From positions 1 to 60,083 of the forward strand of contig NZ_JARXWE010000017.1 of the NCBI RefSeq assembly GCF_029893235.1: 60,083 nt of DNA. Reading direction: 5' to 3'. Shown in pieces: positions 1 to 60,083 of the stretch. The stretch is from Dysgonomonas sp. PH5-45 (GTDB taxonomy: Bacteria; Bacteroidota; Bacteroidia; Bacteroidales; Dysgonomonadaceae). Position 1 is the first letter of the stretch. Each line of letters begins with the position of its first letter. A model generated the notes under the pieces. It did no database searches and was not told the DNA's origin. It saw only the letters and a list, made by a program, of their open reading frames with translations. The translations under genes and the position numbers were made by a program.

Positions 1-170
1 TTTTGACAATGTCCTGCAAATAGGTAAATTGTCATTATTTCCTGATCGGTAAATACGGGATTGGAATTATTACTATATCTTTGACAGTAATACTTAAGTT
101 CTGAATCGTATAAATCACAGATATACATATAAATCTTTATCAGTTTAAGCTCTTTCTTCTTGGGAATCAT
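1..170 (-). CDS. IS982-family transposase, N-terminal fragment (gene continues beyond the left edge of the window)
   Basis: Reverse-complement translation from an ATG at 170 gives MIPKKKELKLIKIYMYICDLYDSELKYYCQRYSNNSNPVFTDQEIMTIYLFAGHCQ..., open to the window edge. The pattern (Y.YICD...YC, then QR.SNN..P.FTDQEI.TIYLF) matches the conserved N-terminus of Bacteroidales IS982-family transposases, recognised from memory with no search run. Confidence 0.5.
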   Translation of the reverse strand, partial: MIPKKKELKLIKIYMYICDLYDSELKYYCQRYSNNSNPVFTDQEIMTIYLFAGHCQ

Positions 171-330
171 AATTAAAAAAATAATGGGGATTATTCTTTT
201 AAGTTAATGATTTTCAAGAGATTGAGCAAATGTTCAACGCGCTTATTTCATTGATAATAAATAATTTAACTAAACAAATCAGCGAATTGTTTCAACTACT
301 GATTCGCATTATCAATAAAAAGTATAATTT

Positions 331-1332
331 TTGCACAAAATACAATACCTTATGAATAAAGCACTACTGGCACTAATACTATCGCTTTGTTTATCGCAAA
401 CAGCTAAAGCCCAAAAGGACAGTGTTGATTATTACTTAGGGGCAATAAAGGAGAACTTCGACCAAAAGCATTTTGACCAAGTTATTGTAGATTGCTTTAA
501 GGTAATCAATCTCGACCCCGATAATCTGGATGCTCACACATACTGCGGCATTTCGTACCGTATGATAAACATCTTTCCCAGTGCCATTCATTATTTTCAG
601 CAGGCTGTTGAAATTTCGCCCCGCGACGGACGTATGCTCAATAATCTGGCAACTACATATGCTGAACTTGGATACGATAGTCTGGCACTTAATATTTATG
701 ACAGAAGCGTAGAAGCATCACCCTACAACGCCAATACTTACAACAACAGAGGAGCTTTGTACCTCGACAGGCAGGAGTTCCGTAAAGCGGAATCGGACTT
801 CAGGCAGTCGATAGAAATGAACCCCTCATCGCCACACCCTTACGTGAATATGGGGAACTTCTATATGGATCAAAATAAGTACAATGAAGCACTACCTTAC
901 TTTGATATGGCAATAGAAAGAGCTCCCGGTTTTGCCAATCCTATCTACTGCAAAGCCCTAATGATTGAAAAAACAGGAGGCAAGAAAAAACATTACGAAT
1001 CGTTAATAAAAGAGGCAGTAGAGCAATACACGAAAAACATAAAAGACAATCGTTACGATTACGATGCTTTGCTGCGCAGGGCAAAAGCTTACGATAAAAT
1101 CGGCAAAAAGTATTTAGCGAAAATCGATTATAGGAAAGCCCTGAAAATGTTCGACCAACTGGTAAACCAAAACCCTGACAGTTGGCGGATGCTTTACGCT
1201 CGTGGATCGGCCTACTACGGACTGAAAGAATATGATAAGGCTAAATCCGATTTTGAAAAAGTTCTCTTCCTCAATCCTAAGCATAAAGGAACGCAGGGGA
1301 AACTAAAAGAAATAAAGAATAAAAACCTATAA
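331..1332 (+). CDS. Tetratricopeptide-repeat (TPR) protein with N-terminal signal peptide
   Basis: 333-aa ORF. N-terminus MNKALLALILSLCLSQTAKAQ is a signal peptide. There are multiple 34-aa TPR-like repeats (recurring YxxxGxxYxxxxxYxxAxxxFxxA-like periodicity, and several NP..... motifs). Confidence 0.8.
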   Translation: MHKIQYLMNKALLALILSLCLSQTAKAQKDSVDYYLGAIKENFDQKHFDQVIVDCFKVINLDPDNLDAHTYCGISYRMINIFPSAIHYFQQAVEISPRDGRMLNNLATTYAELGYDSLALNIYDRSVEASPYNANTYNNRGALYLDRQEFRKAESDFRQSIEMNPSSPHPYVNMGNFYMDQNKYNEALPYFDMAIERAPGFANPIYCKALMIEKTGGKKKHYESLIKEAVEQYTKNIKDNRYDYDALLRRAKAYDKIGKKYLAKIDYRKALKMFDQLVNQNPDSWRMLYARGSAYYGLKEYDKAKSDFEKVLFLNPKHKGTQGKLKEIKNKNL

Positions 1333-1359
1333 ATAAAAACTATTAAAATACACACACTT

Positions 1360-1533
1360 ATGAATCAGTTTAAAATAATCAAAAAATCGAACTACTGGTC
1401 TACCGACCAATTATGCCAAGAAGTAGAAGAAACACTAAAACAACTGGAAGATGCCGGATACGAAATTATAAGCGTCTCGATGGGCGTGAATCTGTGGTGG
1501 GCACCCACAGCCTATATCACCGTAAAAAAATGA
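1360..1533 (+). CDS. Small DUF4177-like protein (57 aa); not in the ORF track because it is below the size cutoff
   Basis: ATG at 1360 to TGA at 1531-1533, translating to MNQFKIIKKSNYWSTDQLCQEVEETLKQLEDAGYEIISVSMGVNLWWAPTAYITVKK. The C-terminal L..L...G(W/Y)E(L/I)(V/I)SV..........T.Y(L/I)..KK pattern resembles DUF4177 mini-proteins. Its stop overlaps the ATG of a 27-codon hydrophobic peptide ORF (1530-1613, MNVFFLISADILVLIAIRIWVFKKLEK). Confidence 0.4.
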   Translation: MNQFKIIKKSNYWSTDQLCQEVEETLKQLEDAGYEIISVSMGVNLWWAPTAYITVKK

Positions 1534-1708
1534 ACGTATTTTTTTTAATATCGGCCGATATTCTTGTCTTAATTGCCATCAGGATATGGGTTTTCAAGAA
1601 ATTAGAAAAATAATTAACTGAAAATCAAAAGGTTGAAAAAATAATTAAAGACGTTGTCGAAAACAGGAAAGAGCGTGAGAGAACACGACAACAGTTTTTA
1701 CGCTGAAC

Positions 1709-2362
1709 TTAAAACGCGCGGAAAACAATCGTTTTTCCTTCCACTTCAATAACAAAAGAATCGCCAAGGACTTCGTTCAGTGTTCCTTGCCACCAGTTGG
1801 TCAGTGTTCCACGGGTTATAGGGTATCTTAGGTTGTGCGTCGTTACGGCGTCTTGCCCTATACTGAAAATGGATACCTGCTGCCCTACCCTACTTTCAAA
1901 TTCGGAAGTGCTGTCAATAGCCCTGTAAATGCCATAATCGGTAATAATTTCCACGTCCATACCGGGCAGGTCAAGATATTCGGCAAGGAGGCTTATATTA
2001 CCTATGGTATGGTCTTCGCGCCTACCTGTTGCCCCAAGTATAACAATTTTTTTACGTCCCGAAGCCTCACAAAAAGAGATTGATTTGGTTAGGTCGTTCG
2101 TATCCTGTTCGCTTACAGTAAATATTATGGATTCGAACCACTTCCGATTTTCGGGCCTCAGCGAATCGCAATCGCCTACAATCGCATCAGGGACACGCTC
2201 CACTTGACTATCCATCAACTGATTAACTGCCCCGTCACAGCAAACAATATACTTGCTGTTTTTCAAAATAGTCAAGGGTAAGCAATTCTTCGGAAATTCA
2301 CCGTTTGCAAGAACCACCGTTTGGGCAACAGTATCGAGTGTAGGGAGCTTATAGGTTTTCAT
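1709..2362 (-). CDS. thiN: Thiamine diphosphokinase (thiamine pyrophosphokinase)
   Basis: 217-aa ORF containing the GATGGREDH(T)IGNI signature of TPK-family catalytic domains, plus a C-terminal thiamine-binding region. It is the last gene of a TPP-riboswitch-controlled operon. Confidence 0.8.
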   Translation of the reverse strand: MKTYKLPTLDTVAQTVVLANGEFPKNCLPLTILKNSKYIVCCDGAVNQLMDSQVERVPDAIVGDCDSLRPENRKWFESIIFTVSEQDTNDLTKSISFCEASGRKKIVILGATGRREDHTIGNISLLAEYLDLPGMDVEIITDYGIYRAIDSTSEFESRVGQQVSIFSIGQDAVTTHNLRYPITRGTLTNWWQGTLNEVLGDSFVIEVEGKTIVFRAF

Positions 2363-2371
2363 TTTAAAATT

Positions 2372-2962
2372 TTATTTTTCTTTATTATCGGTTGCTAATG
2401 CCATGTTTCTCCAATTCAACAAACCGAAAACCGAAACTACGGCATAAACCGCATACAAAACAGCCGATGGGTACAATCCCATATAAAAGAACAATGCCGC
2501 CGAAACAACGTTGGCTACGATAAGCAGCAACCACTGTTCAGCATACCTTTGCGCCAACATCCACATGGCGGCAATACTCAGCGTTGTTATAAAACTATCG
2601 CCCCAAGCTACAGTGCTTTCTCCTAAATATTGCAACACATAGCCTATCAGTAAAAACAAAGTAATGACGACAGGTAATAAAAACAGAAAAACTTTCCGGG
2701 GTGCCCGCCTAACGTTCCTTTCGTCCGTTTGAGACGCTCTTCCCCACATAAACCACCCGTAAACGCCGGCAAGAATATAATATATATTGATGACAGCAAA
2801 AGCATATATCCCTGCCGATACAAAAACATATACATAGAACAACGACATGAGGATGCCTGTTGGCCACATCTTCATATCGGCTTTATACTCGTAATAGAGA
2901 TATAGAAGCCCGAACAATGTGCCCAACAGTTCCTGCCAATGTGTTTCTATGAAATTTATCAT
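2372..2962 (-). CDS. pnuT: PnuC-family vitamin transporter (thiamine-type, PnuT)
   Basis: 196-aa polytopic membrane protein (6-7 hydrophobic segments, W/Y-rich) typical of the PnuC/nicotinamide-riboside transporter family. It sits between a TonB-dependent receptor and TPK, under a TPP riboswitch. This is the classic Bacteroides thiamine-uptake arrangement. Confidence 0.75.
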   Translation of the reverse strand: MINFIETHWQELLGTLFGLLYLYYEYKADMKMWPTGILMSLFYVYVFVSAGIYAFAVINIYYILAGVYGWFMWGRASQTDERNVRRAPRKVFLFLLPVVITLFLLIGYVLQYLGESTVAWGDSFITTLSIAAMWMLAQRYAEQWLLLIVANVVSAALFFYMGLYPSAVLYAVYAVVSVFGLLNWRNMALATDNKEK

Positions 2963-2973
2963 TGATGGCGGTA

Positions 2974-5196
2974 CTAAAACCTTAATGTTAATTTAGCCAT
3001 GAAGTTACGTGTGGCTTGCGGAAACAGGCCTGTGTAAACTTCTTTGGTTCCGTCCGTAAATTTATAAGTTTCTGTCCAAGCATTAGCCACATATCTTTTA
3101 TTTAAGACATTATTGACAAAAATTTGCAAATCGGCGCTGCCTACTCCTTCCAGCTTAAAAGTATATCCGGCAACCACATTACCTACAAAATAATCGTTCA
3201 GGCGAAGTTCTTCGTCCGAAGTATTATCGTAATATTGCTTACCCACGTATTTACCTACAAGCGACAGTGTTGCGTTCTTAACCGGAAAGAACGAAATGAT
3301 TCCGCTACCAACAACATTGGGCGAAAACGAAATATCCGTTTTTTTATGAAATTCCGATACTTGTCCTTTGGAATTCCAATCAGTATCGTACAAATCGTAA
3401 TAAGCCGTATAATTCTTTATTTTATTCTGGCTAAAACTAACATTGGCATCAACCCTAACCCAATTGGTTGGCTTTACTGCTCCCGAAAGTTCAATACCTA
3501 TACGGTAGCTGTCAGGAACGTTTTCCATCAGCTTGTAGCCCACATCGTTAAGTTTTCCGGTTTGTACCATCTGGTCTTTGTAGTACATATAGTAAGCGTT
3601 TGCTCCGAACGAATACATAGCGCTTTGCTTGGTATAACCCAGTTCGTAGTCGAACAAACGTTCCGATTTTATTTTCTGTGTGCCGCCGCCTTTTATCGAT
3701 TCTTTAATGTCTGTACGCAAAGGCTCGCGGTTGGAGATCGCCGCAAAAGCGTAAACATTACCATATTTGGCGTTTTCGCCCAAAGCATACGATACCCCTA
3801 ATTTAGGGTTGAAGAAGCTGTAATTATTGCGGTTGTTTATATTGGCAAAATCGTCGTCCATGCCAAACATCCGGTAGTCTACATAGCGGTACTGAACATC
3901 GCCAAACAGATTCAGATTCTCAATAACATTATACTCTGCTTTTGCAAACAGGCTGAATTCTTTCTTTTCCGAATTATTCCTGTACCATTCGTAATTTTTT
4001 GGAATATTCTCGTTATACTTTACCCAAGGCAAACGCCCGTAATGGTTACCATGAAAAGCTGACACAAAGCCTCCTCCCGTTATTTTCAGTTTATCAGCCT
4101 TGTACTCTAAAGCCATATTTGCCGTATAAAGGTCGTTATCCATCAATTTCCGGCGAATAACATCCGATATTTCATACTCAACCCCGTCTACAATTTGGTT
4201 ATCTAATCCGAATTTGCTGCCTAAACTTTGATCCGCTTTGTAATTTTCGTAATAGCCATAGCCATGCATGTAATTGAAACTGGCATTGAAAGTTAAAGAA
4301 GCACTCAAAAAGCGCGAGTAGCTAAGTTGCGCAATATCAGAATAATAATTATCGGTTTCATTGTCATAATAGCGGGTATTGCCGTCATCGTCGGTATATT
4401 CTCCGGCGGAGTTATAGCGACGGTCTTTTGCCATTTGCTCAGGACTGATACCTTCCCACGTTATGCCCGTGTGTTGCACTCCTTTCATATAGCTCAAACG
4501 GAACAGTTCTTTTTCGCCATAATACGACAGAGCCACATACAGGTTGCGGTGGTCAACCTTTCCGTTACGGATGTAACCGTCTCCGTTCACTTTCGAGAAA
4601 CGGGCATCAAGCGACAAACCGTTTTTAAGTATTCCCGTTCCTGCGGCAAGCGAATACAGGCTTGTGCCGTAACTCCCCAAAGAACCTGTTGCCTCGCCAT
4701 ATGGTTTTGAATTTGCGGCCGTGGTATTCAACGAAATACTTCCCCCAATAGAGGCTGTACCGTTGGTAGACGTCCCCACCCCACGTTGCACCTGTATGCT
4801 TTGCAGCGAGTTCGAAACATCGGGAAAATTAACCCAATAAACCTCCTGACTTTCAGGATTATTAAGCGGCATACCGTTCAGGGTTACATTGATGCGGGTT
4901 GCGTCTACCCCACGTATACGCAGGGATGTATTTCCCACACCCGAACCATCTTCGGAGAATGCTACAACCGAAGGCAGTGTTTGCAAGATAAAGGGAATGT
5001 TTTTTGCCGCATTGTCTTGCTTAATTTGTGTTTGGTTGAGGTTAGAATAAGCTATTGGAGCATTTCCTCCGGCACGCTGAGCCGATACGGTTACTCCCTC
5101 AAGCTTAACTTGTTTGATACTGTCGGGCACTTCCACAGCACAGAGCGAAGATGCGGAGAATAAAGCCCCGATAATGAATAGAATTTCCTTTTTCAT
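2974..5196 (-). CDS. TonB-dependent outer-membrane receptor (thiamine/TPP-associated, OMthi-like)
   Basis: 740-aa ORF with signal peptide MKKEILFIIGALFSASSLCA and an N-terminal plug-like region (VTVSAQRAGG..., DSIKQVKLEGV). It has a long beta-barrel body rich in alternating aromatic/Gly residues and a C-terminal ...MAKLTLRF terminal-Phe barrel signature. It lies directly downstream of the TPP riboswitch. Confidence 0.85.
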   Translation of the reverse strand: MKKEILFIIGALFSASSLCAVEVPDSIKQVKLEGVTVSAQRAGGNAPIAYSNLNQTQIKQDNAAKNIPFILQTLPSVVAFSEDGSGVGNTSLRIRGVDATRINVTLNGMPLNNPESQEVYWVNFPDVSNSLQSIQVQRGVGTSTNGTASIGGSISLNTTAANSKPYGEATGSLGSYGTSLYSLAAGTGILKNGLSLDARFSKVNGDGYIRNGKVDHRNLYVALSYYGEKELFRLSYMKGVQHTGITWEGISPEQMAKDRRYNSAGEYTDDDGNTRYYDNETDNYYSDIAQLSYSRFLSASLTFNASFNYMHGYGYYENYKADQSLGSKFGLDNQIVDGVEYEISDVIRRKLMDNDLYTANMALEYKADKLKITGGGFVSAFHGNHYGRLPWVKYNENIPKNYEWYRNNSEKKEFSLFAKAEYNVIENLNLFGDVQYRYVDYRMFGMDDDFANINNRNNYSFFNPKLGVSYALGENAKYGNVYAFAAISNREPLRTDIKESIKGGGTQKIKSERLFDYELGYTKQSAMYSFGANAYYMYYKDQMVQTGKLNDVGYKLMENVPDSYRIGIELSGAVKPTNWVRVDANVSFSQNKIKNYTAYYDLYDTDWNSKGQVSEFHKKTDISFSPNVVGSGIISFFPVKNATLSLVGKYVGKQYYDNTSDEELRLNDYFVGNVVAGYTFKLEGVGSADLQIFVNNVLNKRYVANAWTETYKFTDGTKEVYTGLFPQATRNFMAKLTLRF

Positions 5197-5297
5197 TTAA
5201 AAATAAATTATCAAATAAATAAAAAAGGGGTCTTAAAAAAAAGAGATGATTACCAAATTTAGAACGCCCACAGTATTATATAACTCTTAAAGCGTAT

Positions 5298-5376
5298 CTA
5301 TCTCCCTACGCCGGTACTAACCGAATCAGGTTCGATGGGTATGATCTCAGCCTGTTTTTAGGCACCCCCTAAGATT
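5298..5376 (-). promoter_or_regulatory. TPP (thiamine pyrophosphate) riboswitch (THI element) in the 5' leader of the TonB-receptor/pnuT/TPK operon
   Basis: Minus-strand RNA reads ...AGGGGGUGCCUAAAAACAGGCUGAGAUCAUACCCAUCGAACCUGAUUCGGUUAGUACCGGCGUAGGGAGA.... This contains the invariant THI-box blocks GGGGUGCC, GCUGAGA, ACCC, ACCUGAU..GG.UA.UACC.GCGUAGGGA in the correct order and spacing. Boundaries are approximate. Confidence 0.88.
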
Positions 5377-5488
5377 TCGGGGCAAAGGTATATATTTTTC
5401 TATAAAAAGCTTACTAAATACAAACAATATTTACAATATAACATTAAATATACGTAACACACTTATAATCTGATGTATAAAATGGCAA

Positions 5489-6370
5489 TCAATCCATTCT
5501 GTAACCGAATTTACGGAGCAGATTGTCGCGGCTGCGCCAGTCTTTTTCTACCTTGACGTACATTTCGAGGAATATTTTTTTCTCAAAAAAGCGTTCAATG
5601 TCTTTCCGTGCCATTGCACCCACCTTTTTCAGAGCCAGCCCCTTATGGCCGATGATGATACCCTTTTGCGAATCGCGCTCGCAAACAATCAGCACCCGGA
5701 TGTTGATGATATCTTTTTCTTCTTTAAACTCCTCTACAACTACCTCCACGGCATAAGGTATTTCCTTTTGGTAATAAAGAAGTATTTTTTCGCGGATTAT
5801 TTCCGTAACAAAAAAACGGGCAGGGCGGTCGGTCAAAGCATCTTTCTCAAAATAGGGAGGCGATTCGGGTACAAGCTCCAACACTCTTTTCTTAACTAAA
5901 TCTACATTAAATTTGTTAAGTGCCGATATTGGGTATATCTCGGCCTTAGGCAACAATCCGTGCCACTCTTGCACCAATTCTTCCAGTTCCTTCTGATTGG
6001 TCTGGTCTACCTTATTTATAAGCAGTAATACCGGTGCATCAACATTCTGTACTTTGTGCAGAAACTCTTCGTTTTTGGCAGTCTTTTCAACTACATCGGT
6101 AACATAAAGCAGAACATCGGCATCGCTCAACGCCGATTCCGAGAAATTAAGCATCGACTCTTGCAACTTGTAGTTTGGGCGCAGCACTCCCGGTGTGTCC
6201 GAATATACTATCTGGTAATCTTCGGTATTAACTATCCCCAATATCCTGTGGCGGGTTGTTTGTGCCTTCGATGTGATGATTGATATACGCTCGCCCACCA
6301 GCGCGTTCATCAAAGTTGATTTCCCCACATTAGGATTGCCTACAATATTTACAAATCCGGATTTATGCAT
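5489..6370 (-). CDS. era: GTPase Era
   Basis: 293 aa. G1 motif GNPNVGKST, then TTR, DTPG and NKVD motifs, and a C-terminal KH domain (..GHKGLALKKVG..). Canonical Era. Confidence 0.92.
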   Translation of the reverse strand: MHKSGFVNIVGNPNVGKSTLMNALVGERISIITSKAQTTRHRILGIVNTEDYQIVYSDTPGVLRPNYKLQESMLNFSESALSDADVLLYVTDVVEKTAKNEEFLHKVQNVDAPVLLLINKVDQTNQKELEELVQEWHGLLPKAEIYPISALNKFNVDLVKKRVLELVPESPPYFEKDALTDRPARFFVTEIIREKILLYYQKEIPYAVEVVVEEFKEEKDIINIRVLIVCERDSQKGIIIGHKGLALKKVGAMARKDIERFFEKKIFLEMYVKVEKDWRSRDNLLRKFGYRMD

Positions 6371-6515
6371 TTTTCTCTTTCCTTATTATTTTTAATGTTG
6401 AAGTAACAAAGATAAATTTAATTATACAAAAAACGTATCTGCATTTACCGCAAATACGTTTTCGTTAATATGATGACAACAAAATATACTCTTGCAATTT
6501 TAAGTATTCTTTGTT

Positions 6516-7499
6516 TTAGTATGCCCATTTAAGGTAAATTGCACCCCAAGTAAAGCCCGCGCCAAAAGCAGCAAGGATTATATTATCGCCTTTCTTCAGT
6601 TGGCTTTCCCATTCGGCCAAGCAAACAGGTATCGTACCAGCACTGGTATTGCCATATTTCTGAATATTGATCATTACCTTATCGGACGACAAGCCCATAC
6701 GATTGGCTGCCGCGTCAATAATACGGAGATTTGCCTGATGAGGAATAAACCATGCTATATCGTCTTTGGTGAGATGGTTGCGTTCCATAATCTCAGCCGC
6801 TGTATCGGCCATTTTAGAAACAGCATGTTTAAATACAACTTGCCCGTCTTGGTAGATATAATGCCATTTGTTTTTTACGGTTTCTTCGGTTGCCGGATAA
6901 GCAGAACCTCCACCTTTCAGGTATAGGTGAGGAATACCAACACCATCTGTGTGCAAAATAGAATCCATGATACCTACATTTTCTTCGGTAGGCTCCAATA
7001 AAACAGCCCCTACGGCATCACCAAACAAAGGACAGGTTGTCCGGTCGGTATAATCTGTAACAGACGTCATTTTATCGCCTGCCACAACAATCACTTTTTT
7101 ATATTTGCCTGTACGCACAAAATTGGCTCCTGTTTCGAGGGCTACCAAAAAGCCAGAACATGCAGCTTCCATATCGAAAGCAAAGGCATTTTTTATCCCA
7201 ACATTCTCGCAAACAATAGCAGCCGTTGCCGGAAAAGCATGATCGGGAGTGGTGGTTGCGAAAATAAGTATTTCAACTTCTTCGGGACGGGTTTTTGTTT
7301 TTTCAAGCAACTTTTCCACTGCTTTTGTGCCCATCACAGAAGTTCCTTGCCCTTCTCCTCTCAATATACGACGCTCTTTAATACCTACACGTGTGGTTAT
7401 CCATTCGTCGCTTGTATCGACCATCTTGGCCAAATCGGCATTGGTTATAACATCTTCAGGAACATATGCTCCTATACCAGTTATCGCTGCTTGAATCAT
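6516..7499 (-). CDS. fabH: 3-oxoacyl-[acyl-carrier-protein] synthase III
   Basis: 327 aa. The [11 protein letters not shown] start, active-site Cys context (MEAACSGF), and the HQAN...N(T)SAGTIP and [10 protein letters not shown]-terminal motifs are diagnostic of FabH. Confidence 0.92.
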
Positions 7500-7524
7500 T
7501 GTTCTATGGTTTTATTTTTTATTA

Positions 7525-7562
7525 CAAAAAAACGCCCTAAAATTTTTGAGTCTTTTAGGGCT
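7525..7562 (-). terminator. Rho-independent terminator downstream of rpmF
   Basis: Inverted repeat GCCCTAAAA(gactcaaaaatt)TTTTAGGGC. On the minus strand it is followed by GTTTTTTT. Confidence 0.5.
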
Positions 7563-7578
7563 TTTATTGTCTCGACAA

Positions 7579-7764
7579 TCAAACTGCTACCTCTTTCTCT
7601 ATAGCCAATTTACCTCTGTAATATCCACAATCAGGACATACAGTGTGGTATTTATGCCATGAACCGCAATTTGAACAAACGGCCAATGTTGGAGCCACAG
7701 CTTTGTCGTGAGTTCTTCTTTTTGCTGTTCTCGATTTCGATTGTCTGTGCTTAGGATGTGCCAT
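7579..7764 (-). CDS. rpmF: 50S ribosomal protein L32
   Basis: 61 aa starting MAHPKHRQSKSRTAKRRTH, with a CxxC...CxxC zinc ribbon. Canonical L32. Confidence 0.93.
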   Translation of the reverse strand: MAHPKHRQSKSRTAKRRTHDKAVAPTLAVCSNCGSWHKYHTVCPDCGYYRGKLAIEKEVAV

Positions 7765-7840
7765 TTTTTTATTTAAATTTAGTTATGAATTCTTTGTTTT
7801 ATTTTTATGCTAATCTTTTCTTTCTCTATTGTGGCTCTGT

Positions 7841-8437
7841 TCAGTCTTCCACATTTATATCCTTGAGCGCGTCCCAACGCGGATCGGTAGGCATCTCTCC
7901 AGCCTCTTCGTTGTGCGCATCACTGTCCATAGTGTCAATATCGTCTTCGTCGTCAGCGTTGGTGGCCCTGTGTTTGTTCAATTTGGTCGACATCATTCTG
8001 TTGCATTTTCCCGGAGCATGCACACGCTTCATCGGGATACTGAGCGAAACAAATTCGAACAAAAACCAAGCTATATTTATCTCCCCTTCGTCTTCGGGTA
8101 TGACAACTATTTCGTCGCTCTCTTCGGAGTATTCTTTTCCGAATTTCACAAACAGTTTGTTCTGTGCAACTACTTCTACCGACAGGTCGTCCAAACAACG
8201 GTCGCAGGGAACAGATACAACTCCATTCAAATCGAAACCGAATTCAAATGTCGATCCGATTCTTTTTACCACCAATTCTACCGACACATCGCCTCTGCGT
8301 ATGTCAGACTCACCATCACCAATATTAGTGAAGTAAGTTTTATCCAATACGTAATTGAATGTGTGACTGCCTTCCGAAAGGCCTCTCAATGGTATGTTGT
8401 ATATTCCAAATTTTCCCACAACTATTCCGGTTTGCAC
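7841..8437 (-). CDS. yceD: YceD/DUF177 family protein (large-subunit ribosomal accumulation protein)
   Basis: About 198 aa. Start chosen at the internal Met (MVQTGIVVGKFGIYNIPL...). The track ORF begins 7 codons earlier, at 8458. It has a conserved CDRCL...acidic C-terminal tail. Its position immediately upstream of rpmF is typical of DUF177. Confidence 0.75.
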   Translation of the reverse strand: MQTGIVVGKFGIYNIPLRGLSEGSHTFNYVLDKTYFTNIGDGESDIRRGDVSVELVVKRIGSTFEFGFDLNGVVSVPCDRCLDDLSVEVVAQNKLFVKFGKEYSEESDEIVVIPEDEGEINIAWFLFEFVSLSIPMKRVHAPGKCNRMMSTKLNKHRATNADDEDDIDTMDSDAHNEEAGEMPTDPRWDALKDINVED

Positions 8438-8703
8438 CATGTATAAGAATGGACGCAAAGGTAAAAACTTTTTTTTAAGTACCCAATATTTGAATAATCT
8501 TTCTATAACGACCGCATCAAATTTGGATAAAGTTACTTCAGATACACAAACTATCTAAAAAAAACTATTCAAATTTGATGCGGTTGCTCTAAAATACAGA
8601 ATAAGTAACCCGTAGTGTATTCTCCAAATGCACCACGGGTACCGTTTATTTCTAAGTTATAGAATCCTTCGGCATTCTACAACAAAACATCAAAAACGCA
8701 ACT

Positions 8704-10212
8704 TTATTTTTTACAGATAATACCTTTCTTGACAATTGTTATACCTGCCCCGAAAGTGTCTCTTCCAAAATATTTCCCGGTATTGAAACCCAAAGATAGC
8801 TTCACATCCAAATCGGGCATTTTAGGCGGAGTATAGGTCAAGTTGAGCAACGATGCTACACCATCTTTTACCGACTTATAAGGCACATAGTATGTCCCCC
8901 ACGAGCGGCCGGTGGTTGCAAGCAGGTTATATTTGAAGGTTGGATGAAGATATCCCTCAATACCCAAATGAAAAGCAATTATACGGGAACTTTTAAAAAC
9001 CAGACTTCCATCGGTGTTATACTCCGGCGAAAGAAACAAAGGCGTGCCCATAGTACGTCCGTAATACGACCGTCCCTGTACATAATCCAGATTGTTGTAA
9101 TAATTATCGTTCCCGTTTCCTTTATTGCGTATGCCATCGTGCTCATCGTCCATCATCATATTAAAATGGATGGGGCCTGTTTGTTGTTTTGTGTATATGT
9201 ATTCGAGAACAGCTCCCGATAACAATTGTTTTTTGCCCGACTTATACTCCACACCCAGCAACATATCCTTGTAGTTTTCAAAAACCATGCCTGAGCCATC
9301 GTCAAAAAAATGTTGCGTATATAAACTTATACTTTCTTTATCTTTCAGCTTGTAGTCGAGTTTCAAGGTATAGGAACCAACCTGCGAACCGGCAACATAA
9401 GCATTATCACCAAATGTTGATTTGGAAGAACCTTCTTTGGCTATCATTACCCTAAAAAAATCGTCCAATCCCTTGGGTTGCTTCACAATATTGTAACCAC
9501 CGGGCGCATTTTTATCTTTCTGATAGAGGGTTCCGCCCCATTGCACTTGATGGTCTAAACCGAGAGTAAATTGTAATTTATGCTTTCCTTCAATATTACC
9601 GAATCTGAAATAAATGGATTTGTGGTGCGACAACACATCTTTTTCATAGCTTTGCCCATGGGGTTTCGCCACATCTTCCATATAGTTGCCATCCATATAT
9701 TTCCCCACAGCAAAATCGCCTTTGATGTACATATTTCCTTTGGTTTTAGGGATCAAAAGGAATTCCGGAACGCTTATCTTAACTTCCGGCATGGGTCGCG
9801 AATTGTTAGAATAGCTAAAATCACCCGAACTTAAATAAGGATTTAATGAAGAAGTGTAATCTTCCTTCGACCCTATATTTAAGCGAACAAAGCGCCAATT
9901 CAACTCACCATAAAGTTGCTGTATCCAAAGGCTTCCGTACGAATGCGGAGACGAACCCGCAATGTCCAATCCTGCCTTAAAAGACCAATCTTTGTTGATT
10001 TTCTGTTCATGGAAAGCCCCACCTCGCACATAAAAATTATTAGCATCCAACGGAACCATTCCCCAGTTATGGTACTGCATCCAGAAAGGGGTATTATCGC
10101 CCGAAGACACCGAACCGAAAGTCTCGGCTCTATAAGATGTTTCGGACTGCGATACGGCTTTTTCCGCAAAAAAAACGAGACAAGCTATCAGTAAAGTTAT
10201 GTGTGTTTTCAT
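8704..10212 (-). CDS. Outer-membrane beta-barrel protein, possibly a Wzi-family capsule-assembly protein
   Basis: 502 aa with signal peptide MKTHITLLIACLVFFAEKAVSQ. Aromatic/Gly-rich alternating strands and a C-terminal ...ITIVKKGIICKK. The family assignment is by recollection only. Confidence 0.55.
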   Translation of the reverse strand: MKTHITLLIACLVFFAEKAVSQSETSYRAETFGSVSSGDNTPFWMQYHNWGMVPLDANNFYVRGGAFHEQKINKDWSFKAGLDIAGSSPHSYGSLWIQQLYGELNWRFVRLNIGSKEDYTSSLNPYLSSGDFSYSNNSRPMPEVKISVPEFLLIPKTKGNMYIKGDFAVGKYMDGNYMEDVAKPHGQSYEKDVLSHHKSIYFRFGNIEGKHKLQFTLGLDHQVQWGGTLYQKDKNAPGGYNIVKQPKGLDDFFRVMIAKEGSSKSTFGDNAYVAGSQVGSYTLKLDYKLKDKESISLYTQHFFDDGSGMVFENYKDMLLGVEYKSGKKQLLSGAVLEYIYTKQQTGPIHFNMMMDDEHDGIRNKGNGNDNYYNNLDYVQGRSYYGRTMGTPLFLSPEYNTDGSLVFKSSRIIAFHLGIEGYLHPTFKYNLLATTGRSWGTYYVPYKSVKDGVASLLNLTYTPPKMPDLDVKLSLGFNTGKYFGRDTFGAGITIVKKGIICKK

Positions 10213-10220
10213 AGTAACGA

Positions 10221-10634
10221 TCAGTATTTTTTGAAGGTATAGGTCTTCTTATCAACTTCCGACAACAAAACCAACCGTTTGCCGTCAACTTTTTTTATGA
10301 TAAAAGTATTATCAAAATCTGTCCACCCAGAATATTTCAGAAAATCGTCTACCCTATATCTCTGGTCAATGCTTATTTGCACTTTATCGTCGGCCGGAAA
10401 ATCAACATATCCGTAATAAACTTCGGCCTCATTTTCGTTTATAAGATGTGTAAAAGAAAATACCGCCTGTCGCTGGAAGCTATAATACACCGTGTCAACA
10501 TGCGTTGTGTTACCGTTCGTGTCTTCAACCGTTTTCAATTGCCACATACCATTCATGCGGTGTTCCGAATCATCGTTACAGGAAACCAGCAGGAACAGCA
10601 AACCCAAACAAAGATATAATACTCTTTTCATCAT
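10221..10634 (-). CDS. Small lipoprotein (lipocalin-like/DUF-type), function unknown
   Basis: 137 aa with lipoprotein signal MMKRVLYLCLGLLFLLVSC (lipobox LVSC). No catalytic motifs recognised. Confidence 0.65.
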   Translation of the reverse strand: MMKRVLYLCLGLLFLLVSCNDDSEHRMNGMWQLKTVEDTNGNTTHVDTVYYSFQRQAVFSFTHLINENEAEVYYGYVDFPADDKVQISIDQRYRVDDFLKYSGWTDFDNTFIIKKVDGKRLVLLSEVDKKTYTFKKY

Positions 10635-10761
10635 AAATCATTTTAATATCTTCGCAAAAGTATAAAATTATACTCATTCCTGCTTCAAATGTTTTTAACA
10701 ATAGGCATTTATTAATACTTTTGCAACATATTTTTAGAAATCAATACCTTAACAGAAAGTT

Positions 10762-13233
10762 ATGAAATATATTCTTCTCCTTACACTTACAATACTAACA
10801 TTTTCCATAAACACAGCAACCGCTCAAAACCTAAGGGGAAAAGTTACCGATAAAAACGGAGAAGCCGTATACGGAGCTACTGTCTACATAAAAGAACCCA
10901 ATCAGGGATTAGCCTGCAACGAAGAGGGCGAATACCAAACAACCCTATCGCCCGGAAAATACACAATCGAATTCCGATGCTTAGGCCACAAAAGTAAGCA
11001 CAGCACTGTTTCCATAAAAAAAGGAGAAACAACCGTTCTGGATATCGTTCTGGAGAACAGTCCGTTTAACCTGCAAGAAGTTACAATATCGAAGAAAGAA
11101 GATCCCGCCTACGAGATAATGCGGCAGGCAATAAAAAAAGCTCCGGTGCATGCCCGGATGGTAAGCAGCTATAAATCGGAATGTTACATAAAAGGTGTAT
11201 TCGAACTTCAGAAAGTGGGTAAACTCGTCGATATGCTGTCAAAAACGGATGGGATGAAAATGTCGGACATGAAAGACAAGCTTTTTATCCAAGAATCGCT
11301 CAACGAAATAGAATTTACTGCTCCCAACAAGTACGAACAAACGGTAAAAGCGTTTTCGAGCACCATTCCCGACGATTTTGAGGCAAAAGACGCCTTGACG
11401 CTGATGCGGGGGTCGCTCTACGAAGAAAAATTTTCGGGGGCAATTTCGCCTCTCAACCCCTCGGCTTTAGACTACTATAACTTTCGTTACGAAGGCTTTA
11501 CCGAAAACGGGAAAGAAACAATCAACAAAATAAAGGTCATTCCCAAATACGATAACCCCATGCTGTTTAAAGGCTGGGTATATATTGCCGAAGGCACTTG
11601 GGACTTACGCAATGCCGAACTTACGTTTTCCATTATGGGCATCGACCAAGCCTTCAACATTACATATAGCCCGGTCAAAGATGATGTTTACCTCCCCACT
11701 TCTTTTTCGAGCAACATGAAGGCGGATATATTCAGCATCAGCGGTTATTACAACTATCTGGCTTCAATAAAATATCTGGATATCGAAATAAATAAAGAAA
11801 ACGATGTTATTGCCCAGATCGAAGAAAAGAAAAAACGCGACTTCGAAATAAAACTCGATACAAACTATCACGTAAAATCCGACAGTTTAGCAACTAAAAA
11901 AGATTCTACCTTTTGGCTTAGCGTTCGTAATGCTCCCCTCAACGAACGTGAAATAGTCAGTTACGAGATGAAAGACTCCATACAGCACCGTGTGGATTCG
12001 TTGCGTGAAAAAGAAACCAATACCAAATTCCGTTGGGGCAGCATCCTTACAGGCGGAAAAGTGGGAGGCGATTCCACCCGCTTTGAATTTCGTTACGGAG
12101 GGATACTCGGCGCATGGCCTCAGGAGTATAACTTTGCCGATGGCTTTTGGTTAGGGCAAAAATTCACACTTAGCACACGGTTCAATAACCGTAAAAACAA
12201 AATTTCGCTATCGCCACAGGTATATTACACCACCGCCCGCAAAAGCGTTGTGCATAAAACAACCCTCGCACTAAACTATGCCCCCATGAAGCTGGGATAT
12301 GCCTACATTGAAGCCGGAGAAGAATCAACCGACTACAATCCCTACGGGACAAACCGCAAGGACAACACATACGGGTCTTTAATTTTTGGGCGGAACCGTA
12401 GCCAACTTTACAACAAAAAATACTTTGCCGTTGGCAACCTGATAGACATCAGCAACGGTTTGCGTATAGGTGTAGGCTTCACTTCGGCCAAACGTTCGGG
12501 CTTGGAGTGGAACACCAGATATAGCTTTGCCGAAGGTGGCCGGTTTTTAGGAGTGCGAGAAAAAATAGTAGAAAACCGCCCCGAAGCCAAAGACTTTAAC
12601 CTGACCGCATACAGCGTACTGCTTACATACTCGCCCTACGCTTACTATTCGGTGTACAACGGGCAAAAAAGATACCGCGAAATCACATCACCCACCTTCA
12701 AGTTACTATACAGCGAAGGCTTTTCTGGTTGGCATTCCAACAGCTCACGCTTCCGCAAGCTGCAAGGAGAGATAAGGCAAGGCATCAAGTTGGGATATTT
12801 CTCGTATTTGGCTTACAGTGTAGAAGGTGGAGCATTTTTAGGAAATAAATCGAAAACGCATTTTGCCGATTATAAACACTTCGATGCCACAGATTATGTA
12901 GTGATGCGCAAAAGCGCGTATTCGTCCTTCCTGCTTATCGACAGCTACGAGGCATCCACAAACGACTATTGGGTACAGACGCAACTCAATTATTCGTCGC
13001 AATACCTTCTGCTGAAGCGGCTCCCGTTCTTGCAGAGAAAACTTTTTCGCGAAAACCTGCACCTCAAAGCCCTACATACCCCTAATCTGAAATATTATTC
13101 GGAAGTCGGTTATTCGATAGACCTGTTAGGTTTCCTGAATTGTGGTATCTTTGCATCGTTCAAAAAATTCGATTACGATAAATTCGGAGTACGCCTTTCT
13201 ATCAGAACAGGCTTGTTTGGAGGAAACGATTAA
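10762..13233 (+). CDS. Carboxypeptidase-regulatory-like domain / DUF5686 family outer-membrane-associated protein
   Basis: 823 aa with signal peptide MKYILLLTLTILTFSINTATAQ, followed by a CarboxypepD_reg-like beta-sandwich (LRGKVTDKNGEAVYGATVYIKE...GKYTIEFRCLGHK). The body is long, with no recognisable catalytic motifs. Typical of the Bacteroidetes DUF5686 architecture. Confidence 0.6.
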   Translation: MKYILLLTLTILTFSINTATAQNLRGKVTDKNGEAVYGATVYIKEPNQGLACNEEGEYQTTLSPGKYTIEFRCLGHKSKHSTVSIKKGETTVLDIVLENSPFNLQEVTISKKEDPAYEIMRQAIKKAPVHARMVSSYKSECYIKGVFELQKVGKLVDMLSKTDGMKMSDMKDKLFIQESLNEIEFTAPNKYEQTVKAFSSTIPDDFEAKDALTLMRGSLYEEKFSGAISPLNPSALDYYNFRYEGFTENGKETINKIKVIPKYDNPMLFKGWVYIAEGTWDLRNAELTFSIMGIDQAFNITYSPVKDDVYLPTSFSSNMKADIFSISGYYNYLASIKYLDIEINKENDVIAQIEEKKKRDFEIKLDTNYHVKSDSLATKKDSTFWLSVRNAPLNEREIVSYEMKDSIQHRVDSLREKETNTKFRWGSILTGGKVGGDSTRFEFRYGGILGAWPQEYNFADGFWLGQKFTLSTRFNNRKNKISLSPQVYYTTARKSVVHKTTLALNYAPMKLGYAYIEAGEESTDYNPYGTNRKDNTYGSLIFGRNRSQLYNKKYFAVGNLIDISNGLRIGVGFTSAKRSGLEWNTRYSFAEGGRFLGVREKIVENRPEAKDFNLTAYSVLLTYSPYAYYSVYNGQKRYREITSPTFKLLYSEGFSGWHSNSSRFRKLQGEIRQGIKLGYFSYLAYSVEGGAFLGNKSKTHFADYKHFDATDYVVMRKSAYSSFLLIDSYEASTNDYWVQTQLNYSSQYLLLKRLPFLQRKLFRENLHLKALHTPNLKYYSEVGYSIDLLGFLNCGIFASFKKFDYDKFGVRLSIRTGLFGGND

Positions 13234-13235
13234 AA

Positions 13236-14141
13236 ATGACAAACATTAAACCTTGGATATCGGCTCTGCGTCCGCGCACGCTTTTTCTGGCCGTGGCCAC
13301 AACCATTTGCGGTAGCGGTATGGCTATGAGCGCAGGGCGGTTCAGCACGAGCATATGTATCCTGACGATACTGACTGCCACCTTGCTACAACTGCTCTCT
13401 AATCTGGCTAACGACTTGGGCGATTTTCAGCACGGAACAGACATCACCGGTAAGCGCCTTGGCCCCATCCGTGCCGTTCAGAGTGGAAAAATCACTCCAC
13501 GCCAAATGCTCACAGCCATAGGCGTTACGGCTGCATGCTCTGCCATTGTGGGATTATGCCTTATTTACAAGGCATCGCAATTTATGAGCATATACGTAAT
13601 ACTGCTTTTTATCGCTCTGGGGGCGACATCTATATGGGCAGCCATAAAATACACGGCAGGGAAAAACCCATACGGATACAAAGGCTTAGGCGATGTGTTT
13701 TCTTTTCTGTTTTTTGGTCCGGTATCGGTAGTGGGTACTTATTTTTTGCATACCCAAACCGTAGATTTCCGGCCTTGGTTACCGGCAATAGCTTTAGGGT
13801 TTTTCACAGCCGCCGTTCTTAATATCAACAACATGCGCGACATGGAAAACGACAAGGCTTCGGGCAAAATAACACTCGTTATCCGTATCGGATTGGCAAA
13901 CGCAAAACGCTATCACACACTACTTACCTTTGGCGGAATAGGCTGTTTTGTCTGTTACAGTGCCTTATACGCAACAGCGTGGCATCAATGGCTTTATGTG
14001 GTGGCTTTTGTACCTTTTTTAGTGATTCTGCGCAATATTTTCAAAACAAGCAACAATAAAGCCTTAGACCCTTATCTGAAGTTTACATCTATGTCTGCAT
14101 TCTTGCTTTCAATCCTTTTTGTGGTATGTATAAACCTGTAA
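13236..14141 (+). CDS. menA: 1,4-dihydroxy-2-naphthoate octaprenyltransferase (UbiA superfamily)
   Basis: 301-aa polytopic membrane protein. NDLGDFQHGTD (NDxxDxxxD-type first Asp-rich motif) and a second YTAGKNPYGYKGLGD motif match the MenA/UbiA prenyltransferases. Confidence 0.85.
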   Translation: MTNIKPWISALRPRTLFLAVATTICGSGMAMSAGRFSTSICILTILTATLLQLLSNLANDLGDFQHGTDITGKRLGPIRAVQSGKITPRQMLTAIGVTAACSAIVGLCLIYKASQFMSIYVILLFIALGATSIWAAIKYTAGKNPYGYKGLGDVFSFLFFGPVSVVGTYFLHTQTVDFRPWLPAIALGFFTAAVLNINNMRDMENDKASGKITLVIRIGLANAKRYHTLLTFGGIGCFVCYSALYATAWHQWLYVVAFVPFLVILRNIFKTSNNKALDPYLKFTSMSAFLLSILFVVCINL

Positions 14142-14145
14142 AAGT

Positions 14146-14937
14146 ATGGGAAAAATAAAAACTGATAAACTCAACGGCATACCCGAAACCCTGCTTATAC
14201 CACTCTATTACAGGTCGGTGTTGGCCGGAGAAGATAATCCCTTGATAGATGCTACATACGACAGGGATATAGTAAAGGCCATCGACTACGATTTTTCTAA
14301 ATTTGAAGCCGACCAACGCTCTCTAATCGGCATAGCAAGCAGAACACATATTATTGATAATATTACCCGCCAATGGCTAAAAGAACATCCAAACGGAATT
14401 ATCATTAATATCGGTGCGGGGTTGGATACCCGCCCTTTACGCTTCCCGGCGGCCAGATGGTATAACGTTGATTTACCGGAGTCAGTAAATATCAGAGAGA
14501 AACTCGTGCCGGCAAATAATGAAGTGAATATCGCCGCCGATGCTTTCCAAAGGGATTGGATAACGCAAATTCCTAAACATAACGATGTACTCATCATTTG
14601 CGAAGCCCTCCTTATGTTTTTCCCACCGGAAAAAGTGAAAAGCTTTTTCCAGTCCATAGCATCCGTTTTTCATGATTCGTTGTTGGTATTCGAAACAATA
14701 CCCCAAATGATGGCACGCAAAAAGAAAATGAACGGCAATCCCCTGCTATGGGCAAACGAAAATCTGACCGAAGTAGAAAACTGGGATTCCCGGTTACATA
14801 CCATAGCTACATATTATCTGCCCGATTGTTTCTCCGACAGGTGGCAAGAAGCATACGCAACACTTAGTCCATTGTTAAACGACGAACTGAAAAAAGGCTT
14901 TAAAGTGGCTGTGATGGCAGTAAACCAAAGGTTGTGA
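14146..14937 (+). CDS. Class I SAM-dependent methyltransferase, LCM/TcmP (leucine carboxyl methyltransferase-like) family
   Basis: 263 aa. The IINIGAGLDTRPLRF motif is the hallmark SAM-binding motif of Pfam LCM/TcmP-type O-methyltransferases. Starts 5 bp after the menA stop. Confidence 0.7.
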   Translation: MGKIKTDKLNGIPETLLIPLYYRSVLAGEDNPLIDATYDRDIVKAIDYDFSKFEADQRSLIGIASRTHIIDNITRQWLKEHPNGIIINIGAGLDTRPLRFPAARWYNVDLPESVNIREKLVPANNEVNIAADAFQRDWITQIPKHNDVLIICEALLMFFPPEKVKSFFQSIASVFHDSLLVFETIPQMMARKKKMNGNPLLWANENLTEVENWDSRLHTIATYYLPDCFSDRWQEAYATLSPLLNDELKKGFKVAVMAVNQRL

Positions 14938-14946
14938 TTTATTTGC

Positions 14947-15666
14947 TCAATTTACGGAGGCATTGATACGCTCCCGGATCTTTGCCCAAGCATGGGTATC
15001 GAACAGGCAACTATTGCGCATCGTCCGATACATTTCTTTGAACCTCGACATCGGTATTGTGTAGCTCAATATATTGGCCTCGAAGTAAGGACGTACCGAT
15101 GGGTCGAAAAACCCGACGAAAGTACGCTTGCCTCCCTCCTTGTTCTCAAGAATTGGTTGTGTTACCACACTACTGCAACCCGAACCAAATGTAGAAGTTA
15201 CCGCCTCGTGGCTGTTATTATCGAAGAAAGCCCACGCAGTAAGCCCCGAAAGCACATCGGGCGTTGCAAGGAAAAGAATGGCTTCCACTTTATCAAACGT
15301 ATCCAGCTTATCGACCCGTACAAAGTTCAGAAATCTGGCCTGTGTTCTGGAAACTCTTATCGATTCTATAAATTCCAATACCATTTCCGGAGTTTGTTTA
15401 TACCTTTCTTTCAACGAAACAAAATTGGGTATGAAATCCGACATTTCGCTAAACCCTGTATAGAATTTCCCTCCCAAACAGCCAATAGTATCGGCATTGA
15501 GACTGACTGGTTCGCCTCGACGAACATCTTTCATTGCTTTAAAGAAACATCCTCCTATTTTTTCGGTTTGGGCAAGGGGTACATCCGAATACCAGAACGC
15601 AATGGGTAGTTCGGGCGCCGGGCCAAATGCTTCCCTGTAATTGTCGATAAATATACTGACTTCCAT
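14947..15666 (-). CDS. Hypothetical protein (possibly DUF169 family)
   Basis: About 240 aa from the internal Met (MEVSIFIDNYREAFG...). The track ORF extends to 15699. No diagnostic motif. Family assignment is weak. Confidence 0.5.
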   Translation of the reverse strand: MEVSIFIDNYREAFGPAPELPIAFWYSDVPLAQTEKIGGCFFKAMKDVRRGEPVSLNADTIGCLGGKFYTGFSEMSDFIPNFVSLKERYKQTPEMVLEFIESIRVSRTQARFLNFVRVDKLDTFDKVEAILFLATPDVLSGLTAWAFFDNNSHEAVTSTFGSGCSSVVTQPILENKEGGKRTFVGFFDPSVRPYFEANILSYTIPMSRFKEMYRTMRNSCLFDTHAWAKIRERINASVN

Positions 15667-15861
15667 AGTTTTTTTATTTGATTCGTGTCCGTACAACAAA
15701 TATACTCCGAAAATAATGTATTACAAAAGATTCGAGGTAGGTAAAAAAACAAAATATAGTAGACCTAAGAATCAGTTTGTTATATATTGGTTCACACTTT
15801 TTAGTTCTGTTTTTTGATAATTTAGGTTACCTTTGTTATTCGTAATTGCTGAAAAAACTAA

Positions 15862-16521
15862 ATGACGAGTAGCATTTTATATGGAATATTGATAGGTATT
15901 CTTGTATCGGCTCCAATGGGGCCTATTGGCGTATTATGCATACAACGGACACTCAACGAAGGCCGGAAGCATGGCCTGCTGACCGGCGTAGGAGCAATGC
16001 TCTCTGATATGGTTTATGCCATAATAGCCGGCTTGGGCATGGGTTTCGTTGTAGAGTTTATAGAAAACAACCACTACCCTATCCAGATATTAGGCAGTTT
16101 GGTTCTCCTTGTGTTTGGATATTTTGTTTCTAAATCGAACCCTGCGGCAAATCTGAAGAAACAAGACGAAACAAAAAAAGCCACACCTTATTGGAAAATT
16201 CTGCTTTCGTCTTTCTTTCTGAACCTCTCGAACATAGGTATCTTTTTCTTTTTCATAGCCATGTTTGCCCGCTTCACATTCATATCGCCCAACAACGTAA
16301 AAGAAAGTTTTGTAGGGCTTCTGTCTATCAGCGTAGGCATACTGCTGTGGTGGTTTCTTGTTTCGTATGTCGTAAATAAGGTCAGCACACGGTTCAACCC
16401 CCGCGCATTGATGGTTTTTAACCGCATATTGGGCTATATTCTTATCCTTATAGGTATTATTGGTACAATATCGGGTATTTACAATTGGATAAACCTGAGA
16501 TACAACATATTACCCATATAA
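15862..16521 (+). CDS. LysE/RhtB-family amino-acid exporter
   Basis: 219 aa with about 6 TM segments. The N-terminal ILYGILIGILVSAPMGPIGVLCIQRTL matches the conserved first helix of LysE/RhtB translocators. Confidence 0.75.
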   Translation: MTSSILYGILIGILVSAPMGPIGVLCIQRTLNEGRKHGLLTGVGAMLSDMVYAIIAGLGMGFVVEFIENNHYPIQILGSLVLLVFGYFVSKSNPAANLKKQDETKKATPYWKILLSSFFLNLSNIGIFFFFIAMFARFTFISPNNVKESFVGLLSISVGILLWWFLVSYVVNKVSTRFNPRALMVFNRILGYILILIGIIGTISGIYNWINLRYNILPI

Positions 16522-16548
16522 ACCCCACTCAAAAAAAATCTAATTATT

Positions 16549-16947
16549 ATGGATATCCTGTTTATTATCATTCTTCTTGTTATCGGAATTTTACAAATAA
16601 TTCTTTTCTTCAAGATTTGGGGTATGACCAACAACGTGCGCGCACTGAAAGGGAAACCACACCATATCATGCCAAGGTGTTCGGACGAAATGCCTTTATC
16701 TCAATTTAAATCAGACTTTTATTTCTTGTCATGCAACGGATATAAGGACGAAGCCAAAAGACTTCTACTCTCCAGAATATGGGAATGCAGCGATATGGCA
16801 ACTCTTATAAGGTGTAAAAATCTCAAAACTTTTGATGAAACTTATGCCAATTTAAAAAGCGCATATTCGTATTTTTTTGAATATATTGGCGAAGAGTTCC
16901 CTACATACAACCAAATAAGAAAAGATAAAGAAGCCAGCGCGTCTTAA
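16549..16947 (+). CDS. Hypothetical membrane-anchored protein
   Basis: 132 aa with a single N-terminal TM helix (MDILFIIILLVIGILQIILFF) followed by a soluble, Cys-containing domain. No homology recognised. Confidence 0.45.
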   Translation: MDILFIIILLVIGILQIILFFKIWGMTNNVRALKGKPHHIMPRCSDEMPLSQFKSDFYFLSCNGYKDEAKRLLLSRIWECSDMATLIRCKNLKTFDETYANLKSAYSYFFEYIGEEFPTYNQIRKDKEASAS

Positions 16948-16951
16948 TTTC

Positions 16952-18031
16952 CTAAAACCACCCCTTTCGTTTTAGCAACCAGATAGCCACTACCGTAACC
17001 AAAGCCATAACTCCCCAAGCAAAAAGGTATCCGTATTGCCAATTCAGTTCGGGCATTACATCAAAGTTCATACCCCAAACACCTACTAAAAATGTCAGGG
17101 GAATAAATATGGACGAAACAATGGTCAGCCGCTTAATAATATCGTTCATCCGCTGGTTATTATTATTGTAATATAAGTCTTGGAGCGACCTCAACGATTC
17201 GCTATAAATATCCAAATCGCCCAGCGAAGCACGCAACTTATCGTCAAAGTCATTGAAGTATATCAAACTCTCGACCGATATCAGATTGTTGGAGTTGTGC
17301 AACAGGTTCACATATTCTTCACGCATGGGCGATATAATACGCCTCATCGACATATAATTAGCTTTGCCATTACGGATAATACCCATAACATTTATATCCG
17401 TGTCCGCTTTATCTATCAGTAAATCCTCCAAATCGCTAAGCCGGTCGATAAATTGGTAAATCGCACCATCAATCTGTGCATAAATGCTATTGAGGAGGAT
17501 ATACAATAAATAATCGGCTGCTTTTTCGCGCAATTGCACCTGTGCCCCTCCGATAGCTTGCTCCACTTCATCAAAAAGCGGATTGCCCGATTCCTGAAAA
17601 GTAATCACAAAACCTTTCCCCAAAACCAAGACCAGTTGTTCTGTTTCGAGCATTTTATCTTCATTTACATAAGCATCCGATATGAACATCAAAGTGGTTT
17701 CCGGGTAAGCCACAACACGGGTCATTCGCTGTCCGGAAAACATGTTTCGTACATCAAACCTCTCAACCCCCAGTTCCTTACATATTGCCGAAATACGCTT
17801 TATATCGGTAAAGCCTACAACCTTAAACCACGATACGGTTCCCGGTTTGAGACAGTCGTACAGCCGAGTGTCTGGCAAAACATCTTTTACGGTAACCTGA
17901 AGTTTATCGTACTGTATAAGCCTCACTGTTGTAGGGATATCGAAGTTACCACCGTAAATTATATTCTCTGACAGGTGATGGGCATATGCCCTTTTACGAG
18001 GCTTTATCTTTCTGTTTGGGTGTTTTGACAT
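16952..18031 (-). CDS. corA: Magnesium/cobalt transporter CorA
   Basis: 359 aa. C-terminal two-TM region with the signature YGMNF (GMN motif): ...FLVGVWGMNFDVMPEL.... N-terminal cytoplasmic funnel domain. Confidence 0.88.
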   Translation of the reverse strand: MSKHPNRKIKPRKRAYAHHLSENIIYGGNFDIPTTVRLIQYDKLQVTVKDVLPDTRLYDCLKPGTVSWFKVVGFTDIKRISAICKELGVERFDVRNMFSGQRMTRVVAYPETTLMFISDAYVNEDKMLETEQLVLVLGKGFVITFQESGNPLFDEVEQAIGGAQVQLREKAADYLLYILLNSIYAQIDGAIYQFIDRLSDLEDLLIDKADTDINVMGIIRNGKANYMSMRRIISPMREEYVNLLHNSNNLISVESLIYFNDFDDKLRASLGDLDIYSESLRSLQDLYYNNNNQRMNDIIKRLTIVSSIFIPLTFLVGVWGMNFDVMPELNWQYGYLFAWGVMALVTVVAIWLLKRKGWF

Positions 18032-18158
18032 GGCGATTCTAAAAATAATATATTATATTTGTTGGCTTATTAATGTAACAAACAGAAAGTAAAATAGCAT
18101 CCCCTAAAAGAACTGAATTTCTATAACTTTTTTTAAACCGAATACATTAAAACACAGA

Positions 18159-19793
18159 ATGAAAAACATCCTGTATGCCCTAAAGAATAAAAAACTACAA
18201 CTCGTATTCCTGTTTTATATTTTACTTGTTTTACCCCTATTAAGCCCTTTGGCCGAAAACATATCGGGGTGGGATTGTTTTTTTATCATCTCTGCCAATT
18301 GTATTCTTTTTTGTTGCTTAGCTTTGCTTTCTCTGTTTTGCTCGTCAAAAGCCGAAAAAATCATTTTTTCTATTCTCCTCGTCTTGGCAATCATACCCGG
18401 TATTATTTATATAGCTTACCTGCTTTTTGCTCATGTTTTGCTCGAATCGAACAGCATTACCAGCCTTTTCGAAACAAATCCGGAAGAAAGCAAAGAATTC
18501 ATAGCCGACTACCTCAGCCCGTGGGTTACGGTAGGCGTACTTACCTACGCTTTGATTCCCGCCATAATGATATGGAGGATGAAACCCGCTATACCCCTCA
18601 AAATAAAGGAACATAAGCCTCTCTTTATTACTATAACATTTATTATTTGTTCTTGTTTACTGTTAGGATTGGAAAAACTACCGAAGCCAATATACATAGC
18701 TAATTTTTACAGGACATTTATTTCGTACCAAATAAGGACACACCACGAACAGAAAGCTTTTGCCAAACGCCAAGCAACTTCTTACGAAGTCACCAACACA
18801 AAGCCTGACAGTATTCCCCAAACCATAGTTGTTGTTATAGGCGAATCGCTGACAAGGAATCACATGGGCTTGTATGGTTATGCCCGCCCCACCAATCCAT
18901 TGTTATCAAAAAGAGGCGAAAACCTGTTTGTATATACAGACGTTATATCGCCCCAAGTGCATACCATTCCTGTAATCAGATCGGTATTGTCGTTTGCCGA
19001 TAAAGAAAATCCCGATTATATAACCGAAAAGCCAACCCTGTTCGAGCTTTTTAACCGCGCAGGCTTCAACACTCACTTCATAACCAATCAACCGTTTGGC
19101 GGCAATGTAAAAACAAGCTACGACGTACTTCTGAATCTGGCTCAGCACAAATATAGCCTGAACAACCAGAAAAAGCACGACGAAGTGGTTTTACCCGTAT
19201 TAGATTCCATCCTTACTACCGATACTGTACGCAGCAAACTGATTGTTATACACCTGATAGGCAGCCATATGGCCTACAAGTTTCGTTATCCCGAAAAGTT
19301 TGAGGTGTTTAATCATAAAAAAGACCGTCTTGTGGAAAACACCCCTTTCAGAAATGCGTTGGCAAAAGAGACAATAGATAGCTATGACAACTCTGTGATG
19401 TATAACGACTTTATTGTTGACAGCGTTATCCGACTGCTCGAAAAAAGACCGTTGGACAAAACTTCGATGATATATTTTTCGGATCATGGAGAAGAACTCT
19501 ACGACACACGCAATTTTGCGGGGCATGCCTACGAAAAAGTTTCGCCCTACATGTGCCAGATACCTTTCATAGTATGGTTTTCTGACACTTACCTTAATCA
19601 GAATAAAGAAACCATTACCATAGATACCCGGCGTCCGTCTTCCACAAGCGATTTTATGCACAGCATTTCTACTTTAGCCGGACTCAAATATCAGGATTAC
19701 GACCCAAGCAAAAGCATTTTTTCGGCACAGTTTAAACCTCAAACACGTTATGTGGGGCAAAAAACTTACGATGAAGTTCTTGAAATAAAATAA
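18159..19793 (+). CDS. Phosphoethanolamine transferase (EptA/sulfatase-superfamily lipid A or OM modification enzyme)
   Basis: 544 aa. Five N-terminal TM helices, then a sulfatase-fold periplasmic domain (IVVVIGESLTRNHMGLYGY..., HLIGSHMAY, YDNSVMYNDF, YFSDHGEELYD). Confidence 0.8.
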   Translation: MKNILYALKNKKLQLVFLFYILLVLPLLSPLAENISGWDCFFIISANCILFCCLALLSLFCSSKAEKIIFSILLVLAIIPGIIYIAYLLFAHVLLESNSITSLFETNPEESKEFIADYLSPWVTVGVLTYALIPAIMIWRMKPAIPLKIKEHKPLFITITFIICSCLLLGLEKLPKPIYIANFYRTFISYQIRTHHEQKAFAKRQATSYEVTNTKPDSIPQTIVVVIGESLTRNHMGLYGYARPTNPLLSKRGENLFVYTDVISPQVHTIPVIRSVLSFADKENPDYITEKPTLFELFNRAGFNTHFITNQPFGGNVKTSYDVLLNLAQHKYSLNNQKKHDEVVLPVLDSILTTDTVRSKLIVIHLIGSHMAYKFRYPEKFEVFNHKKDRLVENTPFRNALAKETIDSYDNSVMYNDFIVDSVIRLLEKRPLDKTSMIYFSDHGEELYDTRNFAGHAYEKVSPYMCQIPFIVWFSDTYLNQNKETITIDTRRPSSTSDFMHSISTLAGLKYQDYDPSKSIFSAQFKPQTRYVGQKTYDEVLEIK

Positions 19794-20019
19794 GCTGAAA
19801 ACTGCGTCTCAAAAGCATTTTTTCGGTACAGTATGTAATGTTGAACATTAGCCAAACATCTTGTTTAAGAGAAAGAAGTCTTTAATGACTATGATTGATA
19901 AATCGCACTTTTTATGTAAGTTTGTACATATCAAAAAAAGAAATAGAAACAAAGCAGTTCTTACTTTTGACCTAAAAGTGAAGAATAGATGCAAAAATCC
20001 GGAATTTGAAAAGACATAA

Positions 20020-21240
20020 ATGAAAGATCATATAATATCCAGCGTTGAAAACCAAAAAGCTATTTTGGTAGGGCTTATCACACAATATCAAACCGAAGAA
20101 CAAGTAGAAGAATACCTCGACGAACTGGCATTCCTTGCCGATACAGCCGGGTCGCAGGAAGTAAAACGCTTCACCCAGAAACTTGACCAACCTAACCCCG
20201 TTACATTCGTAGGTTCGGGCAAATTGCAGGAAATAAGGCAATATATGGACGAAGAAGAAGTTGGTCTTGTGATATTCGACGACGAACTGTCGGCCAAGCA
20301 AATCCGTAATATAGAAAAGGAATTGCAGGTAAAAATACTTGACCGTACAAGCCTCATTCTCGACATTTTTGCCATGCGAGCGCAAACAGCCTATGCAAAA
20401 ACACAGGTCGAACTGGCACAGTATCAATATCTTTTACCACGACTCACCCGCCTATGGTCACACCTCGACCGTCAGCGAGGCGGAGGAGCAATGATGCGTG
20501 GCGTAGGTGAAACCCAGTTGGAAAGCGACCGCCGTATAGTTAAAGATAAAATTGCCGACCTGAAAGAAGAGTTAAAGTCAATAGACCGGCAAATGGGCGT
20601 GCAACGCAAAAACAGAGGAAAAATGGTGCGCGTAGCTCTGGTTGGTTATACCAACGTAGGAAAATCTACCTTGATGAACCTCTTGAGCAAATCGGAAGTA
20701 TTTGCAGAAAATAAACTGTTTGCAACACTCGACACCACTGTACGCAAGGTAATTGTAGATAACCTGCCTTTTCTACTATCCGATACCGTTGGTTTTATCC
20801 GCAAATTACCCACACATTTGGTCGAATCGTTCAAGTCGACTCTCGATGAAGTCCGCGAAGCAGACCTCTTGGTGCATGTAGTCGATATATCGCACCCCAA
20901 TTTTGCAGAACAGATAGAAGTAGTAGAAAAAACCTTGCTCGAAATTGACGGGGAAGAAAAGCCCAGCATTCTTGTATTCAACAAAATTGATGCCTTTACA
21001 TACGTAAAGAAAGACGAGGACGACCTGTCGCCCGTGAAACGGGAAAACCTGTCGCTCGACGAACTACGCCGTACATGGATGGCAAAGATGAAGAATAATT
21101 GTATTTTCATATCGGCTGTCAACAAAACGAATATCCCTGAATTGAAGCAGATGCTTTACGACAAGGTAAAGGAAATACACATAGAACGCTATCCATACAA
21201 CGACTTTTTATTTCAGAAATACGAAGAAGATCATGAGTAA
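20020..21240 (+). CDS. hflX: GTPase HflX
   Basis: 406 aa. HflX N-domain (AILVGL...), coiled linker, then a G-domain with GYTNVGKSTLMN (G1), DTVGFI (G3) and NKID (G4). Confidence 0.9.
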   Translation: MKDHIISSVENQKAILVGLITQYQTEEQVEEYLDELAFLADTAGSQEVKRFTQKLDQPNPVTFVGSGKLQEIRQYMDEEEVGLVIFDDELSAKQIRNIEKELQVKILDRTSLILDIFAMRAQTAYAKTQVELAQYQYLLPRLTRLWSHLDRQRGGGAMMRGVGETQLESDRRIVKDKIADLKEELKSIDRQMGVQRKNRGKMVRVALVGYTNVGKSTLMNLLSKSEVFAENKLFATLDTTVRKVIVDNLPFLLSDTVGFIRKLPTHLVESFKSTLDEVREADLLVHVVDISHPNFAEQIEVVEKTLLEIDGEEKPSILVFNKIDAFTYVKKDEDDLSPVKRENLSLDELRRTWMAKMKNNCIFISAVNKTNIPELKQMLYDKVKEIHIERYPYNDFLFQKYEEDHE

Positions 21241-23113
21241 TAGCATTTACAGAAAATTATCGGGCAAAGAAATAGCCCAACTTACCGAAAATCGCTGTTC
21301 TTGCTCCGATTGGAATTCGGTTGAAGTAAAAGATGGTTTTCTGGCACAATACGTGCAAGATGTAAGCTTTTCGGGAATAGTTAAACTGGGTACTTTCAAT
21401 CGTCTTTTTGAACTGGAAGGCGGTGTACAAAAACATTCGGGCATATACCACGCAACCATACACAACTGCACCATCGGGGATGATGTCTATATATGCAGCA
21501 TCCGCAACTATATAGCCAACTATACTATTTGCAATGACTGTTATATCGAAAATGTAGACGTCATTGTTGTTTCCGGAGAATCGTCTTTTGGGAATGGTGT
21601 AAAAGTTGCTGTTCTGGACGAAACCGGTGGGCGCGAAGTTGTTATTTATAACGATCTGTCGTCACATCTGGCCTATATCTATGCTTTCTATAAATATAAG
21701 CCCGAACTGATAAACCATATTGACCGCCTGATAGAAGAATACATACAGCAACATACATCAAACCAAGGCATTATAGGTAAAGGAGCGCGTATTATTAATT
21801 CAGGAGTCCTGAAAAACATCTGCATAGGCGAACACGCAAAGATAGAAGGGGCATCCCGCTTGTGCAACGGTTCGGTAAACAGTAGTTATCTTGCTCCGGT
21901 TTACGTTGGGAATGATGTTACGGCCGATGATTTCATTATATCTTCGGGAACAGTTGTGGCTGATGGTGCGAAGCTGAAACGGTGTTTCGTTGGGCAGGCA
22001 TGTCAAATCAGATCGGGATTTTCGGCAAGCGATTCGCTGTTTTTTTCGAACTGTCATTTCGAAAACGGCGAGGCATGTGCCCTCTTTGCCGGACCATATA
22101 CCGTGAGTCATCATAAATCTACGCTGCTTATTGGTTGTATGTTCTCGTTCATGAACGCCGGATCGGGATCGAACCAAAGCAATCATATGTATAAACTGGG
22201 ACCTATACACTATGGCATAGGCGAACGCGGGGTGAAACTGGCAAGCGATTCGTACATCATGTGGCCTGCCCTGATTGGGGCATTTTCGTTAGTTATGGGG
22301 AGGCACTATAATCATGCCGATACTTCAGATTTTCCGTTCTCGTATTTAATTGAAAACAATGGCCAAACATACCTAGCCCCTGCTGTTAACTTTGCAACAG
22401 TAGGCACAACACGCGATGCCCGGAAATGGCCTAATCGAGATAAACGAACAGACAAAAAACTATTAGACAGCATTTCATTCGCCCTACTCAACCCCTATAT
22501 CTGCCAAAAGGTAATAAATGCCATCAACATTCTCAAAACCATAGAAGCAGAGCAAACCGGCAAAGATGTTTACCAACACAATGGTGTGTTGATACGAAAA
22601 TCCGCCCTGCAAAAAGGGATAAAACTATACAATCTTATCTTGGATAAGTATTTCGGAGAAGTTACAGAACGAAGCACAAAACTTGGTTTTGAGTATAAAA
22701 AAGAAGGAACAGAAGACTGGGTAGACCTATCCGGGCTGATTGCCCCCAAAGTCAGTATAAACAAGATATTGAATAATGCTTCGAGCTTAGAAGGAATAAA
22801 CTCTTCCCTTGGCCAACTATTAATCGATAACGATTACTTAGAATGGAATTGGGCGAAAAACAAATCAGGTGACGTTGCCCTGCAAAATGTGATAGAAAAA
22901 GGCAAAGAAGCCACAACCCTGCTTAATGAAATGATAATAAAAGATGCCGAAAAAGAGTTTGATTCAAAATTCATGACCGGGTTTGGCTTAGACGGAACAG
23001 AAAAAGACACACATACCGACTTCCAAACAGTGAGAGGCACTCTAAATGAAAACCCTTTTGTAAAAGATCTGCAAAGGAGTGATAATGAAGGGGAAAACAC
23101 TATTATTCAATAA
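21233..23113 (+). CDS. DUF4954-like protein (putative left-handed beta-helix/hexapeptide-repeat protein)
   Basis: 626 aa, overlapping the hflX stop by 8 bp. The middle region has imperfect hexapeptide-like repeats (IGD.V.I, IGE.A.I, VGNDV...). The family name is recalled from Bacteroides annotations, with no search run. Confidence 0.55.
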   Translation: MSNSIYRKLSGKEIAQLTENRCSCSDWNSVEVKDGFLAQYVQDVSFSGIVKLGTFNRLFELEGGVQKHSGIYHATIHNCTIGDDVYICSIRNYIANYTICNDCYIENVDVIVVSGESSFGNGVKVAVLDETGGREVVIYNDLSSHLAYIYAFYKYKPELINHIDRLIEEYIQQHTSNQGIIGKGARIINSGVLKNICIGEHAKIEGASRLCNGSVNSSYLAPVYVGNDVTADDFIISSGTVVADGAKLKRCFVGQACQIRSGFSASDSLFFSNCHFENGEACALFAGPYTVSHHKSTLLIGCMFSFMNAGSGSNQSNHMYKLGPIHYGIGERGVKLASDSYIMWPALIGAFSLVMGRHYNHADTSDFPFSYLIENNGQTYLAPAVNFATVGTTRDARKWPNRDKRTDKKLLDSISFALLNPYICQKVINAINILKTIEAEQTGKDVYQHNGVLIRKSALQKGIKLYNLILDKYFGEVTERSTKLGFEYKKEGTEDWVDLSGLIAPKVSINKILNNASSLEGINSSLGQLLIDNDYLEWNWAKNKSGDVALQNVIEKGKEATTLLNEMIIKDAEKEFDSKFMTGFGLDGTEKDTHTDFQTVRGTLNENPFVKDLQRSDNEGENTIIQ

Positions 23114-23193
23114 TTTTAACGTATAAAACAGTATCTTTTCGTTAAGCTTACAGAAATTATCAAACATTTTATTAGCTTTGTCTATATTTTTTA

Positions 23194-23670
23194 ATGAATG
23201 CAAACACTAAAAATATGAAAAAGAATATTTTATCTTACTTAGGAATAACGATGCTTTTGCTCGGCTTTCTTTTTACAGCAAGTTCGTGTGATGGAGACCC
23301 CGGACCAATGGGCCCTCCAGGAGAAAGTACTCAATGGGCTATCCTGACAATGGATGTTGACGAAAGCAAATGGCAATGGGATCCGGATGATGAATGTTAC
23401 TATTACGAATTCCGAAATGTGAGCCAATTAAACAGAAATGTTGTTGAGAACGGTGCAACCGTTGCTGCGGTATTGCTCGATGGTACATATCGTCCATTAC
23501 CTTTTATTAGTAATTTTTACGATGGAGGAAATTACATTACCGAAACCATTAATTACGAATATGGTATAAACTTTATCCGTTTTAATGTAACGGCAAACGA
23601 TTTGTTCGATAACACGCCTAACACTTATCTGCCACCATCTCGTTCTTTTAAAGTTACCTTGATGTGGTAG
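23194..23670 (+). CDS. Small lipoprotein, function unknown
   Basis: 158 aa. Probable start at the second Met (23215). Lipoprotein signal ...MLLLGFLFTASSC, followed by a short Gly/Pro stretch (DGDPGPMGPPGE). Confidence 0.6.
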   Translation: MNANTKNMKKNILSYLGITMLLLGFLFTASSCDGDPGPMGPPGESTQWAILTMDVDESKWQWDPDDECYYYEFRNVSQLNRNVVENGATVAAVLLDGTYRPLPFISNFYDGGNYITETINYEYGINFIRFNVTANDLFDNTPNTYLPPSRSFKVTLMW

Positions 23671-23695
23671 TGATCGGAAAATATTTATAAGATAC

Positions 23696-23746
23696 AAAAA
23701 GAGCAGTTTTCTTTATTTAGGGAAACTGCTCTTTTTCATTTTTATT
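23696..23746. terminator. Bidirectional rho-independent terminator between convergent genes
   Basis: AAAAAGAGCAGTTTtctttatttagggAAACTGCTCTTTTT. An 11-bp stem flanked by A/T runs on both sides. Confidence 0.6.
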
Positions 23747-23766
23747 GGTTGTACAACAATGCAATA

Positions 23767-24393
23767 TTAGAACAGGTAAGTTACATTAACGTTCCAAGTT
23801 TTATCTTTCTTACTTTTAAATATTGCGTCGGTAACACCTATTTTGTCTTCACCATAGTTGTCGGTCAATTTAAAGCGGTAATCCATACCTACTTCGAGTT
23901 TGCTGAATAGGTTAACGCCTACACCAAAGTCGAGCCCCATACCGAAGCTTTTTGACTTGATTTTGTCAAGGCTCTCCTGATTAAACTTAAAATCTCCACC
24001 ACCTAACTTAAGTTCGGCATAAGGTCCGCCTTTAGCATATACGCCCAAAGTGCCAAGAAGAGAGAATGTTTTTTTAATATGCACAGGTACCATCAGGTAG
24101 TTGTAGTTCGAAAGTTTTGCGTCATAATCATTATCTTTCAGCTTATAATCTTTATAGCCGTATAAAAGAGCGGCATCAATGCCAACACCTACCAATGGTA
24201 AACCAAACTGTACTGTTGGCCCTACCTGAAAGCCCATCCTGTTGTGCGCATTCAATATATCTTTGCTTATTTTGTTTTCGGCAACATCAAAACCGGCTTT
24301 CAACCCGAATTTTATCTGAGAAGTTGCTGTGCCGACACCCATCAATAGAATGCACAAGGTTAAGGTAAACTTATTAAAGTAATTTTTCAACAT
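23767..24393 (-). CDS. Outer-membrane beta-barrel protein (OmpA-like/OMP_b-brl family porin)
   Basis: 208 aa. Signal peptide MLKNYFNKFTLTLCILLMGVGTATSQ. Alternating amphipathic strands with a C-terminal ...NVNVTYLF barrel-closing Phe. Confidence 0.65.
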   Translation of the reverse strand: MLKNYFNKFTLTLCILLMGVGTATSQIKFGLKAGFDVAENKISKDILNAHNRMGFQVGPTVQFGLPLVGVGIDAALLYGYKDYKLKDNDYDAKLSNYNYLMVPVHIKKTFSLLGTLGVYAKGGPYAELKLGGGDFKFNQESLDKIKSKSFGMGLDFGVGVNLFSKLEVGMDYRFKLTDNYGEDKIGVTDAIFKSKKDKTWNVNVTYLF

Positions 24394-24532
24394 ATCCGTT
24401 AATTTAATTTGTTAATAAAAATCTTCGATAAATATATGAATATTATTTAAGTTGGAGAGCGAAATTCATGAAAAATAGAGCGAATAAGAAACTAATCTGT
24501 ATTTTCTAAAACTGTTTAGTAATCGTATAATA

Positions 24533-24584
24533 AAAAAACAACGAGGAAGCATTTCTTTAATGAACACTTCCTCGTTAAAAAAGT
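24533..24584 (-). terminator. Rho-independent terminator downstream of mutB
   Basis: AACGAGGAAG(catttctttaatgaacac)CTTCCTCGTT hairpin. On the minus strand it is followed by a run of T. Confidence 0.55.
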
Positions 24585-24606
24585 TTTATGTTGAAGCCGT
24601 TTTTTC

Positions 24607-26754
24607 TTATTCGGCTAACAAAATACGCATCATTTCAATAACAGATTTCGAGATAGGAGTACCCGGGCCGAATATTGCAGCTACACCGGCTTTGTACAAG
24701 AAATCGTAGTCTTGAGCCGGAATAACACCTCCTGCCACAACTACTATATCTTCACGGCCAAGTTTCTTGAGTTCTGCTATAACTTGTGGAACAAGAGTCT
24801 TGTGACCGGCAGCCAACGAAGATACACCTAAGATGTTCACATCGTTTTCTACTGCCTGACGGGCTGCTTCTTCCGGAGTTTGGAACAATGGCCCCATGTC
24901 TACGTCAAATCCACAGTCGGCATACCCTGTTGCAACAACTTTGGCACCACGGTCGTGACCGTCTTGTCCCATTTTAGCAACCATGATACGAGGTTGACGA
25001 CCTTCTTTCTTGGCAAATCTGGCCACCATATCGCAAGCTTCTTGGAATGATGGGTCTTTTTTCGTTTCTGATGAATACACGCCTGATATAGTTCTGATTA
25101 TAGCTTTATAACGACCTACAATAACTTCGCAAGCATCGGAAATTTCGCCCAATGTTGCGCGTACGCGAGCTGCTTCGACAGCAAGTTCAAGCAGGTTACC
25201 TTTTTTAGTTTTAACACATTCGGTGATGGCTTCCAGAGCTTTCTTAACGGCTGCTTCGTCACGTTTAGATTTCAAATCGTTCAGACGTTCAATTTGCTGA
25301 CGGCGAACTTCTGTGTTGTCAACATCAAGAATATCAATAGGATCTTCTTTAGCCAAACGGTATTTGTTGATACCGATAATTGTTTGCTGGCCAGAGTCGA
25401 TACGGGCTTGTGTACGTGCGGCAGCTTCTTCGATACGCATTTTAGGAATACCTGTTTCGATAGCTTTAGCCATTCCGCCAAGTTTCTGTATCTCTTGAAT
25501 AAGCTCCCAAGCTTTATGTACAAGTTCGTTTGTTAGTGTCTCAACGTAGTAAGAACCTGCCCATGGGTCAATTTCTTTACAGATTTGAGTTTCTTCTTGT
25601 ATATAAATCTGAGTGTTACGTGCGATACGTGCCGAGAAGTCGGTAGGCAAGGCAATAGCTTCGTCCAAAGCGTTGGTGTGAAGCGATTGTGTGTGTCCTA
25701 ATGCGGCTGCCATAGCTTCGATACATGTACGGCCAACGTTGTTGAATGGGTCTTGCTCTGTCAAAGACCAACCTGAAGTTTGGCAGTGAGTACGCAACGC
25801 CAACGATTTTGGGTTCTTAGCGCCAAAACTTTTCACGATTTTAGCCCACAACAAACGTCCCGCGCGCATTTTGGCAATCTCCATAAAGTGGTTCATACCG
25901 ATAGCCCAGAAGAACGACAAACGTGGAGCAAAAGTGTCGACACCGATACCCGCGTCTATACCCGCTTTCAGGTATTCCATACCATCGGCAAGAGTGTAAG
26001 CCAACTCGATGTCGGCAGTAGCACCCGCTTCCTGCATATGGTATCCCGAAATTGAGATAGAGTTAAACTTAGGCATCTTTTGCGATGTATATTCGAAGAT
26101 GTCGGCAATGATTTTCATGGAGAATTCTGGTGGGTAAATATATGTGTTACGCACCATAAATTCTTTGAGGATATCGTTTTGTATCGTACCTGCCATTTCT
26201 TCTAACTTAGCACCTTGCTCCAAACCTGCATTGATGTAGAATGCGAGAACAGGCAAAACGGCACCGTTCATAGTCATAGAAACTGACATCTGATTCAAAG
26301 GAATACCGTCAAAAAGAACTTTCATGTCTTCGACCGAACAGATAGAAACCCCTGCTTTACCTACGTCGCCAACAACACGAGGGTGGTCGGCATCGTATCC
26401 GCGGTGAGTAGCTAAGTCGAAAGCTACGGAAAGACCTTTTTGTCCTGATGCAAGGTTACGGCGATAGAACGCGTTCGATTCGGATGCCGTAGAAAAACCT
26501 GCATATTGGCGGATAGTCCAAGGGCGCATAGCATACATGCCCGAATAAGGTCCGCGCAAGAATGGAGGAATACCCGAAGCATAGTTAAGATGCTCCATTC
26601 CTTCCAAATCTTCTTTTGTGTAAACTGATTTTACAGGTATCAATTCGGGTGTAAGCCAGTCGGCTTTGATCCCGTTCTTTTCAGTCCATTCGGCAGCGTT
26701 TGTGGCTGCGAATCCTGTATTTTTTATATCTATATTTTTAAAATTTGGTTTCAT
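24607..26754 (-). CDS. mutB: Methylmalonyl-CoA mutase, large (catalytic, B12-binding) subunit
   Basis: 715 aa. N-terminal TIM-barrel substrate domain, plus a C-terminal cobalamin-binding Rossmann domain containing the D.H..G motif ([23 protein letters not shown]). Confidence 0.93.
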
Positions 26755-26775
26755 TGTTTTCTCTCCTGTTTAATG

Positions 26776-28632
26776 TTATTCGATTCCCAATTTCGCATTA
26801 AAGATTCTCAAAGTATCAAGAACGTTGCTCTTAACATTGATGAAATGCTCAATGCCTTGTGCTTTCAGCTCTTCGGTTGAAGCAGGAGCTCCGGCAACAA
26901 CAAAGTGTTTGTTATTTTGCTGAGCCAGTTTGTAAGCTTCAGGTGCATAAGTAGCATATTCATCGTCGCTGGAACAGATAACAATGATATCCGCGTTTTT
27001 ATCGCAAGCGGCTTTAACGCCTTCTTCAACAGTTTCGAAACCTAAGTTGTCGATAACCTTATAACCGGCACAAGCAAAGAAGTTTGACGCAAACTGAGAA
27101 CGAGCCAAACGCATAGCCAGATTACCGATTGTAAGCATAAATACTTTAGGTGCGCCCGATTTTTCGGTAGCCAAACGAAGCTTTTCGAAATCGGCAGCCA
27201 AACGGGTTGTTGGTAGAGCCATATATTGAGCCTCGCCTGTTGAACATCCGCATCCGCAAACGGCATCAATGTCTTTAACAATCTTGGCCGAAGCGTTTTC
27301 TGTGAAGTTAGGATATTGGTTAGTACCCAAAAGAATTTCACGACGGGTAGCAACAGATTTGCGGCGTGCTTCGGCCGAAGCGCAGATTGCAGTCTGGATG
27401 CTTCCGGCTTTCAATTCTTCATAGAATCCTTTTTCGTCAACAGTAAGGAACAATGCCCAAGCTTGTTCTGCTATGGAAGAAGTCAGGTTTTCGATATAAT
27501 AAGAACCAGCCGAAGGGTCGGTTGTGTTATCGAAATGGCATTCTTCTTTCAGAAGTAGTTGCTGGTTACGGGCAATTCTTTCTGAGAAATCGTCAGCTTC
27601 TTTAAACGACTCGTCGAAAGGACGAACGGTAAGAGAATTGACATTTGCAATCGTTGCCGACATCGCTTCGGTTTGTGTACGAAGCAAGTTTACGTGAGCA
27701 TCGAAAATTGTTGTATTGTATGTCGATGTTTCGGCATGGCTGTAAATCTTAGCTGCGCATTTATCGTCAGTATAAGCATTTACTATTTCGGCCCACAACC
27801 AACGGGCAGCACGGAATTTTGCGATTTCCATAAAGTAGTTAGTGCTGATACCAAAATTAAATTTAATCTTTTTGGCAACTGTTGCAGCATCTACACCAGC
27901 TTCTACAAGTTTATTCAGTATTTCGTTTCCGTCAGCAAGGGCGTAACCCAATTCCTGATATATATAAGAACCTGCATTGTTGAAGGCAAGACCATTAACG
28001 GCCAACACTCTGAACAGAGGAAGTGCTTCGGCAGCCTTGACAATCTCAGTGGCTTGTTTTACCCAATCGGCATTATCCCGGCCTTTTTTAAGGATTAGTT
28101 TGAATGGGTCGAAGTTTACTGAGCCCACGCATTTTGACAAGTCTACCTGTTTAGATTTTAGATAGTCGGCTAAAAGGTTCACTAACTCGAGCGATTTTTT
28201 GTGACAAGTAGAGAAGTTCAACTCAACCGATTCGGGGCAGATGCCTGCTAAAAGAACCTTAAGGTTATCGGCTGTAACATCGTCGCTTTTAATGATAAAG
28301 TTCAAAGAAGTTACACCTTTCTCCAAAATATCCAATGCTTTTGCGTTGGCTGCTTTCATGTCAACAACGGTTATGTCTTGGCGTACATACCATTCGTTGT
28401 CTTTTTTTGTTCCCCTCACATAAGGAAATTCTCCGGGAAGAGCATCGGCAGTTTTTAAGCCTTCTATATTCTCACTTCTGTAAAAGGGGTTAACGTTGAA
28501 GCCTTCGTTTGTTTTCCAAACAAGCTTCTTTTCAAAATCAGCACCTTTCAGATCGGCAACAATTTTTGCCATCCATTCTTCCGTTGTAACGGGAGGGAAA
28601 TCTGTAAACAGCTTTTCTTTTAGATTTGCCAT
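26776..28632 (-). CDS. mutA: Methylmalonyl-CoA mutase, small subunit
   Basis: 618 aa. Paralogous to mutB but lacking the DxHxxG cobalamin ligand motif. Immediately upstream of mutB, with 21-bp spacing. Confidence 0.85.
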   Translation of the reverse strand: MANLKEKLFTDFPPVTTEEWMAKIVADLKGADFEKKLVWKTNEGFNVNPFYRSENIEGLKTADALPGEFPYVRGTKKDNEWYVRQDITVVDMKAANAKALDILEKGVTSLNFIIKSDDVTADNLKVLLAGICPESVELNFSTCHKKSLELVNLLADYLKSKQVDLSKCVGSVNFDPFKLILKKGRDNADWVKQATEIVKAAEALPLFRVLAVNGLAFNNAGSYIYQELGYALADGNEILNKLVEAGVDAATVAKKIKFNFGISTNYFMEIAKFRAARWLWAEIVNAYTDDKCAAKIYSHAETSTYNTTIFDAHVNLLRTQTEAMSATIANVNSLTVRPFDESFKEADDFSERIARNQQLLLKEECHFDNTTDPSAGSYYIENLTSSIAEQAWALFLTVDEKGFYEELKAGSIQTAICASAEARRKSVATRREILLGTNQYPNFTENASAKIVKDIDAVCGCGCSTGEAQYMALPTTRLAADFEKLRLATEKSGAPKVFMLTIGNLAMRLARSQFASNFFACAGYKVIDNLGFETVEEGVKAACDKNADIIVICSSDDEYATYAPEAYKLAQQNNKHFVVAGAPASTEELKAQGIEHFINVKSNVLDTLRIFNAKLGIE

Positions 28633-28982
28633 GTTTATTTAATATAATTATTTAGTATATAGGTTATCCAATGTATTTATTTCCAGATATTTCTACGTAA
28701 AATATTCCGAATCGTAAGTTTTATAATATTATAATACCTGATTCTGAAAAAATTAACTTCGAAAAAAACCACCCAAAGGTAGTCTTTTTGTTTGGGATAT
28801 AATACCTTTTTATCAATAAATTTGATGTCTTATTTGCTTATTCAATCTATTGACACCGACAATTTTTGAAAAGAGAAGAATAAATAAATCATTTTATTTT
28901 TTTTGGCAATATATTACCCCTTTTCTGAAATACGGAGGAACAATGTTATTTGGCTTTGATAATGAAATCGTCTGATTTTGTA

Positions 28983-29016
28983 CATAAAAAACCGATAGAT
29001 AAAAATCTATCGGTTC
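28983..29016 (-). terminator. Rho-independent terminator of the nadABC operon
   Basis: AACCGATAGAT(aaaa)ATCTATCGGTT hairpin. On the minus strand it is followed by TTTTTTAT. Confidence 0.6.
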
Positions 29017-29076
29017 TAAATATTTTACTATAAATCCCATCAGCCTGTTTTAGAGCAGAATAACATTATCTTATTT

Positions 29077-29949
29077 TTATACAAATGCCTTCAGACTCAT
29101 GTCTTTTACGGGAGCCGAATAGATAATAGCCCCTGATGAAATGAAATCGACACCTGTTTCTGCTATGCCCTTAACCGATTGGATGGTTATACCTCCCGAT
29201 GCTTCGGTTTTTGCTGTACCATTGATAAGCTTTACGGCCTCCGTCATTTGTTGAGGCGTCATATTGTCGAGCATAATAATATCGACCTGCTTTGTAGCAA
29301 TAGCCTCCCGCACTTCTTCCAGATTGCGGGTTTCAACTTCTATCTTTAAGTCAAGATTGTTTTCTTTCAGGTATCTGACGGTTGCTTCAACGGCTTGGGT
29401 TATTCCCCCCGCATAGTCGTTATGATTGTCTTTAAGCATAATCATATCATAAAGCCCATAACGGTGATTTTGCGCTCCACCAATATAGACAGCCCATTTT
29501 TCGCACATGCGGAAGTTCGGGGTTGTTTTGCGGGTATCCAGTATTTTTGTTTTTGTGTTGGCTACCAATGTGGCCATTTCTGCAGCCGAAGTTGCTATTC
29601 CACTCATTCGCTGCATGCAGTTTAAAACAAGGCGTTCGCAAGTAAGAATGGAGCGGGCAGAACCCGATACAATGAAAGCAATATCGCCTTTCTGTACTTT
29701 TTCGCCATCATTTTTCAGAACTTCCACTTTTAGGCTTTTGTCGTAATAACGGAAAATCTCTTGTGCCAAATCTACACCGGCCAATAAGCAATCGTCCTTT
29801 ATGAGCAAACGTGCTTTTTGCTGTGAATTTTGGGGAACACTTGCCAGAGTTGAATGGTCGCCACTGCCCACATCTTCGCGCAGGGCTTCGCTGATGAAGT
29901 GCCGCAAGTTTTCGGAGGTAACGTAATCGGGTCTATGCATTTTTGTCAA
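29077..29949 (-). CDS. nadC: Nicotinate-nucleotide pyrophosphorylase [carboxylating] (quinolinate phosphoribosyltransferase)
   Basis: 290 aa with conserved QPRTase blocks (LDTRKTTP, MLKDNH, IMLDNM). Confidence 0.9.
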   Translation of the reverse strand: MTKMHRPDYVTSENLRHFISEALREDVGSGDHSTLASVPQNSQQKARLLIKDDCLLAGVDLAQEIFRYYDKSLKVEVLKNDGEKVQKGDIAFIVSGSARSILTCERLVLNCMQRMSGIATSAAEMATLVANTKTKILDTRKTTPNFRMCEKWAVYIGGAQNHRYGLYDMIMLKDNHNDYAGGITQAVEATVRYLKENNLDLKIEVETRNLEEVREAIATKQVDIIMLDNMTPQQMTEAVKLINGTAKTEASGGITIQSVKGIAETGVDFISSGAIIYSAPVKDMSLKAFV

Positions 29950-31516
29950 GATCTTTGTTATAGAATGCCCCCCTGTTTTCGTTCTGCTCTATGCTTTGCG
30001 TTATGATAAGGAAAGCAACGCTCACAAGGTTTCGCAGCTCCGAGAGTTGAGGCGAAAGGATTGAAAAATTATATATTTCTTTTACCGAACGGTAAATTTC
30101 TTCTTCTTTTTGTTTTGCTAATTTCAGCCGGGCATTACTGCGGACTATCCCCACGAGATCGCTCATCAGCGTTTGCAACTCTTTGCGTAAATAATTGAGC
30201 AATACCATCTCTTCGTTTACACGCATCCCTTCTTGGTTCCATTCGGGTACTTTATTGAGGTTTATGTAGTTGAAGTCATCTTCGGCCAGCCTTTCAACGG
30301 TTTTCATGGCAGCCCGGTGACCAAAAACAAGGGCTTCGAGAAGTGAGTTCGAAGCAAGCCTGTTTGCCCCGTGCAGCCCCGTGTTGGAACATTCGCCAAC
30401 GGCAAACATATTTTTGATGGTGCTTTGTCCCACCAAATCTACTTCAATTCCTCCGCAAAGGTAATGACAAGCCGGAACCACAGGAATCAAGTCATTAAAC
30501 ATGTCCAGACCCTCGTCCTTGCATTGTTGGTAAATGTTGGGGAAATGTGCCATAAATTTATCGTGATCCAGATGGCGGCAATCCAGGCAAACATGGTCGT
30601 CGCCCCGGAGTTTCATCTCATTGTCGATGGCACGGGCTACGATGTCGCGCGAGGCGAGTTCCTCCCGTTCGTCGTACTTGTGCATGAAAGGTTCGCCCGA
30701 TACTGTGCGGAGCTTAGCTCCAAATCCACGCACGGCTTCCGATATGAGCGACAACTGTCCGGCCTTTCCGCTGTAAAATGCTGTGGGGTGGAATTGTATA
30801 AACTGCATATTGCTGATTTTGGCTTTTGCACGGTGAGCCAAGCCAATACCGTCGCCTGTTGCAATAAGGGGGTTTGTTGTGTTTTTATAAACATGCCCGC
30901 AACCACCTGTTGCCATGAGGGTTATTTTTGCCGACATTTTCTTTATCCTTCCGGTTTTCAGATTCAGCACATATGCCCCATAGCAGTTCAGATTGTATTT
31001 GTCGAACGATTCGTTTGGTACATGATGCTCGGTTATCAAGTCTATCACATAGTGATGATTCAGCAGTTCGATGTTTGGCTTGTGTTTTACTGCTTCCAAA
31101 AGAGCCCGTTCAATTTCAGCACCTGTTATATCCTTATAGTGAACCACCCGATTTTCGGTATGTCCGCCTTCGCGGCCAAGGTCGAAAGTTTGCTCGTTAT
31201 TTTTGTCGAAGTTTGCTCCCCATTCCACAATTTCACGAACTCTTTCGGGGCCTTCTTTCACCACTACTTCAACGGCTTCTTTTTTGCACAACCCGTCGCC
31301 GGCACGCAAGGTGTCGGCAATGTGTTTTTCAAAACTGTCTGTTTCGAAGTTGGTTACGACAGCTACGCCGCCTTGTGCATATTTTGTGTTCGATTCTTCG
31401 TCGTCCGATTTTGTGAGAACCGTAATCTTTGCATCGGGTTTCTTTTGTGCAATTTTCAGCGCATACGATAGTCCTGAAATTCCAGACCCTATCACCAATA
31501 CATCTGTATATATCAT
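29933..31516 (-). CDS. nadB: L-aspartate oxidase
   Basis: 527 aa. N-terminal FAD-binding GSGISGL (GxGxxG), plus a succinate-dehydrogenase/fumarate-reductase flavoprotein-like fold (HYxxGG). Overlaps the nadC start by 17 bp. Confidence 0.9.
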   Translation of the reverse strand: MIYTDVLVIGSGISGLSYALKIAQKKPDAKITVLTKSDDEESNTKYAQGGVAVVTNFETDSFEKHIADTLRAGDGLCKKEAVEVVVKEGPERVREIVEWGANFDKNNEQTFDLGREGGHTENRVVHYKDITGAEIERALLEAVKHKPNIELLNHHYVIDLITEHHVPNESFDKYNLNCYGAYVLNLKTGRIKKMSAKITLMATGGCGHVYKNTTNPLIATGDGIGLAHRAKAKISNMQFIQFHPTAFYSGKAGQLSLISEAVRGFGAKLRTVSGEPFMHKYDEREELASRDIVARAIDNEMKLRGDDHVCLDCRHLDHDKFMAHFPNIYQQCKDEGLDMFNDLIPVVPACHYLCGGIEVDLVGQSTIKNMFAVGECSNTGLHGANRLASNSLLEALVFGHRAAMKTVERLAEDDFNYINLNKVPEWNQEGMRVNEEMVLLNYLRKELQTLMSDLVGIVRSNARLKLAKQKEEEIYRSVKEIYNFSILSPQLSELRNLVSVAFLIITQSIEQNENRGAFYNKDLDKNA

Positions 31517-31526
31517 CCCATCATGT

Positions 31527-32555
31527 TTATTTGATATTCTTCGAAAGCTCCAACATCTTGTTTATAGGGCGTAGAGCTTTTAACCGTAGTTCTTCGTCCA
31601 TCAAGATTTCGGGGAGTTCATATTTCATGCACAAATACAATTTTTGCATTGTATTCAACTTCATAAAGTGACATTCGCTGCAATTGCAGGTCTCGTCGAC
31701 TGTCAGCGCGGGAATAAGTTTTTTGTGCGGAGCGCGTTTACGCATCTCGTGGAGGATTCCTTCTTCGGTGGCAACGATAAACTCTCTGCAATCGTCATTC
31801 ACTACATAGTTCAACAGATTGGCAGTGGACCCTACATGATGCGCCACTTGCAACACTGGTTTTTGAGCTTCGGGGTGGGCAATCAGTTTAGCATTGGGGT
31901 GTTCGAGCATTTGTTGAGCAATACGCTCAAGCGAGAAAGCTTCGTGCACGATGCAAGCTCCATCCCAAAGAATCATGTTGCGCCCTGTTATCTGATTGAT
32001 ATAGCGCCCCAGATTGCGGTCGGGAGCAAATATTATTTTTTGATCTTGTGGCAATGAGTTGATGATGTGTTCAACGTTAGACGAAGTGACGATAATATCG
32101 CTTTCGGCTTTTACCGTCGAATCGCAATTAATGTAGCTCACAACAATGGCATCGGGATGCTTTTCTCTTAAAGCCCGTAAGCCTTCGCCCGAACAAGAGT
32201 CGGCTAACGAACAACCAGCCAGAAGATCGGGCAAGACAACTTTTTTGGTGGGGTTCAGTATTTTTGCAGTTTCAGCCATGAAGTGAACGCCGCAAAAAAC
32301 AATCATGTCGGCATCCGTATTTTCGGCAGCCCGTGCCAATTGTAGGCTATCACCCAGAAAATCGGCAATATCTTGGATATCGCCTATCTGATAATAGTGA
32401 GCCAAAATAATGGCATTTTTTTCTTTTCGCATCCGGTTTATTTCTTCAACCAGATTTGTACCCTCAGGTATTGGCATATCCAGATAGCCTTTAACTTTAA
32501 GGTTTTCGATAGCTTTTTGGAGTGTTGACATATTATGATTTAATGAAATAGGCAC
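31527..32555 (-). CDS. nadA: Quinolinate synthase A
   Basis: 342 aa. Three conserved Cys for the 4Fe-4S cluster and NadA blocks (ILAHYYQ, FCGVHFMAET, VSYINCDS). Confidence 0.9.
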   Translation of the reverse strand: MPISLNHNMSTLQKAIENLKVKGYLDMPIPEGTNLVEEINRMRKEKNAIILAHYYQIGDIQDIADFLGDSLQLARAAENTDADMIVFCGVHFMAETAKILNPTKKVVLPDLLAGCSLADSCSGEGLRALREKHPDAIVVSYINCDSTVKAESDIIVTSSNVEHIINSLPQDQKIIFAPDRNLGRYINQITGRNMILWDGACIVHEAFSLERIAQQMLEHPNAKLIAHPEAQKPVLQVAHHVGSTANLLNYVVNDDCREFIVATEEGILHEMRKRAPHKKLIPALTVDETCNCSECHFMKLNTMQKLYLCMKYELPEILMDEELRLKALRPINKMLELSKNIK

Positions 32556-32658
32556 GAATTTACTTATTTATATTCTAACAAACGTAATTTGCATTTGTTT
32601 ATTTGTTTTCCGTCTGCAAAATGTAATAGCCTTGCTTTTTGCTTCAGGAAAGGATATT

Positions 32659-33444
32659 TTATTGCTCTGTATTTTTAGCTTCGTTCCAGAGTGCGTCCAT
32701 TTGGGCTAAGGTCATGGTTTTTATGTCCTTGCCCTGTTCTTTTGCTTTCTGCTCAATATAGTTGAAGCGGCTGATGAACTTCTGGTTGGTACGTTCCAGA
32801 GCATTATCGGGATTTACTTTATAGAGGCGCGCGGCGTTGATGAGGCTGAAAAACAGGTCTCCGAATTCTGATTCCATCCGGTCGGGGTTCATTTGGCTTA
32901 CTTCCGATTGTAGTTCCTGATATTCTTCTTGCACTTTTTGCCAGACGTCTTCCTTCTGATTCCAGTCGAAACCTGCATTGCGGGCTTTGTCTTGTATGCG
33001 GTGGGCTTTTGCTATTGATGGCAACGATGCAGGTACGCCTTCGAGTACGGTTTTGTTACCTCCTTTTTCTTTAAGCTTTATTTGCTCCCACGATTTTTCT
33101 ACTTCGCCGGCTGTTGCTGCCGCATCATCGCCAAAAACATGGGGATGGCGGAACACAAGCTTGTCGCAAAGGGCGTTGCATACATCGGCAATGTCGAAAG
33201 CGTTCTTTTCTTCGCCTATCTTTGCATAAAAAACCACATGGAGCAACACATCGCCAAGTTCTTTTTTTATTTCTTGGTTGTCGTTACGGATGATTGCTTC
33301 GCACAGCTCGTAGGTTTCTTCTATTGTATTGGTACGCAGGCTTTCGTTTGTTTGTTTTGCATCCCAAGGACACTTTACACGTAGTTCGTCCATCGTATCG
33401 AGTAGGCGGCCAAAAGCCTGCATTTTTTGTTCTTTAGTATTCAT
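32659..33444 (-). CDS. mazG: Nucleoside triphosphate pyrophosphohydrolase MazG
   Basis: 261 aa. Tandem MazG all-alpha NTP-PPase domains with the EExxE...ELGDxL motif (IEETYELCEAI...ELGDVLLHVVFYA). Confidence 0.85.
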   Translation of the reverse strand: MNTKEQKMQAFGRLLDTMDELRVKCPWDAKQTNESLRTNTIEETYELCEAIIRNDNQEIKKELGDVLLHVVFYAKIGEEKNAFDIADVCNALCDKLVFRHPHVFGDDAAATAGEVEKSWEQIKLKEKGGNKTVLEGVPASLPSIAKAHRIQDKARNAGFDWNQKEDVWQKVQEEYQELQSEVSQMNPDRMESEFGDLFFSLINAARLYKVNPDNALERTNQKFISRFNYIEQKAKEQGKDIKTMTLAQMDALWNEAKNTEQ

Positions 33445-33475
33445 CGGAAATAAGAAATCTTTTTTTATACAAAAA

Positions 33476-33500
33476 TAGCAGACTTCGGCGAAATCTGCTA
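33476..33500 (-). terminator. Possible terminator hairpin after dsbD
   Basis: TAGCAGA(cttcggcgaaa)TCTGCTA stem-loop. The T-tract is weak. Confidence 0.35.
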
Positions 33501-33525
33501 TCTTTTATCATAAGACATTTAGTTT

Positions 33526-35577
33526 TTATTCGGCTGTTGCCTCTGCTTCTTCTTTACCAAAATTGCTTAACCCTGTTTTCAGGAACTTAATGTACTTGTC
33601 CACATCCTCGTCGTAAGCATAAGATGGGCCTATTGGGTTGCCTTTATGATCGAGCGTTACATAATATGGTTGCGAGTTGGTTCCAAACTTATGGCGTTGC
33701 AAATAGCTCCATTTGTCGCCCAAGGTTTTCAGTTTGCTTGTTTTACCGTTTTCGGTTACTTCAATTGGCTCGGCAAGTTTGGTTTTGTCGTCAACCATGA
33801 GTGTGATAAGAACGTAGTCTTGTTCCAGATATGTTTTAACTCGTGGGTCAATCCAAACCGAAGCCTCCATTTTACGGCAGTTTACACAACCAAAACCGGA
33901 GAAGTCGACCAATACGGGTTTATTATTCTGACGGGCATATTCCATACCGGCTTCGTAATTGTCGAACTTAGCGTGAACGGCTCCGTCGTACAGATTAAAA
34001 TCTTGCGTAGTTGACGGTGGGGCAAAAGCACTGATAGATTTAAGCGGTGCACCCCAAAGACCGGGAACCATATATAGCGCAAAGCTTAATGATATCATAG
34101 CCAAGAAAAGACGGGTTACGGAAATGCTTTTCAAATCGCTGTCGTGCGAAAATTTAAGTTTACCAAGCAGATAAAGTCCTAACAGCGCGAATATGATAAT
34201 CCAAAGTACAAGGAATACTTCTCTGTCCAATATGCGCCATCCGTAAGCCATATCGGCAACCGAAAGGAATTTAAGAGCAAGTGCAAGTTCAAGGAACCCA
34301 AGAACCACTTTCACTGAGTTCAGCCATCCGCCCGATTTTGGCATGCTTTCGAGCCAAGAAGGGAAGATTGCGAACAAAGAGAAAGGTATAGACAGTGCTA
34401 TGGCAAATCCAAACATACCTGTTGCCGGAGCAATGATTGCGCCTGTACTGGCTGCTTCGACCAACAGTGTACCGATAATAGGGCCTGTACATGAAAACGA
34501 CACCAACACCAGTGTGAATGCCATGAAAAATATGCTGAGGATACCTGTTGTAGAATCGGCTTTGCTATCCATTTTGTTTGTCCACGAAGAAGGAAGTACC
34601 AATTCAAAAGCACCCAAGAATGAAGCTGCGAACAAAACAAGTATTGCAAAGAATATGAGGTTAAACAGAGCGCTTGTAGATAAGTCGTTCAGTGCGCTCG
34701 CACCAAATATACCGGTTATAACCAAACCTAACAGTACGTAGATAACTATAATGGAAAAGCCATAAGTCAACGCGTCTTTTATTGCTTTGGCTCTGCTTTT
34801 TTTATTTCTTTTCAAGAAGAAGCTCACTGTCATCGGTATCATTGGCCATACACAAGGCGTTAGCAGGGCTACCAATCCTCCACCAAAACCAAGAACAAAA
34901 ATCATCAGAAGCGATCTGTTTTCAACACTTCCGGCAGCACCATATTCTCTTAATTCTTCGATAACAGGTGTCCATAAATCAGTGTTTCCATCAGTCGATG
35001 TTGTGGCTGCGGGAGCTACTGCTGCTACCGAGTCGGTTGTTGTTGCTATCGAATCCGATTCTCCGTCACCTTCGGCGGCGGTATCGTCACCTTTATCGTC
35101 GGCTACAACTAAAGTCGCAGGCAGGTCTTTAGACGAAAATTTAAAATCTATGGGTATCGGAGGCATACAGGCCTGATCGTCGCAGGCTTGTGCCCGGACG
35201 TCACCTTCCAATTTGAATTTGGCTTTATCTGTAACCTTGAAGCGTTGTACAAAAGTTGCCGAGTTGGCAAAGAATCCGATTTCCATTTCAAAAACGGGGT
35301 CAAACTCTTTGTGGGCGGCGCGTGTTGCCCTGAATGAGCCTACTTTGGTTGCGCCTTGTATCGCGTCTATCGAAAGTGTAGTAGGGTTAGGTCCGTCTTG
35401 AGGCACTTTTATGTCGTAAATATGCCAATTTTTCTGGATAGTGGCAGTTGCGGTAAGTTCCACTTCGCTGTTGCCTTTATCCACTAATTTAAAAGACCAT
35501 GAAACCGGATCTTGTGCAAATATTTTGCTGGCAAATGCGGTTACAAGGAATATCAGAAAAAAAATCTTTTTAGCCAT
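33526..35577 (-). CDS. dsbD: Thiol:disulfide interchange protein DsbD (protein-disulfide reductase)
   Basis: 683 aa. Signal peptide, then an N-terminal periplasmic DsbD-alpha domain. Central 8-TM domain with the paired Cys in LTPCVWPMIP. C-terminal thioredoxin domain with the CVNC (CxxC) motif in FSGFGCVNCRKME. Confidence 0.88.
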   Translation of the reverse strand: MAKKIFFLIFLVTAFASKIFAQDPVSWSFKLVDKGNSEVELTATATIQKNWHIYDIKVPQDGPNPTTLSIDAIQGATKVGSFRATRAAHKEFDPVFEMEIGFFANSATFVQRFKVTDKAKFKLEGDVRAQACDDQACMPPIPIDFKFSSKDLPATLVVADDKGDDTAAEGDGESDSIATTTDSVAAVAPAATTSTDGNTDLWTPVIEELREYGAAGSVENRSLLMIFVLGFGGGLVALLTPCVWPMIPMTVSFFLKRNKKSRAKAIKDALTYGFSIIVIYVLLGLVITGIFGASALNDLSTSALFNLIFFAILVLFAASFLGAFELVLPSSWTNKMDSKADSTTGILSIFFMAFTLVLVSFSCTGPIIGTLLVEAASTGAIIAPATGMFGFAIALSIPFSLFAIFPSWLESMPKSGGWLNSVKVVLGFLELALALKFLSVADMAYGWRILDREVFLVLWIIIFALLGLYLLGKLKFSHDSDLKSISVTRLFLAMISLSFALYMVPGLWGAPLKSISAFAPPSTTQDFNLYDGAVHAKFDNYEAGMEYARQNNKPVLVDFSGFGCVNCRKMEASVWIDPRVKTYLEQDYVLITLMVDDKTKLAEPIEVTENGKTSKLKTLGDKWSYLQRHKFGTNSQPYYVTLDHKGNPIGPSYAYDEDVDKYIKFLKTGLSNFGKEEAEATAE

Positions 35578-35945
35578 AAGTAAGATTAAGTATGTAATAC
35601 GATTCTATTGAATAATCTGGTTGGCAAAGTTATAAAAAAAAATATTCTCCCTGTAAACACCTGCGTTTCCTAATTTTTTAACTCTACAACATGTTTTGCG
35701 TAGCATGTTACGGCATGTAATAAAATCAATATTGGGTTAGTGGATTGAAATATAATCTATTGGGAGGGCATGAGCTATTAACACTTTTGCGGAATATTTT
35801 TGTAACGATCACAAAAACACTCCGTCGGAATATTTTAATAAAGGCGCATTTTTAAGTAACATTAAATTTCTTTGCAGATTATTTTATATGATTTCAGTTT
35901 TCTATACTTGCTTTTGACACAATGGTAGAGACCACAGGCTTTTTG

Positions 35946-37070
35946 TTATTTTATCAGCTTAATTATTTTCTCGGAACTTAAATCGTTATTGTATAACTCA
36001 TTGAGTACACTCTGTCTTATAATGATTTCTTTTTCATCAAAATCTTTTTCGTAATATTCGCAAATAGTTTTTAGAAGACCGGTTTGATTTTCGGGAAAGT
36101 CTATACACAAACTATCCAACCCCGAACCTTCGGTTATGGCATGATTAGCTATACAGTATCGTCCCGAATACAAGGTGTTTATTAGTTTTAGTTTTACTCC
36201 TGCCGGATGTTTTGCGTACAATATATTAATGGATGCGTTTCGGACTAAGTCCTGCATTTCGTCATGGTTTGGACTTGCCTGAACGGAAACATTGTTTAGC
36301 GACAAGGCGCTTTTTTTAATTGAGGTATCCGGATTTTTTCCTGCTATAATAAGCTTTAAAGAACGGTCGGCCTTAGCCACATTTTCGATGAGAAATATGG
36401 CCGCGTTTATGTTTTCCGAAACGCTTAAGTCTCCATGAAAAAGCAAATAAGGATGCAACACTTCTGTTTTTATATCAACATCTTTGTTTTGATGAAAAAC
36501 AGGGATATAAACCGTCTTGTTTTCTCCATACACTTGCTTGTAGTAGCTGGCGTCAGACAGGGATAAAGGAATAATATAGTCGGAATATTTTAGTTGGGAT
36601 TCAAACTTTTTTAAACGGAACTTCTCTATCGTGAAAAATATTTTTTCAACAACAGAACCACTTGTTTTTGCCAACCCCGAATAATAATGATGCTCTATAT
36701 TGTGCGCCCTGACTATTTTTGTGCGATGCCTCAACTCCGGATTGTTTATATAATAGCAAGTATGTAATCCTTCAAATAAGATAGGATAATTGTTCGACAA
36801 TAAGTTGCGAAGTAAATTCTCGTTTTCCCTGCTTTTTACAATATACGGTAAGGTTGACAACTGCGATAAGAAGCCGGTTTTTCTTTTATAATAATATACT
36901 TCGGCACAATATTTATTCAATTCGTCGGAATGTTCCCTTCCATATTCAAAACAATGTAGCGTGATTTTTGCACCCGCTTTATACAATGCCTTTATTTTAT
37001 AAAAGACATCTATAACACCTCCATAATTTGCCGGAAAAGGAATATTAAAAGAAACAATATTGATATTCAT
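35946..37070 (-). CDS. Glycosyltransferase (GT4/GT1-type)
   Basis: 374 aa. The N-terminal NIVSFNIPFPANYGGVIDV is typical of GT-B fold family-4 glycosyltransferases, with an EG-containing C-terminal domain. Confidence 0.6.
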   Translation of the reverse strand: MNINIVSFNIPFPANYGGVIDVFYKIKALYKAGAKITLHCFEYGREHSDELNKYCAEVYYYKRKTGFLSQLSTLPYIVKSRENENLLRNLLSNNYPILFEGLHTCYYINNPELRHRTKIVRAHNIEHHYYSGLAKTSGSVVEKIFFTIEKFRLKKFESQLKYSDYIIPLSLSDASYYKQVYGENKTVYIPVFHQNKDVDIKTEVLHPYLLFHGDLSVSENINAAIFLIENVAKADRSLKLIIAGKNPDTSIKKSALSLNNVSVQASPNHDEMQDLVRNASINILYAKHPAGVKLKLINTLYSGRYCIANHAITEGSGLDSLCIDFPENQTGLLKTICEYYEKDFDEKEIIIRQSVLNELYNNDLSSEKIIKLIK

Positions 37071-37172
37071 TACAAATACATTATATTTCGGACAAAGATA
37101 ACGTAATTTAAAGAGCGACTAATTTTCAAACAATTTTTTTACACTATCTTTGTTCTAAAAGAAAGATACATC

Positions 37173-37715
37173 GTGCTGATAGCTCAACAAAAGAAAAAAG
37201 AAAATATTGCCGAATACCTGCTGTATATGTGGCAGGTAGAAGATTTGATTCGTGCCAACGGATTGGATATCAATAAAATTCAGCAAAATATTATTGATAA
37301 ATTCAATCAGCCGGAAGACGTAAAACAACAAATACATGACTGGTATGCCAATCTGGTGGAAATGATGCGGTTGGAACATGTTGCGCAAACGGGGCATCTT
37401 CAGATAAATAAAAATATCATCATAGATTTAACCGATTTGCACTTGCGTTTGCAGAAGTCGCCACAGGAAGCATTCTATACAACAGCCTATTATAACGCTT
37501 TGCCCTATATTGTGGAACTACGGGCTAAAAACAAAAAAACGGACGTGCCAGAAATAGAGACTTGTTTTGAAGCCCTTTACGGATTTCTCCTGTTGCGGAT
37601 GCAAAACAAAGAAGTGTCGGCACAGACTCAGACTGCAATTAAGCAAATATCCGCTTTTTTGCGGATTCTTGCCGAAAAATATAGGCAGGAGAGGGATGGC
37701 GAATTGGAATTATAA
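37173..37715 (+). CDS. Hypothetical protein (DUF4924-like)
   Basis: 180 aa, all-helical and charged. In Bacteroides, such an ORF commonly precedes rfbD. The family name is from memory. Confidence 0.45.
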   Translation: MLIAQQKKKENIAEYLLYMWQVEDLIRANGLDINKIQQNIIDKFNQPEDVKQQIHDWYANLVEMMRLEHVAQTGHLQINKNIIIDLTDLHLRLQKSPQEAFYTTAYYNALPYIVELRAKNKKTDVPEIETCFEALYGFLLLRMQNKEVSAQTQTAIKQISAFLRILAEKYRQERDGELEL

Positions 37716-37744
37716 CAAAAAAACATACAAAACTTACATTAAAA

Positions 37745-38626
37745 ATGTATATGCAAAAAAATATATTAGTAACAGGGGCTAACGGTCAGTTGGGTAGCGA
37801 ATTGAGGAGAATTGTTAGTAATGACGGAACTAACTTTCGTTTTTTCTTTACAGATGTGGCCGAACTTGATATAACTAACCCGGAAGCAGTGGAGGCTTTT
37901 GTTTCTGGAAATTCTATCGATTATATAATTAATTGTGCTGCTTATACGGCTGTCGATAAAGCGGAAGATGATGAGGAACTTTGCCGGAAAATAAATACGG
38001 ATGCGGTACGCAATCTGGGAATGGCTGCGACGAAACATGGGGCGAGGGTTATTCATGTGTCGACCGACTATGTTTTTGATGGAACAAAAACGAGTCCTTA
38101 CGTCGAAACTGATGCCGTCTGTCCAAAGTCGGTTTATGGTATTACCAAGCAGGCAGGCGAAGCTGTATTGCAGGAGGTTTGCCCCGAATCGGTTATTATC
38201 CGCACGGCATGGCTGTATTCAGTTTATGGGAATAATTTTGTAAAAACCATGATTCGTCTGGGTAAGGAGCGCAACGAACTGAATGTTGTATCCGACCAAA
38301 CAGGCACGCCAACCAACGCCGCCGATTTAGCAAAAGCAATAGTAAATATATTAAATATGGCCGAAAAAGGAGGTTTCGTTCCGGGCATATATCATTATTC
38401 TGACGAGGGAGTTACGACCTGGTACGACTTTACTGTAGCTATTCATAAATTGGCAGGTATTACAAGCTGCAAAGTGAATCCGATACCAACAAGTGCCTAT
38501 CCCACGCGCGCCGTCAGACCACAATATAGCGTATTGGATAAAACTAAAATAAAAACAGTCTACAGCCTTGGAATACCTCGCTGGGAAGATAGTTTGGCTG
38601 TTTGCATCGATGAGTTGTTGAACTAA
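37745..38626 (+). CDS. rfbD: dTDP-4-dehydrorhamnose reductase
   Basis: 293 aa. N-terminal NAD(P)-binding LVTGANGQLG, plus an SDR catalytic YxxxK region (YGITKQAGE). RmlD-type length and C-terminus. Confidence 0.88.
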   Translation: MYMQKNILVTGANGQLGSELRRIVSNDGTNFRFFFTDVAELDITNPEAVEAFVSGNSIDYIINCAAYTAVDKAEDDEELCRKINTDAVRNLGMAATKHGARVIHVSTDYVFDGTKTSPYVETDAVCPKSVYGITKQAGEAVLQEVCPESVIIRTAWLYSVYGNNFVKTMIRLGKERNELNVVSDQTGTPTNAADLAKAIVNILNMAEKGGFVPGIYHYSDEGVTTWYDFTVAIHKLAGITSCKVNPIPTSAYPTRAVRPQYSVLDKTKIKTVYSLGIPRWEDSLAVCIDELLN

Positions 38627-38682
38627 TTGTCCCGTCCTAAAAAGGGGCTATAGGTTTAATTAGACAAAATATTAATAATTTA

Positions 38683-38724
38683 TGAGATAGTTGTCGAGCT
38701 AGCCCGACAACTATCTTTGTTTTT
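38683..38724 (+). terminator. Rho-independent terminator of rfbD
   Basis: GAGATAGTTGTCG(agctagcc)CGACAACTATCTTTGTTTTTT. A perfect 12-13 bp stem followed by a T-run. Confidence 0.75.
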
Positions 38725-38910
38725 TACAGGTTTTGATATCTACATTTTTTTGCTTTGCATTTCATCTGAAGTTTTCATGGATCATCCCGAATTCTTGTGA
38801 AGACAAATTTAATTTTTCGAGCGAGAAGAAGAAATAGAATATAGTATCAATCAAAAGGAAAATCACCATAAGCTGCTAACAATAAGTATTCTATAGATAC
38901 AAAATACGCC

Positions 38911-38928
38911 AACTCTATATATAAAGCT
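38911..38928. repeat. Left copy of the 18-bp perfect direct repeat AACTCTATATATAAAGCT flanking the AT-rich SIR2 cassette
   Basis: The exact 18-mer recurs at 40858-40875 in the same orientation. The copies are 1,947 bp apart and bracket the single SIR2-domain gene. Confidence 0.8.
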
Positions 38929-39340
38929 CCCTATTAAATCAAAAAAAATATCTTTTTGTTTTCTCCTCCACAACTTTCCAGGGTGATCCCAAATTTTTGT
39001 TTTTAAGTTTCTAAATAAAAGAAGCGTACTATCTTCCGTCCTATTTCGTCTATTTGAATTTGCGGATTCCTATAAACTGGACATAAAAAGTACAATCCCC
39101 CTATAATGGGAGCTTTATTCTGATAACAAAGATATAATATTTTGTAGGATACAAATATTTTAATCTATAAAGATGAGATAAATATAATTTGCGTGAAATT
39201 AAATGGAACTAAAAATCTATACTGAAATTCTTTTACTCTTTCGTACTAAAATGATTACTTTTAATGCAATTTTGTTAACACTCAATATAATTTGTATTTT
39301 TGAGATATGCAGAAAACAATCGACCAAAAAGGATAATATT

Positions 39341-40669
39341 ATGGGATGTGAATGCGTGCATTGCAAAAATAATCTTCCATTTGATTTACCACATGAGATT
39401 ATTGAGGCTGCAAAGAACGGAAATTTAGTGATTTTTGCAGGTGCGGGGATTAGTACAGAATCAAAGAGAATATTTAAAGAAACCTTATATGGAGATGTGG
39501 CTTTAGATTTAGACCTTCCTGCTAATACAAATTATGATTTCCCAACCTTAATGTCCTTATATTGCGAACAAAAGAATGGGAGACAATTACTATTAGAAAA
39601 AATTAGGCATCGATTTGAATATTGCCATCAATTTAATGAGCTATATATGGATGCTACAAGCTTTCACCGAGAGTTATCATCAATATATTTGATAGATACA
39701 ATCTTTACTACTAACTGGGACGATTATTTTGAAAGAGAGTGTAATGCAATCCCAATTGTAACAGCAGAAGATTTTGCTTTTTATAATACTTCTGGTCGAA
39801 AAGTTTTCAAGATTCATGGCTCAATAAGTAATTATGGAAGTATTATTGCAACTACAGAAGATTATAATAATTGCTATAAAAATCTTAAATCGGGATTAAT
39901 GGGTAGTTATTTGAAAACTATTTTAGCTACCAAGACTGTTGTTTTTATAGGTTTTTCATTTAACGATTTCGACTTCAATAAGATATATTCTTATCTTAAA
40001 AAGGAAATGAGAGATATTTTGCCTCATTGTTATATTGTTACCATAGACAATTCATTCAAAGAAAGATTTGCAAAAGAAAAAGCAACTGTAATTAATACGG
40101 ACGGGAGATATTTTATATCAATTATTAGAGAACATTTAGAGGGTTCAAATTATCTAATTCCAAAAGACAATCTTGAAACAATAGAACTATTATCAATTTT
40201 AAATGCTAAAGCCCATAGAGTTTCTACCGACTTATATTACGAGAAAAAATCTACAACAAGATTATATAATTTATTTTATCAGGATGGTCTTAAACATGCT
40301 TTTGATTATTTTATGTACCATTCCAAGTCAGGAATAATATTTAATGCTGAAAAAATATTTAATCAGATTAAAACTTATGAGTATTTTAAAAAGGGAATGC
40401 TAAAAGCCAAAAACTACCCAGATTATACCTATGTTGAGGGGTATATTATGGGCTTATACTCAATTATTGATAAAAATATAATTGATGATTTTCCTCTTTA
40501 TTATATTATTGGATTGGGGCATGTAAATGACAATAAAGAGTATATTTCTTTATTAGAAGAGCAGGAAATTTATCACAAAACGGCAGATAAAATAGGAAAA
40601 AAATATTTCAAAGAATACTTCGATGAAAAAACCGAAACAGTCCCGCATCATAGACCTTTTATATTTTAA
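39341..40669 (+). CDS. ThsA-like SIR2 (SIR2_2/DHS-like NAD-binding) domain protein with an uncharacterised C-terminal domain of about 200 aa; candidate stand-alone NADase defence effector
   Basis: About 442 aa from the Met at 39341. The track ORF starts at 39203, but the first 46 codons are low-complexity AT-rich leader. The N-terminal half aligns by eye to the SIR2 domain of Thoeris ThsA: LVIFAGAGIS (ThsA AAIFAGAGLS); TTNWDDYFE (ThsA TTNYDRLIE; catalytic Asn); KIHGSI...TTEDY (ThsA KMHGDV...IKDDY; catalytic His); VVFIGFSFNDFDF (ThsA FLFVGFSFTDPNL). A short CxCxHC motif lies at the extreme N-terminus. The C-terminal half has no SLOG-like Gly-rich motifs. The gene is about 30% GC, against about 43% for the neighbours. 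Confidence 0.8.
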   Translation: MGCECVHCKNNLPFDLPHEIIEAAKNGNLVIFAGAGISTESKRIFKETLYGDVALDLDLPANTNYDFPTLMSLYCEQKNGRQLLLEKIRHRFEYCHQFNELYMDATSFHRELSSIYLIDTIFTTNWDDYFERECNAIPIVTAEDFAFYNTSGRKVFKIHGSISNYGSIIATTEDYNNCYKNLKSGLMGSYLKTILATKTVVFIGFSFNDFDFNKIYSYLKKEMRDILPHCYIVTIDNSFKERFAKEKATVINTDGRYFISIIREHLEGSNYLIPKDNLETIELLSILNAKAHRVSTDLYYEKKSTTRLYNLFYQDGLKHAFDYFMYHSKSGIIFNAEKIFNQIKTYEYFKKGMLKAKNYPDYTYVEGYIMGLYSIIDKNIIDDFPLYYIIGLGHVNDNKEYISLLEEQEIYHKTADKIGKKYFKEYFDEKTETVPHHRPFIF

Positions 40670-40857
40670 ATTTTAAGAACATAAGCGAATATACCAACTT
40701 CCCGAAAGATTTCTTAGTAAGAACAAAAGACAACCTCAACAATTACGAAGGGGATTATGCTGTTACAAATTTGATTAATAGCTATTTATGGCTAATAATT
40801 ATTCCTGATGAATTATTAATAAAAAAGTTACCTAATTACCAATTTACAGATAATGAT

Positions 40858-40875
40858 AACTCTATATATAAAGCT
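40858..40875. repeat. Right copy of the 18-bp direct repeat AACTCTATATATAAAGCT
   Basis: Identical to 38911-38928. Lies 62 bp from the 3' end of the tRNA-Pro gene. Confidence 0.8.
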
Positions 40876-40937
40876 TATAAAACGGAAACCATAGCGGAAA
40901 CAAAAAAGCCTAACTAATAATAGTCAGACTCTATTTG

Positions 40938-41012
40938 TCGGGATACCAGGATTCGAACCTGGGACCCCCTGCTCCCAAAGCAGGTGCGCTAACCGGACTG
41001 CGCTACATCCCG
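40938..41012 (-). tRNA. tRNA-Pro (anticodon UGG)
   Basis: Minus-strand 75-nt cloverleaf: CGGGATG-TA-GCGC-AGTCCGGTTA-GCGC-A-CCTGC-TTTGGGA-GCAGG-GGGTC-CCAGG-TTCGAAT-CCTGG-TATCCCG-A. It has a 7-bp acceptor stem, U33, anticodon TGG, G37, a GGTTCGAATCC T-arm, and no encoded CCA. Confidence 0.9.
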
Positions 41013-41360
41013 TAACAGGTGGCATTTAAACCGATGCAAAAGTACCACTTTTTTTTTAACTACAAAACTTTTTTGCGTTTTTTCGAATAAAGAAAAGCAA
41101 ACAATTTTTATTGTAAAGGTGTTTGGGGCTTTTTAGTACAAAATAATAAAGCAAGAATATGTTGATTTTACAACTGTAAAAACATGCGGCATACAATTAT
41201 ATCACTATATTGCACATCAAAACAAACAAGTACTTTTCATGAGAAAGTTTAATATAGTTGTCCTCCTTACACTTCTTCTCCTTTTCGTTTCGTGCCAGAA
41301 GAGACAGGATATAGACAATCTATTTTCAGAATAGAAACTTCAACAACCTCAATAATAAAT

Positions 41361-43343
41361 ATGAAACAGAATTATTTTTTAGCAGGATGTTTATTATTTT
41401 TTTATGTTCTATTTACCCAGAATGCAAATGGACATACCAATCAAGTGTGGTGGGATAACTTACCACAAAAAAACAATAGAAATATATTAAAAGTACTGCC
41501 CACAGAGCCACAATATGCTTACGATGTGAAGTGGTATTTTCTGAATCTTCATGCCGAAAATAATACGGTACAACTATCGGGAGACGTTACCATTAAAGCC
41601 GAAGTTATTCTTCCATCTATGGAAACCTTTTCGTTTCATCTTCATGCCGATTATACCATCGACAGTGTCTTTGTAAACGGGATAAAAAAAGAATTCTTAA
41701 ACAAGGGTGACGAAAGATTAGTTACCAACTTGAATTTTGAAAAAGGCACATTGTTCGATGTCCGGATACACTATCATGGGGCTTTGATGGAAGACAATGG
41801 GCATTTTTCCGGAATAAGAACGCAATTGGAAAAGAGCACAAACAAAAATGTTACATGGACGCTATCCCAACCCAATAATGCTTATCAATGGTTTCCCGTA
41901 AAGCAAGACCTGACCGACAAGGTCGACTCCGTTTGGGTATTTGTCACAACATCGAACATCAATAAGGTAGCATCGAACGGCTTGCTCAGTAATGTTGTTC
42001 CACTCCCTGACAACAAGGTACGATACGAATGGAAATCGAACTACCCTATTGACTATTATTTGATATCGATAGCCGTTGCCGATTATATGGACTACTCTTT
42101 CTATGCCGAGATTCCAGAAGCAAAAACAAATCTATTAGTTCAGAATTATATATATAATGATTCGGATTTTTTCGAAAAACACAAACCAAATATCGACAAA
42201 ACGAGAGATATGATTACATACTTTTCTTCGATATTTGGTCCTTATCCGTTTCAGTCCGAAAAATACGGACATGCCGCTGCGCCTATGGGAGGAGGCATGG
42301 AACACCAAACAATGACAACATTAAGCATTTTTAGTGAAGGTGTAATTGCACACGAGCTGGCACATCAGTGGTTTGGAGATAATGTTACATGCTCATCGTG
42401 GGAGTACGTTTGGCTGAACGAGGGTTTTGCCATGCACGCCGAATACCTTTGGTATGAACATCTTTATGGACAGAAATATGCATTCGATGCTTTTAACAAC
42501 AATATATTAGAAAACATTCGAATAGAAGGAAAAGAAGGCAGCGTTTATGTACCAGCTCAATATATTGACGATGCCGACCGGATATTCAGCAATATTTTAA
42601 CATACTACAAAGGTGCCGCACTTGTCCATATGTTAAGGCATGAATTGGGCGATGATTTATTTTTTAAGATGCTCCGTGCTTATCAACAAAAATTTGCAAA
42701 CTCTTCTGCAAATTTGAAGGACTTTATAGATGTTTTGTCCGAATTGTCGGGAGAAGATTTTACTTACTTTTTCGATCAATGGTTTTATGGGGAAGGATAC
42801 CCGTGTTTCAATATCACTTGGCAAGAAACCGATAGCAAATTGTATTTAAAGTCCGACCAAACCACCACAGTTCCGGCCACTACTCCCCTATTCAAAATAA
42901 ATTTTGACCTGCAAATCAATTATGAAGATGGATCCAGCGAATTAGTTTCTTTTTTTCAAGGCCAGACGTCACAGTATTTTTCGCACGATATACCCTCCGA
43001 TAAGAAAATAAGATCCATTACATTCGATCCTTCGCATTGGTTGTTAACAAAAGCTGAAGTAAGGCAAGGAACAGCATCGGTAGAAAATGAATTTGCAGAC
43101 AGTGATATCAGTGTATCCACCAATACAACAACAAAAACAATTAATATTGAGTTCGGAAGCGCATTGAATGGTGAAAAAGTTATTCAATTGTTCAACAACT
43201 CCGGAAAAATGGTTTTGAGCACCAAATCCAATAGTACAACACATATCATCAGTACATCAAATTTGGATAGTGGAGTATATATCTTGTCTGTTTCTTGTGG
43301 CGGTAATATTTATAACGAAAAGCTTATAATACTTCCTTCGTAA
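41361..43343 (+). CDS. M1-family zinc aminopeptidase with a C-terminal T9SS (Por) sorting domain
   Basis: About 660 aa from the Met at 41361, with signal peptide MKQNYFLAGCLLFFYVLFTQNANG. The HEXXH-18-E zincin motif is in HELAHQWFGDNVT...WLNEGFA. The C-terminal approximately 80 aa (...GVYILSVSCGGNIYNEKLIILPS) is a typical T9SS C-terminal domain. Confidence 0.85.
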   Translation: MKQNYFLAGCLLFFYVLFTQNANGHTNQVWWDNLPQKNNRNILKVLPTEPQYAYDVKWYFLNLHAENNTVQLSGDVTIKAEVILPSMETFSFHLHADYTIDSVFVNGIKKEFLNKGDERLVTNLNFEKGTLFDVRIHYHGALMEDNGHFSGIRTQLEKSTNKNVTWTLSQPNNAYQWFPVKQDLTDKVDSVWVFVTTSNINKVASNGLLSNVVPLPDNKVRYEWKSNYPIDYYLISIAVADYMDYSFYAEIPEAKTNLLVQNYIYNDSDFFEKHKPNIDKTRDMITYFSSIFGPYPFQSEKYGHAAAPMGGGMEHQTMTTLSIFSEGVIAHELAHQWFGDNVTCSSWEYVWLNEGFAMHAEYLWYEHLYGQKYAFDAFNNNILENIRIEGKEGSVYVPAQYIDDADRIFSNILTYYKGAALVHMLRHELGDDLFFKMLRAYQQKFANSSANLKDFIDVLSELSGEDFTYFFDQWFYGEGYPCFNITWQETDSKLYLKSDQTTTVPATTPLFKINFDLQINYEDGSSELVSFFQGQTSQYFSHDIPSDKKIRSITFDPSHWLLTKAEVRQGTASVENEFADSDISVSTNTTTKTINIEFGSALNGEKVIQLFNNSGKMVLSTKSNSTTHIISTSNLDSGVYILSVSCGGNIYNEKLIILPS

Positions 43344-43383
43344 TCTAAAAACATCTCCGGAGAGTTTCACTAAAAGCAAAAAA

Positions 43384-43418
43384 AACAGGATTCAAGTCTA
43401 AAAACCTGAATCCTGTCC
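43384..43418. terminator. Bidirectional terminator between convergent genes
   Basis: AAAAAAACAGGATTCAAG(tctaaaaac)CTGAATCCTGT hairpin flanked by A/T runs. Confidence 0.55.
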
Positions 43419-43448
43419 ATATTTCATTATCTTATCTGGTGTCTTTCC

Positions 43449-44174
43449 TTATCTTGCTATAAACTTATTTGTTTCAACTAAGTTTCGTCCTTCTTCTATT
43501 GTATAGAAGTAAACACCTTTCGACAAACCTACGCTTTGCGAACCACTTAAGTTTCTTAGTGATGTTTTATAAACAACGCGTCCTGTTACGTCATAAACCG
43601 CTAACCGACGATTAGCCGATTTATCGAAATCGTATACAAACTCAGTGTTGCCACCGGCTGTTATAACATTTACGTTACGTTGGCTAATTGCATCATCATT
43701 AATACCCTGAGTATCTTTATAATCATAGTTTATAGTAAGAGTTACAGACTCTTCAGTATTACTTTCAGGATATAGTTTATAAATAACCTTTACTTGCGTA
43801 TAAGAGCCTTTTTCAGGAAGAAAAGAAAGGTGTGGATTTCCTGATGATACACCAACCGGCACCGAGAAGTTTAGCGAAATATCATTATTGCCTATAACAC
43901 AGTTGCCAAAACAAAAACTTAACTCACCTGCCTGTGGCGCAGTTACTACAGTTTGGCTCATAGTTGCGTTGACAGGAAATATAGAGGTATTTTCGCAATG
44001 TACTCCCGACTCCATAGCCAAGCCGCCAAAACCATCATCTTCAACTTCTGTAATTGTTATCTCCGCATTATCAGCCATACGTTGTCCATCACGAACAAAA
44101 AACAAAGACTGAGCAGAAATTGATGCTCCACCTAAAAACAGTGATGCAACAAATAATGTAAAAATCTTTTTCAT
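43449..44174 (-). CDS. Secreted protein with a T9SS C-terminal sorting domain, function unknown
   Basis: 241 aa with signal peptide MKKIFTLFVASLFLGGASISAQ. The C-terminal beta-sandwich-like sorting domain (...GVYFYTIEEGRNLVETNKFIAR) is the Por secretion tail. Confidence 0.65.
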   Translation of the reverse strand: MKKIFTLFVASLFLGGASISAQSLFFVRDGQRMADNAEITITEVEDDGFGGLAMESGVHCENTSIFPVNATMSQTVVTAPQAGELSFCFGNCVIGNNDISLNFSVPVGVSSGNPHLSFLPEKGSYTQVKVIYKLYPESNTEESVTLTINYDYKDTQGINDDAISQRNVNVITAGGNTEFVYDFDKSANRRLAVYDVTGRVVYKTSLRNLSGSQSVGLSKGVYFYTIEEGRNLVETNKFIAR

Positions 44175-44219
44175 ATATTTTTCAGTTTTATTAATTTATA
44201 GTCTTTTTTCAAATCTCTT

Positions 44220-45011
44220 TTAGTAAAGAGATATCTCTTCTACATCGTACACCTCTTTGGTCTGTTCATTATATACAAACCCTACAACACTCATATTGTC
44301 GGTATTCCATACAAACTTACCATCAGTGCCCTTAGCTATAGTATAAACAACGTTTTTCGTCACTTGTTCATCTTTAGCAACAGTAACAACTTCGCCATAA
44401 ATGCTATTAATGGCATCCCTGAATATATGATTGTGTATGTATTTGTCATTATAACCTCCATCCGGCATTTGCTGACGGGCTTGTATTCCGCTTTCTAAAG
44501 CCCAAAGCAATACTTTAAGATTATCTTGATCTTGAACACCTGTTACGGTATATTCTACATTCACATCGCCCGTTGTGGAATTAAAATTACTTGTTAAAGC
44601 AATATTCACCGGAGACATTTTTGCTGCGCGAACACTTACCAAACCAGGCCATGAGCTATATTCGCTCGATGGCTTACCTCCATCAACTACTGCTGTTGGA
44701 AAAACATTTGGCACACCATAAAACTCTATGTATTTATCACCCATATCTGTACGCAAAGGTTTTACAGATTGATTCCCGGCATGCATAGACACCACAACAA
44801 GACTATCTCCGTATATTGTACTGACAAGATTGTGAGTTAGCTCGGCTGCGGTTGGGCAATTAACACATCTCTGCCCTGTAAAATCGACCAATAAAACTCT
44901 TTTACTTGAAACCACCGGAAAGTCGATATAACGATCTGCTTCGTCAATATTATCGCATGCCTGAAAAGACAGAGCAAATATGGCTGCGAGTATATAAATT
45001 AGTTTGTTCAT
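44220..45011 (-). CDS. Omp28-related/thioredoxin-like outer-membrane lipoprotein
   Basis: 263 aa. Lipoprotein signal (...FALSFQAC). Thioredoxin-like CxxC in LLVDFTGQRCVNCP, reminiscent of the Omp28 family. Confidence 0.5.
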   Translation of the reverse strand: MNKLIYILAAIFALSFQACDNIDEADRYIDFPVVSSKRVLLVDFTGQRCVNCPTAAELTHNLVSTIYGDSLVVVSMHAGNQSVKPLRTDMGDKYIEFYGVPNVFPTAVVDGGKPSSEYSSWPGLVSVRAAKMSPVNIALTSNFNSTTGDVNVEYTVTGVQDQDNLKVLLWALESGIQARQQMPDGGYNDKYIHNHIFRDAINSIYGEVVTVAKDEQVTKNVVYTIAKGTDGKFVWNTDNMSVVGFVYNEQTKEVYDVEEISLY

Positions 45012-45023
45012 TGTTTTTTCTTC

Positions 45024-46781
45024 TTAAAAATTGTAGCTATAAGATAGTTGTAAACCTTTGTAAGCCGGTACTATGCGGCATACACCTCCCGAGCAGTTAT
45101 AGCCTTCGCGTGTACGACCATAGCTTACCATCAATCGGTGCGATTTGTATGTACCTGTAACCGACCCCATATAATAATGAATATCAGTTTCGCCCACATT
45201 GTATGTATCCGATACCGAAAACATCAGATACGGAAGCAGAGAATATTCCAAAACTCCCGCAATCCAATCACCATAATCTTGTTTGGTTGTCAGATATTGC
45301 AATTCCCCACGCAAGGTGTTCTTATTATTAATTTTATATTTACCTTCAAGAATAAAAATATGAGTTTTCACTATTTCTGCTTTATCTAAAGTAGTAGGTT
45401 TTCCATATACAGCCAAGTGATTAAAATATTGATGCATGTATGTGAAATTCATCAACAGTGGAGCACTCATTTTCTTTTCTACTCCAAAAATCAAATCCTG
45501 ATAATAGATTTTTCCACCCATCTTGAAGAAGGAAGAATTATAGCCTTTTGTACCCATCCATGTACCATATTTTTGTTCAACAGGATCCATTTCTATACTG
45601 CGGATATGAGAACCTCCAAGTTTTACGCGTGTTCCGTATTTTCCTCCCAGCGGAGTATTGCGTTTGAAGGTATATGATAGTTCACCCTGGAAAGCCCACT
45701 CTCCTTCGGGCTGGGTTGAATACGGATAGAGCGTGGCCAATGCGTATGTTTGTTGCTGAACAAATGCCGGCAAGTGGTTTATAGTAGAAGACAATGTTGA
45801 TGGATTTCCACCTGGAGCCTGTCGTGTACTCATAAACGACATATTATCGCTGCGTTTTGCCTGCAACAATACACTCATCCCTTTTTTAGAATATGAACCC
45901 GCTAACAGCAATGCTTGTCCTTTGCGATAGATATAAGGGTGATTAAGATTATTTTCTTTATAAACACTTCTGAATGTAGGGTCATTGTTCTTTATAGCAT
46001 ATTCTGCTAAGAAACTATAATTACCCTTTTGCAGTTTTGCTCTGAAATCGAAAGCTCCAACATTTTCGGGCAGATTAAGTTTGTAATGTATAGTAGGATC
46101 ATCAGGATTCACTCCTGCTTCTATAAATTCATCGCCTCTGTGTTTGCCTACATACGAAGCACCAAAAGTAAGGTATGTGTTCGATTCCGCAAGTTTTTTA
46201 CTCCATTGGTCAATGCTAAATTCAGCATCCGCACCCCAAATAAATGTTTTGTGGTGGTCAAAATAATAACGTTGCTTACCTCCCAAAACTTTCAAGCGTA
46301 CTCCTTTAAATGGCTGAGCAGCGATACGCCCCCCACGCAGAGAGTTATCTATACCCAAACTACGCTCTTCGTAAGTACGGAAAATGAGACCACTACCAAA
46401 CTGATCGTAAAAATCACCGGCAGTAATCTGTATCTTGTCGAATTTGGCTGTCACATAAATATTAGGAACACCCCAACCCTCAAAGTCTTTTTCGTCGAAA
46501 CCTATCAGCGGATGCTCCATAAATTCGAGGCGAGCCCCGGCTTCAATATGTTTACTGTTCAGGTTTAAGTTGAAATATGTATTGGTGAGCCACCAATCGT
46601 CCGAGCCTTCGGCCCCGATTTTCTTATCCTTTTCGGGGAAAAGCATTATTTCCGACTGGAGACTACCATTAATTTTAAAATCTTTCCAGAAACTGTCGTT
46701 TCCTTCCTGCGCTGAAGCCCGGTTCGCCGAAAGGAGACCGAGCAACAACAAACTGCCTAACTTCAGATAATTCTTTTTCAT
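45024..46781 (-). CDS. Outer-membrane beta-barrel protein (DUF6029-like)
   Basis: 585 aa with signal peptide MKKNYLKLGSLLLLGLLSANRASAQ. Long aromatic/Gly-rich alternating strands with a C-terminal ...LQLSYSYNF terminal Phe. Confidence 0.6.
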   Translation of the reverse strand: MKKNYLKLGSLLLLGLLSANRASAQEGNDSFWKDFKINGSLQSEIMLFPEKDKKIGAEGSDDWWLTNTYFNLNLNSKHIEAGARLEFMEHPLIGFDEKDFEGWGVPNIYVTAKFDKIQITAGDFYDQFGSGLIFRTYEERSLGIDNSLRGGRIAAQPFKGVRLKVLGGKQRYYFDHHKTFIWGADAEFSIDQWSKKLAESNTYLTFGASYVGKHRGDEFIEAGVNPDDPTIHYKLNLPENVGAFDFRAKLQKGNYSFLAEYAIKNNDPTFRSVYKENNLNHPYIYRKGQALLLAGSYSKKGMSVLLQAKRSDNMSFMSTRQAPGGNPSTLSSTINHLPAFVQQQTYALATLYPYSTQPEGEWAFQGELSYTFKRNTPLGGKYGTRVKLGGSHIRSIEMDPVEQKYGTWMGTKGYNSSFFKMGGKIYYQDLIFGVEKKMSAPLLMNFTYMHQYFNHLAVYGKPTTLDKAEIVKTHIFILEGKYKINNKNTLRGELQYLTTKQDYGDWIAGVLEYSLLPYLMFSVSDTYNVGETDIHYYMGSVTGTYKSHRLMVSYGRTREGYNCSGGVCRIVPAYKGLQLSYSYNF

Positions 46782-46790
46782 AGATTATTC

Positions 46791-47282
46791 TTATTCCGCA
46801 TTGACAAGTTTACGAACTTCTTCTATAAGATGCTCTTCCGACCCATCGCTATATCCTGTTCTGGTTGAAACAATTTTTCCGTTTCCATCTACAACAAACG
46901 TTGCGGGAATCATATTTACACCTAAAGCACGTTTAAAGTCGCTGTTAGGGTCGAGCAAAACATCGTAATCCCAACCAAAGCCATCAACCAAAGGTTTTAC
47001 TTTAGCGGCATTCTGAGCCTCATCAATCGACACGGCAAACAGTTTTACACCTGTTTCGTCTTGCCAATCGGCATAAACTTCATTTATGGCTTTCAACTCA
47101 CGGTGGCAAGGTTTGCACCATGTTGCAAAAAAGCTTATAATGAATGGCTTGCCATCATTGTTGAGTTTCGCTGTATCGATAGTTTTTCCGTCCATTGTTT
47201 TTAGGCTTACCGACGGAAGCTGTGCAAATCCGGTTAAAACACATGTTAGTGCCAGGATTAGAGATAAAAAATACTTTTTCAT
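46791..47282 (-). CDS. TlpA/ResA-family thiol-disulfide oxidoreductase (thioredoxin-like)
   Basis: 163 aa with a signal peptide. Thioredoxin motif FFATWCKPCHRE (WCxxC). Confidence 0.8.
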   Translation of the reverse strand: MKKYFLSLILALTCVLTGFAQLPSVSLKTMDGKTIDTAKLNNDGKPFIISFFATWCKPCHRELKAINEVYADWQDETGVKLFAVSIDEAQNAAKVKPLVDGFGWDYDVLLDPNSDFKRALGVNMIPATFVVDGNGKIVSTRTGYSDGSEEHLIEEVRKLVNAE

Positions 47283-47461
47283 TTGTATAAAAATTTAATT
47301 TTAATCAAAACAAAATTTGCTAAAAAGGTTATCATAAATATTGAACACTCAATCTGTATCTACAAATATAGGTATTTATTCGTCAACCGATATTAATGCC
47401 CAGTATATACAATAATATTTAAGATTTTAGACTTACTCGTTAACAAAAGGTTTAAAGTCCG

Positions 47462-47500
47462 CAAAAATAAAAAATCTATCTCTAACTAAGATAGATTTCT
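47462..47500 (-). terminator. Rho-independent terminator after the large activase/dehydratase gene
   Basis: AAATCTATC(tctaacta)GATAGATTT stem. On the minus strand it is followed by TTTTTATTTTTGC. Confidence 0.55.
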
Positions 47501-47527
47501 TTTAATGCTGTAAAACAGGTTGTTCTT

Positions 47528-50500
47528 TTATTTCAAATTATTAATCATCAAATGCAGTCGGTTCACTATGTTTACATCGCTTACACCGCTATCGTAGTCG
47601 AGCGATAATAAGTTCATCCGAGGGTAAAGTGTTTTTATTTTTTTCTCCACTCCTTTAGCCACAATATGATTGGCAATACACCCAAAGGGCTGCAATGACA
47701 CCACATTATTCACATTCTGCTTGGCATACGACACAACTTCGGCCGGCAACAACCACCCTTCGCCAAACTGCGCTGTCAACGACACAATGCCCTTAGCGTG
47801 TTCCGACTCTTCAAATATATCGGGCAATGGCACGAAGTACCGAAAAGCAGACGATGCTTCATTTACTTTATTCACATATTTATAAGTAAGCTTATAGATT
47901 TTCTTCATCAGCCAATCTGGCAAACCAGACCGTTCCAAATTACTTTCCTTCGAATATTTCCTGTTTACAAAGGTCTGCAAAAAGAAATTACTCAACATCG
48001 GAGGGCATACCTCTATCTTATTTTCTATCAACCAATTTATGACATCACGATTAGCAAACGAATGGAATTTCAGATATATCTCTCCAACAATTCCAACTTT
48101 CTGATAGCTATCATCATCATTGACAATACCATTAAAGTCAGCTGCCGCAGTAGCCAACAGCTGCAACAATCCTTTAGAATCGTTAGCGGCTATACGCTGA
48201 TTGGCGGCTTCTATATAATAATCTCTCAACTTCTGAGCCTGCCCCCTACTCTTTTCGCGTACCACCGAAGCGTGATAGAATTGCGACAGGCAGTCGCCAA
48301 ACAATATGGCGGTAAGTGTAATCTTTATTATCTTGAACCAATTTATATCAAAGCCCGACTGTTCGTTGCTCAATCCGCCAAAAGCCAGTGCAACAACAGG
48401 TATTTGTGGGTATCCGGCATCCACCAAGCCATTCTTTATTAAGGCAATGTAATTAGTGGCACGACATTGCCCTCCTGTTTGTGTTATAGCTACGGCGGTG
48501 TTTTCAGGGTCGTATTTTCCGGATTGTACGGCCTTAATAATATCACCTACAACCAGTGTTGCCGGATAGCAAACCTCGTTGTTTGCATATTTCAGTCCGG
48601 TTTCGGCCGATTCTATATCGCTCTTGGGCAACTGATCTACCTCAAAGCCCGAAAGCTTTAGTATGGTAGGCACAAACGGCGAAAGATAGTCTGTAAAGAA
48701 AGGCGCGATAATCTTCCGCTTTTTCTTGTCTTCCTTCCGGTAAACTTTTGTTGTAACAAAGGGTTTGATTGCCCCCGACTTAGCGCCACTGTATTTAAGG
48801 CTTTCGATGAGAGATCTTACACGTAGTTTGATGGAACCGATATTGCTTACATCATCCAACTTCAGTATAGTCAACGATTTATTGTGCCGTTTCAGTATAT
48901 TAGCTATTTCGTCCAGCAAAAAAGCATCGGGGCCACAACCAAAAGACGTCATCTGCATGAAATGAATATTCGCACCTTCCGTGGCAACCCATTTGGCAGC
49001 TTTTGTTATACGGTTAATGTATGCCCATTGCGATATCATGTGAGTTTCGCGGTCTACATCAATGCTATCGTTGTTCCGTGTAATATCTTCCGTCAAAACA
49101 TTTACTCCTAAATCGGCAATCATGTCCGATAGTTTGTGTTGCACAAGCGGATCACTGTGATAAGGTCTACCGGCCAAAAGAATAGACAATCGCCCCTCTT
49201 CACAGCTTTTCTTATACAAAAGTTCGTTTGCTTCCCGCATTTCCTCCTCATACCGGAGCTGAGCGGCAAGTGCCTTATCGACCGCCCTGCAAACCTGCTT
49301 ATCGGAAACACCCAATGTTTTGAAATAAACTATACAATTTTTCTTCAGCAGTTTTTCGTCCTTAAATGTTATGTTGGGCGAATCGACAGGTATATTGTAG
49401 CTTTCAAGAGGGCCTATTGCGCTTTTCACCACATCCGAATAACCCGACACGATTGGGCAATTATAGCTATTCACCGCCTTTGCGTTTTCTTGCCTCTCAT
49501 AAACCACATAAGGAAAAAAGATGCGGTCTACACCTTTTTCCATCAAATCGTAAATATGACTATGAACCAACTTTGCAGGAAAACAAATATTATCAGACAT
49601 CACCGAATGGACTCCCTCCTCATATTTCTTGAAAGTTGAGGGTTCCGACAAGTATGTTTGTACACCACATTCGTTGAACAAAGCGTTCCAGAACGGATAA
49701 TTTTCGAACATATTCAAAATACGGGGTATGCCCACCACAGGCTTCGACGCATCGCCACTCAGCCTTGGGCGATTAAATATCTTATCGTATTTGTCTGTAT
49801 ATAGGTTAGTGCCTCTTACTTGTGCCGCCGCACCGTTCGAAAATATTTTTTCACACTTATTTCCGGAATAATAAATATTTCCGTTATCGAATGTATATTT
49901 ATTGATGAGGCAAACGTTTTCGCATCCACGGCAATTAATCTGCCGGGCTGTGTATTGGGCTGCCTGCAACAGGTCTTGGAGCTTTACAACTTTCGTTTGG
50001 CTCTGCATCGACTTCGAAAACAAAGCGCATCCGTAAGCCCCCATCAGTTCGGGCAGGTTGCTACGATGCACTTCCAAGCCTATAAGGTTCTCGAAGGCTC
50101 GCACAACCGAATCGTTGCGCATAGTGCCTCCCTGAACTACAATATGCCGGCCCAGCTCTGTGGTATTTTTCAGTTTAAGGACTTTATACAAACAGTTTTT
50201 CACTACCGAATAAGACAGCCCCGCCGAAATATCGGCTACGGTAGCCCCCTCGCGCAAAAACTGTTTTACCTTCGAGTTCATGAACACCGTACAGCGCGTA
50301 CCCAAATCGCAAGGATACTTGGCCGTACAGGCAATCTTTGCAAAATCTTGCACCGTATAATTCAGCGATTTAGCAAACGTTTCGATAAACGACCCACAGC
50401 CCGACGAACAAGCCTCGTTTATCTCCATTCGGTATAATGCCCCGTTTTCGATAAACATGGCCTTCATGTCCTGCCCACCAATGTCGAGGATAAAAGAGAC

Positions 50501-51760
50501 TTCGGGGTCCATCGTTTTTGCCGATAAATAATGGGCTATTGTCTCTATCACCCCATAATCGAGCCCAAATGCCGCTTTTATTAAATCTTCGCCATATCCG
50601 GTGGAGCAACTGCCTTTTATTTGCAGATCTACGCCTGCTTCATGACTTTTGGCAAGCAGTTCTGACAAACCATTACGGACAGCCTGTATAGAGTTCCCTT
50701 GATTGGGAGCATAGTAGCTATAAAGAAGGTTTCCGGCTTCGTCAATCAACGTTATTTTGGTTGTTGTTGAACCCGAATCTATACCCAGATAGCAGTAACC
50801 TTTGTGATCTTTAAGCGGTGTGGATTTTATTTGTTTTTTATTTTTTTGCTCATGCCATTCCTTAACATCCTGATCATTACTGAAAATCGCTTCCAAACGA
50901 TTATCTATTTTCAAATCGAGCCCTTTTTCCTCTTTTTGTAAGAATTCTAAGAACCCCGACAATACTACCGGCTCAGCCTCTGTCCTATCGGCCAAAGCAG
51001 CCCCCCATGCAGGGAGCAGGTTTGAGTTGTCAAGAATCACATAATCGTCTTCGTTCAGATGTAGATAGTTTATAAAGGCATTCCGCAAAGCGGGAATAAA
51101 AGTAAGAGGCCCTCCGCAAAACAATACTCTGGGGTTTATGCTGCATCCGTGCGATAATGTAACAACAGTCTGCACGGCTATCGCATGAAAAATAGACGCC
51201 GCAATATCGGCTTTCGATACATTTTTACTCACCAAGTTCTGGACATCGGTCTTCGAGAACACACCACAGCGCGAAGCTATGGGATATACATGTTCGGCCT
51301 GCAAAGCCAAAGAGTTCATCTCCTCTATGCTGCAATCGAGCAGAATTGACATTTGATCTATAAAGGCACCCGTCCCTCCGGCACAGTTGCCATTCATTCG
51401 CATATCGGGTACACCCCTATCCGAAAAGTAAATAACCTTGGCATCTTCGCCGCCGATATCTATTACAGTCGAGATATTTGAGAATTTCTTTTTTATCAGA
51501 TTTGATACAGCAACAACTTCTTGCTCAAAGGGAATAGAAAACCGTTCTGAAAGCCCCATGCCTGCCGATCCGGTTATAGTTAAGCCTATTTTACATTCGC
51601 CAACAACCGCCAACAATTGCCCAAACAACGTGCGAACTGCTGTTTTCACATCGGCATGATGCCGTTCATATTTAGAGAAGATTATCTGTCCCGAATCGTC
51701 TACAGCAACCATTTTTGCAGTAGTAGATCCTACATCCAATCCCACTTTAAATATATTCAT
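47528..51760 (-). CDS. Fused 2-hydroxyacyl-CoA dehydratase-like / BadF-BadG-BcrA-BcrD (HgdC-type) activase ATPase protein
   Basis: About 1,410 aa from the Met at 51760. N-terminal MNIFKVGLDVGSTTAKMVAV is the ASKHA-fold activase motif. A second activase repeat appears near CYLGIDSGSTTTKITLID. Intervening and C-terminal Cys-rich regions resemble HgdAB/YjiM dehydratase components. Confidence 0.75.
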   Translation of the reverse strand: MNIFKVGLDVGSTTAKMVAVDDSGQIIFSKYERHHADVKTAVRTLFGQLLAVVGECKIGLTITGSAGMGLSERFSIPFEQEVVAVSNLIKKKFSNISTVIDIGGEDAKVIYFSDRGVPDMRMNGNCAGGTGAFIDQMSILLDCSIEEMNSLALQAEHVYPIASRCGVFSKTDVQNLVSKNVSKADIAASIFHAIAVQTVVTLSHGCSINPRVLFCGGPLTFIPALRNAFINYLHLNEDDYVILDNSNLLPAWGAALADRTEAEPVVLSGFLEFLQKEEKGLDLKIDNRLEAIFSNDQDVKEWHEQKNKKQIKSTPLKDHKGYCYLGIDSGSTTTKITLIDEAGNLLYSYYAPNQGNSIQAVRNGLSELLAKSHEAGVDLQIKGSCSTGYGEDLIKAAFGLDYGVIETIAHYLSAKTMDPEVSFILDIGGQDMKAMFIENGALYRMEINEACSSGCGSFIETFAKSLNYTVQDFAKIACTAKYPCDLGTRCTVFMNSKVKQFLREGATVADISAGLSYSVVKNCLYKVLKLKNTTELGRHIVVQGGTMRNDSVVRAFENLIGLEVHRSNLPELMGAYGCALFSKSMQSQTKVVKLQDLLQAAQYTARQINCRGCENVCLINKYTFDNGNIYYSGNKCEKIFSNGAAAQVRGTNLYTDKYDKIFNRPRLSGDASKPVVGIPRILNMFENYPFWNALFNECGVQTYLSEPSTFKKYEEGVHSVMSDNICFPAKLVHSHIYDLMEKGVDRIFFPYVVYERQENAKAVNSYNCPIVSGYSDVVKSAIGPLESYNIPVDSPNITFKDEKLLKKNCIVYFKTLGVSDKQVCRAVDKALAAQLRYEEEMREANELLYKKSCEEGRLSILLAGRPYHSDPLVQHKLSDMIADLGVNVLTEDITRNNDSIDVDRETHMISQWAYINRITKAAKWVATEGANIHFMQMTSFGCGPDAFLLDEIANILKRHNKSLTILKLDDVSNIGSIKLRVRSLIESLKYSGAKSGAIKPFVTTKVYRKEDKKKRKIIAPFFTDYLSPFVPTILKLSGFEVDQLPKSDIESAETGLKYANNEVCYPATLVVGDIIKAVQSGKYDPENTAVAITQTGGQCRATNYIALIKNGLVDAGYPQIPVVALAFGGLSNEQSGFDINWFKIIKITLTAILFGDCLSQFYHASVVREKSRGQAQKLRDYYIEAANQRIAANDSKGLLQLLATAAADFNGIVNDDDSYQKVGIVGEIYLKFHSFANRDVINWLIENKIEVCPPMLSNFFLQTFVNRKYSKESNLERSGLPDWLMKKIYKLTYKYVNKVNEASSAFRYFVPLPDIFEESEHAKGIVSLTAQFGEGWLLPAEVVSYAKQNVNNVVSLQPFGCIANHIVAKGVEKKIKTLYPRMNLLSLDYDSGVSDVNIVNRLHLMINNLK

Positions 51761-51972
51761 ATCAAATCTGTATTTATCTTTCAGCACCCACAACCAACAG
51801 TGCATTTTTTCTCAAGAACAAAGATATAACAAATCTTATTTTCAAACAGGCGTTTAATACATTTTTTAAGAAATACGAACATCGAATTAAGAATAAGAAA
51901 AAAGAGATACCCATAGCGGATATCTCTTTCCATAATCTAAAAAAACCGTCAAGGAAAAAACCTGTTAAATGT

Positions 51973-52524
51973 TTAATTTTTCGTATTATACTTTTCCTTC
52001 TCGCTTCGTACTATTTCCCTACGGTCATTTTTAAATTTTAGTTTTAGTTCTTTTATTTGTTTTTGTTGCTCTGTTTGATCTATACTGCTTCTTTTTATGG
52101 CCTCAAGTTCTTTTTTATGATTTTCGCGCAGAGCCGAAAGTTTCCCTTGTGTTTCTTCGCTAAAACGGAACTTCATTTTGCAATCCATATCCCCCTTCAT
52201 TTTCATGCGGTTTATTTTCTTTCCGTAATAATCGTTCTTCACTCTACCTGTCTCTTTCAGTGCGGTCTGTTGTTCGGGGGTAAGTACTTTATTTATGGCC
52301 TCGTTTCTGGATGCTCTCAGACTTTTTCCTTTGTAGTTCAGGTCTTTCTTTTTTTCTCTATAATCGGCATTTATGGCATCTATCTGCTTTTGCTGTTCGG
52401 TAGTCAAATCCAGTTTTTGCAGCAAACAAAGCCTATCTTTTTTTTGAGGAGCACGAGCATTCTCGGCACTAATGGTCAATGTTGCTGTTGCGATCAGTGC
52501 TATGACAAAAAATAACTTCTTCAT
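51973..52524 (-). CDS. Periplasmic protein with LTxxQ repeats (Spy/CpxP-like or DUF4890)
   Basis: 183 aa. Signal peptide MKKLFFVIALIATATLTISA. Repeated LT(T/P)EQQ motifs (LTTEQQKQI, LTPEQQTAL, QTEQQKQI). Confidence 0.55.
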   Translation of the reverse strand: MKKLFFVIALIATATLTISAENARAPQKKDRLCLLQKLDLTTEQQKQIDAINADYREKKKDLNYKGKSLRASRNEAINKVLTPEQQTALKETGRVKNDYYGKKINRMKMKGDMDCKMKFRFSEETQGKLSALRENHKKELEAIKRSSIDQTEQQKQIKELKLKFKNDRREIVRSEKEKYNTKN

Positions 52525-52671
52525 AATCTTTCTAAATTTTTGAGTTTACGTTTTTTTGTTTCGTTTTCTGTTTAGATTAAAAAGCAGTCCGAACGTTTAA
52601 TCAACATAGTAGATTTAACTTTTTGTCACCATATTCGAGCTAATAACTTAAAAACGCTAAAACTTAAAAGA

Positions 52672-53565
52672 CTAACACTTTATATTCAAATCGATCAGCA
52701 CCTTCTTTATACTCTCAAAAGTAGTGATACGGGTAGGAACAAGAGGAAGCCGGAGTTTATTTTCGATATACCCCATCATGTTGAGCATGCTTTTTACACC
52801 GGCAGGATTACCATCAACAAACAGTAGGTTAAACAATTCGCTAAAACTGTGATGTATGGTCAAAGCACTTTTATAGTCACCTTCAAGGGCAAGGCGTGTC
52901 ATACGGCTGAACTCCTTAGGGAAAGCATTTCCTATAACCGAAATAACACCAACAGCCCCCAATGTAATGAGAGGAAAAGTAATAGCATCATCGCCCGATA
53001 TGACATCGAAGTCTTCCGGTTTGCGCTTTATTATTTCGTCCATCTGGTTCATATCGCCCGATGCTTCCTTTATAGCAATCACATTCTTAAATTCGCGGGC
53101 TATGCGCAATGTAGTTTCGGCAGACATGTTTACCCCCGTTCTGCCTGGAACATTGTACAGAATGACAGGCAGTTCCGATGCTTCGGCTATCGTTTTATAA
53201 TGCTGATAAATACCTTCCTGCGATGGTTTATTATAGTAAGGAACAACCGACAGGATAGCATCTACTCCCTCGAACGCTCCATTCTTCAACTCGTTGGCTA
53301 TGGCACGGGTGTTATTGCCCCCCACCCCTTGAATAACAGGGATGCGGCCCGCAACGCGCGAAACCACCAAATCTACTATCTGCTTTTTTTCGTCATCGCT
53401 AAGAGTAGGTGTTTCGGCGGTTGTACCCAACACAACCAGATAGTCTGTTCCATTCTGAAGCTGATAGTCTACAAGGCGGGCTAAGGCTTCGTAATCTACA
53501 CTTTCGTCATTTTTAAACGGAGTTACCAATGCAACCCCTACTCCTTTAAGGTTTATTTTCGGCAT
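52672..53565 (-). CDS. dapA: 4-hydroxy-tetrahydrodipicolinate synthase
   Basis: About 297 aa from the internal Met (MPKINLKGVGVALVTPF...). DapA/NAL-family blocks GTTAE and IKEASGD, and the catalytic Lys context (AIKEASGDM). Confidence 0.88.
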   Translation of the reverse strand: MPKINLKGVGVALVTPFKNDESVDYEALARLVDYQLQNGTDYLVVLGTTAETPTLSDDEKKQIVDLVVSRVAGRIPVIQGVGGNNTRAIANELKNGAFEGVDAILSVVPYYNKPSQEGIYQHYKTIAEASELPVILYNVPGRTGVNMSAETTLRIAREFKNVIAIKEASGDMNQMDEIIKRKPEDFDVISGDDAITFPLITLGAVGVISVIGNAFPKEFSRMTRLALEGDYKSALTIHHSFSELFNLLFVDGNPAGVKSMLNMMGYIENKLRLPLVPTRITTFESIKKVLIDLNIKC

Positions 53566-53597
53566 AATGAGGGAAGAATATCTATATAAATACAAAT

Positions 53598-54170
53598 CTA
53601 CAAATTATTTGAACTCCCAAACATATAGTTCAAATAAAATTTTATTTGTTCATACACGTACAAAATATCTTTATCTTCGTCTTTGAGGATAATGCAATCG
53701 TAAACATTCTTTTCAGATTCCTTTATCCCGATACAAAAAGAACTTTTGTTTTTCATCAGAAGATAAGTAAGGCAATTTTCTTTTCCCGAAACCGTGAAAT
53801 CGAACAAAGTATCGTACCGCAAATTATCGAATTCCGCTTCTATGGGTGGTTGTAGCATTTGCTTCCAAGATAGGTCTTTTTCCTGTTCTATAACCCTTAC
53901 TTCGGGCAGAAACTTAAATTGAGGCCCGGTGGCATCCGTTTTTTCTTTGTTGTCAACAGTCCATGCCGATACTTGCTTGCCGCAGCCTTTCAGGTCGAGT
54001 ATAATTTTTTCGGCCAAAGGATAGTCCTGATAATCGAAAAACAAGACAACATCCCTAACCGCATCGAACGATTTGAAAGAATGAGGTCGATTGTTCTTCT
54101 TATAGACATCATTGATTCCCTTTTTCAGGAAAAAATTTGTTTTTATAAACTTCATATCTCTTCTATTCAA
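53598..54170 (-). CDS. Hypothetical protein
   Basis: 190 aa. No recognisable motif. Its 3' end overlaps the ligA start region by 8 bp, so it is probably co-transcribed. Confidence 0.45.
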
Positions 54171-56169
54171 TCATTTTCAGAAACTCTTCTTCGTTCAGAA
54201 TCCTTACATTCAGCTTTTGTGCTTTTTCGAGTTTTGCAGGCCCCATATTGTCGCCGGCAAGGATAAAACTTGTTTTGGAAGAAATTGAACCACTGTTTTT
54301 ACCCCCGTTCTGTTCTATGAGGTCTTTATACTCGTCGCGCGAGTGTTTCTCGAATGTTCCGCTTATAACAATTGTCTGTCCTTGCAGCTTATCGGTTCTT
54401 TGTTCCATAACAGAACTGCTCACCTCCAACTGCACACCAAACGAACGGAGTTTTTCGATAAGAATCCTGTTGTCTTCGTCTTTGAAGAAGTTTATAACAC
54501 TGAAGGCTATACGCTCGCCTATCTCGTCAACCTCGATCAGTTGCTCAAGGGTTGCTTCTGCCAATTTTTCTATCGAAGGGAAAGCCGAAGCCAGTTTCTT
54601 TGCAACCGTTTCGCCTACATAACGGATACCTATCGCATACAATACACGCTCGTAAGGAACGTTTACCGACTGGCTGATGGCTTCCGTAAAGTTCTTCGCG
54701 CTCTTTTCGGCCCATCTGTCCAAACGGATCAGTTCTTGCCAACGTAAGGTGTACAGGTCGGCTATATTGGTCAGTAGTTTTGCATTATAAAGTTGGTTAA
54801 TAGTTTTTTCCGATCCCCCTGCAATATTCATCGCTTTGCGGGTAATAAAGTGTTCTATCCGTCCTTTTATCTGGGGAGGACACTCTTTTGCATTAGGGCA
54901 GTAATAAACAGCATCGCCTTCGTCACGGACAAGTTTTGCTCCACATTCGGGACAAGTGTCTATAAACCTGACTTTCTGGGCAAACATATCACGCCCGGAA
55001 GCATCCACTTCGGTTATTTTGGGTATTATCTCACCTCCTTTTTCCACATAAACCATATCGCCTATATGCAGATCCAGAGCCTCTATGGCATCGGCATTAT
55101 AGAGCGAAGCCCGTTTAACCACTGTGCCCGAAAGTTGTACCGGTTGCAGATTGGCAACAGGAGTCACAGCCCCCGTGCGCCCTACCTGAAAAGAAACGAA
55201 AAGCAATTTTGTGAGTTCTTTTTCAGCTTGAAATTTAAAGGCGATAGCCCATCGGGGGAATTTGGAGGTATAACCCAAATTTCGTTGTTGCCGCAATGAA
55301 TTTACTTTAAGCACAATGCCATCTGTGGCAACAGGAAAACTTTTACGTTCAACGTCCCAATGTTTTATAAAATCGAAAACCTCCTGCAAGCTTTTCACTT
55401 TGCGTGTAGCGTCCGATATCTTAAATCCCCATTCACGGGCTTTCATCAGATTCTCGTAATGGGTTTCTGACGACAAGTTTTTCCCTACCATATAATACAG
55501 ATAAGAATCCAACTTGCGGGATGCCACAACTTTAGGGTCTTGTTGTTTTAATGTGCCCGATGCAGCATTACGAGGATTGGCAAACAAAGGCTCTTCTTGC
55601 TCGGCTCTTTCTTGGTTGAGCTTATCAAATACCTTCCACGGCATCAGAATCTCGCCCCTGATTTCGAATTCGTCGGGGTAGCCGCTTCCTTGCAAAGTGA
55701 GGGGAATGCTGCGTATGGTGCGTACATTTGCCGTAACATCGTCACCCACAACACCATCGCCACGGGTTACGGCCTGTATCAACTCCCCATTGCGGTAGGT
55801 CAGGGAGATTGATGTTCCGTCAAATTTGAGTTCGCAAACAATTTCGAAATCATCGTTCAGGTCTTTTTTTACCCTCTCGTAAAAATCCGTCACCTCCCCT
55901 TCGGAATAAGTATTGCCCAGCGAAAGCATAGGATATTTATGGGCAACCTGTTTGAAGTGCTTATTTATATCGCTCCCTACGCGTTGTGTTGGAGAATTAG
56001 GGTCGGCATATTCGGGGTATTGGGATTCCAAGTCCGAAAGTTCCCGGAGCAATTTGTCGAATTCGAAATCGGATATCATAGGATTCGACAGTACATAATA
56101 ATTATGATTATGCTCATGCAAAATTCTCCGTAGGTTGTCTATATGTTGCTTAGGGTCTGTTATTGCCAT
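54163..56169 (-). CDS. ligA: NAD-dependent DNA ligase
   Basis: 668 aa. Adenylation motif KxDG ([12 protein letters not shown]), a 4-Cys zinc finger (CPECGAKL...CPNAKECP), HhH repeats, and a C-terminal BRCT domain. Confidence 0.93.
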
Positions 56170-56250
56170 ATTCTTAGGGTGATTGCTATTACTAACACAA
56201 AAGTAAAAAGAAAAAGCATTATTTTATAGTTTAAAGCAAGCTAAAGAAAT

Positions 56251-57225
56251 TCAAAAAACACTGGCTTTCATTTTCAATCCTGCCGCTTGATCAAAACCAA
56301 ACATAAGGTTCATATTCTGTATAGCCTGTCCGGATGCTCCTTTCAGCAGGTTATCTATGAAAGATTGTATCAACAGTTTCGTTCCATGCTTTTCGATGCA
56401 GAGAATGCACTTGTTTGTGTTTATCACTTGTTTCAAGTGGGGATTCTTTTTTATGACAAAAACAAAGGGGGCATCCCGATAAAAATCTTCGTACATTCGG
56501 ATTGCATCTTGCTCTGTTCCATCAAAATGGGTGTATGCCGTAACGAAAATACCCCGCGTGAAGTTGCCCCTGATAGGGATAAAGTTTATATCCTCTTTAA
56601 AGTCGCTTTGCAAGGAAGCTATAGTTTGGCGTACTTCGCCCAGATGTTGGTGACTGAAAGCCTTATAAACGGAAACATTATTGTTCCGCCAACTGTAATG
56701 AGACGAAAATGTGGGTTTCACCCCCGCACCCGTAGTGCCTATAATGCCTGTGATGTGTACCTCGGCATTCAACAATCGGGCTTTTGCCAATGGCAGCAAC
56801 GCCAGTTGTATAGCTGTGGCATAACAGCCGGGGTTAGCCACACGGTGTGCCGTTTGTATCTGCTCTTTATAGAGTTCGGGCAAACCATACACAAAATCAT
56901 TATCGGGAGCATTGAGGCGATAATCGTTCGACAAATCTATCAATTTCAAGCTATTAGGAATAACATTCCCGGCAAGGAATTTTTCTGTATCGCCATAGGG
57001 TGTGCAGAAAAACAGTACATCCACTTCGTCAAGAGGCAGGCTATCGGTAAAGACCATATCCGTCTCGCCAAACAAATCGTTGTGAACATCGTACAACTTA
57101 TTGCCGGCATTACTTACACTATTCACAAAATGAAGCTCAGCGTAGGGATGATTCAGAAGTATCCTTATCAGTTCGCCGGCTGTATATCCGGCCCCGCCTA
57201 CAATTCCGGCTTTTATTCTATTCAT
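56251..57225 (-). CDS. argC: N-acetyl-gamma-glutamyl-phosphate reductase
   Basis: 324 aa. N-terminal Rossmann AGIVGGAGYTAGELIRIL, and an active-site Cys in ANPGCYATAIQLAL. Confidence 0.9.
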   Translation of the reverse strand: MNRIKAGIVGGAGYTAGELIRILLNHPYAELHFVNSVSNAGNKLYDVHNDLFGETDMVFTDSLPLDEVDVLFFCTPYGDTEKFLAGNVIPNSLKLIDLSNDYRLNAPDNDFVYGLPELYKEQIQTAHRVANPGCYATAIQLALLPLAKARLLNAEVHITGIIGTTGAGVKPTFSSHYSWRNNNVSVYKAFSHQHLGEVRQTIASLQSDFKEDINFIPIRGNFTRGIFVTAYTHFDGTEQDAIRMYEDFYRDAPFVFVIKKNPHLKQVINTNKCILCIEKHGTKLLIQSFIDNLLKGASGQAIQNMNLMFGFDQAAGLKMKASVF

Positions 57226-57566
57226 GGCTCCAATCTTTTTTTCAGATACCGCAAGAAAGCAAATCTTGGCCTTGTCTGTAAATATTCCAAATTGTATTGA
57301 TTGGCGTATGCTTCCCGTTCGAAAGAAATATTCATATACGCCCTATCCGGATTTCTATATCGAATCCACTTTGCGGTCCACTCAACGGTATACCAAAGGT
57401 AGAAAAATATATACAACAACTCCTTCATTTGTGCAGTATGTATCGCCTCGTGGTTAATGATATGGGCCGAAAGAACACCATACTCTTTCCGGGCAAAAAT
57501 AAACCCGAAGATATTGATGGCTGCAAACCTTTTGAATGGGAATATGTTGTTGTATATTATCTTCAT
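57222..57566 (-). CDS. Small hypothetical protein with an HExxH motif
   Basis: About 114 aa from MKIIYNN. Contains HEAIH...FEREAY (HExxH plus downstream Glu). ATGA overlap with the argC start. Confidence 0.4.
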   Translation of the reverse strand: MKIIYNNIFPFKRFAAINIFGFIFARKEYGVLSAHIINHEAIHTAQMKELLYIFFYLWYTVEWTAKWIRYRNPDRAYMNISFEREAYANQYNLEYLQTRPRFAFLRYLKKRLEP

Positions 57567-57644
57567 TGTCGGAGGAAAGAACAAACCCTGTTTAAATTAA
57601 CATCATTAAACAGGGTTTTTATTATTTATCAGTAAACAAATGCC

Positions 57645-59180
57645 TTATCCTTTAGCCTCTGGCTCATCTTCTTCGGCCGAAGCCAAAGGGATGATAGGCG
57701 TCTTTGTATCTTCGCCTTTCAGGTAAGACGGAAGGTTCATTCCTGCAAGGTTAAACAAATCGTTCAACGGAGGAACGCTTTTCATCAGACCCGACAGAAA
57801 GTTGGCTGTGGACGTTTTTCCGTCTTCGCCGGCACCTTTGCCCGAATCCCAAACAGTAACTTTATCAATTTTGATGTTCTTGATAGCTTCAACCTGAGTT
57901 TTAACCAGTTCGGGAAGTTTTTCTATCAACAACAGCTGATAAGCTTCCGTTGGATTACCACCTGCGGCATCAACCATTTCTTTATAACCTTCGGCTTGTT
58001 TGGTAAGTATCTCGAAGAGACCTTTCGCTTCGGCTTCCATTTTTGCGAAGATAGCATCAGCTTCCCCTTTTGCCTGAAGTCTGATCTTTTCGGCTTGGGC
58101 TTCAGCATTGATTATAGCTTTTTTCTTTTCTATTTCAGCAGGAATAACAACGTTTGCAATCTGGGTTGAACGTTCCCTTTCGGAACGGGCAAGCTCGGCT
58201 TTCTGTTCGGCCTGATAAGCTTCTTCCAAAGCCTTGGCTTGTTGTACTTTCTCGGCCGAAATGGCAAGACGCATAGCCTCAGCTTCTCTTTCACGGCGCG
58301 AAGCATCCGAATTGGCAATCGTAATCTTAGCCTCATTCTCCCCTTGTATGGCTGTTGCATTGGCTTCCGAGGTTTTGACACGGGTATCTCTTGCGGCTTC
58401 GGCTTTACCGATAGATTCGTCTCTCGACGCCAAAGCGATGCTTACTTCACGGTCTTTTTGTGTGTTTGCAATCTTAACATCACGATCACGGTTCGTTTCG
58501 GCAATTTGCACGTCTCTTTCCCTATCGGCAAGAGCTTTACCGGTTTCCCCCATTTTTTCTTGCTCGGCAACGCTCACCTTAGCCTCATTGATGGCTTTGG
58601 CTGCCGCTTCTTTACCAAGAGCGTCGATATAGCCCGATTCATCGTTAATATCGGTTACGTTTACGTTGATAAGCTTCAAACCGATTTTACGCAATTCCGT
58701 ATCCACATTTATAGAGATGTTGTCGAGGAATTTATCACGGTCGGAGTTAATTTCTTCGATAGTCATCGTGGCAATAACCAAACGTAACTGCCCGAACAGG
58801 ATATCCTGAGCCAATTCTTGTATTTGAGCAGGTGTTAAACCTAAAAGACGTTCGGCCGCTGCGTTCATCGTATCTTTTTCGGTAGAGATGGCAATCGTAA
58901 ACCTACAAGGTACGTCCACGCGGATATTTTGCCTACTCAATGCACTGCGTAGGTTTGCCTCGATGGATATGGGTTTCAGGTCGAGAAACGCATAATCCTG
59001 AATAACAGGAATGATAAAGGCTCCACCGCCATGAACACATCGAGCCGAAGCTCCGCCCGTTTTTCCGTAAACAACCAATATCTTGTCCGACGGGCATCGC
59101 TTGTACCGGGAAGACAGAAATGCAATGAATAGAATTGCGGCAACTACAAGTATCGCAATCAGAATAATTCCAGAATCCAT
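57645..59180 (-). CDS. Flotillin/SPFH (band 7) family protein (YqiK-like)
   Basis: 511 aa. N-terminal TM anchor, SPFH domain, then a long Ala/Glu/Lys/Arg-rich coiled-coil (flotillin EA repeats). Confidence 0.85.
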   Translation of the reverse strand: MDSGIILIAILVVAAILFIAFLSSRYKRCPSDKILVVYGKTGGASARCVHGGGAFIIPVIQDYAFLDLKPISIEANLRSALSRQNIRVDVPCRFTIAISTEKDTMNAAAERLLGLTPAQIQELAQDILFGQLRLVIATMTIEEINSDRDKFLDNISINVDTELRKIGLKLINVNVTDINDESGYIDALGKEAAAKAINEAKVSVAEQEKMGETGKALADRERDVQIAETNRDRDVKIANTQKDREVSIALASRDESIGKAEAARDTRVKTSEANATAIQGENEAKITIANSDASRREREAEAMRLAISAEKVQQAKALEEAYQAEQKAELARSERERSTQIANVVIPAEIEKKKAIINAEAQAEKIRLQAKGEADAIFAKMEAEAKGLFEILTKQAEGYKEMVDAAGGNPTEAYQLLLIEKLPELVKTQVEAIKNIKIDKVTVWDSGKGAGEDGKTSTANFLSGLMKSVPPLNDLFNLAGMNLPSYLKGEDTKTPIIPLASAEEDEPEAKG

Positions 59181-59222
59181 AAATTTTTAAAGTGTTAAGT
59201 TATATATTGTTATATGTGAAAA

Positions 59223-59798
59223 TTAATTCAGAATAGTGGTGACAATCAGATTAGAACCATCTATATCCAGAACCTTAATGGTTGTTCCCGATTTTATAGG
59301 TTCTTTATCGGGCGTTATCGCTTCCAGTTCGTGTACAGAGCCTTTCACACTGATAAGCACTTTGCCTTTGCCTGTTTTCTGGGCAGGTATATTGAGGTAC
59401 ACATCGCCGGTTTTACCTATCGTTTCACCTATCTTGAAAGAATTGTCTTCTACCATCTTGAAAAAAGTTTTTATTATCAGATAGAAAACAAAAACAAAAA
59501 CGCAGCCTACAACAATCGACAATACCCCGAGTGCCAGAGGCGTTAACTGCCCATAAAACAAGACTCCGGCCCACCCTACACCAAGAAGGAAAAAAGTCAA
59601 TGTTTTGAGCGAAAATAAATGAAACGGACTTTCGCTGGCACCTAAATCGGCATCCGTATCAACATCGGCGTCTATATCCGAGTCTCCACCACCAACAAGC
59701 GATATGACCATTTGCAACACAAAAAGCAAACTTGCCCCAATAGCCACATACCAATATATTCTTTGGGTGGGATCCATATTTTCAAAAAACTCTTTCAT
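59223..59798 (-). CDS. NfeD/YqiJ-like membrane protein (flotillin partner) with a C-terminal OB-fold
   Basis: 191 aa with three TM helices and a C-terminal beta-rich soluble domain (GKVLISVKGSVHELEAITPDKEPIKSGTTIKVLDIDGSNLIV). Directly upstream of the flotillin gene. Confidence 0.65.
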   Translation of the reverse strand: MKEFFENMDPTQRIYWYVAIGASLLFVLQMVISLVGGGDSDIDADVDTDADLGASESPFHLFSLKTLTFFLLGVGWAGVLFYGQLTPLALGVLSIVVGCVFVFVFYLIIKTFFKMVEDNSFKIGETIGKTGDVYLNIPAQKTGKGKVLISVKGSVHELEAITPDKEPIKSGTTIKVLDIDGSNLIVTTILN

Positions 59799-59961
59799 TT
59801 TTCAAGACTTTTTACAATAATTAATCAATTTATATCTCTAATGCAAAAATACTACTGATGCGCTAATTTTTTAATTTCAACCGTAACGGGTTGATTATAT
59901 ATAAGATACAAGCGTTCTTTGATTTTTTGATTTGAATTGACCGTAGCTTTGCATCCTTACA

Positions 59962-60083
59962 AATTGCACGGTTATGAATTCAGGCAAATATGTTTTCTCT
60001 CAATTATTAGAGTTTGTTGACCGATATGAGTTTGCTAAATGCGTAAAACGCTATAGAGGCGATTATCGAGTCAGAGATTTCAA
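59962..60083 (+). CDS. IS4-family (DUF4372-containing) transposase, N-terminal fragment truncated by the right edge of the window
   Basis: ATG at 59962. Translation MNSGKYVFSQLLEFVDRYEFAKCVKRYRGDYRVRDF... matches the conserved DUF4372 N-terminus (M.(Q/K)GKYVF(A/S)QL..F.....F...V.KY.G..(Y/R)VR.F) of Bacteroidales IS4-like transposases, recognised from memory. Confidence 0.5.

What the first reader, a model, noticed from the sequence alone, without database searches (positions are those of the whole stretch)
39341..40669. Orphan ThsA-like SIR2 NADase gene with a novel C-terminal domain: candidate single-gene anti-phage system
The N-terminal half (about 260 aa) matches the SIR2 NAD+-hydrolase domain of Thoeris ThsA block by block. 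The Rossmann motif is GAGIS. The catalytic Asn is in TTNWD and the catalytic His is in KIHGS; these correspond to B. cereus ThsA N112 and H152. The GFSF(N/T)D block is also present. Canonical ThsA carries a C-terminal SLOG domain that senses the TIR-made signal (3'cADPR/gcADPR) and requires a ThsB TIR partner. Here the C-terminal half of about 200 aa (ILPHCYIVTIDNSFKERFAKEKATVINTDGRYFISIIREHLEGSNYLIPKDNLETIELLSILNAKAHRVSTDLYYEKKSTTRLYNLFYQDGLKHAFDYFMYHSKSGIIFNAEKIFNQIKTYEYFKKGMLKAKNYPDYTYVEGYIMGLYSIIDKNIIDDFPLYYIIGLGHVNDNKEYISLLEEQEIYHKTADKIGKKYFKEYFDEKTETVPHHRPFIF) shows none of the SLOG Gly-rich loops. No TIR, HerA, pAgo, Macro or any other ORF of at least 60 aa exists within the roughly 2.6-kb AT-rich island, on either strand. 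It is also far smaller than DSR1 or DSR2. The architecture 'CxCxHC mini-motif + ThsA-type SIR2 + unknown sensor domain, stand-alone' does not fit a described defence family that I know of. The low GC, the tRNA-adjacent position and the flanking direct repeats are all hallmarks of a horizontally acquired defence cargo.
Basis: partly seen in the sequence, partly recalled or inferred. Interest (0 to 1): 0.88.

Follow-up and report, generated by a model that had tools for sequence, protein, structure and literature searches.

The report
Stand-alone SIR2 NADase, unknown C-terminal domain
An intact gene in a small AT-rich foreign insert beside a tRNA encodes a defence-type NAD-destroying SIR2 enzyme fused to a conserved helical domain with no detectable relative; it probably acts alone against phages, but this is untested.

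Summary
The ORF at 39341-40669 is real and intact. Residues 15-268 form a defence-type SIR2 domain (Pfam SIR2_2, 75 bits). The catalytic Asn125 and His159 align with ThsA N112 and H152.

Residues 270-442 form a confidently predicted all-alpha domain, not a SLOG. It has no relative in Pfam, PDB or BFVD. It is found only at the C-terminus of about 440-aa SIR2 proteins.

This two-domain family comprises roughly 300 clusters at 50% identity. It is patchily spread over many bacterial phyla and archaea. It has no conserved partner gene, is AT-richer than its flanks, lies on mobile elements, and has defence-rich immediate neighbours. Both domains are under strong purifying selection (dN/dS about 0.07).

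It is not Thoeris, DSR1, DSR2, SIR2-HerA or Kongming.

In the two closest relatives a HEPN (pEK499_p136) gene follows the SIR2 gene by 11-34 nt. The window keeps only its decayed first 61 codons.

A preprint describes a roughly 440-aa "sole-Sir2" defence protein. Whether it is this family could not be tested.

Verdict: a credible, uncharacterised single-protein NADase defence candidate, and a new variant of a known kind.

The parts
39341..40669 (+). Intact CDS of 442 aa plus stop: SIR2 domain fused to an unknown C-terminal domain
   Evidence: ORF list. More than 120 full-length homologues of 440-455 aa. AF2 model pLDDT 89.3, pTM 0.86. dN/dS 0.069 against the 91%-identical relative L083.
39383..40144 (+). 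SIR2 (SIR2_2) NADase domain, aa 15-268. Catalytic Asn125 is at 39713-39715 and His159 at 39815-39817.
   Evidence: Pfam PF13289. PADLOC ThsA1 model, SIR2 part only. Profile alignment to ThsA, DSR2 and KomC. Foldseek hits to DSR2, KomC and ThsA at E about 1e-10 to 1e-11. N125 and H159 are invariant in 184 family members.
39347..39364 (+). N-terminal Cys cluster C3-x-C5-x2-C8
   Evidence: C5 is conserved in 95%, C8 in 96% and C3 in 73% of 184 family members. Its role is untested; a metal site is possible.
40148..40666 (+). C-terminal all-alpha domain, aa 270-442, with invariant or near-invariant Y313-Q-D-G316, H319, G331, Y346, Y364, G367, H412 and the H437-x-P-F tail
39295..39302 (+). Candidate Bacteroidetes-type -7 promoter box TATTTTTG, 38 nt upstream of the ATG
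   Evidence: Regex search. That TAnnTTTG is the promoter consensus is from my own knowledge. Not tested.
40681..40917 (+). Pseudogene remnant of a HEPN pEK499_p136 gene. The homologous part is 40681-40863; the start codon is ATA instead of ATG; the last 80 codons, including the part that carries the RNGLAHG (Rx4H) motif in the relatives, are deleted.
   Evidence: tblastn gives 85% identity to the first 61 aa of the L083 protein. DNA alignment. Pfam PF18736 E=2e-11 over profile positions 3-68 of 152 only.
38911..38928 (.). Upstream copy of the exact 18-nt direct repeat AACTCTATATATAAAGCT
40858..40875 (.). Downstream copy of the 18-nt repeat, lying exactly at the deletion junction in the HEPN remnant
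40937..41012 (-). tRNA-Pro(TGG); the cassette lies just 3' of it
   Evidence: ARAGORN. The contig of relative L083 ends in the same tRNA sequence.
38627..40936 (.). AT-rich insert between rfbD and tRNA-Pro (GC 0.288 against 0.405)
   Evidence: The flanking genes are housekeeping: DUF4924, rfbD and an M1 peptidase with a T9SS tail.

Best explanation
The gene encodes a self-contained sensor-effector immunity protein. The N-terminal SIR2 domain is an NAD+ glycohydrolase of the ThsA/DSR2/KomC type. The C-terminal helical domain packs tightly against it and is the regulatory or sensor module, keeping the enzyme off until infection.

This domain is deeply conserved, with invariant Tyr, Asp, His and Gly residues, and it is under purifying selection. 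It therefore more likely recognises an invariant ligand, such as a nucleotide-like small molecule or a conserved nucleic-acid or protein feature, than a fast-evolving phage protein.

On activation, probably with oligomerisation as in other defence SIR2 enzymes, NAD+ is hydrolysed and phage replication aborts. The gene reached this genome as a small tRNA-proximal cassette together with a HEPN RNase gene. That gene has since decayed, leaving the SIR2 gene as the only intact cargo.

Shown: domain identity, catalytic residues, architecture, distribution, context, selection.

Inferred: NADase activity, anti-phage role, sensor role of the C-terminal domain, nature of the trigger.
For: - **SIR2 identity.** SIR2_2 scores 75 bits. 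Catalytic N125 and H159 are in register with ThsA N112 and H152 and are 100% conserved in 184 members. The nearest structures are all defence NADases: DSR2, KomC and ThsA.
- **Structure.** The full-length AF2 model has pTM 0.86, so the two domains form one packed unit.
- **C-terminal domain.** The architecture is fixed, and the domain occurs only in this fusion.
- **No partner gene.** Among 81 loci the largest cluster of neighbouring genes covers 13 loci, and no Pfam family is shared by more than 3 of 130 immediate neighbours.
- **Patchy spread.** 109 relatives were found in 185,579 species genomes, across many bacterial phyla and archaea, at 35-45% identity.
- **Foreign composition.** The gene is AT-richer than its flanks in 58 of 69 loci, with a median difference of -8.8 points.
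- **Defence-rich neighbours.** Immediate neighbours gave 158 PADLOC family matches from 130 proteins (DRT, type IV and type II restriction, HEC-05, ShosT, PARIS AriA, MADS). Control genes more than 7 kb away gave 24 matches from 106 proteins.
- **Mobile elements.** Members lie in an integrative mobilizable element alongside PLD, HEPN and TIR genes, in an IS91/integrase cassette, and on plasmid pCGR2 near a MobF relaxase gene and a large N6 methylase gene.
- **Selection.** dN/dS is 0.07 in both domains.
- **Mobility of the cassette.** The same SIR2-HEPN cassette lies next to tRNA-Pro here and in L083, but next to tRNA-Ser in L001.
- **Precedent.** A small stand-alone Sir2 protein hydrolyses NAD+, and a homologue of it protects against T2 and T4 (bioRxiv 10.1101/2024.12.27.630466).
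Against: - No experiment bears on this family.
- No ligand or trigger is known.
- The strong conservation of the C-terminal domain would also fit a second catalytic function or a purely structural role.
- The defence-neighbour enrichment is a rough count. PADLOC models are redundant and my ORF calling was crude.
- Some members sit between housekeeping genes with no mobile-element marks.
- The family is almost absent from phage collections: none in INPHARED and one full-length copy in IMG/VR.
- I could not read model coordinates, so the position of the conserved residues relative to the NAD pocket is unknown.
Confidence: 0.55

Rival explanations
1. It is one half of a two-gene SIR2 + HEPN (pEK499_p136) system. 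The HEPN RNase is a needed partner, either a second effector or a regulator. The copy in the window has lost it, so the system here is crippled or non-functional.
For: In the two closest relatives (91% and 85% identical proteins) a 141-aa PF18736 gene follows on the same strand after 11-34 nt. The pair occurs as a unit next to two different tRNA genes. The window retains its first 61 codons. The pEK499_p136 family has been noted in operons with NAD-using ART and Macro enzymes (PMC3710099).
Against: tblastn and phmmer found no HEPN homologue in any of the other 80 family loci. The SIR2 family has no conserved neighbour. The SIR2 gene here is intact with dN/dS 0.07, while the HEPN fragment shows 0.39. 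However, that ratio averages over the whole divergence and the fragment is short.
Confidence: 0.15
2. It is a Thoeris-like effector. The C-terminal domain replaces SLOG as receptor for a TIR-made or other enzyme-made signalling nucleotide, and the signal synthase is encoded elsewhere in the genome.
For: The SIR2 domain is closest to ThsA by profile. The invariant polar and aromatic residues in the C-terminal domain look like a small-molecule pocket. One member lies next to a divergently oriented TIR_2 gene in a defence island.
Against: No single TIR family occurs in more than 1 of 130 immediate neighbours. A TIR query found nothing among 1372 neighbouring ORFs. From my own knowledge, known Thoeris genes are adjacent. 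Only 60 kb of this genome is available, so a distal partner cannot be excluded.
Confidence: 0.1
3. It is not an immune gene. It could be a SIR2-family deacylase, an ADP-ribosyltransferase, or a toxin used in mobile-element addiction or inter-bacterial conflict, with the C-terminal domain selecting the substrate.
For: Strong purifying selection and deep conservation of the C-terminal domain are unusual for phage sensors. Some members lie among metabolic genes. SIR2 enzymes catalyse several NAD-dependent reactions (my own knowledge).
Against: The distribution is very sparse and patchy. The gene is AT-richer than its flanks. Defence genes are enriched next to it. The nearest relatives by sequence and fold are all defence NADases, not the classical deacetylases.
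Confidence: 0.15

Closest known systems
Thoeris type I ThsA (SIR2-SLOG), e.g. B. cereus 6lhx / 8bto
   Same: It is the best sequence match for the SIR2 domain (E=1.4e-15). The Rossmann GAGxS motif, catalytic Asn and His, and the GFSFxD block are all in register. The sizes are similar, 442 against 476 aa.
   Different: The C-terminal domain is an all-alpha bundle, not the SLOG fold. There is no ThsB/TIR neighbour here or across the family.
DSR2 (defence-associated sirtuin 2, about 1000 aa), e.g. 8k98
   Same: A single-protein system with an N-terminal SIR2 NADase of the same subfamily. It is the top Foldseek hit.
   Different: The window protein is less than half the size. It has no MID domain and no alpha-solenoid C-terminal domain; the profile match ends at residue 242. 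Its C-terminal domain is highly conserved, which I would not expect of a sensor that tracks a phage protein (my own inference).
sole-Sir2 (bioRxiv 10.1101/2024.12.27.630466)
   Same: A stand-alone Sir2 protein of about 440 aa. It converts NAD+ to ADPR in vitro, and a close homologue protects E. coli against T2 and T4.
   Different: It is described with the Sir2 domain at the C-terminus and an unrelated N-terminal part. It was found inside type I-C cas operons. No CRISPR array lies within 10 kb of about 94 loci of the present family. No sequence was available, so identity could not be tested.
Kongming KomC (264-aa SIR2, with KomA and KomB)
   Same: A ThsA-like SIR2 NADase that matches by sequence and fold.
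   Different: KomC has no extra domain and works in a KomBC filament activated by dITP. No KomA or KomB-like partner is conserved here.
PADLOC candidate PDC-S25 (SIR2-containing single-gene candidate)
   Same: Weak match over the SIR2 core (E=1.5e-15).
   Different: Only model positions 107-238 of 517 match, and the C-terminal domain is not covered. It is therefore a different family.

Membership tests
Pfam SIR2_2 (PF13289) | Score above the gathering threshold | tested here: met
   75.1 bits against 24.5, aa 120-244.
Defence-type SIR2 NADases (ThsA / DSR2 / KomC clade) | Catalytic Asn and His aligned with ThsA N112 and H152 | tested here: met
   N125 and H159 are in register in the profile alignment to 6lhx and invariant in 184 members.
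Defence-type SIR2 NADases (ThsA / DSR2 / KomC clade) | NAD+ hydrolase activity | not testable with these tools
   Needs biochemistry.
Thoeris type I ThsA | C-terminal SLOG signal-binding domain | tested here: not met
Thoeris type I ThsA | Adjacent ThsB (TIR) gene | tested here: not met
   No other ORF of at least 60 aa lies in the island. No TIR family appears among the Pfam families shared by 2 or more of 130 immediate neighbours. There is no conserved neighbour cluster.
DSR2 | Protein of about 1000 aa with a MID domain and an alpha-solenoid C-terminal sensor | tested here: not met
   The protein is 442 aa, and the profile match to DSR2 ends at residue 242.
DSR1 (NCBIfam NF041818) | Score above the curated cut-off | tested here: not met
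   11.8 bits against 1400.
SIR2-HerA (Nezha) | Adjacent HerA ATPase gene | tested here: not met
   None in the window island. No HerA family appears among the recurrent neighbour families.
sole-Sir2 | Sequence similarity to the published proteins | not testable with these tools
   No sequences or supplementary files are held.
sole-Sir2 | Single protein of about 440 aa with one Sir2 domain | tested here: met
   442 aa. However, the preprint places the Sir2 domain at the C-terminus, which is opposite to the order here.
Uncharacterised SIR2 + C-terminal helical domain family (this family) | Full-length similarity, including the YQDG...HHxPF C-terminal domain | tested here: met
   More than 120 hits cover 99-100% of the query. 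Alignment A1. C-terminal domain profile search.
HEPN pEK499_p136 (PF18736), for the downstream remnant | Complete domain including the Rx4-6H motif, with an intact ORF | tested here: not met
   Only profile positions 3-68 of 152 are present, the start codon is ATA, and the C-terminal 80 codons are deleted.

The most novel reading that the evidence does not exclude
The C-terminal domain is a previously unrecognised fold. It acts as a receptor for a conserved small molecule or nucleotide that appears during infection, or as a second enzyme acting on the SIR2 product. This would allow a single 442-aa protein to sense and respond without any dedicated signal synthase. Its spread through bacteria, CPR lineages and archaea would make it a distinct, widespread single-protein immune module with a new trigger.
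Probability: 0.25. Interest if true: 0.75.

Novelty: new variant of a known kind. Interest (0 to 1): 0.55.

Why it matters
SIR2 NADases are recurrent effectors of prokaryotic immunity, and what distinguishes each system is how the enzyme is switched on. This is a compact effector fused to a conserved domain with no detectable relative and no partner gene, found from Bacteroidota to Bathyarchaeia. Identifying what the domain binds could reveal a new infection signal or a new way to gate NAD+ depletion. The protein is small and predicted with high confidence, which makes it tractable for structural and biochemical work. For genome annotation, the family is currently labelled only 'SIR2 family protein', and PADLOC 2023 has no model that covers it in full.

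Tried and rejected
- **Divergent SLOG or Thoeris.** Rejected on fold and on the absence of TIR neighbours.
- **Mini-DSR2.** A single-sequence phmmer alignment to DSR2 ran to residue 343. With the family profile the match ends at residue 242, so the extension was not supported.
- **Other architectures for the C-terminal domain.** A profile search of 1.84e9 proteins found the domain only at the C-terminus of this family. The shorter hits I inspected start at an internal Met or mid-domain and look like truncated gene calls.
- **Phage-borne gene.** No hit in INPHARED, and one full-length copy in IMG/VR, near a contig end.
- **Empty-site test.** Exact look-ups of the SIR2 and RfbD proteins found nothing. 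A metagenome scan with RfbD returned only relatives of 64% identity or less. These keep the DUF4924-rfbD pair but have neither tRNA-Pro nor the M1 peptidase downstream. No island-free allele could therefore be shown.
- **CRISPR association, as reported for sole-Sir2.** No arrays lie within 10 kb of about 94 loci.
- **AFDB searches.** The afdb50 library was unavailable.
- **Sigma-70 promoter scan.** Uninformative for a Bacteroidota genome.
- **Model coordinates.** I could not read them, so I could not test whether C5 and C8 form a metal site with other conserved Cys or His residues, or where the YQDG motif and the HHxPF tail lie relative to the NAD pocket.
Full report
**1. The observation**

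The ORF at 39341-40669 (+) is real. An upstream ATG at 39203 would give 488 aa, but three results favour 39341:
- all homologues begin at the MxCxCxxC position;
- DNA homology to the nearest relatives starts at 39288-39318;
- a Bacteroidetes-type -7 box (TATTTTTG) lies at 39295 (that this is the promoter consensus is from my own knowledge).

Pfam finds SIR2_2 at 75.1 bits against a cut-off of 24.5. A profile of the family aligns to B. cereus ThsA (6lhx) at E=1.4e-15. In that alignment GAGIS, TTN125WD, KIH159GS and GFSFND fall on GAGLS, TTN112YD, KMH152GD and GFSFTD. N125 and H159 are invariant in 184 family members.

tRNA-Pro(TGG) lies at 40937-41012 on the minus strand. The insert between rfbD and the tRNA has GC 0.288 against 0.405 for the window. 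The gene's GC3 is 0.22 against 0.37-0.39 in its neighbours.

An exact 18-nt direct repeat sits at 38911-38928 and 40858-40875. It is longer than any repeat in 500 Markov-1 simulations, whose maximum was 17.

**2. The protein**

AlphaFold2 with a 38-sequence alignment gives a confident single unit: pLDDT 89.3 and pTM 0.86. The whole model matches only the SIR2 domains of the defence NADases DSR2, KomC and ThsA, with Foldseek E about 1e-10 to 1e-11.

Residues 270-442 modelled alone give pLDDT 95.4. The domain is a bundle of long helices plus a small beta hairpin and a C-terminal tail. It is therefore not a SLOG, which from my own knowledge is a Rossmann-like alpha/beta fold.

The domain has no detectable relative:
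- BFVD gives nothing below E=0.3;
- a sequence profile of the domain finds nothing in PDB;
- Pfam and NCBIfam have no model for it.

The domain is nevertheless strongly conserved. Y313-Q-D-G316, H319, G331, Y346, Y364, G367 and H437 are each at least 93% conserved. So is an N-terminal CxxC pair, C5 and C8.

**3. The family**

A search of 5.8 billion proteins returned 886 hits, and more than 120 of them cover 99-100% of the query at 440-455 aa. A profile of the C-terminal domain alone, scored against 1.84 billion representatives, gave 363 hits, 302 of them at E of 1e-10 or better. In the best 150 the domain always ends the protein. Full-length proteins are 420-493 aa, and the shorter hits I inspected look like truncated gene calls. 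So the domain appears only in this fusion.

Among one genome for each of 185,579 species, 109 relatives were found. They come from Bacteroidota, Patescibacteria, Bacillota, Acidobacteriota, Planctomycetota, Actinomycetota, Chloroflexota and Pseudomonadota. They also come from Bathyarchaeia, Nitrosopumilaceae and Micrarchaeia, at 35-45% identity to the query.

I called ORFs in 81 loci and clustered all neighbours.
- Apart from the family itself, the largest cluster covers 13 loci, and it is not adjacent to the gene.
- No Pfam family is shared by more than 3 of 130 immediate neighbours, and no TIR, HerA or Argonaute recurs.
- Neighbour orientation is mixed.

The gene is AT-richer than its flanks in 58 of 69 loci, with a median difference of -8.8 points and never more than +3.

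Immediate neighbours are rich in known defence genes. The 130 immediate neighbours gave 158 PADLOC family matches, including DRT reverse transcriptases, type IV and type II restriction enzymes, HEC-05, ShosT, PARIS AriA and MADS. The 106 control genes more than 7 kb away in the same loci gave 24. This is a rough count, because the models are redundant.

Individual contexts are as follows.
- One member sits in an integrative mobilizable element (relaxase, MobC, integrase) with PLD, HEPN and TIR genes.
- Another sits in a DUF1706-KilA-N-SIR2 cassette beside an IS91 transposase and an integrase, and this cassette was seen in two different flanking contexts.
- A member on C. glutamicum plasmid pCGR2 lies near a MobF relaxase gene and a 1000-aa N6 methylase gene.
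- One case lies between housekeeping genes.

The family is essentially absent from phage collections.

**4. The local story**

The two nearest relatives are L083 (protein 91% identical) and L001 (85% identical). Both have a 141-aa HEPN pEK499_p136 gene 11-34 nt downstream on the same strand.

The window keeps only the first 61 codons of this gene, at 40681-40863, with 85% identity. Its start codon has changed from ATG to ATA. About 310 bp, covering the C-terminal 80 codons, are deleted. That deleted part carries the RNGLAHG motif in the relatives. The deletion junction coincides with the second copy of the 18-nt repeat. The repeat is therefore more likely a rearrangement scar than a clean attachment site, and I leave it unexplained.

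The L083 contig ends in the same tRNA-Pro sequence. In L001 the same two-gene cassette abuts tRNA-Ser(GGA), in unrelated flanks, and it is again AT-rich at 0.257 against about 0.34. L083 also carries AbiGi-like gene fragments upstream that the window lacks.

The cassette is thus mobile, lies next to tRNA genes, and is decaying at its edges. The SIR2 gene itself stays under strong purifying selection: dN/dS is 0.069 overall and 0.07 in each domain.

The surrounding window genes are ordinary Bacteroidota housekeeping genes.

**5. Mechanism**

The best-supported reading is a single-protein sensor-effector. A defence-type SIR2 NADase is held in check by a tightly packed C-terminal domain and released on infection, depleting NAD+. 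The deep conservation and low dN/dS of the C-terminal domain argue for an invariant ligand rather than a variable phage protein. This step is inference. My confidence in the defence NADase reading is about 0.55.

The rivals are:
- an obligate SIR2+HEPN pair that is broken in this genome (0.15);
- a Thoeris-like effector with a distal signal synthase (0.10);
- a non-immune SIR2 enzyme or toxin (0.15).

**6. Comparison with known systems**

It works like ThsA or DSR2 at the effector end but fails the defining features of every other described system I tested:
- Thoeris: no SLOG and no ThsB;
- DSR2: no MID or C-terminal sensor domain, and the wrong size;
- DSR1: 11.8 bits against a cut-off of 1400;
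- SIR2-HerA and Kongming: no partner genes;
- PADLOC PDC-S25: only the SIR2 core matches.

The closest precedent in concept is 'sole-Sir2', a stand-alone Sir2 protein of about 440 aa. It has NADase activity, and a homologue of it protects against T2 and T4. That protein is described with the Sir2 domain at the C-terminus and inside type I-C cas operons. No sequence was available, and none of about 94 loci of this family has a CRISPR array within 10 kb. Identity with it is therefore open.

**7. Verdict**

This is an uncharacterised but well-populated family: a new variant of the known theme of a SIR2 NADase fused to a sensor domain. It is worth experimental follow-up. Interest 0.55.

Noticed in passing
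window 40681-40917: Pseudogene remnant of a HEPN pEK499_p136 gene directly downstream of the SIR2 gene. The gene is intact in the two closest relatives (L083 2681-3106, L001 11364-11789).
   Followed up: yes
window 38627-39155: About 530 nt of AT-rich DNA with no ORF of at least 40 aa on either strand and no similarity to L083 or L001. It may be decayed island cargo, and it contains the first copy of the 18-nt repeat.
   Followed up: partly
window 29933-32555: The NAD de novo synthesis genes nadB (FAD_binding_2 / L-aspartate oxidase type) and nadA (quinolinate synthase) lie 7-9 kb upstream of the predicted NADase. A MazG pyrophosphohydrolase gene sits at 32659-33444. These are probably housekeeping genes and the proximity a coincidence.
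   Followed up: no
L083 470-1304: Upstream of the SIR2 gene in the closest relative there are two short ORFs (70 and 141 aa). They look like pieces of an AbiGi-type abortive-infection gene (PF10899 E=0.0014, below the cut-off; phrog_13416). The window lacks this segment.
   Followed up: partly
L172-L174, 2647-7713: An integrative mobilizable element carrying a family member also holds PLDc_2 and HEPN genes, plus a divergently oriented 459-aa TIR_2 protein with a 507-aa partner that has no Pfam hit. This may be a separate TIR system.
   Followed up: no
L164-L168, 6438-9341: A DUF1706 - KilA-N - SIR2 gene trio recurs with different left flanks, beside an IS91-family transposase and integrase fragments. 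This suggests a small mobile cassette in Proteiniphilum-like genomes.
   Followed up: no
window 39347-39364 and family alignment A1: A conserved N-terminal C-x-C-x2-C cluster (C5 and C8 in at least 95% of members), plus conserved C75, C134 and C178 and the C-terminal H437-x-P-F tail. The tail is modelled more confidently in the full-length protein than in the isolated domain. A metal site or a contact between the tail and the SIR2 domain is possible.
   Followed up: partly
window 37173-38626; L084-L163: The DUF4924-rfbD gene pair is conserved in most of about 80 Bacteroidales-like metagenome contigs, but synteny ends right after rfbD. The island therefore sits at a synteny break.
   Followed up: partly
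window 47528-51805: A 1425-aa ORF with two BadF/BcrA-type ATPase regions and DUF2229 (CoA-enzyme activase type). A weak IS110-transposase-like match at its N-terminus is probably spurious.
   Followed up: no
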